Positions 1 to 60,048 are shown, counted from the first letter of the stretch. The stretch is 60,048 bases of DNA from a bacterium (GCA_024277675.1 JAJRUS010000139.1:1-60048), one strand, 5' to 3'. The notes: generated by a model from the sequence alone, not told the origin. Translations and numbers: made by a program.

Positions 1-302
1 ACCTCAGCCAACTGCTGAGCGCGCTTTCCCAGCTTCAGGGTTACCCAACTGTCATCATCGTCCCCACTCTCGTAAACAGGGAACAACTCCATGCCGCAAA
101 TCGGGCACTTGCCCTGCTCCGAAGCCTTTACCTGGGGGTGCATGGAGCAAGTACAGTGAGAGACCTTTTTCTGGCCAGGGGCTGTGGGAGAGGCTTTATC
201 TACTACAACCTGGGGTGAGGGAGTAAAACAATAACCCAAAACTATGCCCAGCACCAACACTCCTACCAGAATTTTCCAATTGTTTTTTAGAAAAGTCTTC
301 AT
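1..302 (-). CDS. Efflux RND periplasmic adaptor (CusB-like) with N-terminal heavy-metal-binding domain; runs off the window edge
   Basis: Manual translation from ATG at 302: MKTFLKNNWKILVGVLVLGIVLGYCF...CTCSMHPQVKASEQGKCPICGMEL...; GAGG RBS; lies downstream of two TolC genes. Confidence 0.85.
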   Translation of the reverse strand, partial: MKTFLKNNWKILVGVLVLGIVLGYCFTPSPQVVVDKASPTAPGQKKVSHCTCSMHPQVKASEQGKCPICGMELFPVYESGDDDDSWVTLKLGKRAQQLAE

Positions 303-703
303 ATTAATTCCTCATCTCTTACTATTTTTGGTGAATATCTTTTATTCCCTGGGGTAGAGAAATGAGCCTCAGGCACCGAATGGGACACTTGCCGGCTTTG
401 CCCCGGCCTCGGGGTGCGTGTAACATCTGCAAATTCAAGGTCTTCCAGCAGATGAATCTTTTTCCCATAATTCAAGATATTCCGCCTCAGGTGGGCCATG
501 CTCTTCATGGTTAGCCTGCGGCCTATGTTCTTCATGGCTATATTGCTCATGGTCTTGTTGCTCATGATCATACCCCTCATGTTCATATTGCTTATCATCA
601 TATTCCCGCTTCCTCTGCCGGTGTTATTCATCATTGTGTTCCTCATGTTGATATTGCTGGTGTTGATGCCGGTCATATAACTATCGTCCACTCCCACCTC
701 CAC
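299..703 (-). CDS. Low-complexity Met/Asn-rich hypothetical protein (an alternative frame is His/Glu-rich but interrupted)
   Basis: 134-aa ORF whose TGA overlaps the adaptor ATG (ATGA); Met-rich N-terminal half. Confidence 0.35.
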   Translation of the reverse strand: MEVGVDDSYMTGINTSNINMRNTMMNNTGRGSGNMMISNMNMRGMIMSNKTMSNIAMKNIGRRLTMKSMAHLRRNILNYGKKIHLLEDLEFADVTRTPRPGQSRQVSHSVPEAHFSTPGNKRYSPKIVRDEELI

Positions 704-737
704 GCATACCCATCATCCCCCAACGGGGGCGTTTACT

Positions 738-2285
738 TTAATTATCCGTAAGGCGACGACCGATGGCCTGCTCCAACCTGACCAGGTTCTGGTTCTGTTC
801 CCTGATATATTTTTGATAGAGCAGGTTGTAATCCAGCCAGATTCTTTGTGCATCCAACACATCCAGAAAATCAGCCTTGCCTGACTGATAGTCAACCTGA
901 GACACATCCAGGTTACTCTTGGCCAAAAGCAGCAGTGAATCTTTGTACAGCAACACATCCCGCTTGGCGGTATCCAACTGAAAGAAAACATCCTTCACCA
1001 AAAACTTCAGTTTATCCCGCTGGGATTCCAGATCCTTAATTAAGGATTGGTATACCAGGCGCGCCTCACGAATATAGGCATCGTTCTTGCCGAACCAGAA
1101 CTGGGTCTTGGTAACCGGCTTTAAGCTGAATGGCTGGCGCTCCTTGCCCACGCCCACCAGGTTCCCTTGCGCATCCTCAAAGTAGGAAAAGCCTAAGCTG
1201 AAATCAGGGTAGAACTTCTTTTCCGCCAACTCAATTGCCAGATTGGTCTTGTCAATCTTCAACTGGATTATCTTAATTTCCTGCTGAGACTTAAGCCCCA
1301 TGTCAATAAGCTGTTGCAGGGTAAACTTAGTATCCCTTAACTCAACCTCGGCTGGCGCACCCAGCGGAAACTGGGGCGGTAGATTCAAAAACTTATTTAA
1401 TTCAGCTACCACCGTATGCTTATATTCCCGCCAGGTAGTTAAATCATCATCCAGCTTGGATATACGGGTCTGCACCTTAACCACATCGCTATAGCCCGCC
1501 TCACCGGTCTTGTACTTGATATAGGCTACTGTCTCTAAGTATTTTAGCAGCTTAAGGTTCTCAGCAGTAATCTGAATAGCATGGCCGGTATATAGTAATT
1601 CATAGTAGGTATTTTTAATGTCAGTGATCAAATCCCTCAAGGTAATCAGATATTTTTCCCTGGCAAGCTCCACCTCTTTAGTCACAATATCCCCTTTAAG
1701 AGTCAGCGTACCGGGGAAGGGAAATTTCTGAAATACTGATGCCTTCTGAGGCATACGGCTTACCTTGGTATCCAAATCCTTAATAAAAGCCTGATACTGC
1801 CTTAAAATATTATCCAATTGAGTGGCCTGAGTGTATTTCTCCAGCGCCGCCGTCCAATTCTTTTTGGCGCTTGAGAGACCGGGATTCCTTTCAAAAGCTG
1901 CTGAAACTAAGCTGTCCAAGCCTATCCCCTGCTTCAGGATTTCCTTAATCTCCTCGAGTTTAGCTACCTTTCGGATACGTTTACTCTCTTCAGTTTCAAA
2001 ATCAAAGAAACGCTTATCATGGGAAATCTGCTTTACCATGGCATCCCAACGTTGTTTTAGCTGCGCTAACTCCCGCTCTTTAATTTTTAGCTCCGACGCA
2101 ACAATTCCTTCCTCTGTCACCACCGGCCTGGCGGCTGATGCGGCCACGCTCTGCTTAATAAACGAGGTTTCCCTTTGTCCCTTATACTCCTGTTTCATTT
2201 CCCGGTAATTCATCTCCCGGGCGGCAGCGCCGCCGGAAAGCACTATTATTAATCCCAGGTTTATGGCAATTATTAGGTTTCTCAT
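738..2285 (-). CDS. TolC-family outer membrane efflux protein with N-terminal extension
   Basis: Signal peptide; OEP-like segments (QKFPFPGTLTLKG, YQSGKADFLDVLDAQR, LEQAIG). Confidence 0.85.
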   Translation of the reverse strand: MRNLIIAINLGLIIVLSGGAAAREMNYREMKQEYKGQRETSFIKQSVAASAARPVVTEEGIVASELKIKERELAQLKQRWDAMVKQISHDKRFFDFETEESKRIRKVAKLEEIKEILKQGIGLDSLVSAAFERNPGLSSAKKNWTAALEKYTQATQLDNILRQYQAFIKDLDTKVSRMPQKASVFQKFPFPGTLTLKGDIVTKEVELAREKYLITLRDLITDIKNTYYELLYTGHAIQITAENLKLLKYLETVAYIKYKTGEAGYSDVVKVQTRISKLDDDLTTWREYKHTVVAELNKFLNLPPQFPLGAPAEVELRDTKFTLQQLIDMGLKSQQEIKIIQLKIDKTNLAIELAEKKFYPDFSLGFSYFEDAQGNLVGVGKERQPFSLKPVTKTQFWFGKNDAYIREARLVYQSLIKDLESQRDKLKFLVKDVFFQLDTAKRDVLLYKDSLLLLAKSNLDVSQVDYQSGKADFLDVLDAQRIWLDYNLLYQKYIREQNQNLVRLEQAIGRRLTDN

Positions 2286-3665
2286 TTATTTTCCCTCCTT
2301 ATGAGCTGTTCCGGGAGAGGGAGTTCCCACCTCCAGGCTGGCTCCCACCAACTGTTCCAGTTGGGCAATACGCTGATAGTAATCGGTTACCGCCCGCTGG
2401 AGGGCCAGATTAAAATTGAGCCACACACTCTGGGTCTCCAACAGCCCGGAGAAACTGCCTTTTTTCTCCTTATACCAGGTTTCGGCAGTCTCCAGCGACT
2501 GTTCAGCTTGAGGGATAAGCGAGTCCTGATACAAACGGATTAAACGCTCAGAGTTTTGTAATTTAAAATAAAGGGTTTTTATACCGGAGAAGGTCTTATT
2601 TTCCTGATCCTCCTTCAGATAAATAGCGGCTTCATGTTTACGCCTGGCCTCCGCCACCCGCGAGCTGTTCTTGCCGAACCATAAGGGAATAGTAATCCCA
2701 AAATCAACCCCATAGGCATCCTGACCGCTGTCATCCGGTAAAGTACCCAACGGGCCGGGTTCGGCTTTTCCCACATCAGTGTAGTTGAATCCCAAATTGA
2801 AATTGGGCAGATATTCCATTTTGGCCAGGCTCAGCGCCTTCTGGCTCTTTTCAATCTGAAGCTCGGAAATGCCCAACTCCTGTTGGTTGTCAAGCGCCGA
2901 CTGATACAGTTCCTTCAGGGTATGCTTAAAGGGAACATAGCCGGTGGGCTTCGGTTTTCCCAAAGCCGCCTCCGGCGGCCGGTTCAGAATGGAATTTATG
3001 CGGGTAGTCTCGGCTTCCTTAAACTCGGTCAGCAGAATCAAATCATACGAAAGTTGGGCCAGTTGAGATTGAGCTTTGAACACATCATTTAAGGTAGTGC
3101 CGTCAACTGCATAGTCGGTAGTGCCGATCTTAGCCAGGTGTGCCACCAGGTCTTTATTCTGCCTGGTAATCTCGATCGCCTGGGTAATATAAAGTAGCTC
3201 ATAATAGGCATCCTTTAACTCCACAATCAGGTCGCGGGTCTGCCTTTCAAACTCTAAGCGGGCGATTTGGGCCTCACGCGCCACAATATCCCCTTTGAGG
3301 GAGAGCTTACCCGGAAAGGGCACCGCCTGTGAAATAGAGAATTTCTGCTCCTGGGGGCCCACCCTGGTTTCCAACTCCTCTATGAAATAGGAATAACGCA
3401 ATATCGGATCTTCATAAGCGGTAACCTGGGGATATTTCTCTATTACCGCCTCCCAGCTCAACTTGGCCGCCCTCAAACGGGGATTATCCTTAAAAGCCAG
3501 GGCAATTAATTGCCCTAAATCCAATTCGGCAGCCAACTCATCAACTGCCGGGGCTTTCGCTTCCGGCTGCCCGGCCTCCCTGGCGCCGGCTGTAGCTCCG
3601 CTTAAGGCGATGAGCAATGTCAATGCCGGAATCAGGCACTGAAGAAATTTACCTAACCTCATCAT
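2286..3665 (-). CDS. TolC-family outer membrane efflux protein (heavy-metal RND type)
   Basis: Signal peptide; ETRVGPQEQKFSISQAVPFPGKL, GITIPLW, LEQLVG motifs. Confidence 0.88.
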   Translation of the reverse strand: MMRLGKFLQCLIPALTLLIALSGATAGAREAGQPEAKAPAVDELAAELDLGQLIALAFKDNPRLRAAKLSWEAVIEKYPQVTAYEDPILRYSYFIEELETRVGPQEQKFSISQAVPFPGKLSLKGDIVAREAQIARLEFERQTRDLIVELKDAYYELLYITQAIEITRQNKDLVAHLAKIGTTDYAVDGTTLNDVFKAQSQLAQLSYDLILLTEFKEAETTRINSILNRPPEAALGKPKPTGYVPFKHTLKELYQSALDNQQELGISELQIEKSQKALSLAKMEYLPNFNLGFNYTDVGKAEPGPLGTLPDDSGQDAYGVDFGITIPLWFGKNSSRVAEARRKHEAAIYLKEDQENKTFSGIKTLYFKLQNSERLIRLYQDSLIPQAEQSLETAETWYKEKKGSFSGLLETQSVWLNFNLALQRAVTDYYQRIAQLEQLVGASLEVGTPSPGTAHKEGK

Positions 3666-3737
3666 GCGGAATTCTCCTCTTTTCTCCTTTTATAGTGAAG
3701 TAACCTAAGCCTTCCACACCAAACAACCGCCCTATAG

Positions 3738-3754
3738 AGCAAAAGGCATGCCAA
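3738..3754 (-). promoter_or_regulatory. Sigma54 -24/-12 promoter of the TolC-TolC-adaptor operon
   Basis: Minus strand TTGGCATGCCTTTTGCT: GG-N10-GC, about 70 nt upstream of the ATG. Confidence 0.7.
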
Positions 3755-3838
3755 TATAAATAAATTTGCTAATACACTGTTATTTAACGAAATATTAGCC
3801 TACAGTAAAATCCCGCCACAATATCCTAACCCAAAATT

Positions 3839-3875
3839 TGCAGAATATCCCACACTAACTGCTGAACATTCTACA
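3839..3875. promoter_or_regulatory. Putative tandem enhancer (bEBP) binding sites
   Basis: TGCAGAATATCCCACA and TGCTGAACATTCTACA, both TGC-N10-ACA, with a 21-bp period. Confidence 0.4.
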
Positions 3876-3971
3876 ACCAGGCTATCAACCGGCCAGCCAA
3901 TATTTTTATTCCTGAAGAATAACTGACTATCAATGTTGGCTTAATTAAGTTATCATCAATCAAGTTAATAC

Positions 3972-3988
3972 CTGGTACAGTTTTTGCT
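3972..3988 (+). promoter_or_regulatory. Sigma54 -24/-12 promoter of the M28 peptidase
   Basis: CTGGTACAGTTTTTGCT: GG-N10-GC. Confidence 0.6.
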
Positions 3989-4039
3989 CTAATCCATTTA
4001 ATGAAAACTAAAAGGTTTTGTGGAGGTCGATGGTAAAAG

Positions 4040-4951
4040 ATGAATCGTATTTATGTTACCTTATTTTATATTTCATTGCCACTCATATTTTTATCAGCTT
4101 GTTCCTTTCCTGAGAGTAATTCCTTATAATATAGGAAATACAATGATGTAATAATTGAGATGGGTCAACAAATTGACTTCAAAGGCATCATGAAGGATAT
4201 TAGTTACCTCTCGCTAACCATTGGTTCCCGGCCGGCCGGTTCGGCTAAGGCCAATGAAGCGGCAAACTGGTTTAAGGAAAGGCTACACGGGTTGGGTTTT
4301 ACTCCTCAAGTCCATTCTTTCAGCTTGCCTGATGGGAGTAAGGGACAAAATATTTTATGTTTACTGGAGGGACGTAACCCACAGATAATAGTGATCGCGG
4401 CTCATCTGGATACAGTCGAGGGAAGTCCGGGGGCCAATGACGATGCCTCCGGATTAGCGCTGCTGCTTGAGCTGGCCCGATTGACTAAACAATATAAGCT
4501 GAAACCGCAAAATACAATTATGCTGGCAGGTTTCGGGGCTGAGGAAGCCGTCGCCGGATTCTCCGGCCATACTTATAGTAGCTTGAGCTATTTGAAATCA
4601 TTAACCGCTGAGGCAAGCAGAAAAATCGTGGGCTGTATTTATCTGGACAAGCTAGGAGTAGGTCAAAAACTGCTCATCAGAAACATCATCTTTACCAATT
4701 CCCAAATGGCCCGATTCTGCCGGAAAGCCGCCGAAGAAATCACCTGGCCGGGAAAAAAGTATCCCCTGAAGTATGGCTGGCTGCTGAGCCTGCCGATGTC
4801 ATTTGAAAAACATGGAATTCCCACCGCCTGGATAGAGTGGGCAACTGATCCCCATATGCACAAAGTCGATGACTTACCGGAAAATATAGCTGAGGATAAC
4901 ATCCTGTCGGCAGCTAAAATAATATTACCGGTACTGTGGAATAAATTTTAG
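4040..4951 (+). CDS. M28-family Zn peptidase, probable lipoprotein; in-frame TAA at 4127-4129 separates the signal peptide from the catalytic domain
   Basis: AHLDT, GANDDASG and GAEE motifs in ORF 4160..4951; in-frame upstream MNRIYVTLFYISLPLIFLSAC (lipobox LSAC). Confidence 0.75.
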
Positions 4952-5049
4952 TTATTTACACAGGTGCATCCAGTTTAATATAAGCCACAATAAAAAAAAT
5001 TTGTACAAGTTCCAGGGGATTCAAAATTTATTTTGAAAGTAACAGGCTT

Positions 5050-5077
5050 TTGCTTTTCCCCTTAACTATGCTAAAAT
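5050..5077 (+). promoter_or_regulatory. Putative sigma70 promoter
   Basis: TTGCTT-16 bp-TAAAAT with extended TGn. Confidence 0.4.
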
Positions 5078-5131
5078 GGAAAAACATAAAAAAGCTGGCT
5101 GATGCCGGCATGGTTTATAAGAATTAGCTAT

Positions 5132-6868
5132 ATGGACATAAAAAAAGAACGCTGGATATATTGGCTTACCTGGTTATTGTTTGCAGTCATTGCGATGGGT
5201 TGTTTTCTTAACCTGGGGGGCAGAAATTTTGGAGTAGATGAGGCCGAAACTGCCGTCCTGGGTGAAAACATACTGACTTACGGTATCCCTATGGCCTGGA
5301 ACGGCCGGGGATTGATAGATAACGTTACCGCTAATATAAACGGAATAAACCTGAATGATGATTTAGTATACACTTCTCACCCCTGGTTTCCCTACTACTA
5401 TTCTGCTCTGCTTATATCTGTCTTCGGTAAAAACCATTTTTGGTTGCGGGCCGGGTTTGCCTGGTTGGGCTTTGCCGGGCTTATCTTATTTTATTTTTTA
5501 GTGAAAAAACTGGGTGATCGCAAGCTGGCTCTGCTGGCTTTAATTATTGCAGCCTTAAATGTTCACTATTATCTTTTCATCCGCTCTTTCCGCCATTATC
5601 CACTTAATGTTTTTTTTGCCATGTTGGCTATTTATGGCTATTTCTTTTTGGAGAAAAGGCAGGGCAAGTTCTGCCTGATCCTGGGATTAACCCTGCTTTA
5701 CCATACCAATTATATTCCTTTTCTCGATGTATATGTGGCCTTGGCGGTTATGGTGTTATTGGATTGGAATTGGCCCAGGGTCAAGACCTTTATAGCTTGC
5801 AGCCTGCTGGTTTTCTTATTTACTTTCCCGGCTTTTCTTTATTTAGAAACTTATAAATTTATCGGCTCCTTCGGGACGGAAAGGTATTCAAATCCCTTGT
5901 TAAATTATGCAGGCTTTATGAGGGATATAAATAATCGCTTTGTGCCATTGATTTTGTTTATCGCCTATGCTGGCTGGTTATTTTTTCAACGAAAAAGTCT
6001 GAAACAGTATAAGCATGATAAAGCGCAACAACTAAAAATTTTCTGCTTTATATATCCTCTTTGCTCAATATTAATAGAGCCTTTAATAATTCCGGAAATC
6101 CTGTTGCGCAATGCGGTTCCCATAATGCTGTTTTTGAGCCTGGCGGCCGCCTATCTCTTGCTGGCCTTATTTCAAAGGTCAAAACTGTGGGCCATAGTGT
6201 TAGCTATAGTATTACTGTTTACTAATCTATTAAGTGAAATGGTTTATTATCCCGCCGCCATAGTTTTTGAAAAATATAAACCGGGGCTTTATAAACGCTA
6301 TGTCAATGAGCTAAAAACCCACCCCTGGCGGGTAGTTTTAAAAGCAGAGCCTTACTACTTTATACAGGAATTATATACCCCATTTTATTCTTCCCAACAA
6401 GCCATAATTGAATTTTTAACCGAACATGCGCAAGCTGAGGACATTGTTTATTATTATTCAGATGAAGCGCGGGCATTACAGTTCTACACCAATTTTCGCT
6501 TAGCCTATCAAGTACATAAGGACTCTCCATTTCGCTATAAATTCAGCTCGCTTCCCGCCTGGGCCACTACTGATGAATACTTCGACTGGTTTATCCCCAC
6601 AAATGAAGGGGAGAAGCAACATATGTTGGCCCGCATTCGCCGGCAAGGGGGCAGTTATATTCGCTATGAGTTGGAACCTATGTTTTTGAGCCACTGGGAT
6701 TTACCTTTTGAACATTTGTTTATTCCCTACGTGCAGGACTGCCAACTGCACTATAATCCGGAAAAGAAGTTGAGTAAGACCGAGGTTTATCATATCCTCT
6801 GGAATGACCCACCAGTGGGAGACCCACCAGCGGGAAACCCACCGGCTACTGAAGTCGATAACGGCTAA
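5132..6868 (+). CDS. Polytopic membrane glycosyltransferase (GT-C, ArnT/PMT-like)
   Basis: DE motif after first TM (FGVDEAET), HP motif, many TM helices, C-terminal soluble domain; start could be 5102. Confidence 0.7.
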   Translation: MDIKKERWIYWLTWLLFAVIAMGCFLNLGGRNFGVDEAETAVLGENILTYGIPMAWNGRGLIDNVTANINGINLNDDLVYTSHPWFPYYYSALLISVFGKNHFWLRAGFAWLGFAGLILFYFLVKKLGDRKLALLALIIAALNVHYYLFIRSFRHYPLNVFFAMLAIYGYFFLEKRQGKFCLILGLTLLYHTNYIPFLDVYVALAVMVLLDWNWPRVKTFIACSLLVFLFTFPAFLYLETYKFIGSFGTERYSNPLLNYAGFMRDINNRFVPLILFIAYAGWLFFQRKSLKQYKHDKAQQLKIFCFIYPLCSILIEPLIIPEILLRNAVPIMLFLSLAAAYLLLALFQRSKLWAIVLAIVLLFTNLLSEMVYYPAAIVFEKYKPGLYKRYVNELKTHPWRVVLKAEPYYFIQELYTPFYSSQQAIIEFLTEHAQAEDIVYYYSDEARALQFYTNFRLAYQVHKDSPFRYKFSSLPAWATTDEYFDWFIPTNEGEKQHMLARIRRQGGSYIRYELEPMFLSHWDLPFEHLFIPYVQDCQLHYNPEKKLSKTEVYHILWNDPPVGDPPAGNPPATEVDNG

Positions 6869-6908
6869 GCCGCAGTAAAGTTAAACATCGCATAGATGTC
6901 AAAAGCTA

Positions 6909-6937
6909 TTGACTTATAAAGAAAATTAGTGTACAAA
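6909..6937 (+). promoter_or_regulatory. Putative sigma70 promoter of the nucleotide-sugar cluster
   Basis: TTGACT-17 bp-TACAAA just before the ATG at 6946. Confidence 0.4.
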
Positions 6938-6945
6938 AGGGCATC

Positions 6946-7938
6946 ATGAAAATTTTAATCACTGGCGTAACCGGTTTTGTAGGCAGCCATCTGGCTTAAT
7001 ACATCCTTGATTTGGATGAAGGCCATGAAATATACGGCATGTGCAGGTGGCGTAGCCCACGGGACAATATATCCAGGATTTACAATAAGCTAGTACTGGT
7101 TGATGCCGACCTGGGCGACTTAAGCGCTATGCTGCGCCACTTTAAAAGCATTAAACCTGATATAATTTTCCACTTAGCGGCCCAGAGTTATGTGCTGACC
7201 AGCTTTAACTCTCCCATTCAAACGCTCACCACCAATGTGATCGGTACCGCCAACTTACTGGAAGCGGTCAGAATAGCCGAAATTGATCCGATTATACATA
7301 TCTGTTCCTCATCGGAAGTTTACGGGCAGGTAGCCGAGGATGATATCCCCATTAAGGAAAGCTGTCCCTTGCGGCCGGCCTCGCCTTATGCGGTAAGCAA
7401 GGTGGGTGAGGATATGATCGCTTATCAGTATTGGCTTTCTCATAAAATAAAAACCATCCGTACCAGAATGTTTACCCACACCGGGCCCAAGCGGGGAGAT
7501 GTGTTCGCCATGTCGTTCTTTGCCAAACAGGTGGCCGCCGCTGAACTTGGTTTAAAAGAACCGGTGGTATCTGTGGGTAATCTGAAATCGGTGCGCACCT
7601 TTTGTGATGTCAGAGATGCCGTACGGGCTTACTGGCTGCTTCCATTTAAATGCCAGCCGGGTGCGGTCTATAATATCGGCGGCAATCGTACCATGACTGT
7701 AGGCGAAGCCTTGGAGCTGCTGTTGTCTTTTTCTAAAGCAAGCTTAGAAATCAAAGTCGATCCAAAGCTTATCAGACCATCGGATGTAACCCTGCAGATT
7801 CCAAGTACCGAAAAATTTCACCATGATACGGGCTGGGAACCGGAAATTCCATTAGAAAAAACCCTGGAAGATATGCTGAGTTACTGGCGGGCAGAGTTAA
7901 AAGGCAATCCCTGGAAATCCTTAACGGTGATAAAGTGA
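6946..7938 (+). pseudogene. gmd: GDP-mannose 4,6-dehydratase-like SDR interrupted by in-frame TAA at 6997-6999
   Basis: MKILITGVTGFVGSHLA*YILDLDEG is in frame with ORF 7012..7938 (HLAAQSYV, SSSEVYG, PYAVSK). Confidence 0.8.
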
Positions 7939-7968
7939 AAATTTGCATTAACCAAGCGCATAGCTTTA

Positions 7969-8112
7969 AGGGTACTTTGAAAAATTAGAAATTTTATTCG
8001 AGGGCAAGGAGCAGCGAGTCGAAAAAGCGCAGTGTACATGCTGGTACATGAGCATTTTGAGACGAGTTGCGACACCGTCAATCGGAGAAAAGAACAATTT
8101 TTAAAGTACACT
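7969..8112. mobile_element. MITE-like palindromic intergenic element
   Basis: Imperfect terminal IRs AGGGTACTTTGAAAAATT / AATTTTTAAAGTACACT, TA-rich flanks, central TGTAC-N6-GTACA hairpin. Confidence 0.5.
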
Positions 8113-8144
8113 TTAATACTTCCCTGATTCACCAATTTTACTTT

Positions 8145-9122
8145 ATGTCTTTGGATAACAAAACAGTTTTCCTGGCCGGTTCCACCGGCTTGGTCGGTAG
8201 CAGTATAATAAAGAATATTCTAACAGAATTTCCGCATACCAAAATCAGGGCGGCTTACTACCACACTGAGCCATTTATTAAACACGAAAGCATAGAATAT
8301 GTTTGCGGGGATTTAAGGTCAAAGGCGGATTGCCAGAGGCTTATTGAGGGTTGTGATTGCGCTGTGCTGGCGGCGGCCAATACTGCCGGTTCAAGTGCGC
8401 TTAATTTCCAGCCGTGGCATCAGGTTAATGATAACCTCATCATGAATGCCCAGATGCTGGAAGTTCTGCACGCCGGGAATATTAAGCGGGTAGTTTTTAT
8501 CAGTTCGGCTACAGTTTATCAACAATTTGAAGGCTCCATTAAAGAACCGGAGCTTAATCTGAATCAGGATCCTCCCCCGTCGTATCTGGGAATCGGCTGG
8601 GTTATGAGGTATCTTGAGAAATTGTGCCAATTCTGGTATACGCAAGTGGGCATGGAATTTGCCATTGTCAGGGCTTCAAATATTTTCGGCCCCTTTGCCA
8701 GGTTCGATCCGGCCACTTCAAACTTTATTCCGGCGATCATCCGTAAAGCGGTGGATAAAATGGACCCCTTCGAGGTATGGGGAAGCGCCGATGTTACCAG
8801 AGATGTAATCTTTGCCGATGATTTCGGGCGAGCCGTTGTAATGCTGCTGGATAATGATAATATAAAATTTGATACATTCAACATCGGTTCCGGGGTTAAG
8901 ACTACGGTGGGCGAGGTGGTGGAGTGGTCATTAAAATATGCCGGGCATGCGCCGTCAAAAATCACTTACAATGCCGATAAACCGACTACCATAAAATTCA
9001 GGGCGCTCGATTGCTCTAAGGCTAATGAGAAACTTGGCTGGCAACCACAATATACCATAGAGGAAGGCATTAAACATACTGCCGAATGGTGGATTGAAAA
9101 CAAGGATTGCTGGCAAAAATAA
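8145..9122 (+). CDS. NAD-dependent epimerase/reductase (Fcl/GME-like SDR, atypical active site)
   Basis: GSTGLVGS Rossmann motif, NIFGP, VWGS..RD; start taken at MSLDNK because the ORF-track extension lies in the repeat. Confidence 0.85.
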   Translation: MSLDNKTVFLAGSTGLVGSSIIKNILTEFPHTKIRAAYYHTEPFIKHESIEYVCGDLRSKADCQRLIEGCDCAVLAAANTAGSSALNFQPWHQVNDNLIMNAQMLEVLHAGNIKRVVFISSATVYQQFEGSIKEPELNLNQDPPPSYLGIGWVMRYLEKLCQFWYTQVGMEFAIVRASNIFGPFARFDPATSNFIPAIIRKAVDKMDPFEVWGSADVTRDVIFADDFGRAVVMLLDNDNIKFDTFNIGSGVKTTVGEVVEWSLKYAGHAPSKITYNADKPTTIKFRALDCSKANEKLGWQPQYTIEEGIKHTAEWWIENKDCWQK

Positions 9123-9211
9123 AAAGCTGCCTGAAAGCCGGACATGTCAGCATTGGAATATACCAGGCATCGGTTTGAATTTAAGTTAAAGCGAACTTTA
9201 AGATATAGCAT

Positions 9212-10177
9212 ATGACTTTTTCAGCAGATAAATCTATATTGTATAAAAAATTCTATCGGGAGATCTATCGAATCAGACGTGTTGAAGAAGAGATCGCCAG
9301 GATTTATCCGACCGATAAAATTAAGAGTCCGGTACATTTATCTATAGGGCAGGAAGCCGTTTCCGTCGGGGTGTGTCAAGCATTGAGGCCGGATGATATT
9401 GTTTTCGGAACTTATAGAGGTCACGCCATGTATCTCGCAAAAGGTGGAGATTTAAGGGGTATGATCGCAGAGCTTTACGGAAAAAGTACCGGTTGCGCAA
9501 AGGGTATAGGCGGTTCAATGCACCTCATAGACACCAATCACGGTATTATGGGAACATCAGCCATTGTGGGAACTACTATTCCCCTGGCAGTGGGGTATGC
9601 TTACGGTTTAAAACTCAACCAAAAAGACTCCATTGCGGTAAGTTTTTTCGGGGATGGGGCAGTAGATGAGGGTGCATTTCACGAAAGCTTGAATTATGCC
9701 GCTTTAAAAAAATTACCGGTGTTATTTGTGTGTGAAAATAATTTGTATGCTATTCACTCCCATCATCTCCAGCGACATCACTCTGATAATATCACTGAAC
9801 GTGCGCGCAGCTACGGAATGCCTGCCAAAAGGATTGAAGATGGCGATGTGTTTAAGATTTATGATTTTGTGAAAGCAACTGTAGAAAAAATGAGGGCCGG
9901 AAGTTGTGGCCCTGTTTTCCTTGAATGTGTAACCTGTCGCTGGAAAGAACATGTAGGCCCATGTGATGATTTCCATTTAGGCTATCGAAGTGAAGAGGAA
10001 GTAGCGGCCTGGAAGCGGAAAGATTCACTGAGCAGCCTGGGGAGTCTGCTGGAAAGTGACATTAGAAATAAGATAGAGCTGGCAGTAGCGAGTGAAATAA
10101 CGGATGCCTTCAAATTTGCAGAAGAGAGCCTTTTCCCCGAACCGGAAAGGCTATATCACTATCTTTTCAAAGAATAA
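9212..10177 (+). CDS. TPP-dependent dehydrogenase E1 alpha subunit
   Basis: HLSIGQEA, GGSMH and GDGA...ENN TPP motif. Confidence 0.92.
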   Translation: MTFSADKSILYKKFYREIYRIRRVEEEIARIYPTDKIKSPVHLSIGQEAVSVGVCQALRPDDIVFGTYRGHAMYLAKGGDLRGMIAELYGKSTGCAKGIGGSMHLIDTNHGIMGTSAIVGTTIPLAVGYAYGLKLNQKDSIAVSFFGDGAVDEGAFHESLNYAALKKLPVLFVCENNLYAIHSHHLQRHHSDNITERARSYGMPAKRIEDGDVFKIYDFVKATVEKMRAGSCGPVFLECVTCRWKEHVGPCDDFHLGYRSEEEVAAWKRKDSLSSLGSLLESDIRNKIELAVASEITDAFKFAEESLFPEPERLYHYLFKE

Positions 10178-10180
10178 TCC

Positions 10181-11227
10181 ATGCCAAGAATCCTTAAATA
10201 TCCCGATGCAATTTGTGAAGCGCTAGAACAGGAAATGTCTCGCGATCCATCAGTAATAGTGCTTGGCCAGGGCGTTGATGATCCCAAGGCTATTCTGGGT
10301 ACCACCAAAGGGCTGGTAGAAAAATTTGGTTCAGAGAGGGTCAGTGATACACCCTTAGCGGAAGATGGAATGACGGGTGTTGCAATTGGGGCTGCTTTAG
10401 CAGGCCTGCGGCCTATCCATACCCATATTAGAATGGATTTCGTACTTCTGGCTATGAATCAAATCATAAACATGGCTGCCAAAATGCACTATATGTTTGG
10501 CGGGGCTGTTTATATACCAATTGTAATTCGATCTATAATCGGTAAAAGTTGGGGCCAGGGAGCACAACATTCTCAAAGTATATATCCAATGTTAATGAAC
10601 ATTCCCGGTTTGAAAATAGTCGCTCCCTCGACACCTTATGATGTTAAGGGGGGGTTGATTCAAAGCCTGCGCGATAATAACCCTGTAGTATTTATTGAAC
10701 ACAGACTGCTGTACTACCAGAAAGGTCATGTACCGGAAGAGAGTTATACCATTCCATTTGGAAAGGCACGAGTTCTCGCCAGAGGGAGTCATATTACCCT
10801 GGTGGGAATTTCTCATATGGCGGTGGAGTGTCTCAGGGCACAACGTTACCTGAAAGAAGTGGGAATAGAGGCGGAGGTGATAGATCCTGTATCTCTCAGC
10901 CCATTAGACATTGACACAATCCTTGCATCTACCTTAAAGACTAAAAAAATCATTGTGGTGGATAATTCCTGGATAACATGTGGCGCCGGAGCGGAAATAA
11001 TTGCTCAACTAACTGAAAAAAATCATGAAAACAAGGGTATTGTATTTCGCCGGATGGGGTTTGCCTTTGTACCTTGTCCGACAACCCCTGCGCTGGAAAA
11101 CAGTTTTTATCCGAATGCGAAAACAATTGCTTCCACTGCCTATGAAATGATTTATGGAAAAAAAGATTCATGGACGCCTGACGCTGAGCTGACTATTGAA
11201 GAAGTTGAATTTAAAGGCCCATTTTAA
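10181..11227 (+). CDS. TPP-dependent dehydrogenase E1 beta subunit
   Basis: DTPLAE, GAQHSQ, NPVVFIEH motifs. Confidence 0.92.
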   Translation: MPRILKYPDAICEALEQEMSRDPSVIVLGQGVDDPKAILGTTKGLVEKFGSERVSDTPLAEDGMTGVAIGAALAGLRPIHTHIRMDFVLLAMNQIINMAAKMHYMFGGAVYIPIVIRSIIGKSWGQGAQHSQSIYPMLMNIPGLKIVAPSTPYDVKGGLIQSLRDNNPVVFIEHRLLYYQKGHVPEESYTIPFGKARVLARGSHITLVGISHMAVECLRAQRYLKEVGIEAEVIDPVSLSPLDIDTILASTLKTKKIIVVDNSWITCGAGAEIIAQLTEKNHENKGIVFRRMGFAFVPCPTTPALENSFYPNAKTIASTAYEMIYGKKDSWTPDAELTIEEVEFKGPF

Positions 11228-11286
11228 AAAAATAAACCATGCTATATTTAACTGAATAGACATATTATAACCAAGGATACAAATTC

Positions 11287-11955
11287 ATGAAAGTTACCTT
11301 ACTTATTCCTACGCTGAATGAGATAGAGGCAATGAAAATAATTATGCCTCAAATTAAACCCGAATGGTATGATGAGCTAATTATTGTTGACGGAGGCTCC
11401 ACAGATGGTACCATAGAATATGCAGAAGAAAATGGATATTTCGTATACAAACAACAGAACAAGGGATTAAATAATGCCTACATAGAGTCTATTGAGATAA
11501 TAACGGGGGACATCATAGTAGTATTTAGTCCGGACGGCAATTCTTTACCGGAGTGTATTCCCGAATTAGCTGATAAAATGAAGCAGGGATATGACATGGT
11601 TATTGCTTCGCGCTATTGTGGGGGCGCCAAGAGCTACGATGATGATATTATTACCGCTTTTGGTAATAGGATGTTTACGGCCTTTGTTAATCTATTTTTT
11701 AGAGCAAAATATACGGATTGTCTGGTTATTTTCCGTGCCTTTAGAAAAGACCTGTGGTACAGATTGGAATTAGGGGCCAATGGGCCGGTTATCGAAATAC
11801 AGATGTGTATTCGATGTGCCAAAAAGAAATTGAAAGTTGCTGATATCCCAGGTGATGAGCCTAAGAGGATCGGTGGAGAGAGACAAATGAGTCCTCTCTA
11901 TAACGGTACCTACTTACTTTGGATGATAATAAAAGAACTATTTATGTGGCGTTAA
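11287..11955 (+). CDS. Glycosyltransferase family 2 (DPM1-like)
   Basis: IPTLNE, VDGGSTDGT, DMVIASRY. Confidence 0.88.
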   Translation: MKVTLLIPTLNEIEAMKIIMPQIKPEWYDELIIVDGGSTDGTIEYAEENGYFVYKQQNKGLNNAYIESIEIITGDIIVVFSPDGNSLPECIPELADKMKQGYDMVIASRYCGGAKSYDDDIITAFGNRMFTAFVNLFFRAKYTDCLVIFRAFRKDLWYRLELGANGPVIEIQMCIRCAKKKLKVADIPGDEPKRIGGERQMSPLYNGTYLLWMIIKELFMWR

Positions 11956-11997
11956 TCTCTTAGAATTTTTCAGGTTAAATAAAACAAAAGGGGTTCC

Positions 11998-12981
11998 ATG
12001 TTTAAAAATAAAAAAATATTAATAACCGGCGGCACGGGATTAATCGGAATACAACTTGTTAACATGTTAATTGAACAAGGGGCCAGGGTATCTATTGCTG
12101 CTTTAGATGATCCTTCACGGGCACACCCGGAAGCAGAATTCAAGCAAGTCAATCTTATGCGATTCGAAAACTGTATTGAAGCTTGTACCGGAATGGATAT
12201 GGTCTTCCACCTGGCCGGCATCAAAGGTTCGCCTGCAATGACTTCAAAAAAACCGGCAAGTTTTTTTGTTCCTACTATTACTTTTAATACCAATATGATG
12301 GAAGCTGCCCGACAATGTAGCGTTAGAAGGTATCTTTTTACCAGCAGTATCGGGGTTTATTCTCCGGCTGAAGTATTTTTTGAAGATGCGGTGTGGAAGA
12401 CATTTCCTTCAGAAAATGATAAATTCGCCGGCTGGGCTAAACGTATGGGGGAATTGCAGGCTGACGCTTATAAAATTGAATATAACTGGGATAAGATAGC
12501 TATTGTCAGGCCGGCAAATGTTTACGGCCCTTATGATAATTTTGATCCAAATAATGCTATGGTAATTCCCTCGCTTATTAAACGTGCGCTGGATGGTGAG
12601 AATCCGCTGGTTGTATGGGGAGATGGCTCTGCCATAAGGGACTTTATTCATGCAAAAGATGTGGCAAAAGGAATGCTTGTGGCTATGGAAAACGCTACCG
12701 GCCAGGTTATAAATCTAGGCAGCGGTACCGGTGTCAGTATAAAAGATATAGTTGAAATCATAGTCAATAACATTAAAGATAAACCTGAAGTAATCTGGGA
12801 CACTTCTAAACCCTCAGGCGACAGGAAAAGATTGATGGACATATCACGGGCAAATTCAATCGGTTTTAAGCCTGCGATTTCTATTGAAGCTGGCATAAAG
12901 GAAGTGATGTCGTGGTATTGGGAAAATAAAAACATCGTTGATAAAAGATATAATGTGTTTGTTGAAAACAAGTTTTTTTAA
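11998..12981 (+). CDS. NAD-dependent epimerase/reductase (Fcl/GME-like SDR)
   Basis: ITGGTGLIG, RPANVYGPYDNF, VWGDGSAIRDFIH. Confidence 0.88.
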   Translation: MFKNKKILITGGTGLIGIQLVNMLIEQGARVSIAALDDPSRAHPEAEFKQVNLMRFENCIEACTGMDMVFHLAGIKGSPAMTSKKPASFFVPTITFNTNMMEAARQCSVRRYLFTSSIGVYSPAEVFFEDAVWKTFPSENDKFAGWAKRMGELQADAYKIEYNWDKIAIVRPANVYGPYDNFDPNNAMVIPSLIKRALDGENPLVVWGDGSAIRDFIHAKDVAKGMLVAMENATGQVINLGSGTGVSIKDIVEIIVNNIKDKPEVIWDTSKPSGDRKRLMDISRANSIGFKPAISIEAGIKEVMSWYWENKNIVDKRYNVFVENKFF

Positions 12982-13023
12982 TATTTCTTCGCAAGAAACA
13001 TCTCGATTTTTAAAGGATAAAAT

Positions 13024-13980
13024 ATGAAGAAAAAGGTTTTGATATGCGGCGCCACCGGTTTTATAGGTAGAAATATCGGTGAATATTTTAGCCGGACAGA
13101 TGATTTTGAAGTTTATGGCACTTATCTGAAATCCCCCCCCCCGGACAATCCCAAAATCAGGATGGTAAAAGCCAACCTCACCAGGGAGGAGGATGTCAAT
13201 CGCGTCGTAGCTGGTATGGATATTATTATTCAAGCCGCTGCTACTACATCGGGAGCCAAAGATATTGTTACCAAACCCTATTACCATGTTACCGATAATG
13301 CCGTGATGAATTCCCTGATATTCAGGGCGGCTTATGAACATAAAGTCTCCAGGGTTGTATTTTTTAGCTGTACAGTTATGTATCAGTCAAGCAATACACC
13401 CCTCAAAGAAACCGATTTTGATGCAAACAAAGAGCTTAATTCAAAATACTTCGGGGTTGGCTGGACAAAGGTTTATATTGAGAAAATGTGTGAATTTTAT
13501 TCCCGAATGGGGAATACTAAATATACAGTAATAAGACACTCAAATATTTATGGCCCTTATGATAAATTTGATTTGGAAAAATCCCACGTTTTCGGAGCAA
13601 CTATGACTAAGGTCATGACGACCGAAAAGGGAGGGAAGATAATAGTATGGGGAACCGGCGAAGAAGAGAGGGACCTTCTTTATGTGTCTTGCCTGGTGGA
13701 TTTTGTAAGGCTTGCAATTGATAAGCAGGAGTCTGAATTTGAACTTTACAACGTGGGATATGGCAGTTCAATTTCTATAAATGATTTAGTCGACAAGATT
13801 ATTGCTTGTTCCGGTAAAGATATTTCGGTGGAGCACGATCTGAGTAAACCAACTATAAAGACAACGCTTTGCCTTGATACGTCCAAAGCAAAAACCTCAC
13901 TCGGATGGGCCCCTGATATAACATTGGATGAGGGAATACAAAAAACTATGGATTGGTATAAATCTAACATAACAAATTGA
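13024..13980 (+). CDS. NAD-dependent epimerase/reductase (Fcl-like SDR)
   Basis: CGATGFIG, NIYGPYDKF..SHV, VWGTGEEERD. Confidence 0.88.
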   Translation: MKKKVLICGATGFIGRNIGEYFSRTDDFEVYGTYLKSPPPDNPKIRMVKANLTREEDVNRVVAGMDIIIQAAATTSGAKDIVTKPYYHVTDNAVMNSLIFRAAYEHKVSRVVFFSCTVMYQSSNTPLKETDFDANKELNSKYFGVGWTKVYIEKMCEFYSRMGNTKYTVIRHSNIYGPYDKFDLEKSHVFGATMTKVMTTEKGGKIIVWGTGEEERDLLYVSCLVDFVRLAIDKQESEFELYNVGYGSSISINDLVDKIIACSGKDISVEHDLSKPTIKTTLCLDTSKAKTSLGWAPDITLDEGIQKTMDWYKSNITN

Positions 13981-14080
13981 GCTGCCTTGATGAGTCCAGA
14001 CAGCCGTTTTAAGCCATTTGGGGATATATCCCCTTTTTCAAGGCACCTATTTATTTTAAAGCAGGAGAATCTACAATAAG

Positions 14081-15280
14081 ATGAGGATCCCTTTCGGAAC
14101 TATAACTATTACACAAAAAGCCAAGGATTTGATTATGGATTCCCTGGAATCCGGCCGGGTCTCTTGTGGAAAGCTGGTGGGAGAGTTTGAGAGAAGCTTT
14201 GCCCGGCAAGTAGGCACTAAAGAAGCGGTGGCGGTTGGTACTGGTACGGATGCGGTGGCTTTGGCTCTGGCGGTTTTATACGATTTAGGCGCCCGTAGAG
14301 GAGATGAGGTCATATTGCCGGCGCTTTCTTTTTCAGCCACCGGAAACGCCGTTTTGCAGGCTGGCTTTACGCCGGTGTTTGTAGATATAGATAAATATAC
14401 TTTAAATATTGAACCGACCGGCATAGCGGAGAAAATTACCGAAAAGACTAAAGCGATTATACCAGTGCACTTAATGGGAAAACCCGCTGATATGGATTCC
14501 ATTATGGAAATTGCCCGAAATTATAATCTGCATGTTATCGAGGATGCAGCCGAAGCTCATGGCGCTGAGTATAAAGGCCGGAAGATAGGGGCAATCGGAG
14601 ATATGGCCGCCTATAGCCTTTATGTGGCTCATATCATTACTACTGTTGAGGGTGGAATTATCACCACCGACCGGGAAGATTTTGCCGGAATCCTGAGGTC
14701 GCTACGGTCTCACGGACGGGCCTGCAAGTGTAAAATTTGTGTATTGAACACCAATTCCGCTTATTGCGACAAAAGATTTCAATCCCAGGATTCCATCGAT
14801 ATCCGTTTTCAATTCGAAAGAATCGGTTTTTCATCGAAGATGAATGAACTGGAAGCGGCTATCGGGCTGGGAAATATGGATATTTTTGATGAAATTCTAA
14901 CCAGGAAACGAAAAAACCTGCTTACCATGATAGACAGGTTACAGGGTTTTGATCAATACCTTTATACTATAACAGAAGCACATTATGAAAAAATCGGCCC
15001 TCACGCTTTTCCCATTATATTAAGGAGTGATGCCCCGTTTACCAGAAATCAATTGGTAAGCTATATGGAGAAAATGGGGATAGATACCAGGAGCCTCTTC
15101 CTGTCGATGCCGACTCAATGCCCCGGCTTTGAGTTTTTAGGCTATAGGAGCGGAGAATTTCCGGCGGCTGAATATATTGGCGAAAATGGTATCCATATAG
15201 GAGTACATCAGGATATCAACGATGAGCAGATTGACTATGTTATGGATACTATTGCGGAATTCCTGCAGGAAAACACCTAA
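14081..15280 (+). CDS. DegT/DnrJ-family PLP/PMP enzyme, probable NDP-4-keto-6-deoxyhexose 3-dehydratase (E1/ColD type)
   Basis: IEDAAEAHG; SLYVAHIITTVEGG has His where aminotransferases have Lys; Cys cluster GRACKCKIC...C. Confidence 0.8.
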   Translation: MRIPFGTITITQKAKDLIMDSLESGRVSCGKLVGEFERSFARQVGTKEAVAVGTGTDAVALALAVLYDLGARRGDEVILPALSFSATGNAVLQAGFTPVFVDIDKYTLNIEPTGIAEKITEKTKAIIPVHLMGKPADMDSIMEIARNYNLHVIEDAAEAHGAEYKGRKIGAIGDMAAYSLYVAHIITTVEGGIITTDREDFAGILRSLRSHGRACKCKICVLNTNSAYCDKRFQSQDSIDIRFQFERIGFSSKMNELEAAIGLGNMDIFDEILTRKRKNLLTMIDRLQGFDQYLYTITEAHYEKIGPHAFPIILRSDAPFTRNQLVSYMEKMGIDTRSLFLSMPTQCPGFEFLGYRSGEFPAAEYIGENGIHIGVHQDINDEQIDYVMDTIAEFLQENT

Positions 15281-15292
15281 CCATTACTATAA

Positions 15293-16219
15293 ATGAACAG
15301 GAATCCAAAGATATATGTAGCTGGACATACGGGCCTGATAGGGTCGGCAATCATAAGGAAATTAACCGCCCTGGGTCATGATAATATTCTGGTTAAGTCC
15401 CATCAGGAGTTGGATCTTACAGATAGATCAGCCGCCGAGAAGCTCTTTGCCGGAGAAAAACCGGAATATTTGTTCCTGGCGGCGGCTAAGGTAGGGGGTA
15501 TTTATGCCAATAGTACTTATCCGGCTGAATTTATCTTTCAAAATTTGATGATCCAGAGTAATGTTATTGACCTGGCCTTTAGATACAAGGTTAGAAAGCT
15601 CCTATTCCTGGGCAGTGTATGCATGTATCCCAGGATATGTCCGCAACCCATAAAAGAAGATTTTTTAATGACTGGCCCCATAGAACCGACCAATGAGCCT
15701 TTTGGGGTGGCAAAGCTGGCCGGGATAAAAATGTGCCAGGCCTATAATACACAATATGGCACAAATTTTATATCAGCCATACCGGCAAATGTTTATGGAA
15801 TTAATGATCATTTCGATGAGCATGGGCATGTGGTAGCGGCTCTGATCAGGAAATTCCATGCAGCAAAAAAAGAAAAGAGAAAAAGCGTTACTATCTGGGG
15901 TACCGGTAAACCCAGGCGGGAATTCCTTTATGTTGATGATGTGGCTGATGCCTGTATCTTTTTGATGAATAAATATGAGGCCAACCAAGTAATAAACGTT
16001 GGAAAAGGAACGGATACATCCATACTCGAATTAGCCAATATAATTGGGGAAATTACAGGCTTCGAGGGAGAGATCAGTTTTGACACCAGCAAACCGGACG
16101 GCATTCCGAGGAGACTCCTGGACTCCAGCCGGATTAACGCCTTGGGCTGGGAAGCCAGGACACAACTGGTAGATGGGCTAAAGGAAACTTATGCCTGGTA
16201 CAAGCACTCAATAGCCTGA
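15293..16219 (+). CDS. fcl: GDP-L-fucose synthase-like epimerase/reductase
   Basis: VAGHTGLIGSA, LAAAKVGGIYAN, EPTNEP, WGTGKPRREFLYVDD, SKPDG. Confidence 0.85.
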   Translation: MNRNPKIYVAGHTGLIGSAIIRKLTALGHDNILVKSHQELDLTDRSAAEKLFAGEKPEYLFLAAAKVGGIYANSTYPAEFIFQNLMIQSNVIDLAFRYKVRKLLFLGSVCMYPRICPQPIKEDFLMTGPIEPTNEPFGVAKLAGIKMCQAYNTQYGTNFISAIPANVYGINDHFDEHGHVVAALIRKFHAAKKEKRKSVTIWGTGKPRREFLYVDDVADACIFLMNKYEANQVINVGKGTDTSILELANIIGEITGFEGEISFDTSKPDGIPRRLLDSSRINALGWEARTQLVDGLKETYAWYKHSIA

Positions 16220-16354
16220 TAAATTCAGCATTTATGGTCACAATTTTTGCTGTCAGGTATGACATGTTTAGTAAAATAAGCAAAAAAACGTGAAGCAGGT
16301 TTTTTTGCTGAGTTTTTATTTTTTGACACTAACAATCCAACCGGCCAACAGACT

Positions 16355-17353
16355 ATGATTATTACCAGAACCCCCTTTCGCATTTCATTTTTCGGCGGTG
16401 GAACCGATTACCCGCACTGGTATGAAGAACATGGCGGAACGGTATTAAGCACCACCATTAATAAATATTGTTACATCAGTTGTCGTTATCTGCCCCCCTT
16501 TTTTCCTTATAAGTACAGGATAAGATACACTTACAGGGAAGAAACCAAGGAAATTTCCGAGATAAAACACCCTTCAGTGAAAGAGTGCTTAAATTATTTA
16601 GCGATAGACCGGGGTATTGAGATGGTGCACACCAGTGATATACCCGCCAGATCAGGAGTTGGTTCCAGTTCCGCTTTTACCGTAGGTTTTCTGGGCGCCT
16701 TAAGTGCCTTAAAAGGGAAGATGGTGACCAAAAGGTCGCTGGCCAGAGATGCCATCCATGTTGAACAAAAAATATTGAAAGAAAATGTAGGCTCTCAAGA
16801 TCAGGTGGCCGCCGCCTTTGGTGGACTGAATAAAATTGAGTTTGGCGGAAATCGCAATTTTTACGTACAACCCATAACTATATCCCAAGAAAAACTAGCC
16901 TTATTTCAAAGTCATCTGATGCTATTCTTTACCGGTTTATCCCGTACTGCATCGGATATAGCCAAAAAGCAAATAGCGTCTATCTCGGTTAAAAAAAGAG
17001 AATTGAGGATTATGAAGGAAATGGTGGAAGAAGCGATCAATCTTCTCAACGGGAGAAACAGCGATATTAAAGAAATAGGCAAGCTGCTTCATGAATCATG
17101 GAGTATAAAGAAAAATCTGACGGATTTGATATCCACCAGTAAAATCGAAGAAATTTATGATGCCGCTATAGGCGCCGGTGCGGCGGGGGGGAAATTATTG
17201 GGGGCGGGCGGCGGGGGATTTATCCTCTTCTTCGCCAGCCCTGAAGTCCAACCCGCTATAAAAGAAAAATTAAAAGACCTGCTTTATGTGCCTTTCGACT
17301 TTGAAGACCTGGGCAGCCAGATTATCCTATATGCCACTCAAGATTTCTACTAA
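16355..17353 (+). CDS. hddA: D-glycero-D-manno-heptose 7-phosphate kinase-like GHMP kinase
   Basis: MIITRTPFRISFFGGGTD, PARSGVGSSS, GSQDQ, GKLLGAGGGG. Confidence 0.88.
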   Translation: MIITRTPFRISFFGGGTDYPHWYEEHGGTVLSTTINKYCYISCRYLPPFFPYKYRIRYTYREETKEISEIKHPSVKECLNYLAIDRGIEMVHTSDIPARSGVGSSSAFTVGFLGALSALKGKMVTKRSLARDAIHVEQKILKENVGSQDQVAAAFGGLNKIEFGGNRNFYVQPITISQEKLALFQSHLMLFFTGLSRTASDIAKKQIASISVKKRELRIMKEMVEEAINLLNGRNSDIKEIGKLLHESWSIKKNLTDLISTSKIEEIYDAAIGAGAAGGKLLGAGGGGFILFFASPEVQPAIKEKLKDLLYVPFDFEDLGSQIILYATQDFY

Positions 17354-17426
17354 TCATAAACCAGTGCACTGTCAATCATACATTGAGAGGTAATAAAAGG
17401 GAAGAAATCCAAATGCCGGCAGGAAC

Positions 17427-17503
17427 TTTTGACAGGATAAAACAGGATTATTTAACTCCTTTTGGATCATTGCCCCTCTATCTTGTACATCCTGTCTAAA
17501 AAA
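17427..17503 (+). repeat. REP-like palindromic repeat (GACAGGAT...ATCCTGTC), copy 1
   Basis: TTTTGACAGGATAAAACAGGAT...ATCTTGTACATCCTGTCTAAAAAA; inverted copy near 19813. Confidence 0.6.
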
Positions 17504-17553
17504 GGTTTTGACATTTGGCATTTTTTACTTTTACCCAACAAAATTAGCATGAC

Positions 17554-18279
17554 ATGACACTAGCAGAGATTGATGTAATCATTTTAAGTGGCGGTCAGGG
17601 AACCCGCTTGAGAGAAGTAGTCAGTGATCGCCCCAAAACCATGGCGGAAATCAATCAGCGTCCCTTCTTAGATATACTTATCGATTATACCTCAACATAC
17701 TGCTTCAAGCGCTTTATCTTATGTACCGGCTATAAATCGTCCATCATCAAAGATTACTATGCTGATTACACCGGGCAGCAGGAGATTTTAATCTCTGATG
17801 AGAACCAACCGCTGGACACCGGCGGAGCGGTAAAGAATGCCGAGCAGTTTATTCAGAGCGATTCCTTTCTGGTGATGAATGGGGATTCATTTTGTCCGGT
17901 CGATTTACCGGGCTTTGCCGATTTTCATACAAAAAAAGGCGCTATGATATCGATGGTGGTGGTTGAAGCCGGGAATGCCCGTGATTACGGATTGATTAGC
18001 CTGGATAATTCACAGAAGATTATCCGGTTTGAAGAGAAGACCGGGGATGAGCAGGCATTTATTAATGCCGGTATATACCTTTTTAAAAAAGAGGTGCTGG
18101 CAAGCTTAGCTTACAACACTAAATATTCCCTGGAGTATGACCTGTTCCCAAGCTTCGTCGGCCAGGAATTTTACGGCTACATCTCACCGGCACCAATGAT
18201 AGATATCGGAACCCCTGAGCGATTTGAACAAGCCCAAAAGTCCATTTCCGGACTATACGGGAATGCCCGGCATAAATAA
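17554..18279 (+). CDS. hddC: Sugar-1-phosphate guanylyltransferase (HddC-like)
   Basis: ILSGGQGTRL...PKTM, PLDTGGA, NGDS, INAGIY, IDIGTPE; adjacent to hddA. Confidence 0.82.
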   Translation: MTLAEIDVIILSGGQGTRLREVVSDRPKTMAEINQRPFLDILIDYTSTYCFKRFILCTGYKSSIIKDYYADYTGQQEILISDENQPLDTGGAVKNAEQFIQSDSFLVMNGDSFCPVDLPGFADFHTKKGAMISMVVVEAGNARDYGLISLDNSQKIIRFEEKTGDEQAFINAGIYLFKKEVLASLAYNTKYSLEYDLFPSFVGQEFYGYISPAPMIDIGTPERFEQAQKSISGLYGNARHK

Positions 18280-18281
18280 CT

Positions 18282-19709
18282 TCAGGCGGTCGGCTTCACT
18301 TTAACTTTAAGCCCCTCCACCCCAGTAACCACTACCTTATCCCCGGCGTTTATTTTAGTTTCACTCTCAGCAGCCCACAGTTCCCCATGTACATACACCT
18401 TCCCCGCAGGGTCGATGTTTGTTTTGGCCCTGCCCAGCTCACCAATCATGCCTTCTGTGCCGCTGACTACCTTGCGGGCATGTACCTTGAATACCGCTCC
18501 CATTAAGAATACAGTAATCAGGGCAGTTGAAATAATCAAGGGAATTATCGTCCCCAACGATACCCGCATAAACTCATGCGGCGCATCAAACAGCATAAGC
18601 GAACCCAGCAGCATACACACCGCCCCCCCCAAGGTCAATAAACCATAACTTATTACCTTGACCTCGGCGATAAACAGGATAATGCCCAAAACAATCAGCG
18701 CCAAACCGGCATAATTAACCGGCAACGACTGGAACGAATAAAGCGCCAGGATAAGGCATATGGCCCCGGCCACTCCCGGAAAGCCGATGCCCGGATGGGT
18801 AAACTCGTATAACAGGCCGTAAAAACCCAGCAACATTAAAAAATAAGCGATATTGGGGTTGGATATGGTTCTTAAAACCTTCTCCCGGATGGTAGCCAGA
18901 ATATATTTTATAGTCACATTTTCGGTATTCAGCGTATATTCCCGGTCTACCGTTTTAACCCTTCTACCATTCAGCTTTTTTACCAAATCATCCAGATTAT
19001 CCGCTATCAGGTCAATCACCCCGGCGGCTAAGGCATCTTCCTCCGAATCGGAAATACTTTCCCTGACCGCGCGCACCGCCCACTCTACATTCCGGTCGCG
19101 CTGTTTGGCAATGGTACTAATCCAGGCGATGGTATCATTCATGATTTTATCGGCCATGGGGTCCCGGCTGTCTTGTGCATGATCCTCTCTGGGCTTTTGG
19201 GGTTCCCCCTTTTTTTCTTCGGGGGGTGCATCTTTTTTATCCCGTTGTTTAAGGTATTCCATCAACTTTTTAAATCCACCGCCGCCGGAATCTTTTTGGC
19301 CCCCGATATTCACCGGATGCGCCGCCCCGATATTGGTGGATGGGGCCATAGCGGCCACATTGGCCGCCAGCGTAATAAACACCCCGGCCGAACCGGCCCT
19401 CGCTCCCCTGGGCGACACATAAACCACCACCGGTACTTTGGCATTCATGATTTTTTTGACGATCTGGCGGGTGGCGCTAAGCAACCCCCCCGGAGTATCC
19501 AGCTCAATAATCAAGCATTCGGCGCCCGCTGTTTCGGCCTTATCAATGGCATTCATTATATATTCGGCGCTGATGGGATTTATTATCTCATCAGCAATCC
19601 GGGCCACATAAACTGTCTTGGCATCAGCCGCCCGGCAGATCGTCCCAATGGACAGCAACATGGGCAGCAGCAGCGCTATTAATATTCTGGAGGCCTTAGT
19701 CCTTAGCAT
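18282..19709 (-). CDS. nfeD: NfeD membrane-bound serine protease (ClpP class)
   Basis: ELDTPGG, RAGSAG, TNIGAAHPV, C-terminal OB domain GELWAA. Confidence 0.93.
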   Translation of the reverse strand: MLRTKASRILIALLLPMLLSIGTICRAADAKTVYVARIADEIINPISAEYIMNAIDKAETAGAECLIIELDTPGGLLSATRQIVKKIMNAKVPVVVYVSPRGARAGSAGVFITLAANVAAMAPSTNIGAAHPVNIGGQKDSGGGGFKKLMEYLKQRDKKDAPPEEKKGEPQKPREDHAQDSRDPMADKIMNDTIAWISTIAKQRDRNVEWAVRAVRESISDSEEDALAAGVIDLIADNLDDLVKKLNGRRVKTVDREYTLNTENVTIKYILATIREKVLRTISNPNIAYFLMLLGFYGLLYEFTHPGIGFPGVAGAICLILALYSFQSLPVNYAGLALIVLGIILFIAEVKVISYGLLTLGGAVCMLLGSLMLFDAPHEFMRVSLGTIIPLIISTALITVFLMGAVFKVHARKVVSGTEGMIGELGRAKTNIDPAGKVYVHGELWAAESETKINAGDKVVVTGVEGLKVKVKPTA

Positions 19710-19812
19710 TACATTGTCCAGGTATAAGAAATTATAAAAAATCAGGACTCGTCAGGGCGGAGCCTGCCGTAGCCCGGCGCTGATTTGCGCAGATATAACG
19801 CAGATTATTTTC

Positions 19813-19883
19813 TTTTTTTAGACAGGATGCACAGGATTAAAAGACTTAAATAATCATGTCAATCTTGTTAATCCCGTCAAAAT
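19813..19883 (-). repeat. REP-like palindromic repeat, copy 2 (inverted)
   Basis: TTTTTTTAGACAGGATGCACAGGAT...ATCTTGTTAATCCCGTCAAAA. Confidence 0.6.
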
Positions 19884-19918
19884 TTCTTCTTTTTAAATCA
19901 CTGGTCTGGGCATTTGGG

Positions 19919-21280
19919 TCAGTAACCCCAGTTTCCAAAATCCAGATAAGTCGCTTTAAGCGCCGCCAGTTTTGCGGGTAGCTGTTTGCTCAGCCTTTTA
20001 AAAAGCGGAGCGGCCAGGTAGATAAAGACCACCAGGCAATAGGCCATAATAGTCAGATTATGCATGCATAACGGTTTAGTAACCACAAACGGGCGAAACA
20101 AGACACTGAACTCAGGCACATACCAGCATAAGGCCTCCAGCGCAAAGTTATTTTTCACACATATATCAAGCGAATATTGGTCAAATACGGCGCCGCTTAC
20201 TCCCAGCCAGACCGACCAGCCGAGCACTGCCAGGGTGAATAAATTCGCCATAAGAGATTTATCGCGGTCTTGCAAGTGTACCGCCAGCGCAAAAGAGGCC
20301 GGAATAGAGGCAAACAAGAAGAACCTGGGCCCCCAGAAAACCCCCCCGTACCAGCCCCACCATTTTGAATAAACAAGCACCATACCAATCAAAAAATATA
20401 TCCAGAGCTTATAGCCATCATATACCTGTTGACTTATCAAGTGAAGCTTATTTTTTAAAAAAAGCAATAACCCGGGAGCAAAAAACACCAGCCCCCTGCC
20501 AAAAGAGAATAATATGGAAAGCAGCCCGAAAAAGAAGGGATAGCTGAACCCCGGTTGGCCGGAATACGGCATCATGGTCATCCAACCGACATCACCCTCA
20601 TAGCCGGTGGTAAAGGGATACCCCTCTCTAATCCACTGCTCGGCGCAAATAACCAATACCCCGACAACCAACAATAAAAAATATCGCCAGCGCTTCTTAT
20701 CCAAGGCCTGTTTTAATACTACACAACCCAGGCCGACCAACGAAGCGGGAGTATTTCCCACCCCCAGGATAACCGCCGTCCAGCCGCTATATGTATAATC
20801 TAAGGTAATTGCCAACAGGCCGACGCCGACCATAATGGCGGTAAATACCTCATGATAAGTCACTCTTAAATGGTTGGGAAACATAGAAGCCGCAATTAAG
20901 ATAATTAGAAACTTACGCAGCGTACTTTTGTTCATCTGGTTTCTCAATAACCGGTAAATAAAGAATAGCCCTGCACTGAACACCAAGAAATTATACCTGG
21001 CGCACCACCAACCCGGAGACTTATACCAGTTACCAAAAAGCCACAAGGGAATGGAGAAAATGGGGCCGGTAATCGGTTTCTGGGTAAAGGACAAGGGTAA
21101 TAATTTGCCCTGCACAATCGATTGGTAGAGGTTTTGAACCCGCACATAGTTAAAAATGTTAATACTGTGGGGTATCATATACAACAGCAAAAATAATCCC
21201 GCAAATATCAGCCCGAACTCAAACAGCATACACAGGACAGACTGTTCCCTTGCAGTCTTCCGATTAAGCTTGGATAACAT
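19919..21280 (-). CDS. Polytopic membrane protein, GT-C-like; paralog of the neighbouring gene
   Basis: Many TM helices; WWGWYGGVFWGPRFFLFAS. Confidence 0.75.
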   Translation of the reverse strand: MLSKLNRKTAREQSVLCMLFEFGLIFAGLFLLLYMIPHSINIFNYVRVQNLYQSIVQGKLLPLSFTQKPITGPIFSIPLWLFGNWYKSPGWWCARYNFLVFSAGLFFIYRLLRNQMNKSTLRKFLIILIAASMFPNHLRVTYHEVFTAIMVGVGLLAITLDYTYSGWTAVILGVGNTPASLVGLGCVVLKQALDKKRWRYFLLLVVGVLVICAEQWIREGYPFTTGYEGDVGWMTMMPYSGQPGFSYPFFFGLLSILFSFGRGLVFFAPGLLLFLKNKLHLISQQVYDGYKLWIYFLIGMVLVYSKWWGWYGGVFWGPRFFLFASIPASFALAVHLQDRDKSLMANLFTLAVLGWSVWLGVSGAVFDQYSLDICVKNNFALEALCWYVPEFSVLFRPFVVTKPLCMHNLTIMAYCLVVFIYLAAPLFKRLSKQLPAKLAALKATYLDFGNWGY

Positions 21281-21305
21281 AAGATTTTCTCATTGTTGTC
21301 AGGCG

Positions 21306-22643
21306 TCAATAGCGCCAGTTGTTAAAATCCAGCCGGCGCAGCTTAAAATTATTAAACTCCGTATTTAGCTGCCCAAACAGCATTTTTAAAAGTGGAAACA
21401 CCAGGTATAAAAATACAGCCAGATGATAAAGTATAATAATAATATGATGTAATTTGAGCGGCATAGACACTACAAATGGCCGCCACAATACACTGAACTC
21501 CGGCATATACCAGCATAAAGCCTCAAGCGCATAATTATTAGCCAAACAAATCCCAAGATTTGCCGTACCAAACACCGCTCCGCTTATACTCACCCAGACC
21601 GACAGGCAAAGCGCCCCCAGAGTGAGCAAATTCCTCAGCAGTGATTTATCTAAATCCTGCAGGTTTACCGCCAGCGCAAATGAGGCCAGAATAGAGGCAA
21701 ACAGGAAAAACCTCGGCCCCCAGAACCAGCCGCCATACCAACTCCACCATTTTGCATAAACGATGATTAAGCCTATCAAAAAACATATCCAAAGCTTATA
21801 AGCGGCGTATATTTCCGGTTTTATATTTCTACCCTTGACCAGCAATAACAACCCCGGCGCAAAAAAGAGGATCCCCTTACCAAACGAAAGCAATATGGAT
21901 ATTATCCCGAAGAAAAACGGATAACTGAACCCGGGCCGGCCCGAATAGGGCAGTATAGTGCGAAAACCGGCGTTGCCTTCATAACCGGTGATAAATGGAT
22001 GTCCCTGCCGTATCCAGAGTTCGGCGCAGATAACCGCCGCCGCCATAACCGGTATCATAAAATACCGCCAGCGTTTCTTAGCTATAGCTTGCTTAAGCAC
22101 CACCAAACCCAGCCCGGCTATAGCCGCCGGAGTATTCAGCACCCCCAGAATAACGACTCCCCACCAGCGGCCCGAATCATTTAGCGCCATAGCCAATATA
22201 CCCGCCCCTACCAATACAGCGGTGAAGACTTCCCCATAATACGTTGTTACATGATGGGAAAACATGGAACCCGCAATCAGAATAAGCAGAAACTTACGCA
22301 ATAAACTGCGGTTTACATGGTTTCGTAATATGCGATAGAATAAAAACAACCCGCCGGCAAATACAAAAAAATTATACCTGGCGCACCACCAGGCCGGGGA
22401 TTTATATAATTTGCCCAACAACCAGAACGGAGCGGAAAATATAGGGCCGATCATCGAATACGGCATACCCGATATTTTGCCCCGGGTTAATAATTCGGAG
22501 ATGGCATAGAAGCGCGGCCCCCCGTCACCCACAATCTTATAGGGCAACATAAAAAAAAGGGCTGAAAGCCCCAATACAATCAAAGCGGTCTCTATAATCA
22601 CCGGTTGAACTTGCTTGTTTTTTTGGTTTAATTTTGTCGACAT
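21306..22643 (-). CDS. Polytopic membrane protein, GT-C-like; paralog of the neighbouring gene
   Basis: Many TM helices; WWSWYGGWFWGPRFFLFAS. Confidence 0.75.
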   Translation of the reverse strand: MSTKLNQKNKQVQPVIIETALIVLGLSALFFMLPYKIVGDGGPRFYAISELLTRGKISGMPYSMIGPIFSAPFWLLGKLYKSPAWWCARYNFFVFAGGLFLFYRILRNHVNRSLLRKFLLILIAGSMFSHHVTTYYGEVFTAVLVGAGILAMALNDSGRWWGVVILGVLNTPAAIAGLGLVVLKQAIAKKRWRYFMIPVMAAAVICAELWIRQGHPFITGYEGNAGFRTILPYSGRPGFSYPFFFGIISILLSFGKGILFFAPGLLLLVKGRNIKPEIYAAYKLWICFLIGLIIVYAKWWSWYGGWFWGPRFFLFASILASFALAVNLQDLDKSLLRNLLTLGALCLSVWVSISGAVFGTANLGICLANNYALEALCWYMPEFSVLWRPFVVSMPLKLHHIIIILYHLAVFLYLVFPLLKMLFGQLNTEFNNFKLRRLDFNNWRY

Positions 22644-22644
22644 C

Positions 22645-23820
22645 TTATTTAAAGTTGCTATAGCCCGTGGAGAAGTCGCCCTTTAGTATTTTTGAGGCCG
22701 CATAAAACAGAAAATGCCTCAACCGGCCCTTTTCGCCGGCTATTTTCAGGTGCCGGGTGAGTTGGTTTTTGGGGATATGGGTTGCCCTGGGCCTTTCGAT
22801 CATCGAAAGCGCCCCCGGCTTGCAAGCCGACACACAGACGGCACACCCCAGACAGCGTTGCTGATCTATGACGGCTTTTTTAGCCTTATGCTCATCCGTA
22901 AGGCTTATGGCCTGTACCTGGCATCTGCCGGTACAGACACCACAACCGTTACAATGCTACGGGTTAATTTTGGCGATAAAGCGGCTGGGGGCCACCGCCT
23001 GGTTTATGTTCAGCCTATTTGTACCGGCCATAAGCTCACAACAGCAACTACAGCAATGGCAGATGAACAAGGGATCATCCCTTACATTATCGGTAATATG
23101 TACCAGTCCCAGCGCCTCTGTCTTATCCAACACCTTAAGCATTTCACTCATGGTAGCCGCGCTGGCAAATCCCCGGCGGACAAGGTATTCCGCCGCAAAA
23201 TCCAGTCCCATACACACCTCAAGCGGAGCCTGGCAGGCAGCGCCCAAATGCAGGGCCTTATGCCGGCAGAAGCAATTTTGCAGGGATAGATGGGATGCAT
23301 TGCGGATGATTTGGGACACCTGCTCATAGGGCATTATCTGACTGGTAAGCTTGGGTATGTTTTTTTCATAGATCAGCGTGCGGGACATCCGGGTTTTGGA
23401 GCCGAAGAATTCCAGCCCCATTTCTGCCCTTAAGCTCTTATCCATTAACTCAGCCAGGCGCTTTAGGGGCAGCTTGCTGTTTAAGCGCATAAAGGAAAAT
23501 TCAAAGAAACCGAAAACGGTGGGAGTGAGCAGGAAAAAACGTTTATCGGCGGGAGCTGAATCAAGCACCACCCCTTTCCGGGCCATACTCTCTAAAATCT
23601 GTTTAAGGCGTGCCTCAGCAATCCCGGTGCGCTTAATCAACTCCTCCATAGTGGCCGGCCCCAGGGGAAACCGGGCGCCGACTTGAGCTTCTTCCTGGCT
23701 GTACAGGATTTTCAGGATTTCATAAATCTCGGCCGTCTCAGGAGCCCCTACTTGATATTGATTCAGTCGCTTGATTAAATCATGGTAAGGCTTTTCTGGC
23801 AGATGTTTCAAATGACCCAT
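22645..23820 (-). pseudogene. Multi-[4Fe-4S] protein interrupted by in-frame TAG at 22957-22959
   Basis: ORF 22957..23820 (CFCRH, ICHCCSCCC) continues in frame past the stop: INP*HCNGCGVCTGRC...CLGCAVCVSAC...FK, ending at 22645. Confidence 0.82.
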
Positions 23821-23847
23821 TTATCCCAATCCATTCATTATGCTGCT

Positions 23848-23933
23848 CTTGTCGGTGTTTCGGCCTGTCCCCAGGCCGAAACCAACAAGGTGTGCGCTAA
23901 CCTCAAACCTTTCGGCTTGAGACAAGCCGAAAG
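23848..23933. repeat. Pair of related GC-rich hairpins (terminator or REP-like) downstream of icd
   Basis: GTTTCGGCCTG-TCCC-CAGGCCGAAAC and CTTTCGGCTTG-AGA-CAAGCCGAAAG. Confidence 0.5.
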
Positions 23934-23945
23934 ACCAAATCCAGG

Positions 23946-25028
23946 CTAACTCCTCAGCTTCTCAATGATCGCATCAGCTACCTGGGAGGTGCCTACCGCA
24001 GTGGGATCATCCGGCCTGGGTTTCATGTCATAAGTCACTTGCTTACCTTCTTTAATAACCTCGGCAATAGCCGTCTCCAGGCGTTGGGCGGCCTGGGCCT
24101 CACCGATGTGTTTTAGCATCAGCATCCCGGAGAGCATCATGGCCATGGGGTTTACCCTGTTTAAACCCTTATATTTGGGGGCTGAACCATGAGTCGGCTC
24201 AAACAAGGCGGCCTCATCCCCCATATTACCCCCCGGCGCCAGACCCAAGCCGCCAATCAGACCGGCCGCCAGGTCGGAAATAATATCCCCGTATAAGTTG
24301 GGCAATACCAATACATCGTACAATTCCGGCTTTTGCACCAGTTGCATGCACATATTATCCACTATACGGTCTTCAAACTCAATATCCGGGTACTCCAGAG
24401 CCACCTCACGCGCCGCTTCTAAAAACAAGCCGTCGCTATATTTCATGATATTGGCCTTATGTACCGCAGTTACTTTGCGGCGTCCATTAGCCCTGGCATA
24501 CTCAAAAGCAAAGCGCACAATTCTGGTTGAGCCGCTATGCGATATGGGTTTTATGCTGATCCCCGAATCCGGCAGAATATCGGTTCCACTTAATTGTTCA
24601 ATACATTGTATTACTTTCTGGCAAGCCGGCGTATTCGCCTCAAATTCAATACCGGCGTATAAATCCTCGCTGTTTTCCCTGACAATTACCAGATCGATAT
24701 TCTGATAGCGGGACCTGACCCCGGGATAGCTTTTGCAGGGCCTGAGACAGGCATACAGCTTTAATTCCTTGCGCATGGCCACATTTACGCTGCGAAAACC
24801 GGTGCCCACCGGGGTAGTAATCGGGCCCTTGATAGCTACCTTATTGCGGCGTATTGAGGCTAATACCTGCTCCGGCAAGGGAGTGCCATATTCCGCCAAT
24901 ACCCCTGTTCCGGCATGTTGTATATCCCAGGCAAACTCGACTCCGGTGGCTTCCAACACCCGGCGGGTGGCTTCACTGATTTCAGTTCCAACTCCATCGC
25001 CGGGGATAAGGGTTACTGCATGAACCAT
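23946..25028 (-). CDS. icd: Isocitrate dehydrogenase (NAD-type; isocitrate/isopropylmalate family)
   Basis: [52 protein letters not shown]. Confidence 0.85.
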
Positions 25029-25193
25029 GAAATACTCCTTTTTATTTAATTGGATTTGGTCAATTTGTTATCAGAAAACAAAAAGTTAAAACAGATTATC
25101 AAAAAAGCGCCAAACAAGCAAGTTAAAACTGTATTAATCATGGAACAAGCGAGTCCCATCCAGATTACTTCGCGGTGGTTTAACTTCTTTCAC

Positions 25194-25375
25194 CTATCTA
25201 TATCGTTGAACCTTCGATACTTGCCTCGGCGACAACTTCAACTTCTCCGCCGCCGCCTTAACCGTACACCTACCGGCTAAACTCAAACTTACTACCGGCA
25301 ACCTGTTTAATTCCTTACTGCTCAATGTAATTGTCTCCATACCCCCGATGGTGACATTTTTACCCAGCTACCACA
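25194..25375 (-). mobile_element. IS remnant (ISNCY-like left end plus transposase HTH N-terminus), copy 1
   Basis: TGTGGTAGCTGGGTAAAAATGTCACC end, then METITLSSKELNRLPVVSLSLAGRCTVKAAAEKLKLSPRQV; related to the copies at 47687 and 59230. Confidence 0.65.
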
Positions 25376-25391
25376 TGTAATTTAAAAAAGC

Positions 25392-25419
25392 TTGAATTTT
25401 TAGCGGAAAATGGTATAAT
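25392..25419 (+). promoter_or_regulatory. Putative sigma70 promoter
   Basis: TTGAAT-16 bp-TATAAT with extended TGn. Confidence 0.5.
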
Positions 25420-25587
25420 TAAATTGACATATGATATAAAAAATTAATATTGTGTTTTTAAGAAAATCAAGGGCAAGGGTGTTTTTTGTTTTTTATTACA
25501 GTAACTGCTTGATTTATATATATGGTCGAGTTAAATTTATAAAATGAGTCGTGATTACAATTTATCTTAAACAATGAGGATAAAAAA

Positions 25588-27792
25588 ATGAGGGGAATGG
25601 AGCCAAAAAGGGATTTTATAGTGAAAGGCCTGGCGACTTTTTTATTTTTAGTGTTTTTGCCGGTGAGTGTGTGGGCGGCGGATTATTATGTAGCGGTTAC
25701 CGGTAATAATGCTAACGACGGGTCTGTAGGTGCGCCGTGGAAAACCATTACCCATGCCTTGGATCAGGCGATCGCCAATGATGTTATCCATGTAGCCAGT
25801 GTAACATATTCGACCTTGGCTACCGGCGAGAGTTTCCCGTTGGTTATGAAGCCGGGGGTTACTTTGTCGGGTGCCAACCGGGATACCACTATTCTGGATG
25901 CCGCTAATGCAGCCGGCGTGATATATGCTGAGGAGGTTAGCTCAGGCGGGCTGAGCAATTTTACGGTGACAAACGGCAAGGCCGGCAAGGGTGGTGGAAT
26001 TAATGCTGTCGATTCCGGTATTAATATTACCAATAATATCATCAGGAACAACGAGGCTGCAAATGGCGGCGCTATTAATGCCAAGGGCTTCAGTGGAACG
26101 ATCAGTGGTAATACCATTACCAGTAACCTGGCGACTGATACCGGCGGGGGCATCAGGCTGGTAGATTCAAACGCTGGCGTATCCGGAAATGTGATATCCA
26201 ATAACCAGGCGGGAGCCGGCGCCGGCTTTTATGTGACTGATGGATCAAGTACAATCAGCGCCAATCAGATAACCCAGAACACAGCCTATATGCATGGCGG
26301 TGGATTATATGTGGCTGATTGCGCCGGCTCGATTGATCGCAATACCATCCTGAGCAACGAAGCCACCAGAGGCAGCGGCGGGGGTATTTATGCAGTTAAT
26401 TTTTCGGGCAGCCTAAATAATAATTTAATTGCTAAAAATGTGGCGGATGCGGTGGCTGGTTTGTATGCCTCAGGTTTCGATGCCAATAGCGAAATAATAA
26501 ATAATACTATAGCCGACAATATTGGAACACTGGCCGAATCGGTGGGCGGCATGCAAGCCGCCGGGGTATTAAGTGTATTAAAAAATAATATATTCTGGAA
26601 TAATGGAGCCGATGATCTGTATGGGGGATTAGAGGGTGCGGGCACCTTAGCTGAAGGGACGGTGGGTATCAGTTATTCACTGATTAATGATTATGTGGGT
26701 ACCCGTAACAATATTTATGGCGATCCCTTATTTATTAATACCGCCGGCAATGACTATCATTTGAACGATACTTCACCGGCGATTGATGTGGGAACCAGCG
26801 TGGGCGCACCCACGCTGGACCTGGATGGCAATCTTCGTCTGTATGGAAGTAGCGTGGATATGGGGGCTTATGAATATGCCAGCGCTCCTCCCCCGGTGTG
26901 TGGCAATGGGGTGATTGAACTTCCTGAGGAGTGTGATGACGGCAATACAGTGGATGGTGACGGTTGTTCGAGTACCTGTCAAATTGAAGCTACAGTTTGT
27001 GAGATTAAAACCGATTATACCCCAGGCGTGGCATGCGCCTCAAGTACGGTGGTGGTGAATAATGACGCCGAGTTAGACGCCTATCTTACAGATTTCGGCT
27101 TTAATGGGAGCAAATACCAAAACCTCAACCTTAACTACGATGTGGCCAGAACAAATATTAATATCCACTCTCCCTGTAAGATCAAATTAAAGGGCAATGT
27201 TGTATTGACCGGTGATAACATTTGTCTGGATGGCCGGGCGGGGGTAAAAGACAATAACGGGTACACTGCTAATGCTGCTTCAGTGACGATATTGTCCGAA
27301 CTTGGACCTGCCGGCTTTGGTCAAGGCTCTGCTGTTAATGCCGGTGAATTGACCATCAGCGGTTTAAAGACCGTTAAGATTGGTAAAAATTCACAGGTTA
27401 ACGTGACTGGAGCTGTCAGGGTGATTTCTACCGGTGATCTTCCCAGGAGTGATGCTGTTATCAGGCAAGGCGCTACCGTAAATGCCGGTAGCTTGGTGGT
27501 GGAAGCTTCCAGGGGAGCTATTATTGGGAAAAACGTGGAGCTTAACCTGAGCGGTGAGGCATCGGTTACTTCTACTGGTAATTATGCCAACAGTCATGCC
27601 AAGATTAAACAGGGAGCTGTTGTCAGCGCTAATAGTTTGAATATGACTTCGGGTAATAAAGCTTCGCTTAAGAAAAATACCAGCATAACCACTACCGGGA
27701 ACTTTCACATGCAGGCCGCCTCCCCGAATAAATGTGCAATTGCCGGTTCAGCCACTATAAATGCGGGCAGTACTTCGGGTAATTGTTTTTAG
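25588..27792 (+). CDS. Secreted right-handed beta-helix protein (DUF1565-like N-terminus, Myxococcales-type Cys-rich repeat, C-terminal repeats)
   Basis: Signal peptide; YVAVTGNNANDGS..PWKTI; N-x-GGG repeats; DYHL..SPAID..VDMGAYE; CGNG..EECDDGNTVDGDGCSSTC. Confidence 0.8.
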   Translation: MRGMEPKRDFIVKGLATFLFLVFLPVSVWAADYYVAVTGNNANDGSVGAPWKTITHALDQAIANDVIHVASVTYSTLATGESFPLVMKPGVTLSGANRDTTILDAANAAGVIYAEEVSSGGLSNFTVTNGKAGKGGGINAVDSGINITNNIIRNNEAANGGAINAKGFSGTISGNTITSNLATDTGGGIRLVDSNAGVSGNVISNNQAGAGAGFYVTDGSSTISANQITQNTAYMHGGGLYVADCAGSIDRNTILSNEATRGSGGGIYAVNFSGSLNNNLIAKNVADAVAGLYASGFDANSEIINNTIADNIGTLAESVGGMQAAGVLSVLKNNIFWNNGADDLYGGLEGAGTLAEGTVGISYSLINDYVGTRNNIYGDPLFINTAGNDYHLNDTSPAIDVGTSVGAPTLDLDGNLRLYGSSVDMGAYEYASAPPPVCGNGVIELPEECDDGNTVDGDGCSSTCQIEATVCEIKTDYTPGVACASSTVVVNNDAELDAYLTDFGFNGSKYQNLNLNYDVARTNINIHSPCKIKLKGNVVLTGDNICLDGRAGVKDNNGYTANAASVTILSELGPAGFGQGSAVNAGELTISGLKTVKIGKNSQVNVTGAVRVISTGDLPRSDAVIRQGATVNAGSLVVEASRGAIIGKNVELNLSGEASVTSTGNYANSHAKIKQGAVVSANSLNMTSGNKASLKKNTSITTTGNFHMQAASPNKCAIAGSATINAGSTSGNCF

Positions 27793-27932
27793 GGGCGTCA
27801 TAGCCAGGAAGAAAAGACAATCGGGGCGGAAGCAGGCGACAGGAAAAGAACGATAAAAATATACCCTTAACCCGAATAATTATTATCTTATTACCAGCAA
27901 AAGTTAGCTGAATTTATGAATAGATTGGGTTA

Positions 27933-28095
27933 GGAGCCTGTCGGACTTTAGGGTTCGTAGCGAGGAAAGTAAGAAATACAGCCCATTTTTTCGGTCATTT
28001 GAGGCGAATAGCGTGTTTATTTAACGAAAATGAGCGGGAAAATGGATATGTTTATCACTTTCCACAGTAGAATCATCTAAAGTCCGACAGGCTCC
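27933..28095. mobile_element. MITE, 163 bp, with perfect 19-bp terminal inverted repeats
   Basis: GGAGCCTGTCGGACTTTAG...CTAAAGTCCGACAGGCTCC; degenerate copy at 47887. Confidence 0.75.
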
Positions 28096-28099
28096 CAGG

Positions 28100-29665
28100 T
28101 TATTGTTTCTGTCTGGTGGATGATAACCCCTGTTTAAGCAACCAGAGTTCCTCACTGCCCAGCCAATGAGAAACCAAGAGGAACGCCCCTGCTCCTCCCG
28201 CAATACAGCCTCCCAAAATACCAACCTTACCCCACAGGGGCTGATTCATAAAAGTAAAGTAGTGGAGCATCTGCCAACATAACACCCCCATCACCGCAGA
28301 AGCCAAGGCAATGCGGCCAAAGGAAACCAGAATTATTCTGCCCCCCAACCGGCCTAATCGTTTGCGCAGGGTGAAGATTAAGCAACCGGCATTAATCATG
28401 CTGGATAGTGCAGTAGCTAAAGCCAGCCCGGCGTGCTTTAATGGCCCCATCAGGATTAAGTTCAGGAAAATATTGGCGGTCATGGCAATGATGGAAATCT
28501 TAACCGGCGTTTTGGTATCCTGCAGGGAATAAAACACCGGTACGATAACTTTGACGGCGGCATAAGCACATAAACCTACTGAATAACAGAATAAGGCTTG
28601 AGCCGAGGCTACCGTGGCCGAATAACCAAACTCGCCCCGTTGAAACAATAACTGTATAATGGGTTCACCCAGGACCATTAAGCCTATCATGGCGGGTGTG
28701 CTGACAAATAACACCAACCGTAATCCCATTGAAAATGTATTCTTAAGGCTGTCTAAGTCACCATCGGCTGCCTGCCGGGAAAGAGTGGGCAGGATAGCGG
28801 TTCCTAAGGCAATGCCGAATAGCCCCAGCGGAAATTGGACTAACCGGTTGCCATAATTTAAATAGGAAACACTTCCGGGGGGTAAAAACGAGGCCAGCAC
28901 TCTATCAACGAAACCATTTATCTCATATACGGCTAAACCAAATATGGCGGGCAACATGAGTTGACCTATCTTTTTTAATCCCGGCTGGTTAAAATTAAAG
29001 TTAAGCTTAAATTTCATTCCCTTTAGTTTCAGGAATGGAAGTTGAAAAAGGAGTTGTACCATTCCTCCCAGGAGTACGCCAATGGCCAGGGCTACTACCG
29101 GATTAGCAAATTGCGGCGCCAGATAAACCGCAGAGGCGATGATACAGATATTAAATAGCGCCGGAGCCAGCGCCGGAGCCAGAAAGTGTTGCAGTGAATT
29201 CAGGATACCCATAAATAAAGCGGCCAAACCGATGCAGAGGATAAAGGGGAACATGATTCTGGTAAGCAGAATGGTGAGTTCTTGCTTGTTCTTTACCGCC
29301 TTAAATCCGGGGGCCACCAGTTTGACGATTAAAGGAGCGGCCACTACCCCCAATATGGTTACCAACACTAAGATTATCAAAGTGATACAAATTGTGGCGG
29401 CAGACAGATCCCAGGCTTTACGTTCACCTTTGTTGCGGTAATATTCGGTAAATACCGGAATGAATGAAGCGGAGAGCGCGCCTTCCGCCAATAGGCGGCG
29501 CAACATATTCGGTATCTGGAAAGCCATAAAAAAGGCATCCGCCGCCAGGCCGGCGCCGAACAGGTAGGCTACCACCGCTTCACGGACCAGCCCCAGAATA
29601 CGGCTGACAAAGGTGGCCAGACTGATTATACCGGTGGACCTGATTAGTTTTCTATGATCGCTCAT
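28100..29665 (-). CDS. murJ: Lipid II flippase MurJ (MviN)
   Basis: SRILGLVRE, PNMLRRLLAEGALSASFIPVF, RLVQFPLG. Confidence 0.96.
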   Translation of the reverse strand: MSDHRKLIRSTGIISLATFVSRILGLVREAVVAYLFGAGLAADAFFMAFQIPNMLRRLLAEGALSASFIPVFTEYYRNKGERKAWDLSAATICITLIILVLVTILGVVAAPLIVKLVAPGFKAVKNKQELTILLTRIMFPFILCIGLAALFMGILNSLQHFLAPALAPALFNICIIASAVYLAPQFANPVVALAIGVLLGGMVQLLFQLPFLKLKGMKFKLNFNFNQPGLKKIGQLMLPAIFGLAVYEINGFVDRVLASFLPPGSVSYLNYGNRLVQFPLGLFGIALGTAILPTLSRQAADGDLDSLKNTFSMGLRLVLFVSTPAMIGLMVLGEPIIQLLFQRGEFGYSATVASAQALFCYSVGLCAYAAVKVIVPVFYSLQDTKTPVKISIIAMTANIFLNLILMGPLKHAGLALATALSSMINAGCLIFTLRKRLGRLGGRIILVSFGRIALASAVMGVLCWQMLHYFTFMNQPLWGKVGILGGCIAGGAGAFLLVSHWLGSEELWLLKQGLSSTRQKQ

Positions 29666-29681
29666 GGAATTTTTGACAAGC

Positions 29682-29710
29682 TTGACAGGTTTTGATATAT
29701 CTCATAGAAT
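29682..29710 (+). promoter_or_regulatory. Sigma70 promoter of the tat genes
   Basis: TTGACA-17 bp-TAGAAT. Confidence 0.6.
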
Positions 29711-29744
29711 TAAATATATAACAATAGCTGGCAGGGGAGGAAAT

Positions 29745-29915
29745 GTACTGGGCATCGGCATGTCTGAATTATTAGTTATTTTGTTGATCATATTAATTTT
29801 TGTCGGGCCACAAGAATTGCCGCAACTAGTTAGCCGGCTAAGCCAAGGGTTCTCTGAATTAAAAAAAGAAACCGCCAGATTGCGAGCAGCCATAACGAAA
29901 GATTCAGACTCTTAA
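29745..29915 (+). CDS. tatA: TatA/TatB-family twin-arginine translocase subunit (start uncertain)
   Basis: LGIGMSELLVILLIILIFVGPQELP; GGAGG RBS precedes a GTA codon; next ATG is at 29760; upstream of tatC. Confidence 0.75.
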   Translation, partial: VLGIGMSELLVILLIILIFVGPQELPQLVSRLSQGFSELKKETARLRAAITKDSDS

Positions 29916-30056
29916 CCGGCAACCAGGCATAATAACCTGGCTCAGATTGCCTTATAACGCATAGAGTGGGAAGCATTCCCACCCTACTGATACAGAGAAA
30001 GCAACTAAACAAGGATAATATGACCCGAGTTTTACAGAAAAGGAGCCCTGACTCCT

Positions 30057-30770
30057 ATGACTGAAAACAGAATACCGTTCCTGACCCACTTAGAAGAGCT
30101 GCGAAAAAGGCTGATTAAAATTCTGTTAGCCGTCGGCGTGGGGTTTGGGGCCAGTTATCTTTTTTCCGGTCAAATCCTCCGCTGGTTGAAACAACCGCTC
30201 CCGCAGCATTTAGTATTTATCAGCCCTGCCGAAGCTTTTATGGCAAATTTAAAGGTTTCCTTTTTTGCCGGGGTGATAATTGCCCTGCCTTTCTCCCTGT
30301 TTCAAATTTGGCGATTTATTGCGCCGGGATTAAAGCAAAATGAAAAATCTTACGCCGCCTCATTTATTGTCTTCGGCAGCTTACTCTTCCTGGCCGGAAC
30401 ATTATTCGCCTATTATAGCATTTTACCTATAGGATTACATTTTTTATTAAGCTATGCTTATCCCGGTTTACAACCCATGATTTCAGTAGGGTCATATCTA
30501 TCTTTTTGTATGGTGATTATGTTTATGTTCGGGTTGGTTTTTAACCTGCCGGTAATAGTGGTCATGCTTACCAGAATGAGGTTGGTTAATTACACCCAGT
30601 TAGCTAAAAGCAGGAGATACGCTATCCTGGTGATATTTATAGTTGCCGCCGTGTTGACCCCGCCGGATGTGTTCACTCAATTATTGATGGGTATTCCGCT
30701 GCTGCTGTTATATGAAATCAGTATCTGGTTATCTTACCTGTTTGGGCCGGGAGAAAAGATTGAACTGTGA
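30057..30770 (+). CDS. tatC: Twin-arginine translocase TatC
   Basis: HLEELRKR, QIWRFIAPGL, AAVLTPPD, LLYEISI. Confidence 0.95.
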   Translation: MTENRIPFLTHLEELRKRLIKILLAVGVGFGASYLFSGQILRWLKQPLPQHLVFISPAEAFMANLKVSFFAGVIIALPFSLFQIWRFIAPGLKQNEKSYAASFIVFGSLLFLAGTLFAYYSILPIGLHFLLSYAYPGLQPMISVGSYLSFCMVIMFMFGLVFNLPVIVVMLTRMRLVNYTQLAKSRRYAILVIFIVAAVLTPPDVFTQLLMGIPLLLLYEISIWLSYLFGPGEKIEL

Positions 30771-31487
30771 TTGACCCGGCTGCTGTTTTAAGTCTTCCAC
30801 TGCCTTTTTGGCAGCTCTAATCTCAGCCTCCTTTTTACTCTTTCCCTGACCATAAGCCAGGCGCTGACCGTTTATTATTAATTCTACCTCAAATGTACGG
30901 TTGTGAGCTGGCCCATTCTGGGCTACTAATTCATATTTGGGGCAGCAATTAAATTTGGCTTGAGTATATTTCTGGAGCAGGCTTTTGTAATCTGCAAAAC
31001 TGCCTTGGGTGTGGGTCTTTTCTAACTGGCGGCGGAATTGTTTGATGATGAATTGCCGGGCGGCTTCCAAGCCTCCATCCAAATAGATAGCAGCAATTAA
31101 GGCTTCCAGCACATTAGCTAACAGGGAACTTTTCCGGCGACCCTGGGTTTGTTCTTCACCCTTACCCAATAACAGGTATGACCCCAGATCAATTTCTGAA
31201 GCCACGTAAGCCAATACTTGTTCACTAACCAAATATGACTTAATGGCTGATAAATCACCTTCCCGGTAATGGGGATATTTGTCCATCAGGTAATCGCAGA
31301 TCACCAGGCTTAAGACGGCATCGCCCAGGAACTCCAGCCGTTCATTATGGGAAAGACCGGAATTCTTATGCTCATGGGCGAATGAACTATGCACAACGGC
31401 ATTCACCAACAACCGTTCATTGTTGAATGTATAGCCTATATTTTTTTGAATGAGGGATAGGGATTTGCCGTTTTGGCGGTAATGCAC
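30729..31487 (-). CDS. rnc: Ribonuclease III
   Basis: NERLEFLGDAVL signature and C-terminal dsRBD. Confidence 0.96.
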   Translation of the reverse strand: MHYRQNGKSLSLIQKNIGYTFNNERLLVNAVVHSSFAHEHKNSGLSHNERLEFLGDAVLSLVICDYLMDKYPHYREGDLSAIKSYLVSEQVLAYVASEIDLGSYLLLGKGEEQTQGRRKSSLLANVLEALIAAIYLDGGLEAARQFIIKQFRRQLEKTHTQGSFADYKSLLQKYTQAKFNCCPKYELVAQNGPAHNRTFEVELIINGQRLAYGQGKSKKEAEIRAAKKAVEDLKQQPGQSQFNLFSRPKQVR

Positions 31488-31492
31488 CGACC

Positions 31493-32731
31493 TTAATCCT
31501 CAAATTGCTTAAAGAGTAGAGTGGCGTTTGTTCCCCCAAAACCGAATGAATTGGAAAGCGCCATATTTACCGGCATCTTAAGCGCCTTATTGGGGACATA
31601 ATCCAGATCACAATCAGGATCAGGATTTTCATAATTTATGGTGGGGGTGACTATTCCGCGGGCAATGCTCAGCGCACATACTATGGCTTCCACCCCTCCG
31701 GCAGCCCCCAGCAGGTGGCCAACCATTGATTTGGTGGAGCTTACCTTAAGTTTATAGGCGTGTTCACCAAACACACTTTTGATAGCCTTGGTTTCATGCT
31801 TATCGCCAAAGGTGGTAGAAGTTCCATGGGCATTGATATAATCCACCTCTGGTGGAGCGACACCTGCATGATTCAGGCAGTTTCGCATGGAGCGCATGGC
31901 TCCTTCGCCTGAAGGATCCGGAGATGCGATATGGTAAGCGTCACCAGACATACCGAAGCCTACTATTTCGGCATATATTTTAGCTCCCCTGCGGCGGGCA
32001 TATTCCAGCTCTTCCAGAATTATTATCCCGGCGCCCTCTCCCATTACAAAACCGTCCCGGTCTTTATCAAACGGGCGGCTGGCGCGAGTGGGTTCATCAT
32101 TTCGGGTAGACAAAGCCTTCATGGCCGAGAAGCCACCCACCGCTAAAGGGGTTATTACCGATTCGGCCCCTCCGGCTATCATCACCTCGGCTTCACCCCG
32201 TTGAATACAGCGGTAAGCTTCGCCAATACAGTGGTTACCAGTAGCACAAGCAGTGACTATGGCATAATTAGGCCCTTTGAAACCAAAGCGGATAGAGATT
32301 TGACCTGAAGCCAGATTTACAATCAACATGGGGATAAAGAAAGGGGTAAGCTTACCGCCAGCCAATACCGCTTCATGCCACCGCTCAATTGCCGGTAAAC
32401 CACCAATGCCGGAACCTACCAATACCCCGGCCCGGTGGGACTCAGCCGCATCCACCTTTAACCGGGCGTCATCCATCGCCATCATACTGGCTGCCAGGGC
32501 GTATTGAATAAAGATGTCCATTTTCTTGACATCCTTGGCGGGAATATAATCCTTGGGATCAAAGCCTTTGACCTCCCCGGCGATGCGAGAATCATACCCG
32601 CAGGCATCAAACCGGGTTATATGCCCTACCCCCGACTCCCCCCGACACAAGGCAGACCACGTCTGTTCCACCCCAATACCTAATGGGGTGACTGCTCCCA
32701 AGCCGGTTACAACTATCCTTCTTTCAACCAA
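31493..32731 (-). CDS. fabF: 3-oxoacyl-ACP synthase II
   Basis: TACATG, NAHGTST, GHLLGAAG, SNSFGFGG. Confidence 0.96.
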   Translation of the reverse strand: MVERRIVVTGLGAVTPLGIGVEQTWSALCRGESGVGHITRFDACGYDSRIAGEVKGFDPKDYIPAKDVKKMDIFIQYALAASMMAMDDARLKVDAAESHRAGVLVGSGIGGLPAIERWHEAVLAGGKLTPFFIPMLIVNLASGQISIRFGFKGPNYAIVTACATGNHCIGEAYRCIQRGEAEVMIAGGAESVITPLAVGGFSAMKALSTRNDEPTRASRPFDKDRDGFVMGEGAGIIILEELEYARRRGAKIYAEIVGFGMSGDAYHIASPDPSGEGAMRSMRNCLNHAGVAPPEVDYINAHGTSTTFGDKHETKAIKSVFGEHAYKLKVSSTKSMVGHLLGAAGGVEAIVCALSIARGIVTPTINYENPDPDCDLDYVPNKALKMPVNMALSNSFGFGGTNATLLFKQFED

Positions 32732-32786
32732 CTCTAACCTCCCTTGCCAAGGTTACTATTAGTCCAGCATAATAAACAAGCTGCTA

Positions 32787-33026
32787 TTACTTGGCCTCAC
32801 TATGTGCCTGAATATATCTCACGGCATCTCCCACAGTGGCAATCTTTTCGGCGTCATCGTCCGGAATTTCAATATCGAATTCCTCTTCGAAGGCCATTAC
32901 CAACTCCACTGTATCCAAGGAGTAAGCTCCTAGATCATCCACAAAGGAGGCCTCTGGGGTAATCTCTTCTTCAGCTACTCCCAGGTTATCAACAATAATA
33001 CTTTTTACCTTCCCGGCAACTTCCAT
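32787..33026 (-). CDS. acpP: Acyl carrier protein (motif reads GAYSLD rather than GADSLD)
   Basis: [27 protein letters not shown]. Confidence 0.93.
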
Positions 33027-33192
33027 GTAAACTGTTCACCTCCCTTAATTAATGGATTAATTTTATGATTTTCAAATCTATAACATATATTTTTGTCTAC
33101 ATCAACCGAAAAATTATTTTTTTCTCAAGTATCGGCGAATTATACAAATTTTCAGACTGTCCTGGATTATGCAGCAGCCAACGGAGAGTCGG

Positions 33193-33939
33193 CTACATAT
33201 ACATACCCCCATTTACCGATATCACCTGTCCGGTAATATAATCAGCGGCCGGCGAGAGCAGAAATTTAGCGGCTGCGGCCACTTCTTCCGCGGTGCCAAA
33301 TCTGGCCAGCGGAATGCGGTTCAGGATTTGCTCTTTTACCTCGGTGGATAAGCCTTTAGTCATATCAGTAGCTATAAATCCGGGAGCGATAGCATTAACC
33401 GTAATTCCGCGTGGGGCCAGCTCCTGGGCCACGGTTTTGGTAAGCCCGATTATACCGGCCTTGGCGGCGGCATAGTTGGCCTGACCCGAATTTCCGGTTA
33501 AGCCTACCACTGAGGTTATATTTAAAATCTTACCCTTTCTGGCTTTCAGCATGTGACGAGCCGCACACCTGGTAAGATTGAACGCTCCACTTAAATTAAC
33601 CGCCAACACCTCATCCCAATCCGGCTTACTCATTCTGATAAGCAAACCGTCTCTGGTAATACCGGCATTATTAACCAATATATCCAACCGGCCAAACTGC
33701 CCGATTAGCTGCTTTACCGCCTGCTCCACCTGCGCATAATCGGCTACCTCAACCGATAAGGCCAGCGCCCTAACCCCCAACTGTTCAATTTCAGCGGCTA
33801 CGCGTTGGCAACGCTCCTGGTTGCGTGCCAAGATGGCCACATCAGCCCCATCGGAAGCCAGCGAGAGCGCAATCGAGCGACCGATTCCCCTTGAACCGCC
33901 GGTTACTAGGGCCACCTGCCCGTTGAACACTTTATCCAT
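33193..33939 (-). CDS. fabG: 3-oxoacyl-ACP reductase
   Basis: TGGSRGIG, NNAGITRD, GQANYAAAK. Confidence 0.95.
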   Translation of the reverse strand: MDKVFNGQVALVTGGSRGIGRSIALSLASDGADVAILARNQERCQRVAAEIEQLGVRALALSVEVADYAQVEQAVKQLIGQFGRLDILVNNAGITRDGLLIRMSKPDWDEVLAVNLSGAFNLTRCAARHMLKARKGKILNITSVVGLTGNSGQANYAAAKAGIIGLTKTVAQELAPRGITVNAIAPGFIATDMTKGLSTEVKEQILNRIPLARFGTAEEVAAAAKFLLSPAADYITGQVISVNGGMYM

Positions 33940-33941
33940 GT

Positions 33942-34880
33942 TTAACACCCCTTTAATACGCTCAAAGTCTTTTGCAGATTATTTTCATCTTCCACTTGCA
34001 AAATGCCGGCATTTTTATTTATACGCTTAAGCAGTTTCTTTAGCACCTGGCCGGGGCCTAACTCAATGAAGGTATCCACTCCTTTGTCTATCATATACGA
34101 AATGGAATCCTCCCACAACACCGCAGATGATACCTGTTTAATAAGCGCCGCTTTTATCTCGGCAGCCGAGGTTATCGGTTTAGCGGTTACATTACTGATG
34201 ATTGGAACTTGCGCCTGGTTCAACGTTAGCTGCTCCAATTCATAAGCCAATTTTTCTCCGGCGGCGCTCATCAAGCTGCAATGAGAGGGGATAGAAAGCG
34301 GCAACTGTTTTGCTAATTTAGCTCCGCGCTCCTTGGCTTGCTGCATGGCCTTAAGCACCGCGTCTCTCGAACCTGAAATAACCACCTGCCCCGGGCAATT
34401 GAAATTGGCCGCCTCCACTATATCGGGAGGGTTAAAGCCCCTGCATATATCCAATACCTCATCCCGTTTAAGACCTATTATAGCCGCCATCGCCCCTTGT
34501 CCTTCCGGTACGGCGGCTTGCATATATGCGGCCCTTTTTTGCACCAATAACAGTGCCTGTTCAAAGCTTAAACTACCGGCGGCTACCAAGGCGGTATACT
34601 CTCCCAGGCTGTGCCCGGCCAGCATATCGGGCTTTATGCCGTTATCGCTAAGAACCGCCCAGGCTGCTATACTAGCGGTTAAAATCGCCGGTTGAGTGTG
34701 GATAGTCCGGTTTAGTTCTGCTTCGGGACCGCAAAAACACAACTGACTTAAATCATAACCCAGAATTTGATCGGCCTGCTTAAAATAAGCCCTGGCCTTG
34801 GGATAGACATCCGCCAGTTCCTTACCCATACCCACATATTGCGATCCCTGACCGGGAAATAAAAATGTACGTTTACTCAT
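33942..34880 (-). CDS. fabD: Malonyl-CoA:ACP transacylase
   Basis: FPGQGSQ, GHSLGEY. Confidence 0.96.
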   Translation of the reverse strand: MSKRTFLFPGQGSQYVGMGKELADVYPKARAYFKQADQILGYDLSQLCFCGPEAELNRTIHTQPAILTASIAAWAVLSDNGIKPDMLAGHSLGEYTALVAAGSLSFEQALLLVQKRAAYMQAAVPEGQGAMAAIIGLKRDEVLDICRGFNPPDIVEAANFNCPGQVVISGSRDAVLKAMQQAKERGAKLAKQLPLSIPSHCSLMSAAGEKLAYELEQLTLNQAQVPIISNVTAKPITSAAEIKAALIKQVSSAVLWEDSISYMIDKGVDTFIELGPGQVLKKLLKRINKNAGILQVEDENNLQKTLSVLKGC

Positions 34881-35116
34881 AAGCTTTTCATTTCGGCCAT
34901 CTTTGTAGATGGAACTTAGCGCATATTAGGCAATGGCTCCAACTCTTCTCGCCCATTGATGAGTTTCAACTTCAAAATCCGGGAATATTGATTTTAGTTC
35001 TTGAATTTGCTCCTTTGAAAAAGTGCTATTACAACTAATTCTAACAAATGGTTTATCCATAATTTTGCTTTATTCTTAAAAATTGATATCTTCCAGCATA
35101 AAATCTTTTTTACCAA

Positions 35117-35461
35117 TCATAGCTCAATGCTCACTACCACCGCCAGTGCGCTGGTAATTTTTTGCATCACTGTATTAGAGAGCTTTCCCAATCGCCGTAT
35201 ACATCTTTCTTGCGCTACCGAGCGTACCTGAAAAGCATCTGCGGCTGAGGGTTTGTCCAATCCATTTTTGGTATCAGATTCCAAGCGAACCATCCAGGAG
35301 GCAACAGCATAACGGTCTTTCCATTCGGTAATGGGAACGATTACCTTCAACGGCAAAATACCAATGGCATTATCACTTACTATGATCGCCGGGCGAGTTT
35401 TCTTGATCTCAGCGCCAATCGTTGGAGACAAATTGATGAGCCAGATTTCACCCCTCCGCAT
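35117..35461 (-). CDS. PemK/MazF-family toxin
   Basis: MRRGEIWLINLSPTIGAEIKKTRPAIIVS. Confidence 0.9.
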   Translation of the reverse strand: MRRGEIWLINLSPTIGAEIKKTRPAIIVSDNAIGILPLKVIVPITEWKDRYAVASWMVRLESDTKNGLDKPSAADAFQVRSVAQERCIRRLGKLSNTVMQKITSALAVVVSIEL

Positions 35462-35693
35462 GAAAGTCCTCACTGTCGAGAGCGGTGAAAGCGGTTAGCT
35501 CACCACCAGCAACGTAATCTGGTAACAGGGCCTTTGCTGCGGCAGCTAGTTGTCGTTTCTTTTCCGTCTGTGTTAGTGGTTGTTTCATCCGTTTAAAGTC
35601 TTCACGAACCAGATGCAACTCAGCTTCAATAATTGCCAGGCGTTCCGTCAGCGTAAGCTTTTTGAATTCCTCCAGCAGCTTTACTTGAGTCAT
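35448..35693 (-). CDS. Putative cognate antitoxin
   Basis: 81-aa ORF overlapping the toxin start; acidic C-terminus ELTAFTALDSEDF. Confidence 0.7.
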   Translation of the reverse strand: MTQVKLLEEFKKLTLTERLAIIEAELHLVREDFKRMKQPLTQTEKKRQLAAAAKALLPDYVAGGELTAFTALDSEDFHAEG

Positions 35694-35711
35694 ATATACA
35701 TTCTCCTCATC

Positions 35712-36902
35712 TTACCCCAGCACTTCTTTAAAGCGTTGGGTCAAGGCGGGCACTATATCAAATAAATCGCCTACAATACCGTAGGTGGCCACGTTAAATA
35801 TGGGGGCCTCCGGGTCAGTGTTTATGGCCACTATCACATCCGAGGACTGCATACCTGCCAAATGCTGAATAGCGCCGGATATGCCGCAGGCTATATATAG
35901 CTTGGGACATACGGTTTTGCCGGTCTGACCCACCTGATGCGAATACGGAATCCAGCCGGCATCCACTGTGGGGCGGGATGCGCCGACCGCCCCGCCTAAC
36001 ACCTTGGCCAAATCTTCTATCAGCTTGAAATTTTCCGGCTTACCCAGACCGCGGCCACCGGAAACAATAATATCGGCTTCGGTTAAATTAACCGTATCGG
36101 TTATCTCCTCCACCAGCTCAATCAGTCTGGTGCGTAAGGTTAGCTTGCCGGCATCAATTTCTTTGGTGATTATCTTACCCTTACGGCTTTTGTCACAAAC
36201 CGCCTGCTTCATCACCTTATGCCGTACAGTAGCCATCTGCGGCCGGTTATATGGACAAAGTATAGTGGCCATAATGTTGCCGCCAAAGGCCGGTCGGGTT
36301 TGCTCCAGTAACTTGCTTTCGGGGTTTATTTCAAGCTGAGTGCAATCGGCAGTCAGCCCGGTGTGTAACTTAACCGCTACTTTAGGAATAAAAGAGCGGC
36401 CTATGGCCGTAGCCCCGGTAAGCACGATATTGGGCTTATATTCGTTAATTAGCTCGGTTAACACCTGGGCATAGGAGTCATCGTGAAAGTCTTCCAACAC
36501 CGGGTCATCTGCTAAATATACCTCGTCTGCCCCATAATAAATAAGCTGTTGGGCAGCTTCCTGCACGTTATTACCCAGAAGTACCGCCGCCAACGGCTGG
36601 CCCAGTTTATCGGCCAGCTTGCGGCCCTCTCCCAAAAGCTCATAGGCTACACTTGAAACCTGCCCCCTACGCTGTTCGGCGAATATCCACACTCCGCGAT
36701 AGCTACTTAAATCTCCTTTTGCCTCACGCTCATCTATAATCATAATCGCCTCTGTAGCGCATACCTCCACACACGAGCCGCACAGGGTACACTCATCACC
36801 GATAACCGCCACTTCACCCTCGATGGAGATTGCCCCGTAGGGACAGGCCGGTATACATACCTCGCAGGCGATACATTTTTCTGCTAACACCTTAATGCTC
36901 AT
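35712..36902 (-). CDS. etfA: Electron transfer flavoprotein alpha subunit with N-terminal 2x[4Fe-4S] ferredoxin domain
   Basis: CIACEVCIPACP and CTLCGSCVEVC; GLTADCT, RPAFGGN, QVGQTGK, GISGAIQHLAG. Confidence 0.95.
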   Translation of the reverse strand: MSIKVLAEKCIACEVCIPACPYGAISIEGEVAVIGDECTLCGSCVEVCATEAIMIIDEREAKGDLSSYRGVWIFAEQRRGQVSSVAYELLGEGRKLADKLGQPLAAVLLGNNVQEAAQQLIYYGADEVYLADDPVLEDFHDDSYAQVLTELINEYKPNIVLTGATAIGRSFIPKVAVKLHTGLTADCTQLEINPESKLLEQTRPAFGGNIMATILCPYNRPQMATVRHKVMKQAVCDKSRKGKIITKEIDAGKLTLRTRLIELVEEITDTVNLTEADIIVSGGRGLGKPENFKLIEDLAKVLGGAVGASRPTVDAGWIPYSHQVGQTGKTVCPKLYIACGISGAIQHLAGMQSSDVIVAINTDPEAPIFNVATYGIVGDLFDIVPALTQRFKEVLG

Positions 36903-36986
36903 AGTTTTCTTTGCCCTATTCTATTTAATAAATTTTTTGCTGCTTGCTAAAAAATCATTTATTAAGCATTTAAATCTAAAACCATT

Positions 36987-37772
36987 TTACACCACTCGAT
37001 CTTGTTTTAGCTGGGCAACCAGTTTATCCACTATTTCCGGAGTACTGCCGGTAAGCGTCTCTCCACTCCCCCGCGGAGGCGGTGTGAATATTTTAACCAC
37101 CTTGGTGGGTGAGGCCGGCAAACCTACGCTGTCCTCGGTCACTCCCAAATCTTTTAAATTCCAGCTGGTAATTTCAGCTTTTTTGGCGTTCAGCTTACCG
37201 CGTAAAGACGGCAGCCGGGGTTCATTTATTTCCTTGACCACGGTGATAAGCGCCGGCAGTTTGCTCTCAATTACTTCATAACCCTCATCCATCAGCCGTT
37301 CCACCCGCAGCAGGCTGTCATCTATCTCTTCTATTTTCCGGATATAGGCTACAAATGGAATGTCCAGAAATTCGGCTATTCCAGGGCCTACCTGGGCGGT
37401 ATCACCATCTATGGCCTGCTTACCGCACACAATTAGGTCAAAATCGCCGATCTTCTTAATGCCTTGTGCCAGGGTATATGAGGTAGCCCAGGTGTCCGAG
37501 CCGGCGAAGGCTCTGTCAGAGAGCAACACCGCTTCATCAGCCCCCAGGGATATGGCTTCTCTGAGTGCGGTTTCCGCCTGAGGCGGGCCCATGGTCAGCA
37601 CGGTTACCGTACCCCCGCAACGCTCGCGTAGCCTTACTCCCTCTTCTATGGCATAGGCGTCGTAGGGATTGATAATAGATTCCACCCCTTCTCTAACCAG
37701 GGTATTGGTTTCCGGGTTTATCTTTACCTGAGTAGTGGCTGGCACTTGTTTTATACAGACGATTATTTTCAT
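36987..37772 (-). CDS. etfB: Electron transfer flavoprotein beta subunit
   Basis: VCIKQVP, INPYD, DRAFAGSDTWAT, GKQAIDGDTAQVGP. Confidence 0.96.
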   Translation of the reverse strand: MKIIVCIKQVPATTQVKINPETNTLVREGVESIINPYDAYAIEEGVRLRERCGGTVTVLTMGPPQAETALREAISLGADEAVLLSDRAFAGSDTWATSYTLAQGIKKIGDFDLIVCGKQAIDGDTAQVGPGIAEFLDIPFVAYIRKIEEIDDSLLRVERLMDEGYEVIESKLPALITVVKEINEPRLPSLRGKLNAKKAEITSWNLKDLGVTEDSVGLPASPTKVVKIFTPPPRGSGETLTGSTPEIVDKLVAQLKQDRVV

Positions 37773-37776
37773 TTTT

Positions 37777-37899
37777 GAAATTCCCCAATTTTTTCGTATA
37801 ACAATGTTGCTTCACAAAATGCCTCCCTGCGATATACCAGAAAGTATGCCTCAGTCGCCATTTTGTTTGCGCCCTGTTCTCCGAAATCTGGGAAAATTC
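37777..37899. repeat. Degenerate palindromic MITE-like element between acyl-CoA dehydrogenase and etfB
   Basis: Imperfect IR GAAATTCCCCAATTTTTTCGTATAAC / GTTCTCCGAAATCTGGGAAAATTC; central hairpin like that of the 7969 element. Confidence 0.4.
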
Positions 37900-37953
37900 C
37901 CACCAAATTATCCAACTTCATGCCCCTTTTTAGAGAAATTATAGCGTTTGTTT

Positions 37954-39108
37954 TTACTTACTGGCGCTTTCTTTTATAAGTTGTAAGGCGATTACGTTGC
38001 GTTGTATCTGATTGGTGCCCTCATAAATCTGGGTAATCTTGGCATCCCGCATCATCTTCTCCACCGGATACTCCCGCATATAGCCGTAGCCTCCCAGAAT
38101 CTGCACCGCATCGGTGGTGACTTTCATACACATATCAGCGGCAAACAGTTTACACATGGCGGAGACCTTGGATACATTCCTGGCGCCGCTATCCACATGT
38201 CTGGCGGTTGCATAAACCAGCGCCCGGGCGGCCTCGATCTGGGTGGCCATATCGGCCAGCATATGCTGGATAGCCTGGAACGAGGAAATGGGTTTGCCGA
38301 ACTGCACCCGCCGGCGGGCATAGCTAAGCGCCTCATCCAACGCACCCTGGGCGATACCCACCGCCTGCGCCCCAATTCCGGGGCGGGTGCAATCCAGCGT
38401 CTTCATGGCTACGATGAACCCCATGCCTTCCCTGGCTAATAAATTTTCTTTGGGCACGCGGCAATTCCTGAAGATAAGTTCAGTGGTGGATGAGCAACGG
38501 ATGCCCATTTTTTTCTCTTTTTTGCCGAAACTAAAACCCTCCCAGCCCTTCTCTACAATAAAAGTGCTGGCACCCCGGCTGCCTTTAACTTTATCAGTCA
38601 TGGCTACTACGGTATAGGTATCAGCTTCTCCGCCGTTAGTAATCCACTGTTTAGTGCCGTTTAGTACATAATGATCCCCATCGGCTACCGCGGTGGTCTG
38701 GATACCGCCGGCATCACTGCCGGCCTCCGATTCGGTCAGCCCAAAGGCGGCCAACTTTTTGCCGCTGGCTATATCAGGCAGGTATTTTTGTTTCTGAGCT
38801 TCATTACCAAACAGCAATATAGGATAAGTCCCCAGGCCGCTCGCCGCATAACACACCGCCACCCCGCCGCAGGCCCGACTGATCTCCTCGGTAGCCAGGC
38901 ATAACTCAAAACAACCGCCGCCCATCCCGCCGTACACTTCAGGAATATATAAGCCGCACATATCAGACTCAGCCAACACCTTCATGATTTCCCAGGGGAA
39001 TTCCTCTTTTTCATCCAGTTCAGCCCGCACCGGCACAATTTTTTCCTGGGCGATCTGACGGGCTAAATCCCTAATCATCTGTTGTTCTTCAGTAAGAAAA
39101 TAATCCAT
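37954..39108 (-). CDS. Acyl-CoA dehydrogenase (Bcd/CarC-like)
   Basis: FGLTESEAGSDA, GTKQWITNG, KMGIR, QILGGYGY, IYEGTNQIQR. Confidence 0.95.
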   Translation of the reverse strand: MDYFLTEEQQMIRDLARQIAQEKIVPVRAELDEKEEFPWEIMKVLAESDMCGLYIPEVYGGMGGGCFELCLATEEISRACGGVAVCYAASGLGTYPILLFGNEAQKQKYLPDIASGKKLAAFGLTESEAGSDAGGIQTTAVADGDHYVLNGTKQWITNGGEADTYTVVAMTDKVKGSRGASTFIVEKGWEGFSFGKKEKKMGIRCSSTTELIFRNCRVPKENLLAREGMGFIVAMKTLDCTRPGIGAQAVGIAQGALDEALSYARRRVQFGKPISSFQAIQHMLADMATQIEAARALVYATARHVDSGARNVSKVSAMCKLFAADMCMKVTTDAVQILGGYGYMREYPVEKMMRDAKITQIYEGTNQIQRNVIALQLIKESASK

Positions 39109-39215
39109 AGTAATTCCTCTTTGTTGAAAACCGCCAACAAAAATTCTGGCAAGCTTTACAAATCATGTTAAGTTTTTAACCTTAATGATTCGGGCGTTAT
39201 TATTAGTAAATAAAC

Positions 39216-40199
39216 CTACCACCTGATCAAAGCCGCCGCCCAGGCCAAACCGCTTCCGAAGGCGGACAACAATACCAGATCTCCCCGTTTTAAGCGGCCA
39301 TTACGGGCAGCCTCATCTAAGGCAATAGGAATAGAAGCAGCTGAGGTGTTGCCATACTTGTGAATAATGGAATATACCTTATCCAGGGGAAGGGATAAGG
39401 CGTTAGCTACGGCCTGGATGATGCGACTATTGGCCTGATGGGGAACAAAAAGAGCTACATCTTCGATAGTGAATCCGTTATCTTTTAAAATGGTTTGGGC
39501 TGATTCGGTTAAGTTACGCACCGCTATTTTAAATATTTCGTTACCCTTCATTTTAATATGATGTAATCCTTCAGTTATTGTTTTATGACTTGCAGGTAAC
39601 CTCGAACCACCGGCCGGCATAACCAGCAAATCGGCAAAAGAGCCGTCGGTATATAATCGGATATCAATAATGCCCCGCCGATTATCATCGCCGGCCTGTA
39701 CCACCGCTGCTCCCGCTCCATCGCCGAATAATACGCAGGTATTGCGGTCACTCCAATCTACTGTTTTGGAAATGGTCTCCGCACCGAGAATCATGATATT
39801 TTTATAGCTACCGGACAACAAAAACTGCTCAGCTACCTTCAGCCCATAGACGAAACCCGAACAAGCGGCATTAAGATCAAAGGCGGCGGCATTCTCAGCC
39901 TCAAGCTGGTGTTGAATCAGGCAGGCCGTGGCTGGAAACACCCGGTCCGGGGTTACGGTGGCTACAATGATCAAATCCAACTCAGCCGCCGTAATCCCGG
40001 CAGCATCCAGCGCAGCCGTAGCTGCCGGTACTGCCAGATCGGAGGTGGCTATATTGTCTTCCGCTAACCGGCGCTCACTAATACCGGTACGGGTTTGAAT
40101 CCATTCGTCCGAAGTATCCACCTTTTTTTCTAAATCGAAGTTGGTGAGCACCCTTTCCGGGAGGTAGGAGCCGGTGCCGATAATTATTGCGCGTGCCAA
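39216..40199 (-). CDS. fabH: 3-oxoacyl-ACP synthase III
   Basis: AACSGF, PHQAN, GNTSAASIP. Confidence 0.96.
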   Translation of the reverse strand: MARAIIIGTGSYLPERVLTNFDLEKKVDTSDEWIQTRTGISERRLAEDNIATSDLAVPAATAALDAAGITAAELDLIIVATVTPDRVFPATACLIQHQLEAENAAAFDLNAACSGFVYGLKVAEQFLLSGSYKNIMILGAETISKTVDWSDRNTCVLFGDGAGAAVVQAGDDNRRGIIDIRLYTDGSFADLLVMPAGGSRLPASHKTITEGLHHIKMKGNEIFKIAVRNLTESAQTILKDNGFTIEDVALFVPHQANSRIIQAVANALSLPLDKVYSIIHKYGNTSAASIPIALDEAARNGRLKRGDLVLLSAFGSGLAWAAALIRW

Positions 40200-40202
40200 A
40201 AC

Positions 40203-41237
40203 TCAGGTTTTCCTTTCACTAATGCTGCTCCACAATTTAGCGGCCTTACTGCGTTGAATAATATTGGCCTCTATATGTTCATTTACGTTATGTTTTACAA
40301 ATTCCGAGGCCACCCGAATAGCATTCTTAATAGCCTTGGCGCGGGATTTACCGTGGCAGATAATACAAACCCCATTCATGCCTAATAACGGTGCACCGCC
40401 ATATTCAGAATAATCGATCCGCTGCCTCAACCCGATCAGTGAGCTTTGCAGCAATCGCCCGCCTATTCTATTTAAAAAGCTTTTTTCCGCTTCCCGCTTA
40501 AAGAGTATGCTAAGCGTATCCGCCAGCGCCTCACTCATCTTGAGCGCCACATTTCCGGCAAAACCGTCACATACAATCACATCCGCATCGCCATTATAAA
40601 TATGCTTACCTTCCACATTGCCAAAAAAATTAAGCGGAATTTCTTTTAGTAGTTCATGTGTCTGCTTGGTAAGCTCATTCCCCTTGCCCGGTTCCTGTCC
40701 AATGTTCAATAAACCGATTTTCGGGTCAGCAATCCCCATTACATCCTGGGCGTACATCTTCCCCATAATGGCAAATTGAAGCAGATGGAAAGGCTTACAA
40801 TCCACATTAGCCCCTACATCCAGAATAAGAGTCAGCCCCTTCATCGAAGGCAGTAGCGCCGCAATTGCCGGGCGTTCAACGCCTTTTAACGAACCAAGCG
40901 TTAACTTGGCGCAAGCCATAGCCGCACCGGTATTACCGGCGCTGATCATGGCCTGAACCTCACCGTTTTTAACCGCTAAGGCAGCTTTAAATAGAGATGA
41001 ATCCCTTTTGCGCCGCAGTACGGTCACAGGGGCCTCATCCATACCGACTACATCGGCGGCGGGAATCACCTGTAGCTTAAGCCCGCTGGTATCATGTTTG
41101 GCCATTTCCTGCCGGACAACCTGTTCGATTCCCACCAGGCAAACTTCCAGATCGTACTCTCTGGCAGCCCAAATAGACCCTTCGACCACTGCTTCCGGGG
41201 CATTATCGCCCCCCATTGCATCAATGGCAATTTTCAT
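40203..41237 (-). CDS. plsX: Phosphate acyltransferase PlsX
   Basis: IAIDAMGGDNAP, SAGNTGA, DGFAGNVALK. Confidence 0.96.
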   Translation of the reverse strand: MKIAIDAMGGDNAPEAVVEGSIWAAREYDLEVCLVGIEQVVRQEMAKHDTSGLKLQVIPAADVVGMDEAPVTVLRRKRDSSLFKAALAVKNGEVQAMISAGNTGAAMACAKLTLGSLKGVERPAIAALLPSMKGLTLILDVGANVDCKPFHLLQFAIMGKMYAQDVMGIADPKIGLLNIGQEPGKGNELTKQTHELLKEIPLNFFGNVEGKHIYNGDADVIVCDGFAGNVALKMSEALADTLSILFKREAEKSFLNRIGGRLLQSSLIGLRQRIDYSEYGGAPLLGMNGVCIICHGKSRAKAIKNAIRVASEFVKHNVNEHIEANIIQRSKAAKLWSSISERKT

Positions 41238-41240
41238 GAT

Positions 41241-41426
41241 CTATTTTTGCGCTTCAAGTCTAATTATCTCTTGGCCATTATAATAGCCACAATCCATACA
41301 TACCCGATGGGGAAGTTTTACTTCCTGGCACTGGGGGCAGGTGGTATATTGGGTAGCGGTCAATTTTTTGTGAGTGCGGCCCTTATCCCGCTTGGATCTG
41401 GATATTTTTCTCTTCGGTAAAGCCAT
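41241..41426 (-). CDS. rpmF: 50S ribosomal protein L32
   Basis: MALPKRK...CPQC...PHRVCMDCGYY. Confidence 0.95.
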   Translation of the reverse strand: MALPKRKISRSKRDKGRTHKKLTATQYTTCPQCQEVKLPHRVCMDCGYYNGQEIIRLEAQK

Positions 41427-41496
41427 TTCAAAACTCCCAACTATAGTATAATATAGTGATTTTTCACAAAACAGTCACTTTTTTTGGCAAACAATA

Positions 41497-41525
41497 ATAA
41501 TAATGTCCAGCCTCAACTTTGTCAA
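41497..41525 (-). promoter_or_regulatory. Sigma70 promoter of the rpmF-fab operon
   Basis: Minus strand TTGACA-17 bp-TATTAT. Confidence 0.55.
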
Positions 41526-41694
41526 GGGAAAATAGGTTTTTAATTAGGTTTTTGCAAATAACCTGAATTAGGTGTAAAACTGCTTGAATATATTGGACTT
41601 AATTTCATTTTGAACATTAATTTCGTAAATTTTCAATAAGAATATTACCGGGAAGCTGATAAACTCGAAGCGCTGAACCAAACACAGATTCGCA

Positions 41695-42411
41695 TCAGAT
41701 AAGATCCGAATTGTTGGGGTTCAGCAACTGCTGTAAGGCCCTGAATGAACATTCACTTAAGTTTATCTCTGAGTATCGCCGGCCGATCCGATCCAGCCGA
41801 TGGGCATCAGAGAAGGTAAAAAAATGAAACGGAGCAGCTTGAGAAAGAACTTTCTGTTGAGAAAGACCTTCCTCTCGGGCGAAATTTTCCTGTAAATAAC
41901 TACTAAAAGAGATGTTTTTCAGTTCAAAAGCATTGATATTGTATTTACTGATAATCTCCGGGAAAAAGGCTTGACGCGGTGGGGTTTTATCCAAATGATC
42001 GCTGATTATCAACCCACCCGCAGCAAGTACTTCAGCAATAATAGTTTCAAGGCCGACCGGAATTCGAAAATGACAGTCCCCCTGATGTCGGCATTCAATC
42101 CCTAAATCGGCTAACAACCTATCCAGTTCGCCCTTAGGTTTATGCTCATCAAATATAGCCAACAGATATACCTCATTCAGCTCTCCCACCCGGGTGGACA
42201 ATTCCACTCCCGGAAGCACCACCAGGCGGGTTTGCCGGGCCGCCAGCCGCAGCTTATCCACATACTCAACCGAGTGATGGTCGGTAACGGCAATCATATC
42301 CAACCCTGATTCCAATGCCCGGCAGACTATTTTCCGGCTTATATTATCCGTTTGTGTCTCAGCAAAGCAGCGGGAAGCCGGGGTATGGATATGAAGGTCC
42401 AGTCGATACAT
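41695..42411 (-). CDS. PHP-domain metal-dependent phosphoesterase
   Basis: DLHIHT, AVTDHH, PGVEL, SDAH...IG; start placed at MYRLDLH. Confidence 0.85.
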   Translation of the reverse strand: MYRLDLHIHTPASRCFAETQTDNISRKIVCRALESGLDMIAVTDHHSVEYVDKLRLAARQTRLVVLPGVELSTRVGELNEVYLLAIFDEHKPKGELDRLLADLGIECRHQGDCHFRIPVGLETIIAEVLAAGGLIISDHLDKTPPRQAFFPEIISKYNINAFELKNISFSSYLQENFAREEGLSQQKVLSQAAPFHFFTFSDAHRLDRIGRRYSEINLSECSFRALQQLLNPNNSDLI

Positions 42412-42418
42412 TATATGG

Positions 42419-43054
42419 CTAAACCAAAGAGGCCGGGCATAGGGTATTAATACAGCAATCTTCATGCAGGGGGCGGCGGGCTTTACATACCTTACGCCCG
42501 TGATGAATCAGTAAATGGGAAAAGATAACCCAATCCTGTTTGGGCACTTGTTCCATAAGTTCAAATTCAATTTTAACCGGGTCATTCCGGCTGGTAAGCC
42601 CCAGCCGCTGGGTTAGCCGGCTTACATGGGTATCCACCACCATTGACGGAATACCAAAATATGAACCCAACACCACATTGGCTGTTTTACGGCCCACCCC
42701 TTCCAGTTGCACCAGTTTATCTAAGCTGGCGGGCACCTGCCCCCCATATTTTTCCAGCAGGGATTTGCTACAGTTGATAATGCTTTTAGCCTTATTTTTA
42801 TAAAAACCGGTGGAGCGTATATCCTGTTCCAGTTCCGATTGATCTGCTTTAGCATAATCCATCGCGGCGGGGTATTTTTTAAATAACCGCCCGGTCACTT
42901 GATTTACACGCTCATCGGTACACTGAGCAGAAAGAATAGTAGCCACCAATAATTCAAGCGGATTGCCAAAGCTCAGGGAACATCCGGCATCAGGATACTC
43001 CGTCTTTAATAGCTTAATTATCAGTAACAGCCGTTCCTTAAGTTGTAAGGGCAT
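42419..43054 (-). CDS. nth: Endonuclease III
   Basis: LLVATILSAQCTD, HhH LEGVGRKTANVV, VDTHV; Fe-S motif C-X6-H-X2-C-X5-C. Confidence 0.95.
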   Translation of the reverse strand: MPLQLKERLLLIIKLLKTEYPDAGCSLSFGNPLELLVATILSAQCTDERVNQVTGRLFKKYPAAMDYAKADQSELEQDIRSTGFYKNKAKSIINCSKSLLEKYGGQVPASLDKLVQLEGVGRKTANVVLGSYFGIPSMVVDTHVSRLTQRLGLTSRNDPVKIEFELMEQVPKQDWVIFSHLLIHHGRKVCKARRPLHEDCCINTLCPASLV

Positions 43055-43060
43055 GCCGGA

Positions 43061-43453
43061 CTAATCGGTTAAACTGATGGTAATTTCAGGAGGATTTTGG
43101 ATGGTATTATGCACCAAACAATGCTCAGCTACCTTGATAATAGCTTGTTGTCTATCTTTAGCCTTGATTTTGGGGAGTTTAATATCTACGGTAATACTGC
43201 CTATGCGGGCCGGATTTGTGGCTTTTTCCCACTCTAAACTCAGCATCATATCACTGGGGTTAATGCCGACATTCTTGCAATAATTTAAGACATATACCCC
43301 CATGCAGGAAGCCAGGGAAGCTACAAAAACCTCCGGTGGGGTCATACCCTTATCGGTGCCTTCCTCTCCCAGCGGCTGATCCACTAAAAGCTGATGTCCC
43401 CGAGTGGTTACCATAAACTTCCTGCCACCCTTAAAAGCAACCTTCATCTCCAT
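43061..43453 (-). CDS. OsmC-family protein
   Basis: DQP..G..G.TPPE, ASLASC, CLVHNT. Confidence 0.88.
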   Translation of the reverse strand: MEMKVAFKGGRKFMVTTRGHQLLVDQPLGEEGTDKGMTPPEVFVASLASCMGVYVLNYCKNVGINPSDMMLSLEWEKATNPARIGSITVDIKLPKIKAKDRQQAIIKVAEHCLVHNTIQNPPEITISLTD

Positions 43454-43613
43454 AAAATTAAACCCTTTGTATAAATCATTGAAATTAACGAAAAAATAGA
43501 CTCCACCGGCTTAAGTACAGGCTTAAAAAGTAACATTATCGCCCATAAATTGTCAAGCCCTTTTATCTTCGAAAAATGTTTAGTTTAAACTGACGTAATT
43601 TGCCAGACAAAAA

Positions 43614-44618
43614 TCATTTGAAATGTTCATACCCTTTTTTGGGGATAACCGGTTGCCCGTTGCTATCAATAAAATGGATTCCCCGCGCTCCTGATTCAAT
43701 GCAACCGATAACCGATAGTGGGGTTTGGTGTTGTTTAGTAAATTCCTGTATCAAATGATCAAGCTTATCAGCAGGTACGGTAAATAGCAGTTCATAGTCT
43801 TCCCCGCCGCCAAGCGCCAACTCGTAAACCGAAAGGCCCAACTGTCGGGCGGCATCCGCTACTGCCTGGGAAATAGGCAATCGATTAAGCCAAATTTCAG
43901 CCCCTACGTTACTTTCTTTAGTCAGTTGTTTAATATCAGATGCCAGCCCATCGCTTAAATCTATCATCGAACTGGCCCGTCTGCTCTTTGCGATCAGGCG
44001 CGCCTCTTTACATAGCGGGGTGGGGGTAAGTTGCCGTTTTACCAAGCCTGGATGGGAGTCTGGCTTGTTGGCCCTAAGTAGCGCCAGCCCGGCCGCCGCT
44101 TCACCCAGGCAGCCGGTAACCAGCAGATGATCGCCCGGTTTTGCGCCCCGCCGGCTGAGCAATAGCTCTTTTTCTACCTCACCCCACAGGCTGATACTGA
44201 TCATTATGGTATTGGGGGAGGCCGAGGTGTCCCCACCAATTATGGCAGTTCCATACTGCTCCCCCAGCGCTTTTAACCCATCGTAGAGTTCAGTGACAAA
44301 CTCCAGGGTTGTATCCGCAGGTAAAGCCATACTTACTAAAGCATAACGCGGTACGCCGCCCATAGCGGCAATATCGCTTAAATTCACTGCCAGCGCCTTA
44401 TGCCCCAGTTGATGCGGAGTGATATAGTTTAAATCAAAGTGTACCCCTTCCAGCAACAGGTCACGGCTCAGCAAGCCCAATTTTGCACCGGGCAGGGAAA
44501 ATGCCGCCGCATCGTCCCCAATTCCCAATACTACATTGGGGGAAGAAGTTGCCAGCCTTTTTTTTATCTGAGCCAGCAGCTTAAATTCACCTATATCGGA
44601 AATTTTTTTCTTGTTCAT
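43614..44618 (-). CDS. thiL: Thiamine-monophosphate kinase
   Basis: GIGDDAA, AVNLSDIAAMGG, GGDT, DLSDGL, GGEDYELLF. Confidence 0.95.
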   Translation of the reverse strand: MNKKKISDIGEFKLLAQIKKRLATSSPNVVLGIGDDAAAFSLPGAKLGLLSRDLLLEGVHFDLNYITPHQLGHKALAVNLSDIAAMGGVPRYALVSMALPADTTLEFVTELYDGLKALGEQYGTAIIGGDTSASPNTIMISISLWGEVEKELLLSRRGAKPGDHLLVTGCLGEAAAGLALLRANKPDSHPGLVKRQLTPTPLCKEARLIAKSRRASSMIDLSDGLASDIKQLTKESNVGAEIWLNRLPISQAVADAARQLGLSVYELALGGGEDYELLFTVPADKLDHLIQEFTKQHQTPLSVIGCIESGARGIHFIDSNGQPVIPKKGYEHFK

Positions 44619-44779
44619 TGACCAAGACTGTTAGATTTTTTACAAAAATTTTTCATGAAGAACCCAGGGATGCAGGAAGGAGAAAATTTGGGTATGATGT
44701 TATTTTTATCTACCTTCCCTTCCGGCCACAATTCTGTTCTATCTGCCTGAAAATCTAATCAAATCTACGTACTATAATT

Positions 44780-45637
44780 TTATTTTAGGCACAATTTTGA
44801 AACGTTATCAGCCAGTTCAGCAAAACCCTCCAGGCTGATGGTTTCCCCCCGTACACTGCCGTCTATCCCGGCATCAGCTAAGGCCGCTTTAAGCGATGAC
44901 ACCGGCAAATTTAGTGATGCGGCACGGCTTAGCGCATTAAGAATAGTCTTGCGCCGCTGGGCGAAGGCGGCTTTTACCAGCTTAAAAAATAATTCCTCAT
45001 CCTTGACAACTACCCTAGGTTCTACTAAAGGGGTAAGTTTTACCACCGCTGAATCCACTTTGGGCCGGGGGCTGAAACATTCACTGGGCACCGACATTAT
45101 ATGTTCGACATCCATATGATATTGGATGGCTAAAGTCAAGCTGCCGTAAGCCTTAGTACCTGGCTCGGCTGCCAGCCGCCGGGCAAACTCGGCCTGAAAC
45201 ATTATTGTCAACTGCTCAAACAATAGTTTATGCTTTATTAGCGTTAACAAAATCGGAGTGGAGAGGTAATACGGCAGATTAGCTACAAGCTTAAACCTGG
45301 CGGTTTTGCTTGCCAGATATTGCTCAGCCAACCGTTGATAGTCATATTTAGCGGCATCTGCCCGGATGATTGTCACATTGTGGTTATCCTTAAGCGCCTG
45401 CTGTAAGAACTCACATAACCGGGGGTCTATCTCCAACGCAATGACCTGTTTGGCGGCTTGGGCCAGATACCAGGTCAGCTTACCGGTTCCGGGGCCGATT
45501 TCTACTACCTGCTGCCGGGGAGTAAGCTTTGCCGCCTGGACAATTTGCTGTAGTATGGGGTGAGAGATCAGGTAGTGCTGCCCAAAATGTTTACGAGCCG
45601 GGGGAATCCGCAGGCTAGGGCCGTCAGCAGAAAGCAT
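44780..45637 (-). CDS. rsmA: 16S rRNA adenine dimethyltransferase
   Basis: FGQHYL, EIGPGTG, ANLPYY, FSPRPKVDS. Confidence 0.95.
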   Translation of the reverse strand: MLSADGPSLRIPPARKHFGQHYLISHPILQQIVQAAKLTPRQQVVEIGPGTGKLTWYLAQAAKQVIALEIDPRLCEFLQQALKDNHNVTIIRADAAKYDYQRLAEQYLASKTARFKLVANLPYYLSTPILLTLIKHKLLFEQLTIMFQAEFARRLAAEPGTKAYGSLTLAIQYHMDVEHIMSVPSECFSPRPKVDSAVVKLTPLVEPRVVVKDEELFFKLVKAAFAQRRKTILNALSRAASLNLPVSSLKAALADAGIDGSVRGETISLEGFAELADNVSKLCLK

Positions 45638-45649
45638 TTTGGCTGTTCC

Positions 45650-46561
45650 TTATGGCGAGGTATAGCTTATCTTATTTAACCGCCCGATAATATCTCCCAA
45701 ACCGATAGCATTTTCAGCTATGCCCTCCAAGGGGACTAAATCTTCAGACATCAAGGCCCAGATACGTCCTTCCTTGGTACCGAAGATATTCTTGTTCACC
45801 TTAATCTTCATCACCGTACCTGGAATATCATCCCAACGCTGCCGGCGGCGCTGTTTTTTCTCCTGCTTGTCATTCAGCACTTCTATTATATATTTATCTA
45901 TCCCCTTGTCGGGAATGGATGGAATCCAATATTTCTTCCCCTTCCGAATTTTGCCGAACGCCCCCGCCCTGAGATTATAAAAGGCGGAGAGAATATCGTG
46001 ATAGGTTACCCCCTTCGGGATATCATAGCAATTCTGACTTACAATGCGATGGTTGCGAACTATTGCATAATCTATTCTGTTATTTTCATAATCAAACCAG
46101 TCGAAGCTTTGATCTACTAAATCGCCTATAGTTACCGTTCTTTCAAACTGCAAGGGTCGCAAGCGCCGTCCGTCAGCCGTCTCTTCCATATAGGAGACAT
46201 ACCGATTCTCACGGTAGTTGGTCAACCAACCCACCAACCCCTTGGTCTTAGCCCACATGGTGGCCTTATACTGACCGCTTAGGTTATCCTGCTTAAAGCT
46301 GATTACGCAATCGGCTATATGACTGAACAAAAAAACCCCTAACTGATAATCCAGTCTTTCGCCTAAAAACCGTTGCGCAATAGATTTGGCCCCGGCCCTT
46401 GTGCTGGCCGTTTCACTTACCAAATCAGGTCTCTCTCCAGCCCAGGTGGTTGCCGCCCCTATATGGGTGTCTTGATCTTTGAGCGCCAGCCAGCCCAGGA
46501 GCAGTGAGATTGTTAGAGTTGATGCTATATAATATTTGCGTTTCAAATTAATCAATCCCAA
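45650..46561 (-). CDS. Exported protein, DUF3108-like
   Basis: N-terminal TM segment; GERLDY, DILSAFYNLR. Confidence 0.6.
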   Translation of the reverse strand: MGLINLKRKYYIASTLTISLLLGWLALKDQDTHIGAATTWAGERPDLVSETASTRAGAKSIAQRFLGERLDYQLGVFLFSHIADCVISFKQDNLSGQYKATMWAKTKGLVGWLTNYRENRYVSYMEETADGRRLRPLQFERTVTIGDLVDQSFDWFDYENNRIDYAIVRNHRIVSQNCYDIPKGVTYHDILSAFYNLRAGAFGKIRKGKKYWIPSIPDKGIDKYIIEVLNDKQEKKQRRRQRWDDIPGTVMKIKVNKNIFGTKEGRIWALMSEDLVPLEGIAENAIGLGDIIGRLNKISYTSP

Positions 46562-46587
46562 AATTTTAGTCGGTTATGCTAAACAGT

Positions 46588-47577
46588 TTACAGCCGTGGA
46601 CGGCTGGCCAGTTTAAGGGCGGCCACCAGACTGGCCGGATCAGCCAGCCCTTTACCGGCAATATCCCAGGCACATCCGTGTCCTACTGAGGTACGAATAA
46701 TGGGCAATCCCAGGGTGATATTTACCGCCTCCCGGGGCGCCCTCATTTTAAGCGGAATCAGGCCCTGGTCATGATACATAGCCAGCACGGCATCAAACTC
46801 ACCGTCAATGGCCCGGTAAAACAAACTATCAGCCGGCAAGGGGCCATATACCGCTATGCCTGATTTTTGGGCCTGGGTAACCGCCGGCTGGATGTGTGCC
46901 TGCTCCTCCTCCCCCAGCAAGCCTCCCTCCCCGGCGTGTGGATTCAAAGCCGCCACCGCAATCCGCGGGTGCAATACACCCCATTGAGGCAAACAGCAGT
47001 CTACCAACTTAATTATACGTAAGACCCTGTCTGCCGAAATCCTGGATGACACTTGACTAAACGGCAAATGCGTGGTTACCAACACTACCCGCAAGTCACC
47101 CCCCACTAGCATCATGGCATAATCACGGGTGCGGGTCAACTCACCCAGCAACTCGGTATGGCCGGGATAATTATAGCCTGCCTGCTGTAGGGCCTGTTTG
47201 CTAATGGGGGCGGTAGCAATGGCCGCAATTTCAGCATTTAAAGCCAGCTCGACCGCAGTCTTTATATATCGATATGCCGCCTCGCCGGTATATTTATCGG
47301 GCTTACCCGGTATAATCTGCGACAGCTTAAGCCGGGGAAAGTCCCATACGGCTATTTGGCCCGGCTTAAAAACCGCCCTCGCCAAGCTATCATTTACCGG
47401 TTGTAATTTAAGCGAAAGCCCCAAGCTTTTTTGAGTGTCTTCCAGCAATGAAAGATTACCCACCACCAACGGGCGGCAAAAATCATATACCCAAGGTAAG
47501 CTAAGCGCCTTTAATATTATCTCCGGGCCGATCCCGGCCCCATCTCCCAGGGTGATACCGATTATGGGTAATTCCAT
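46588..47577 (-). CDS. pdxA: 4-hydroxythreonine-4-phosphate dehydrogenase
   Basis: GDGAGIGPE, PGHTE, NPHAGE, MYHDQGLIP. Confidence 0.94.
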   Translation of the reverse strand: MELPIIGITLGDGAGIGPEIILKALSLPWVYDFCRPLVVGNLSLLEDTQKSLGLSLKLQPVNDSLARAVFKPGQIAVWDFPRLKLSQIIPGKPDKYTGEAAYRYIKTAVELALNAEIAAIATAPISKQALQQAGYNYPGHTELLGELTRTRDYAMMLVGGDLRVVLVTTHLPFSQVSSRISADRVLRIIKLVDCCLPQWGVLHPRIAVAALNPHAGEGGLLGEEEQAHIQPAVTQAQKSGIAVYGPLPADSLFYRAIDGEFDAVLAMYHDQGLIPLKMRAPREAVNITLGLPIIRTSVGHGCAWDIAGKGLADPASLVAALKLASRPRL

Positions 47578-47686
47578 GCTCAATCCTATAACCCGCCCTA
47601 AAGTAGTTGCACAGTTTGACTTACCGCTAAACTCAATATTATAATATTATCATGACGCTCTAAGATAAGTCTAGAACAAATCTTGA

Positions 47687-47880
47687 TGTGGCAGCCAAGT
47701 AAAAATATCACCATGAGGGCATGGAGACATACATATAGAGTCGCAGAAAATTAGAATAGGTTGCAGGTAGTGCAATTAAGCTTAGTGGGCAGGTATACGG
47801 TTAAGGAAGCGGCAGAAAAGTTGAAGCTGTCGCCGAGACACAGGTAAGGGGGTTGCGCAGGATGAGTGCATGCACCGGGA
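47687..47880 (+). mobile_element. IS remnant (ISNCY-like), copy 2, frameshifted
   Basis: TGTGGCAGCCAAGTAAAAATATCACC end; NRLQVVQLSLVGRYTVKEAAEKLKLSPR. Confidence 0.6.
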
Positions 47881-47886
47881 GCGGCT

Positions 47887-48057
47887 GGGAGGCCGGTCGG
47901 GCTTTGGAGTTCGTAGCGAGGAAAGTAAAGCAACATAGCCCATTTTTTCGATCATTCGAGGCGAACAATCATGACTGAAATAACTTGCCTATTTAACTAA
48001 AATGAACATGTTTATCACTTTTCGCAGTAGAACCACCTAAAGTCCGACGGGCCACCC
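47887..48057. mobile_element. Degenerate copy of the 27933 MITE
   Basis: Shares GTTCGTAGCGAGGAAAGTAA, ATGTTTATCACTTT and CTAAAGTCCGAC. Confidence 0.7.
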
Positions 48058-48090
48058 AGGTTTCGATCGCTACTATGAACGTACCGGATT

Positions 48091-49857
48091 TTAGAAGAGG
48101 CCTTTTACCTTGCCGGTTTCTACATCTACATCCACCCTTCTATATGCGGGATCCGAGCAGGTACCCGGCATTAGTTTTATGTTCCCGGCAATAGGTACCA
48201 CAAATCCAGCCCCTTTATAGGTCAGGATATCCCGAATCTGAAGCCTCCAGCCTTTCGGAGCACCCTTAACATTTGGATCGTCGGAGAGGGACAGGTGGGT
48301 TTTGACCATGCAGGTTCCCAGCTTGGCGATTTCCGGATCGGCTTCCATGGCTTTGGCTTTGCTTAAAGCTTCCTCGGTGTAATCGACCCCGTCGGCGCCA
48401 TAAACCTCCCTGGCAATCAGGTCAATTCGCTCTCTCAATGGAGTGCTGAGCTCATATAGGAATTTAAAGTTGTTGGGTTCGTTACAGGCATCAACCACCG
48501 CATCAGCCAACTCCAAAGCGCCATCGCCGCCTTTTTCCCAATGGCGGGATAAAGCCACACGTGCACCGGCAGCCTCGGCTATGCGGCGTACGGCTGCAAT
48601 TTCAGCATCCGTATCCGTATAGAAAGCATTGATACAAACCACCGGGTTGATACCCGCTTTTTTGACCACATTGATAATATGCTTCAAATTGCTGGCAGCG
48701 CCGGCTTCCACCCAACCCACATTTTCGCCGGTGTACTCATCCGGTAATGGATGTCCGGGTACCGGAACCGGAGCGCCGCCGTGGCACTTGAGCGCCCTGA
48801 TGGTGGCCACCACCACCGCTGCATTGGGATGGTTTCCGGAAAAACGGCATTTTAAGTTCCAGAATTTCTCAAAGCCGATATCCGCCCCGAATCCCGATTC
48901 GGTTACATGATAATCTCCCAGTTTTAATCCAAGCCGGTCAGCCACAATCGAGGACTGGCCGATAGCTATATTGGCAAACGGCCCGGCATGTACGAATACC
49001 GGCTGGCCCTCGATGGTTTGCATCAGGTTCGGATTAAGCGCTTCCACCATCCAGGCGGTCATGGCGCCATCCACTTCCAGATCGGCGGTAGTTACCGGCT
49101 GGCCCGATTTATCATAAGCCAGCACAATCTTAGCCATTTTCTGGCGCATGTCCTTTAAGTCATTAGCCACCGCCAGAATGGCCATAATCTCAGAAGAAAC
49201 AGCAATAGCAAAGCCGGATTTCATCTCGAACCCGTCCATTTTCCCGCCGATACCGATAATGATATTACGCAATGCCTGAGCGCAGAAATCGAGAATCCAC
49301 TTCATCTCAACTCTTTCCGGGTCAATATCCAGGCGCTTGAGGTTTCTTTTGGCCAATTTCTCATCGTCATAGTTGGCTTCATGCTGCATCCTGGAGGTGA
49401 GCGCTACCATGGCCAGGTTGTGAGCATTCATAATGGCGTTTATATCCCCGGTTAAGCCCAGCGAGAACGGAGTAAGCGGAATACACTGGGAAAGCCCGCA
49501 GCCGGCTGCCGAACCCTTGATATTCATGGTCGGCCCACCGGATGGCTGCCGGATGGCGCCTACTACGCTTTTGCCTCTTTTCCCCAACCCCTGGATCAGC
49601 CCGATTGTGGTAGTGGATTTTCCTTCACCTAAGGGGGTGGGGGTAATAGCGGTTACATCAATATATTTCCCATCCGGTTTATCTTCCAGCCGCTTTAATG
49701 CCCTTTTGAAATCTATTTTACCTACATGGTGCCCATGAGGAAGAAGCTCCTCTTTTTCCAGGCCCAGCTCATCAGCCAGTTGATAAACGGTCTTCATCCG
49801 GGTTTCAGCATCTTCGGCTATTTCCCAATCAGCATGTTGGGTAGGATCTAACGCCAT
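48091..49857 (-). CDS. fhs: Formate--tetrahydrofolate ligase
   Basis: [42 protein letters not shown]. Confidence 0.96.
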
Positions 49858-49880
49858 ATATTGCCTCCTTCTGTATTAGG

Positions 49881-50285
49881 TTAATAATTCAGTCGTTTAT
49901 TTTTCGCTTTAATCCTGACTATAAGCTTTACTGCCATATCCAGCAAGCCCTTTATTTCTTTTATCGTATAATCCTCAACTTCGCCTATTGGATAGCGGCT
50001 ATCCATATAATACTTGGTTGCCCGGCGACATACATCCAAAAAATCTGCAAACGAAGCATCAAATTTTATGGCAGAATTTAATAACTCCTCCAAATCATGA
50101 ATTTTTCTTAATTGCCAACCATTGGCTATCAAATAACCCTTAAGATATTTTTCTAACGCCTGCTGAATATGCAGGGCGATTATCTCAGGATAACCTTCCT
50201 GCTGATATAGCAATTGAGCGGTTTCCAAATCATGCTGTCCCTTATTGAACCACTCGGCTACCAGCTTTTCCTTACTCTGCAGCAT
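49881..50285 (-). CDS. HEPN-domain protein
   Basis: DLETA, HIQQALEKYLK, KIHDL, SRYP. Confidence 0.88.
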   Translation of the reverse strand: MLQSKEKLVAEWFNKGQHDLETAQLLYQQEGYPEIIALHIQQALEKYLKGYLIANGWQLRKIHDLEELLNSAIKFDASFADFLDVCRRATKYYMDSRYPIGEVEDYTIKEIKGLLDMAVKLIVRIKAKNKRLNY

Positions 50286-50601
50286 ACAAAACCTTACCCC
50301 GCTCTAGAATCTCTCTAATAAAATCATCTCCCATATTGAGCCGCTGCTTGATTTCCTCGGGAGTGTATACCAATGGGGAAAAAGGAATACCCCGCTTAGG
50401 GTCGTAAGCCATTTTCTTTAATCTGACCCAACGGTCAATATGCCGTTCTTTAGTCTTTTTGACAATCAACATATCTATATCGCTATCAAGTGTAGCCTGA
50501 TTATGAGCATAAGATCCAAACAGGATAATCTTATCAGGATGGTATTGGGCTTGAATCTTTTGAGCAATGCTTAAAATTATCTCTTTAGCTCCAGGGTTCA
50601 T
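50272..50601 (-). CDS. Minimal nucleotidyltransferase (MNT)
   Basis: IILFGSYA...DSDIDMLIV; overlaps the HEPN gene. Confidence 0.9.
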   Translation of the reverse strand: MNPGAKEIILSIAQKIQAQYHPDKIILFGSYAHNQATLDSDIDMLIVKKTKERHIDRWVRLKKMAYDPKRGIPFSPLVYTPEEIKQRLNMGDDFIREILERGKVLYAAE

Positions 50602-51521
50602 AAAGTCATCCCTTGAGAATAATTAGCATTGTAAACAATTTTAAAATCCTCAATATTAATATTATCTCTTGAAGTTGCTTTCAACCCAAACAAAATAACT
50701 CCTTGAAGATTTCCTAATATCTGGTTATTACTTTCAAAATGGTCATCAATTGCTTTTATTCCTGGAAAATGTGTCCTTATAAAATCATCTATTCTATAAC
50801 AACAATCCCATGGATGTATACACCCCATAAGAAAGTCGGCTCCTTGTGCTTTTGCTTTATTCATTGCACTATCTTTCCCCTCAAACAACCATTTTTCAAT
50901 CTTCTTATCCAAATTTGGTGTCCGAAGATAAAAAAAGTCATAATTTTCAAATTGTTTTCTAAGTACAATTTCAAAATCCCCTAAGTCTAATAAGGGACGG
51001 GGATATTTGCGGTTTTTGTAATCTGCAATAAATTGCTTTATTTGGCTTATGTGACCTTCAATATTCTCACATTTATAATCCCTGTTTTTTAATTGTGAAA
51101 CCACAACATCGTAATCAGGATCATTTATCCCTTTTATGGCATCTTTCAGGCAATCAGGTGGAACTTGTTTTATCTCAGCACTTTCTGATTTAACTTCAAA
51201 GTAAACATCTTCACCGTTAACGCAAGCCACTATATCACAATTTTTATTGCCCACCCCTTTAGGACTTTCCCGGTCAAACTCTCTAATCTGGAGACCCAAG
51301 CATTTCCTTAAAATATAAGTAGCGTGAAACTCGGCTACCAGATTGAAAAACTCTTTCTCTAATTCATTGCTACGATTTTGTACAGGTGTATTCAGTATAG
51401 TTTGAAGCTTTTCTTTTAATTTATTATTAAAGTGCGAGATAACAGTTGGTTCATCATTTAATTTTTGGACGAATATATCCCAAACACTTTGAAAACTAGG
51501 ATATTCATCCAAAAGCTTCAT
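50598..51521 (-). CDS. AT-rich hypothetical protein, possible PD-(D/E)xK nuclease fold
   Basis: 307-aa ORF; AE...CD(X11)EVK pattern (KNCDIVACVNGEDVYFEVKS). Confidence 0.6.
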   Translation of the reverse strand: MKLLDEYPSFQSVWDIFVQKLNDEPTVISHFNNKLKEKLQTILNTPVQNRSNELEKEFFNLVAEFHATYILRKCLGLQIREFDRESPKGVGNKNCDIVACVNGEDVYFEVKSESAEIKQVPPDCLKDAIKGINDPDYDVVVSQLKNRDYKCENIEGHISQIKQFIADYKNRKYPRPLLDLGDFEIVLRKQFENYDFFYLRTPNLDKKIEKWLFEGKDSAMNKAKAQGADFLMGCIHPWDCCYRIDDFIRTHFPGIKAIDDHFESNNQILGNLQGVILFGLKATSRDNINIEDFKIVYNANYSQGMTL

Positions 51522-51679
51522 GCTAAACTTTCTCCACCCTCCCCGTACATACCTTAAAATGTGGTAATTTTGCTATAGCTACTATCAAGTTACCAGTGGA
51601 TATTGCAGGGGTAAAACTGAATATATCTTAATACAATGAATAAATCAAGTTTTCTTGATTATGTGTCAAGTTTTCTTTA

Positions 51680-52513
51680 TTATGTTGCGGATTTCAGCAA
51701 CAAATCAATGGCCTCACAAAAACCATGCGGCCCGATTCCTTTGGTTACCATTACTCCATCAAAATTGGCAGCCGCTTCAAATGAGCCATCCGGCTTACGT
51801 ACCAGAAATGGGCGCTCAACCGCCCGCAGCATGGGTACATCATTTAACGCATCGCCTATGGCCGCAGACTTCAGCCTGGGATTTAGCTGCCGGTACAGGG
51901 TCAACAGGTGTTTTACGGCTTCCCCCTTGTCTGCGTCGCCGGTAATATGATGAAAAAGCCCACCCCTGGTATATTTAAAACCCCTGGTATTTATTTGCTG
52001 TTTAAGCCGGGAGATGATCGCCTGGGATTCATTTAAGATAATAAACGGTTCATCAAACTCACGTCTTTTAGCTAGCGCCGCATCTTCCTCCGGTAAATGA
52101 GTGGCGCCAGCCACCTGAGCCACCGACATTGCTGAAAAACCTGATATTTCAGCCCCGGCAGCATAAGCTGCGTCTTTAAGCGCCCGACAAAGCAGGTGAT
52201 ACGATTGACTTAAGGGTAGATACCACCAGGCGCCGGCAGCCCGCCAGCCTGACGGCTTATCCCAGTTTTGCCGGGGGATGAATACCGCTCCCCCGTTTTC
52301 TGATACAAAAGGATGGTTGTTATCCAGCTCTTTTTTTAATTTTTCCATCTCCGCCCGGGTTTTGCTGGAAACAAATACCACTGGAATGCCTGCTTGCCGG
52401 CAAAGTTTTAATGATTCTTGAGCCAGCCCCAGGGTGTAGGTCCCGGTAGAGAGCAGGGTGCCGTCTAAGTCGGTAAAAATTACCAGCTTATTACCATAAG
52501 TGGCTTTTTTCAT
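51680..52513 (-). CDS. mpgP: Mannosyl/glucosyl-3-phosphoglycerate phosphatase (HAD IIB)
   Basis: FTDLDGTLL, SSKTRAE, SENGG, REFDEPF, GDALNDVPML. Confidence 0.9.
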   Translation of the reverse strand: MKKATYGNKLVIFTDLDGTLLSTGTYTLGLAQESLKLCRQAGIPVVFVSSKTRAEMEKLKKELDNNHPFVSENGGAVFIPRQNWDKPSGWRAAGAWWYLPLSQSYHLLCRALKDAAYAAGAEISGFSAMSVAQVAGATHLPEEDAALAKRREFDEPFIILNESQAIISRLKQQINTRGFKYTRGGLFHHITGDADKGEAVKHLLTLYRQLNPRLKSAAIGDALNDVPMLRAVERPFLVRKPDGSFEAAANFDGVMVTKGIGPHGFCEAIDLLLKSAT

Positions 52514-52643
52514 AGTATAGAAAATACAAAATAAAACTTGCTTTAAAGTAAGCCTCCGTTTCCGTCCAAAGGACGGTAGGGGGCGGCGATAACAGTAACG
52601 GTTTACACATAATTAATCCAGGCGGTTGCCTGGTTTTTTCATT

Positions 52644-53921
52644 TTAGACCTCTTGAAGCTTATTGTTCATTTCCTCATCTTCTTTAAATGGACGCTGCCA
52701 CATATTAATCAGAAATCCTTTATTGTCTTCAAATGCCTGGGCTTGTTTTTCAACCACCGCCTCGGCCTGGGCCGAATCCATTTCGCGGGTGGTATTTACA
52801 AAGGAAGCTACCCGGCCATAATAGAGCGGAGTGGCCAGTTCCAGCAGCTTATAGCGGTTATGCGGCCAGTGGTGGAAGGTAGAGGCCAACTCATAGAGGA
52901 TATTGACCCAGACATCAATTTCAAACACAAACTTATCGTCAGGTAGCTTTAAAGCTTCCTGAATCATATGAAAACTTCCGGGAAGGAAGATTTTTTTCCA
53001 CAGCACCCCGAAATGCTCATAACCCACTTTGAACTTTTTTACCAGCGCCTTAACGTTTACATTGATGGGTTCAGGTTCCTCATGACTTGAGTGACCATAT
53101 ATATTGGTTGTTTCAGAGCCTTGAACAGCCAGCCAGCGGGTTTCGTTTTGTTCCATCAGGGTAAACAGCGTCCATACCACCTCCCTGAACATGGGCGCTA
53201 ATTGTGAACCGGGGTCTTTATCGTCATGTATCTTAACCCCCAGGTTTGACTGATAGATTTTGAAATTGTTTACAATGGCATTGGTAGTCATCCAGATATC
53301 TATACCGTAGCGGGCTACATCCGTATCCCAAACGTTCTGAGACATGAAATACCCGGCACAATTGCGGGAAAAGGCGAAATCACCTCCAATCGGTTGGCGT
53401 ATGCGTTTACCGTACAGGGCACGGGTTAAGTTGTAGACAATGTTATTGGTAATGGTGCCGTCGTATTTATGGCGGGTGTATATGGGAGTTACAAAATCAC
53501 AATTGTGCTTAAGTACCGGCTCCAGCAGCGACTTAACCCATTGGCTGCTGATACTGCGCAGGTCTGAATCGACCACCATACAGGCTTTTACGGAAAGGCG
53601 CTGTGCCGCTTCAAAAATGGATCGTAAGGCGGTACCCTTACCCGACGGGCCGCGATATATGGTGATTATTTTCTCCTGCCAGGGTTTTAACTGAAAGTCT
53701 TTGGCTACTTCACGGGTATCGTCGGTGGATCCGCCATCGGAAATCACCACTACCGCCCGCAAATCTTTATAATACTCAGCCAGACCGTGGGACACCATCT
53801 GCACTACATGTGCAATGGTGGCTTCATTGTTATAGCAGGGAATGCCTACCATAAGATCGGCTTGCTCTATTTCTTCCAGTCGTTTAGCGGTATATGGCCG
53901 CAACGAAGTATCGTATTTCAT
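52644..53921 (-). CDS. Glycosyltransferase, glucosyl/mannosylglycerate synthase-like (single-step type)
   Basis: GIPCYNNE, DGGSTD, GKGTAL, DSDLRS, RHKYDGTITN, RQPIGGDF, GIDIWMT. Confidence 0.75.
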   Translation of the reverse strand: MKYDTSLRPYTAKRLEEIEQADLMVGIPCYNNEATIAHVVQMVSHGLAEYYKDLRAVVVISDGGSTDDTREVAKDFQLKPWQEKIITIYRGPSGKGTALRSIFEAAQRLSVKACMVVDSDLRSISSQWVKSLLEPVLKHNCDFVTPIYTRHKYDGTITNNIVYNLTRALYGKRIRQPIGGDFAFSRNCAGYFMSQNVWDTDVARYGIDIWMTTNAIVNNFKIYQSNLGVKIHDDKDPGSQLAPMFREVVWTLFTLMEQNETRWLAVQGSETTNIYGHSSHEEPEPINVNVKALVKKFKVGYEHFGVLWKKIFLPGSFHMIQEALKLPDDKFVFEIDVWVNILYELASTFHHWPHNRYKLLELATPLYYGRVASFVNTTREMDSAQAEAVVEKQAQAFEDNKGFLINMWQRPFKEDEEMNNKLQEV

Positions 53922-53930
53922 GGTTTATTC

Positions 53931-55139
53931 CTATTGGTTGTCGGCGCCGATTGTTTCGATTAACCTGTCTGCAAAGTCGGGCATAGCGGCAAATACCCGG
54001 TTCCAGTTGGGAATAAGCGGAGGCCCCAGCGGGTCTTTAGTGATTGTCTCACCGGCTCGGTGGATGGCTTCAGTGAACACCTCCACCGCAGTCCCTTCCT
54101 TGTGCCGATCATATTTCAAGCCGTTTAACAGGGCATCGCCGTGGTACCTGGCGATAGTATCCTGGGCCAACCGCAGATAAGTGGCCCGCAACGACTCAAA
54201 GAAGCCCGGCGAATAAACTACCCCTTCGCTGGCCAGGGTGCGGAAGATGGTTTTAGCTATATCTATGGCCATCTTATTAAGCCCCTTTTGGGGATTAGTT
54301 TGTGACAGCGGTCGATGCTTGTGTTCATAATTATCACAGAGCGCTACCTGACATATGCGTTTCACCGAGCAGTTACGATAGATTTCGGCCAGCACCCCTA
54401 CTTCCAGCCCCCAATCGGCCGGAATGCGGTTAATGCGGGCCAGATCGGTTATCATGGAAAATTCACCGGCCAATGGATAACGAAAGCTGTCGTAATAATG
54501 TAAAATTTTGACATCTCCCACCATTTTGATGAGCGACCTGATAAGCGGGGTCACAAAAAGCCTGGTTACCCGCCCGTGCATTTTATCGGTAACCCGGCTG
54601 TAATAGCCCTTGCAGAACTCATAAGCCATATAAGTTGATGCTACCGGGAAAACCAGGCGTCCCAATATCTCCCTGGAATAGGTAGTTATATCGCAATCAT
54701 GTAAGGCGATAACCTGGCTGCCTTCCTCAACCACCACATAGCCATAGGCCATCCAGGCGCTTCGGCCCTTGCCGTTTGGCCCCGGATTTAAGTTTACGTT
54801 TTTTAACTCTTCATACAGCGCTTGAATTCGCGGCCCGTCGTTCCAGATGATAGTTGTTTTCTGGGGCAGCACCGAAAAAAACTTTTTGGCAGCCTTAAAT
54901 TCTTCCGCATTCGCAACCCCCAGGGTAACCACTATCTCTCTGATGTACTTTACTTCCTTAAGCTCCTTTACAATGTTTTTAAGCGCCGCTCCCTGGAGCT
55001 CTGAATAAAGCGAGGGCAGCACCAGGGTTATCCCCCGGTGTTTAGAAATCTCCAGTAAGTCCTGCTCCATCTTTTCAAGATTACACTTACCCAGCCGGTG
55101 GAATGTAGCCACCTGGCCGGTCTGGTGAAAATCACTCAT
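53931..55139 (-). CDS. Glucosyl-3-phosphoglycerate synthase-like glycosyltransferase
   Basis: MSDFHQ, LPSLYSEL, GKGR, LHDCDI, GRVTRLFVTPL, YPLAGEF, WGLEVG; in an operon with mpgP. Confidence 0.78.
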   Translation of the reverse strand: MSDFHQTGQVATFHRLGKCNLEKMEQDLLEISKHRGITLVLPSLYSELQGAALKNIVKELKEVKYIREIVVTLGVANAEEFKAAKKFFSVLPQKTTIIWNDGPRIQALYEELKNVNLNPGPNGKGRSAWMAYGYVVVEEGSQVIALHDCDITTYSREILGRLVFPVASTYMAYEFCKGYYSRVTDKMHGRVTRLFVTPLIRSLIKMVGDVKILHYYDSFRYPLAGEFSMITDLARINRIPADWGLEVGVLAEIYRNCSVKRICQVALCDNYEHKHRPLSQTNPQKGLNKMAIDIAKTIFRTLASEGVVYSPGFFESLRATYLRLAQDTIARYHGDALLNGLKYDRHKEGTAVEVFTEAIHRAGETITKDPLGPPLIPNWNRVFAAMPDFADRLIETIGADNQ

Positions 55140-55375
55140 CTAACGGCCTCCTCCTTAATTTGATTGTATAGGAATTTTCATGTTCAGATTGAATTGTTGC
55201 TGAGCGTAAGCCCCCGCATTTGACCACCGGGGCACGAACCAGAAGGTCACAGACCCAGGGTCAACAGGGGGCGGATATTGTTTTAGCACCATCCGCCAAA
55301 AGTTCATGAACAGGTTATGTTCCTATTGCTAATTATCCAAAATTGATATAATCTTACCATATTTGCTTAATAAAA

Positions 55376-55396
55376 TAAAGTCGCCGGGCGACTTTA
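55376..55396. promoter_or_regulatory. Perfect palindrome, putative operator
   Basis: TAAAGTCGCC-G-GGCGACTTTA between divergent genes. Confidence 0.45.
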
Positions 55397-55460
55397 AAAA
55401 CAGACCAAGCTGAACATCAATGACATCTGCTTAAACCGGACGCCGATAAGGATGAAATAA

Positions 55461-56096
55461 ATGGAGCAACTAAATTCTTCTAAAATTAAAAACTTACAAA
55501 CACAAGTGATTGAACTATGGCATACCAAAGAGGATTTGATTCATACCTGGAATGATGCATTAAGGCTTTTGGGAACCGAGTTGCAAGGGTCTTCTAAGCT
55601 GGTTTATGATAATCAGCTTATTAACTGCTTCCAGTGGCACCAGGAGGATAAATCCAGGACACCCAATGCTTCAGATAGTATCTTAGCCCAAGTAAAGCGG
55701 GAAATAGACAGCTCAAATCAAAGAAGAGTAGATAAAATTGAGGAGTTGGATGCATATCTGGTGAGCCGGCTGGTTAATAAGCTGGGTGAATTGGATGAGC
55801 ATATTCCGCTTAATTCCGAGACCCCCGGCAGTATTATTGACCGACTCTCCATCCTGGCCTTAAAAATTTACCATATGCTACAGGAAACAAAACGGCCGGA
55901 TGCGAAAGCGGATACTATCTCAAAATGCAGGAAAAAACTGGAGATTTTGTTAGCGCAGCAAAATGATTTAGGCAAATCCCTGGATCAGTTGATGCAGGAT
56001 CTGGCCTGCGGCAAGCGGCGGCTGAAGGTATATTATCAGTTTAAGATGTATAACGACCCGGAAACCAACCCGGCGATTTATTTAAGTCTAACCTGA
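55461..56096 (+). CDS. DUF4254-like protein
   Basis: QWHQED, KREIDSSNQRR, NSETPGSIIDRLSILALKIYHM, YYQFKMYNDP. Confidence 0.8.
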   Translation: MEQLNSSKIKNLQTQVIELWHTKEDLIHTWNDALRLLGTELQGSSKLVYDNQLINCFQWHQEDKSRTPNASDSILAQVKREIDSSNQRRVDKIEELDAYLVSRLVNKLGELDEHIPLNSETPGSIIDRLSILALKIYHMLQETKRPDAKADTISKCRKKLEILLAQQNDLGKSLDQLMQDLACGKRRLKVYYQFKMYNDPETNPAIYLSLT

Positions 56097-56186
56097 GTTC
56101 GATATAAGACTCATTAATTTTTGTCAATACATTCTTTGGGCAACAGCCCGACAACGTTTGACCTTGACGCATACAAATCAAGGCTG

Positions 56187-56316
56187 ACTATAGCCCCTCA
56201 CTGCCCCACCGCAGGGGGACAAGTCCCCTTTTGTCAATTGTCAAAGAGTAGTTTCTTGCTGGTGGTGAATATTTCTCCTAAAGACTAACTATAGCCCCTC
56301 ATCGCCCCACCGCAGG
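56187..56316. repeat. 29-bp direct repeat duplicating the 3' end of mltG
   Basis: ACTATAGCCCCTCACTGCCCCACCGCAGG (56187) vs ACTATAGCCCCTCATCGCCCCACCGCAGG (56288). Confidence 0.7.
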
Positions 56317-57333
56317 TGGCGGGCGGCGGCGTTTCTGGTATTTTATTACTGCATTATTATGCTGGCGCAGGGTGGTGGAGAACTGATGAGTACCGTCATT
56401 GCGGGATACGAAGTATTGATAATCAACATCAGCCGGATATAGCGCTGCCTCGATAGATGCCCGGCCGGGATTGGCGATTGGCCCCGGCGGCAGCCCCCGG
56501 TAGCGATAGGTATTATAGGGGGAATCCAGTTTCAAGTGCTTGCGGGTCAGGTTGCCGTCAAAATTTGGTATGGCGTAGATTACCGTGGGGTCGCATTGCA
56601 GGCGGATATTGCTTTTGAGCCGATTATGGTATACGGCCGAGACTATCGGCCGCTCGGCGGCCACGCCGGCTTCTTTTTCAATAAGCGAGGCTAAGGTAAT
56701 AATCTGATGCAGGGAGAATCCCAGGGCTTTAGCCCTGGCTGTCCATTGGGGAGAGATATTGTGTTTGAATTGTTCCAGCATGGAGGTTGCCACGTTGAAG
56801 GCATCTATACCCTTTGGAAAATAGTAAGTATCCGGAAACAGATAGCCTTCCAGACTATCGTTAGGGATGTTCCAGCGTTTTATCAACCCAGGGTCATGGG
56901 CGGCAGCTATAAATTCAGCCTTACCTACTAATCCGGCGCCGGCTAATATATCCGCTATTTGCTTTATAGTGTAACCCTCAGGAATGGTTACTTTGTGGAG
57001 TGTGGTTTTCCCGCTTTCCAGAATAGCCAGGATGCCGGTCGGCGAAAGAGAGGCGCTCAGGGTGTACTCCCCGGCTTTAATGCGCTGGTCGACGCCGGTT
57101 AATCTGGCCCAGGCGGTAAATAGCAGCGGATATTTTATTATCCCCTGTTTCTGCAGCAAACCGCTTACCTGCTTAATACCCAGGCCGCGCTTAATTTCTA
57201 TAAGCTTATCGGGGGCATTGTTTGAGGCAGGGATGTGCAGCAATACATAGCTATGGCTTAAACCCATTATTGCAAGACACATCAAGCCGAATAAAAGTAG
57301 TTCACGCCCAATTTTGCTAGTAGACGAAGCCAT
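56299..57333 (-). CDS. mltG: Endolytic transglycosylase MltG
   Basis: TIPEG, LEGYLFPDTY, LASLIEKE, LQCDPTV, SPYNTY, GLPPGPIANPG. Confidence 0.95.
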   Translation of the reverse strand: MASSTSKIGRELLLFGLMCLAIMGLSHSYVLLHIPASNNAPDKLIEIKRGLGIKQVSGLLQKQGIIKYPLLFTAWARLTGVDQRIKAGEYTLSASLSPTGILAILESGKTTLHKVTIPEGYTIKQIADILAGAGLVGKAEFIAAAHDPGLIKRWNIPNDSLEGYLFPDTYYFPKGIDAFNVATSMLEQFKHNISPQWTARAKALGFSLHQIITLASLIEKEAGVAAERPIVSAVYHNRLKSNIRLQCDPTVIYAIPNFDGNLTRKHLKLDSPYNTYRYRGLPPGPIANPGRASIEAALYPADVDYQYFVSRNDGTHQFSTTLRQHNNAVIKYQKRRRPPPAVGR

Positions 57334-57337
57334 TTTA

Positions 57338-57757
57338 TTACCCTTTATGCCTCAGATAATCCAAATAGCCTTGCAGAATAAGTGCGGCGGCCACCTGATC
57401 TTCCAGCGCCTTGCTTTTTCGCCAATGCAAGCCCGCTTCCTTTAAGCTGCGCTGGGCCGCCTGGCTGCTGAAACGCTCATCCCAGGTATTAACCGGCAGC
57501 CCCAGCGCCGGTTTCAGCTTATCAATGAAGGCCAACACCTTCTGCGCCTGAGACCCCAGGCTGCCGTCTAAATTCTTGGGTAGCCCCACTACTATTTGAT
57601 TTACCAGGTATTCGCTAATTATACTTTTAAGCTCGCCAATGTCCTTATTAATACCAGTGCGCTTAATAGTTTTTAGCCCTTGAGCGGTATATCCCAGCTC
57701 ATCGGATACCGCTATCCCAATAGTCTTATCACCTACATCCATGCCCAGTATAGTCAT
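57338..57757 (-). CDS. ruvX: YqgF/RuvX-family nuclease
   Basis: GMDVGDKTIGIAVSD, VVGLP, WDERFSS, AAALILQGYL. Confidence 0.93.
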   Translation of the reverse strand: MTILGMDVGDKTIGIAVSDELGYTAQGLKTIKRTGINKDIGELKSIISEYLVNQIVVGLPKNLDGSLGSQAQKVLAFIDKLKPALGLPVNTWDERFSSQAAQRSLKEAGLHWRKSKALEDQVAAALILQGYLDYLRHKG

Positions 57758-57990
57758 CTATATAGCAACCTCAAGTTGTTTTATAGCGATTACCTCAGGA
57801 TAGTTAAGATTAATAGCTTTATGCTCCTCTTCTAGCTCCTCAAGGCACATCTTAATCGCATCTTTAATGTTTTCTATCGCTTCCTCAAAGGTATCCCCCT
57901 GGGTGTAGCAACCTTGTAAGACGGGATAAGTGGCGATATATTTTCCATCCTCATCCTGCCTATAATAACCTGAGTCTTATATTTTCTCAT
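57758..57990 (-). pseudogene. HicB-family antitoxin, frameshifted after codon 10
   Basis: MRKYKTQVII / QDEDGKYIATYPVLQGCYTQGDTFEEAIENIKDAIKMCLEE...EVAI*; the junction ATA-GG-CAG is one base short. Confidence 0.75.
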
Positions 57991-58016
57991 AAAGTTATCT
58001 CCTCTTTATTTAACTA

Positions 58017-58092
58017 CAATGACAAATGCCAAAGCCCAAATATCAAATGAATACATAAGCTCAAATGACAAAAAAATTGACATTTGGATTTT
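58017..58092. repeat. CAAATG-type short repeats forming an imperfect palindrome
   Basis: CAATGACAAATGCCAAA...CAAATGA...CAAATGACAAAA...TTGACATTTGGATTT. Confidence 0.4.
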
Positions 58093-58096
58093 ATCC

Positions 58097-59131
58097 CTAC
58101 CCCATCCCATATTTTTCTCTGGCCCGCTCACTCAGTTTGGCGGTGGTGTTAAATACCCAGGTGGCTATATCTTCATTCAGGCTGCCCACTCCACAGGCCG
58201 GGGTGATTAAAGAGGCTTCTCGCCAGGTACTGGCAGGAATGCCTTGTTTGTCCAACTCCTCCCATACGAATTCCAGGCGGCTAAGCAGAGAGTCCACATT
58301 TTCCCCGGCGATATGTTCCTCACTGGTGGGCACAATTCCCCAGGCGATAATGCCGCCCCGGTCAAGAAATTGTTTCAACTGATCTAAGTACAGGCTAAGC
58401 CGGTTGCCGAAGGAGTATGCATCCAGCGAAATAATATCTACTTTGGTTTCAAACAGTAATGACCAGTCGGTGTTGCCGCAGCAATGGATGGCGCTTAAGC
58501 CGCTTAAGCCCTCAATGACTTCATTGAGTGGCTTGATAACCTGTTCCCGGGTCAGATTTACAAAGGCCGAACCGAAAGAGCTTAAGTAGGGTTCATCGAT
58601 GAACATTATGGTTTGCGGGCACAATACCTTTAATTTCTGCTCCTGCCACTGAGCGATACGGGTCAGATTTTTAATGGCTGCATCTTTAAGGGTGTCATCA
58701 TAAATAATAGCCCGGCGGGCCTCATCGGTTACCTGTAATCCGAAACTGATGGGGCCGGTGATCTGGCCCTTTATGGCGGTGAGCTGTGTTAACTCCGGTG
58801 CTGCTTCAAGCAGGGCATAAAAGCCGGCAGCATAACCGGGATCAAGTGCAAAGTCGTCAAGTTTTTCTTCCATAAATTTCTGATAGAAGCCCTCCAGCTC
58901 ATCCGGTACTCGTTTTGTATCTATAAACATGCGCTCGCCTGCTATAGTGACTCCCGGTAATTGCCGGCTATACTGCACATACATATTTTCTAAGAAAGTA
59001 CGGCGGGGCAACTGCGGCCAGAAGGGGATGTGCGGAAAATTTTCTCTTACAAACCGGCAACCGGCTTCGGCTTCGGTAAAAGGAATGCTGCCAATTCCGG
59101 TAGCCAGCAGATTTGCTTTAAAATTTAACAT
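58097..59131 (-). CDS. Cobalamin-independent methionine synthase-like protein (MetE/UROD superfamily)
   Basis: TGIGSIP, FWPQLP, KGQITGPISFG, IDEP, IHCC, AWGIVPT, ITPACG. Confidence 0.8.
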   Translation of the reverse strand: MLNFKANLLATGIGSIPFTEAEAGCRFVRENFPHIPFWPQLPRRTFLENMYVQYSRQLPGVTIAGERMFIDTKRVPDELEGFYQKFMEEKLDDFALDPGYAAGFYALLEAAPELTQLTAIKGQITGPISFGLQVTDEARRAIIYDDTLKDAAIKNLTRIAQWQEQKLKVLCPQTIMFIDEPYLSSFGSAFVNLTREQVIKPLNEVIEGLSGLSAIHCCGNTDWSLLFETKVDIISLDAYSFGNRLSLYLDQLKQFLDRGGIIAWGIVPTSEEHIAGENVDSLLSRLEFVWEELDKQGIPASTWREASLITPACGVGSLNEDIATWVFNTTAKLSERAREKYGMG

Positions 59132-59229
59132 AGTTTAATATTCCTATTAGAAGTTGACTAGAATTACATTTGATTTTAGGGTACTTAAGCCGGATTGTCA
59201 AGCTTGACCGCTTGTGTGTCCGCTTGTGC

Positions 59230-59393
59230 TGTGGTAGCCGGGTAAAAATGTCAACATAGGGGGTATAGAAACAATTACATTGAGCAGTAAGGAATTAAAC
59301 CACCGCGAAGGCATCGGGATTGGACGGGAGACGGTGCGTGGTATGCTGCGCCAGGCTAGTATAGGTGCGGTGCACCGTCATCGTCGCAAATAG
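59230..59393 (+). mobile_element. IS remnant (ISNCY-like), copy 3, internally deleted
   Basis: TGTGGTAGCCGGGTAAAAATGTCAAC end; IETITLSSKELN joined to REGIGIGRETVRGMLRQASI. Confidence 0.6.
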
Positions 59394-59450
59394 ACGTTTT
59401 GTGAAACAACACGGTACAGTTATTAGAAAAAATGGGTGAACTCCACAACA

Positions 59451-59487
59451 AAAAGGCCCAAGCTGTATAAAACAGCTTCGGCCTTTC
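59451..59487 (-). terminator. Intrinsic terminator after 5S rRNA
   Basis: Hairpin AAAGGCCCAAGCTGT/ACAGCTTCGGCCTTT with a U-tract on the minus strand. Confidence 0.7.
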
Positions 59488-59493
59488 AATTAA

Positions 59494-59610
59494 TCCTGGC
59501 GGCGTCCTACTCTCCCACACAGGAACCATGCAGTACCATCGGCGCTGGAGGGCTTAACTACGGTGTTCGGTATGGGAACCGGTGTGACCCCTCCGCCATT
59601 GCCACCAGGG
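59494..59610 (-). rRNA. rrf: 5S rRNA
   Basis: Reverse complement of 5S: CCTGGCGGCGTCCTACTCTCCC...GTTCGGTATGGGAACCGGTG...GCCACCAGG. Confidence 0.97.
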
Positions 59611-59734
59611 GAGCAAACTCCCTCTTATCACATAAAGAGAGAGCTTTAAGTTATTCACTAAATAGCTTCAATCTCGGAATTTGGGGATTGAGGGGCTTAC
59701 TTTAACTGTAAGCCCCGGCTTCCCGCAAAAAGTA

Positions 59735-60048
59735 TGGTCAAGCCGCACGGCTTATTAGTACTGGTTAGCTAAATACATTACTGTACTTACACACCCAGCC
59801 TATCAACCTCGTAATCTACAAGGTGCCTTTAGGTGACTTACGTCACGGGATATCCAATCTTGGGGTGGGCTTCCCGCTTATATGCTTTCAGCGGTTATCC
59901 GCTCCGAACGTAGCTACTCAGCCTGCCGCTGGCGCGACAGCTGATCCACCAGAGGTTCGTCCACCTCGGTCCTCTCGTACTAGAGGCAGATCCCCTCAAA
60001 TATCCTACACCCACGACAGATAGGGACCGAACTGTCTCACGACGTTCT
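59735..60048 (-). rRNA. rrl: 23S rRNA, 3' end (partial)
   Basis: GGTCCTCTCGTACT (sarcin-ricin loop complement), GATAGGGACCGAACTGTCTCACGACGTTCT. Confidence 0.97.

What the first reader, a model, noticed from the sequence alone, without database searches (positions are those of the whole stretch)
35712..39108. Acyl-CoA dehydrogenase-EtfB-EtfA(ferredoxin) in the enoyl-ACP reductase slot of the FAS II operon: candidate electron-bifurcating enoyl-ACP reductase
Seen: rpmF-plsX-fabH-[acd-etfB-etfA]-(TA)-fabD-fabG-acpP-fabF-rnc, all co-oriented, with no fabI/fabK/fabV/fabL in the window. EtfA carries two [4Fe-4S] motifs, and EtfB has FAGSDT and GKQAIDGDTAQVGP segments like bifurcating ETFs. Known: in many anaerobes fabK lies between fabH and fabD. 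Bcd-EtfAB and caffeyl-CoA reductase CarCDE (ferredoxin-fused Etf subunit) reduce enoyl-CoA with NADH while bifurcating electrons to ferredoxin, which is the same chemistry as enoyl-ACP reduction. Inference: this complex may perform the last elongation step on ACP substrates and recover reduced ferredoxin, an energy-conserving FAS. Alternatively it supplies short or branched acyl-CoA primers to FabH.
Basis: partly seen in the sequence, partly recalled or inferred. Interest (0 to 1): 0.85.

Follow-up and report, generated by a model that had tools for sequence, protein, structure and literature searches.

The report
Flavoprotein complex replacing enoyl-ACP reductase
A butyryl-CoA-dehydrogenase-like enzyme with its two electron-transfer partners sits inside the fatty-acid-synthesis operon of a bacterium that has none of the known enzymes for the last reduction step, and the same pattern recurs in many anaerobic phyla, so it probably does that step and may save energy while doing it.

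Summary
The operon rpmF-plsX-fabH-acd-etfB-etfA-(MazEF-like pair)-fabD-fabG-acpP-fabF-rnc lies on the minus strand. EtfAB is of the electron-bifurcating CarDE type, and EtfA carries an N-terminal 2x[4Fe-4S] domain. The 96%-complete genome has no FabI, FabL, FabK or FabV. It has one ACD and one EtfAB, those of the operon. It has no crotonase, and only weak cross-hits for Hbd and thiolase. Its only NMO-family protein is a FabX orthologue. ACD orthologues (69-78% identical) lie next to FAS II genes in 38 of 80 species genomes from at least 8 named phyla. 68 of those 80 genomes have no recognisable enoyl-ACP reductase. In 71 Nitrospirota genomes, 31 have the ACD, 38 have FabI or FabK, none has both and 2 have neither. 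Best reading (confidence about 0.6): an ACAD/Etf-type enoyl-ACP reductase, probably NADH-driven and reducing ferredoxin. Use of ACP substrates and bifurcation are inferred, not shown. Against it, 5 linked genomes also hold a known or FabK-like reductase, and some Bacillota have the complex together with FabI. Ten literature searches found no description.

The parts
37954..39108 (-). acd: acyl-CoA-dehydrogenase-family flavoprotein (384 aa), the proposed enoyl-ACP-reducing subunit
   Evidence: Pfam Acyl-CoA_dh_N/M/1. Best solved relative is the C. difficile bifurcating Bcd 5ol2_C at 445 bits. It is under the cut-off of every NCBIfam equivalog (best AcrC, 474 against 640). It is the only ACD in the genome. 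Orthologues are 69-78% identical in 80 species genomes.
36987..37772 (-). etfB: small Etf subunit of the bifurcating type
   Evidence: PF01012. Scores 239-286 bits to the five bifurcating Etf small subunits in PDB (CarD, LctB, 7koe, 5ol2_B, 4kpu_B), against 71-104 bits to non-bifurcating ones. The GKQAIDGDTAQVGP segment aligns with CarD.
35712..36902 (-). etfA: large Etf subunit with a fused N-terminal 2x[4Fe-4S] ferredoxin domain
   Evidence: ETF + ETF_alpha + Fer4. Aligns along residues 1-391 with CarE 6fah_A at 497 bits, with all eight cluster cysteines aligned.
39216..40199 (-). fabH, upstream neighbour
   Evidence: TIGR00747 at 434 bits, above cut-off 292.
33942..34880 (-). fabD, downstream FAS II gene
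   Evidence: TIGR00128 at 358 bits, above cut-off 261.
33193..33948 (-). fabG, the only classical SDR in the genome
   Evidence: TIGR01830 at 340 bits, above cut-off 298. It is the single PF13561 hit in the genome.
32787..33026 (-). acpP, the proposed carrier of the substrate
   Evidence: TIGR00517 at 113 bits, above cut-off 70; alignment A1.
31493..32731 (-). fabF
   Evidence: TIGR03150 at 652 bits, above cut-off 494.
40203..41426 (-). rpmF-plsX, the head of the operon
   Evidence: TIGR01031 and TIGR00182. The best promoter-like site lies upstream, at 41525-41497.
35117..35693 (-). inserted two-gene module (81-aa ORF plus PemK/MazF-like toxin), not part of the proposed enzyme
   Evidence: PF02452 at 89.6 bits. 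Neither gene was found in any of the 80 related loci.

Best explanation
Acd-EtfB-EtfA is the enoyl-ACP reductase of this organism's type II fatty acid synthase. It would be a non-orthologous replacement of FabI/FabK/FabL/FabV. The mechanism is proposed by homology with Bcd-EtfAB and CarCDE. NADH reduces the bifurcating FAD in EtfB. One electron goes through the FAD of EtfA domain II to the FAD of the ACD, which reduces trans-2-enoyl-ACP to acyl-ACP. The other, low-potential electron leaves through the two [4Fe-4S] clusters of the EtfA N-terminal domain to ferredoxin. The net reaction would be 2 NADH + enoyl-ACP + oxidised ferredoxin giving 2 NAD+ + acyl-ACP + reduced ferredoxin, so each elongation cycle yields reduced ferredoxin. 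What is shown: gene content, synteny, absence of other reductases, complementary distribution, bifurcating-type sequence features, and conserved Etf-docking residues. What is inferred: ACP rather than CoA as the thioester carrier, the reductive direction, chain-length range, and ferredoxin reduction.
For: (1) FAS II is otherwise complete. fabH, fabD, fabG, acpP and fabF are in the window. FabZ (46% to E. coli FabZ, next to lpxA) and AccA lie elsewhere.
(2) No known reductase was found in the 95.9%-complete genome. PF13561 hits only FabG. PF00106 gives only FabG plus two hits of about 20 bits. FabV models gave nothing; the same model found a FabV at 587 bits in G055, so it works. E. coli FabI and a FabL query hit only FabG, and FabK queries hit only one NMO gene. 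That NMO gene is a FabX orthologue: 263 bits to H. pylori FabX 7e1q against 113 bits to FabK 7l00, with the 4 Cys conserved. The one MDR protein is IolM, 536 bits against cut-off 450.
(3) The ACD and EtfAB are the only ones in the genome. There is no crotonase. Hbd gave only weak Rossmann hits, and thiolase only a FabH cross-hit and one weak hit. The ACD therefore has no CoA pathway to serve.
(4) Synteny: acd is next to FAS II genes in 38 of 80 loci (21 after fabH, 3 after plsX, 1 after rpmF, 9 after fabF/rnc, 4 as acd-etfBA-fabD). These come from Actinomycetota, Margulisiibacteriota, Rokuibacteriota, Nitrospirota, Thermodesulfobacteriota/Deltaproteobacteria, Omnitrophota, Planctomycetota and Pseudomonadota MAGs. 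Linkage survives rearrangement.
(5) In 12 loci where acd is not fab-linked, none of 128 neighbouring ORFs is a beta-oxidation or butyrate gene.
(6) Census: 68 of 80 ACD-holding genomes have no FabI, FabL, FabV or FabK-like gene of 250 bits or more. Among the 38 linked genomes, 33 have none.
(7) In 71 Nitrospirota genomes at least 85% complete, 31 hold the ACD orthologue (70-77% identity; the next ACDs are at most 49%). 38 hold FabI or FabK, the overlap is 0, and 2 have neither.
(8) In the own phylum the ACD is in 16 of 20 genomes, and in 10 of 11 high-quality ones. G098 (94% complete) has the ACD but no FabI-like and no NMO hit.
(9) The EtfAB is of the bifurcating type, with a CarE-like ferredoxin domain.
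(10) Bcd residues at the Etf interface named in PMC5691135 (passages) map to E198, E210, W155, Y341, E346 and Y347 in the window ACD. These are invariant or nearly so in 44 orthologues.
(11) ACAD-family enzymes that act on carrier-protein thioesters exist. A prolyl-ACP dehydrogenase (4irn) appears, and the MbtN acyl-ACP dehydrogenase and RedW/PigA models.
(12) The ACD is the most conserved protein of the operon: median 73% identity against 66% for AcpP and 49-59% for FabD/H/G/F. The loci were chosen by ACD similarity, which inflates this figure.
Against: No test of ACP binding or activity was possible, and nothing in the sequence marks it as ACP-specific. It is about 57% identical to a genuine butyryl-CoA dehydrogenase.
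Coexistence with known reductases occurs in 5 of the 38 linked genomes: G039 has FabL (382 bits, above cut-off), G055 has FabV, G074 has FabI, and G028 and G038 have FabK-like proteins of 338 and 260 bits.
Four Bacillota MAGs (FabI) and G021, which clusters with them in the quick tree (FabK), hold a 73-75%-identical acd-etfBA that is not fab-linked. The clade's role therefore need not be that of the sole reductase.
Class-level relatives in the own phylum (G082-84, G093, G094) have the ACD together with FabK-like proteins of 262-276 bits. G081-85 and G093 also have divergent FabI-like proteins.
In three loci (L003, L009, L110) a short NMO-family gene with a 4-Cys motif sits in the same fab operon and could itself be a reductase.
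The Nitrospirota split probably follows a few deep lineages and lifestyle, so the 31/38/0 table represents few independent events.
Most genomes are MAGs of unknown completeness. FabV was not searched in the Nitrospirota sample or in the own phylum's relatives.
Confidence: 0.6

Rival explanations
1. It is an ordinary CoA-level bifurcating enoyl-CoA reductase (Bcd- or acryloyl-CoA-reductase-like). It would be co-transcribed with FAS II to supply short acyl-CoA primers to FabH or to balance redox, and the real enoyl-ACP reductase would belong to an unknown family.
For: The closest solved and curated relatives are CoA enzymes: 5ol2_C Bcd at 445 bits and NCBIfam AcrC at 474 bits. acd usually lies directly after fabH, the primer-using enzyme, in 21 of 38 linked loci. 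Bacillota with FabI keep the same complex away from fab genes.
Against: The own genome has no crotonase, and only weak cross-hits for Hbd and thiolase, so nothing would make an enoyl-CoA. No beta-oxidation or butyrate genes occur among 128 neighbours in 12 unlinked loci. The rival needs a second, unseen enzyme family to explain 68 of 80 genomes without a reductase. In 9 loci the genes sit after fabF/rnc, not beside fabH.
Confidence: 0.15
2. The Fe-S-containing NMO-family proteins (FabX-like, or the short 4-Cys type) are the true reductases, run in reverse. Acd-Etf would be an accessory electron module or unrelated.
For: The own genome has a FabX orthologue. A short 4-Cys NMO gene lies between acpP and fabF in L003, L009 and L110. 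FabX and FabK share a fold and catalyse the same reaction in opposite directions (PMC8626469, passages).
Against: Many ACD holders have no NMO hit at E<=1e-20. These include G098 (94% complete) in the own phylum, 7 of the 31 Nitrospirota ACD holders, and linked genomes such as G004, G005, G009, G026, G044, G046, G049 and G058. G021 has a true FabK as well as the short 4-Cys type. H. pylori FabX is a dehydrogenase/isomerase working alongside FabI.
Confidence: 0.08
3. It is the enoyl-ACP reductase but does not bifurcate. The ferredoxin domain would be an electron input (reduced ferredoxin plus NADH, or ferredoxin alone), or a dead-end relic.
For: Bifurcation rests only on homology to CarCDE and Bcd-EtfAB. 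Anaerobes often have reduced ferredoxin to spare.
Against: All five closest solved Etf small-subunit relatives belong to bifurcating or confurcating complexes, and the segments they share are conserved. The ferredoxin domain is retained in the orthologous EtfA genes examined: Fer4 hits or lengths of 396-406 aa in 9 of 9 loci with an etfA.
Confidence: 0.12
4. It works oxidatively on acyl-ACP, as an anaerobic backtracking desaturation or lipid remodelling step, confurcating electrons to NAD+.
For: ACADs are dehydrogenases by default. Etf complexes can run in reverse, as in the Ldh-EtfAB confurcation (PMC9232219, listing). It co-occurs with FabX-like genes.
Against: This leaves the essential reductase missing. 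trans-2-enoyl-ACP is already made in every cycle by FabZ. The complementary distribution is with FabI and FabK, not with desaturation genes.
Confidence: 0.05

Closest known systems
Butyryl-CoA dehydrogenase/EtfAB complex of Clostridioides difficile and Acidaminococcus fermentans (PDB 5ol2, 4kpu, 4l1f)
   Same: It has the same three-protein make-up and flavin set. The ACD is the best PDB match (445 bits, about 57% identity). The Etf-docking residues are kept, and EtfB is of the bifurcating type.
   Different: Here the genes sit in a FAS II operon, in a genome without any crotonyl-CoA pathway. EtfA carries an extra ferredoxin domain. The orthologue clade (at least 69% identity) is separated by a long branch from four other Nitrospirota ACDs. 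The proposed substrate carrier is ACP, not CoA; that is inferred.
Caffeyl-CoA reductase CarCDE of Acetobacterium woodii (PDB 6fah)
   Same: EtfA aligns end to end with CarE, including the N-terminal 2x[4Fe-4S] domain (497 bits). EtfB is closest to CarD (286 bits).
   Different: The dehydrogenase subunit is nearer to Bcd (445 bits) than to CarC (345 bits). The context is biosynthetic, not respiratory.
FabI / FabL / FabV (SDR) and FabK (FMN TIM barrel) enoyl-ACP reductases
   Same: The proposed reaction is the same, and so is the place in the operon. The distribution is mutually exclusive with FabI and FabK in Nitrospirota.
   Different: There is no homology. This system has three subunits, three FAD and two Fe-S clusters, and is proposed to couple to ferredoxin.
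ACAD-family dehydrogenases acting on carrier-protein thioesters (prolyl-ACP/PCP dehydrogenases 4irn, RedW/PigA; mycobactin acyl-ACP dehydrogenase MbtN)
   Same: They have the same fold and show that ACADs can take carrier-protein-bound substrates.
   Different: They are only distant relatives: 206 bits for 4irn, 81 bits for MbtN and 237-252 bits for PigA/RedW, all far under their cut-offs. Going by their names as dehydrogenases and by recall, they work oxidatively in secondary metabolism and are not known to use bifurcating Etf.
Helicobacter pylori FabX (PDB 7e1q), for the genome's only NMO-family protein
   Same: 263 bits over the full length, with the four cluster cysteines conserved.
   Different: In H. 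pylori oxygen is the only acceptor found (PMC8626469, passages). In this likely anaerobe the acceptor is unknown.

Membership tests
Electron-bifurcating EtfAB (Bcd-Etf / CarDE type) | EtfB groups with bifurcating rather than AMP-binding, non-bifurcating Etf small subunits | tested here: met
   239-286 bits to CarD, LctB, 7koe_A, 5ol2_B and 4kpu_B, against 71-104 bits to human, Paracoccus, Methylophilus and 5ow0 Etf.
Electron-bifurcating EtfAB (Bcd-Etf / CarDE type) | Conserved EtfB segment around GKQAIDGDTAQVGP. That this segment lines the second FAD/NADH site is recalled, not from a call. | tested here: met
   The segment is present and aligned to the same segment of CarD.
Electron-bifurcating EtfAB (Bcd-Etf / CarDE type) | EtfA with an FAD-binding domain II | tested here: met
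   PF00766 at 136 bits; aligned to CarE through residue 391.
CarE-type EtfA | N-terminal ferredoxin domain with two 4-Cys motifs | tested here: met
   Fer4 families hit at residues 3-60. Eight Cys align with CarE.
Electron-bifurcating EtfAB (Bcd-Etf / CarDE type) | NADH-dependent ferredoxin reduction coupled to enoyl-thioester reduction | not testable with these tools
   Needs an enzyme assay.
Acyl-CoA dehydrogenase family (Bcd-like) | Three ACAD domains and the C-terminal catalytic Glu in the YEGT segment. The role of this Glu as catalytic base is recalled. | tested here: met
   Pfam N, M and C domains. E363-G364-T365 are invariant in 44 orthologues.
Acyl-CoA dehydrogenase family (Bcd-like) | Residues that dock EtfA domain II (Bcd E198, E210, F155, Y340, D345, Y346) | tested here: met
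   The residues are named in PMC5691135. They map to E198, E210, W155, Y341, E346 and Y347, which are conserved in A2.
Named NCBIfam equivalogs (acryloyl-CoA reductase AcrC/AcrB/AcrA; EtfB exception model NF040731) | Score above the curated cut-off | tested here: not met
   AcrC 474 against 640, AcrB 258 against 475, AcrA 395 against 600, NF040731 346 against 445.
Acyl-CoA dehydrogenase family (Bcd-like) | CoA thioester as substrate | not testable with these tools
   No CoA-contact residues could be mapped. The genome lacks enzymes that would make enoyl-CoA.
Known enoyl-ACP reductase families (FabI, FabL, FabV, FabK) | Homology of the candidate to SDR or NMO folds | tested here: not met
   The ACD and Etf hit no SDR or NMO family. 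This is a functional analogue, not a member.
Enoyl-ACP reductase as a functional role in FAS II | Encoded with the FAS II genes | tested here: met
   True of the window and of 38 of 80 loci.
Enoyl-ACP reductase as a functional role in FAS II | Fills a gap: no other reductase in the genome, and a distribution complementary with known reductases | tested here: met
   Own genome. Nitrospirota: 31, 38, overlap 0, 2 with neither. Exceptions: 12 of 80 genomes hold a known or FabK-like reductase.
Enoyl-ACP reductase as a functional role in FAS II | Reduces trans-2-enoyl-ACP of C4 to C16-18 | not testable with these tools
   Needs an enzyme assay or complementation.
FabX (for the NMO protein at L001:1489-2559) | Closer to FabX than to FabK, with 4 Cys for a [4Fe-4S] cluster | tested here: met
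   263 against 113 bits. The Cx3Cx3Cx7C motif is present.

The most novel reading that the evidence does not exclude
A new, non-homologous class of enoyl-ACP reductase: an electron-bifurcating acyl-ACP dehydrogenase/EtfAB-ferredoxin complex. It would replace FabI/K/L/V as the housekeeping reductase of type II fatty acid synthesis across many anaerobic phyla (Nitrospirota-Thermodesulfovibrionia, Omnitrophota, Margulisiibacteriota, Thermodesulfobacteriota, the window's own phylum and others). Lipid synthesis would then return one reduced ferredoxin per two-carbon elongation, so a biosynthetic pathway would conserve energy.
Probability: 0.45. Interest if true: 0.9.

Novelty: new variant of a known kind. 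Interest (0 to 1): 0.82.

Why it matters
Enoyl-ACP reduction is essential. It pulls each elongation cycle forward and is a classic antibiotic target, and FabI, FabL, FabV and FabK are the bacterial families recognised so far (recalled; the review by Massengo-Tiasse and Cronan was seen only as a reference). This reading would explain why whole anaerobic lineages appear to lack the step: 68 of 80 genomes here. It would add a family with a different fold and different cofactors. It would also be a case of flavin-based electron bifurcation inside a core biosynthetic pathway, not only in catabolism. The large free-energy drop of enoyl reduction by NADH would be partly recovered as reduced ferredoxin. 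That bears on the energy budgets of energy-limited anaerobes, on the early evolution of lipid synthesis, on reading lipid hydrogen-isotope signals, and on engineering fatty acid production. The prediction can be tested directly with purified proteins.

Tried and rejected
(1) Complex prediction with two ACD copies, two FAD and AcpP as partner gave no verdict (score 0.00, controls not run). It counts neither for nor against binding.
(2) The look-up of sequencing runs listed no RNA holder, only four DNA runs from one study with small shares. Nothing was laid, so there is no statement on expression.
(4) The FabV search with PF12241 and the own-genome NF010177 search had void controls. The model was validated only later, by the FabV hit in G055.
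(5) FabL was not searched as a family across genomes. I relied on the observation that a true FabL (382 bits on its own model) scored 157 bits on the FabI model. No other hit of 103-229 bits appeared in the 80 genomes. In the Nitrospirota sample only G147 gave such a hit, and it also has FabI.
(6) I looked for CoA-contact residues of Bcd in PMC5691135 to ask whether they are lost here. The passages name none, so CoA-versus-ACP specificity could not be read from sequence. A comparison of substrate-pocket depth with medium-chain ACAD would have rested on a recalled sequence and was dropped.
(7) The careful maximum-likelihood tree did not finish. Only the quick tree is reported.
(8) The MDR protein on C73 was considered as a reductase and rejected, because it is IolM above its cut-off.
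(9) The two adh_short hits of about 20 bits were not followed up.
(10) Ten literature searches, with passages read in PMC5317091, PMC4916218, PMC8085960 and PMC10234575, found no paper that ties an Acd-Etf complex to enoyl-ACP reduction. The library omits most subscription journals, and supplements were closed. That includes the FabX homologue lists, Figs S25 and S30 of PMC8626469.

Full report
**What is there.** On the minus strand the window carries one tight, co-oriented gene row. Pfam and NCBIfam name the genes as rpmF, plsX, fabH, an acyl-CoA-dehydrogenase-family gene (acd, 37954-39108), etfB (36987-37772), etfA (35712-36902), an 81-aa ORF, a PemK/MazF-like toxin gene, fabD, fabG, acpP, fabF and rnc. 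The finding's coordinates are exactly etfA to acd. The best promoter-like site of the region lies upstream of rpmF. Terminator-like sites are no more frequent than in shuffles, and none lies between genes on the coding strand. The two-gene toxin-antitoxin-like module between etfA and fabD was found in none of 80 related loci, so it is a local insertion.

**What kind of Acd-Etf this is.** The ACD has all three ACAD domains. Its closest solved relative is the butyryl-CoA dehydrogenase of the bifurcating C. difficile EtfAB/Bcd complex (5ol2_C, 445 bits). A. fermentans Bcd scores 412 bits and CarC 345 bits. The ACD reaches no NCBIfam equivalog cut-off; the best is acryloyl-CoA reductase AcrC, 474 against 640.

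EtfB scores 239-286 bits against the five bifurcating or confurcating Etf small subunits in PDB, but only 71-104 bits against non-bifurcating ones. EtfA aligns over residues 1-391 with CarE (497 bits), including the N-terminal domain with two 4-Cys motifs.

The residues of Bcd that dock EtfA domain II are named in passages of PMC5691135: E198, E210, F155, Y340, D345 and Y346. They correspond to E198, E210, W155, Y341, E346 and Y347 in the window ACD, and these are invariant or nearly so in 44 orthologues. By sequence, then, the three proteins form a Bcd-EtfAB/CarCDE-type complex. Bifurcation itself is inferred from this homology.

**The own genome lacks every known enoyl-ACP reductase and has no CoA pathway for the ACD.** The genome is 2.68 Mb in 139 contigs and 95.9% complete.
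- The SDR family PF13561 has one hit, FabG. PF00106 gives FabG plus two hits of about 20 bits.
- FabV models give nothing. The model later proved able to find a FabV elsewhere.
- tblastn with E. coli FabI and a FabL hits only FabG. FabK queries hit only one gene, on contig 23.
- That gene is the only real NMO-family member. It is an orthologue of H. pylori FabX, the decanoyl-ACP dehydrogenase/isomerase: 263 bits against 113 bits to FabK, with the four cluster cysteines conserved.
- The single MDR protein is IolM.
- FabZ (beside lpxA) and AccA are present, so the cycle lacks only the reductase.
- The operon's ACD and EtfAB are the only ones in the genome.
- There is no crotonase. Hbd gives only weak Rossmann cross-hits, and thiolase only the FabH cross-hit and one weak hit.

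A butyrate, beta-oxidation or crotonyl-CoA-to-primer role therefore has no supporting enzymes.

**The synteny recurs.** The ACD has very close relatives (76-91% identity among the best 120) in proteins labelled from many phyla. A scan of one genome per species returned 587 confirmed relatives, of which the best 80 loci were kept (69-78% identity). tblastn with the window's proteins shows acd next to FAS II genes in 38 of 80 loci:
- 21 directly after fabH;
- 3 after plsX;
- 1 after rpmF;
- 9 after fabF or rnc;
- 4 as acd-etfB-etfA-fabD.

In one further locus etfBA-fabD is linked while acd lies 7.7 kb away. The record titles name Actinomycetota, Margulisiibacteriota, Rokuibacteriota, Nitrospirota, Thermodesulfobacteriota/Deltaproteobacteria, Omnitrophota, Planctomycetia and Pseudomonadota. 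The position within the cluster changes while the linkage stays, which points to selection for co-expression.

In 12 loci without fab neighbours, Pfam annotation of 128 surrounding ORFs found no crotonase, Hbd, thiolase or other fatty-acid-degradation gene. The neighbours are unrelated housekeeping genes.

A quick ML tree puts all 80 sequences in one clade (SH-aLRT 100, stem length 0.93), apart from four other Nitrospirota ACDs of 44-49% identity. Inside the clade, groups follow taxonomy (the careful search did not finish).

The ACD is the most conserved protein of the operon. Median identity to the window is 73%, against 66% for AcpP, 62% and 60% for EtfB and EtfA, and 49-59% for FabD, FabH, FabG and FabF. 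The loci were chosen by ACD similarity, which inflates the first figure.

**Census of known reductases.** In the 80 genomes behind those loci:
- The FabI model gives real FabI in five. E. coli FabI itself scores 292 bits on this model. The five are G003, G015, G020 and G062, all Bacillota with an unlinked complex, and G074.
- One hit of 157 bits is a FabL (382 bits, above its cut-off).
- FabV occurs in one genome, G055.
- FabK at or near its cut-off occurs in G021 and G075. FabK-like proteins of 254-338 bits occur in G028, G038 and G045.

That makes 12 of 80 genomes with a known or FabK-like reductase, and 5 of the 38 fab-linked ones. The other NMO hits fall into three classes:
- FabX-like proteins, 48-84% identical to the own one, with the Cx3Cx3Cx7C motif;
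- a short 315-326-aa class with Cx2Cx3Cx4C. In L003, L009 and L110 this class lies between acpP and fabF, and it also occurs in G021 beside a true FabK;
- proteins of about 100 bits without the Cys motif.

Many linked genomes have no NMO hit at all at E<=1e-20.

**Complementary distribution.** The window's phylum holds only 20 species genomes. The ACD is in 16 of them, and in 10 of 11 high-quality ones. Twelve genomes of four families have neither a FabK-like protein nor, apart from one weak FabL-like hit in G088 (126 bits on the FabI model, 215 bits on the FabL model, under its cut-off), a FabI-like one. Nine of those twelve hold the ACD, and the three that do not are 63-87% complete.

G098 is 94% complete and has the ACD, no NMO hit and no FabI-like hit. 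G095 is the one high-quality genome without the ACD; it has a FabK-like protein (280 bits) and a divergent FabI-like one. But G082-84 and G093 have both of these together with the ACD, so the phylum gives no clean split.

The cleaner test is a sample of 71 Nitrospirota genomes at least 85% complete:
- 31 hold the ACD orthologue (70-77% identity, E<=1e-180; the next ACDs are at most 49%);
- 35 hold FabI (229-342 bits);
- 4 hold FabK above its cut-off, one of them also with FabI;
- the overlap between the ACD and FabI or FabK is 0;
- 2 genomes have none of the three.

Relatives are not independent, and the split probably tracks a few deep, lifestyle-linked lineages. It is nevertheless what non-orthologous displacement predicts. 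FabV was not searched in this sample.

**Best explanation.** Four facts point the same way. The essential step is missing. The only ACD/Etf of the genome sits in the fab operon. The linkage recurs across phyla. The genes exclude FabI and FabK within a phylum. Together they make the enoyl-ACP reductase role the most economical reading (confidence about 0.6).

There is precedent for ACADs acting on carrier-protein thioesters: prolyl-ACP dehydrogenase 4irn, and the MbtN and RedW/PigA models. By homology with CarCDE and Bcd-EtfAB, the complex should oxidise NADH at the EtfB flavin, send one electron through EtfA to the ACD flavin and the enoyl thioester, and send the other through the fused [4Fe-4S] domain to ferredoxin. 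Use of ACP, the reductive direction, chain-length range and ferredoxin reduction are all inferences.

**What speaks against it.**
- Nothing in the sequence marks ACP specificity.
- Five linked genomes also have FabL, FabV, FabI or a FabK-like protein. Redundant reductases are known in other bacteria (recalled), but this weakens the argument from a missing step.
- Four Bacillota with FabI, and G021 with FabK, keep the same complex away from fab genes, so the clade may have, or have had, another role.
- Three operons also hold a 4-Cys NMO gene that could be a reductase.
- Most genomes are MAGs.

The rivals are a CoA-level enzyme plus an unknown reductase, NMO Fe-S proteins as the reductase, a non-bifurcating reductase, and an oxidative role. 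Each is listed with its own tests.

**Novelty.** Ten full-text searches, with four papers read in passages, found no description of an Acd-Etf complex as an enoyl-ACP reductase. The library lacks most subscription journals and all supplements, so this is not proof that it is unpublished. The machine is a known kind, a bifurcating ACAD/Etf complex. The proposed role and substrate carrier are new, so I rate it a new variant of a known kind with high interest.

Noticed in passing
L001:1489-2559 (own genome, contig 23, minus strand): The genome's only NMO-family protein is a full-length orthologue of H. pylori FabX, with the four [4Fe-4S] cysteines conserved. In H. pylori oxygen is the only electron acceptor found. 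Which acceptor serves FabX-like enzymes in anaerobes is open.
   Followed up: partly
window 35117-35693 (minus strand): An 81-aa ORF with no family hit overlaps a PemK/MazF-like toxin gene, and the pair is inserted between etfA and fabD inside the fab operon. Neither gene occurs in any of the 80 related loci.
   Followed up: partly
window 32787-33026 (minus strand): In the window's AcpP the residue just before the phosphopantetheine serine is Tyr (LGAYSLD). All 16 other ACPs aligned have Asp there (LGADSLD).
   Followed up: no
L003:15167-16147, L009:6309-7271, L110:3989-4948: A short (319-326 aa) NMO-family protein with a Cx2Cx3Cx4C motif is encoded between acpP and fabF in fab operons (L110 covers only fabG-acpP-NMO-fabF; acd-etfBA of that genome lies on another contig, L050). 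It is 39-41% identical to the FabX-like protein and scores 179-195 bits on the FabK model. The same genomes carry acd-etfBA. The same class also occurs in G021 beside a true FabK.
   Followed up: partly
L054:2941-4080: The acd orthologue in this fab-linked locus has one in-frame stop codon. This could be a sequencing error, a pseudogene or recoding; it was not examined.
   Followed up: no
L101:2883-6235, L102:38-2030, L114:3959-7329: Relatives in the window's phylum carry a second small cluster: a 426-aa ORF (467 aa in L114; none upstream in L102, which starts at a contig end), a fabG-like gene, a 146-147-aa ORF, and a divergent FabI-like SDR (169-179 bits, under the cut-offs). It could be a specialised lipid pathway or a real FabI.
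   Followed up: partly
L126:367-1476, L127:425-1528: Many Nitrospirota that hold the ACD also hold an NMO-family protein of about 370 aa. It is 42-43% identical to the FabX-like protein but lacks the Cys motif, and scores about 100 bits on the FabK model. In G033 it is not near the fab genes. Its function is unknown.
   Followed up: no
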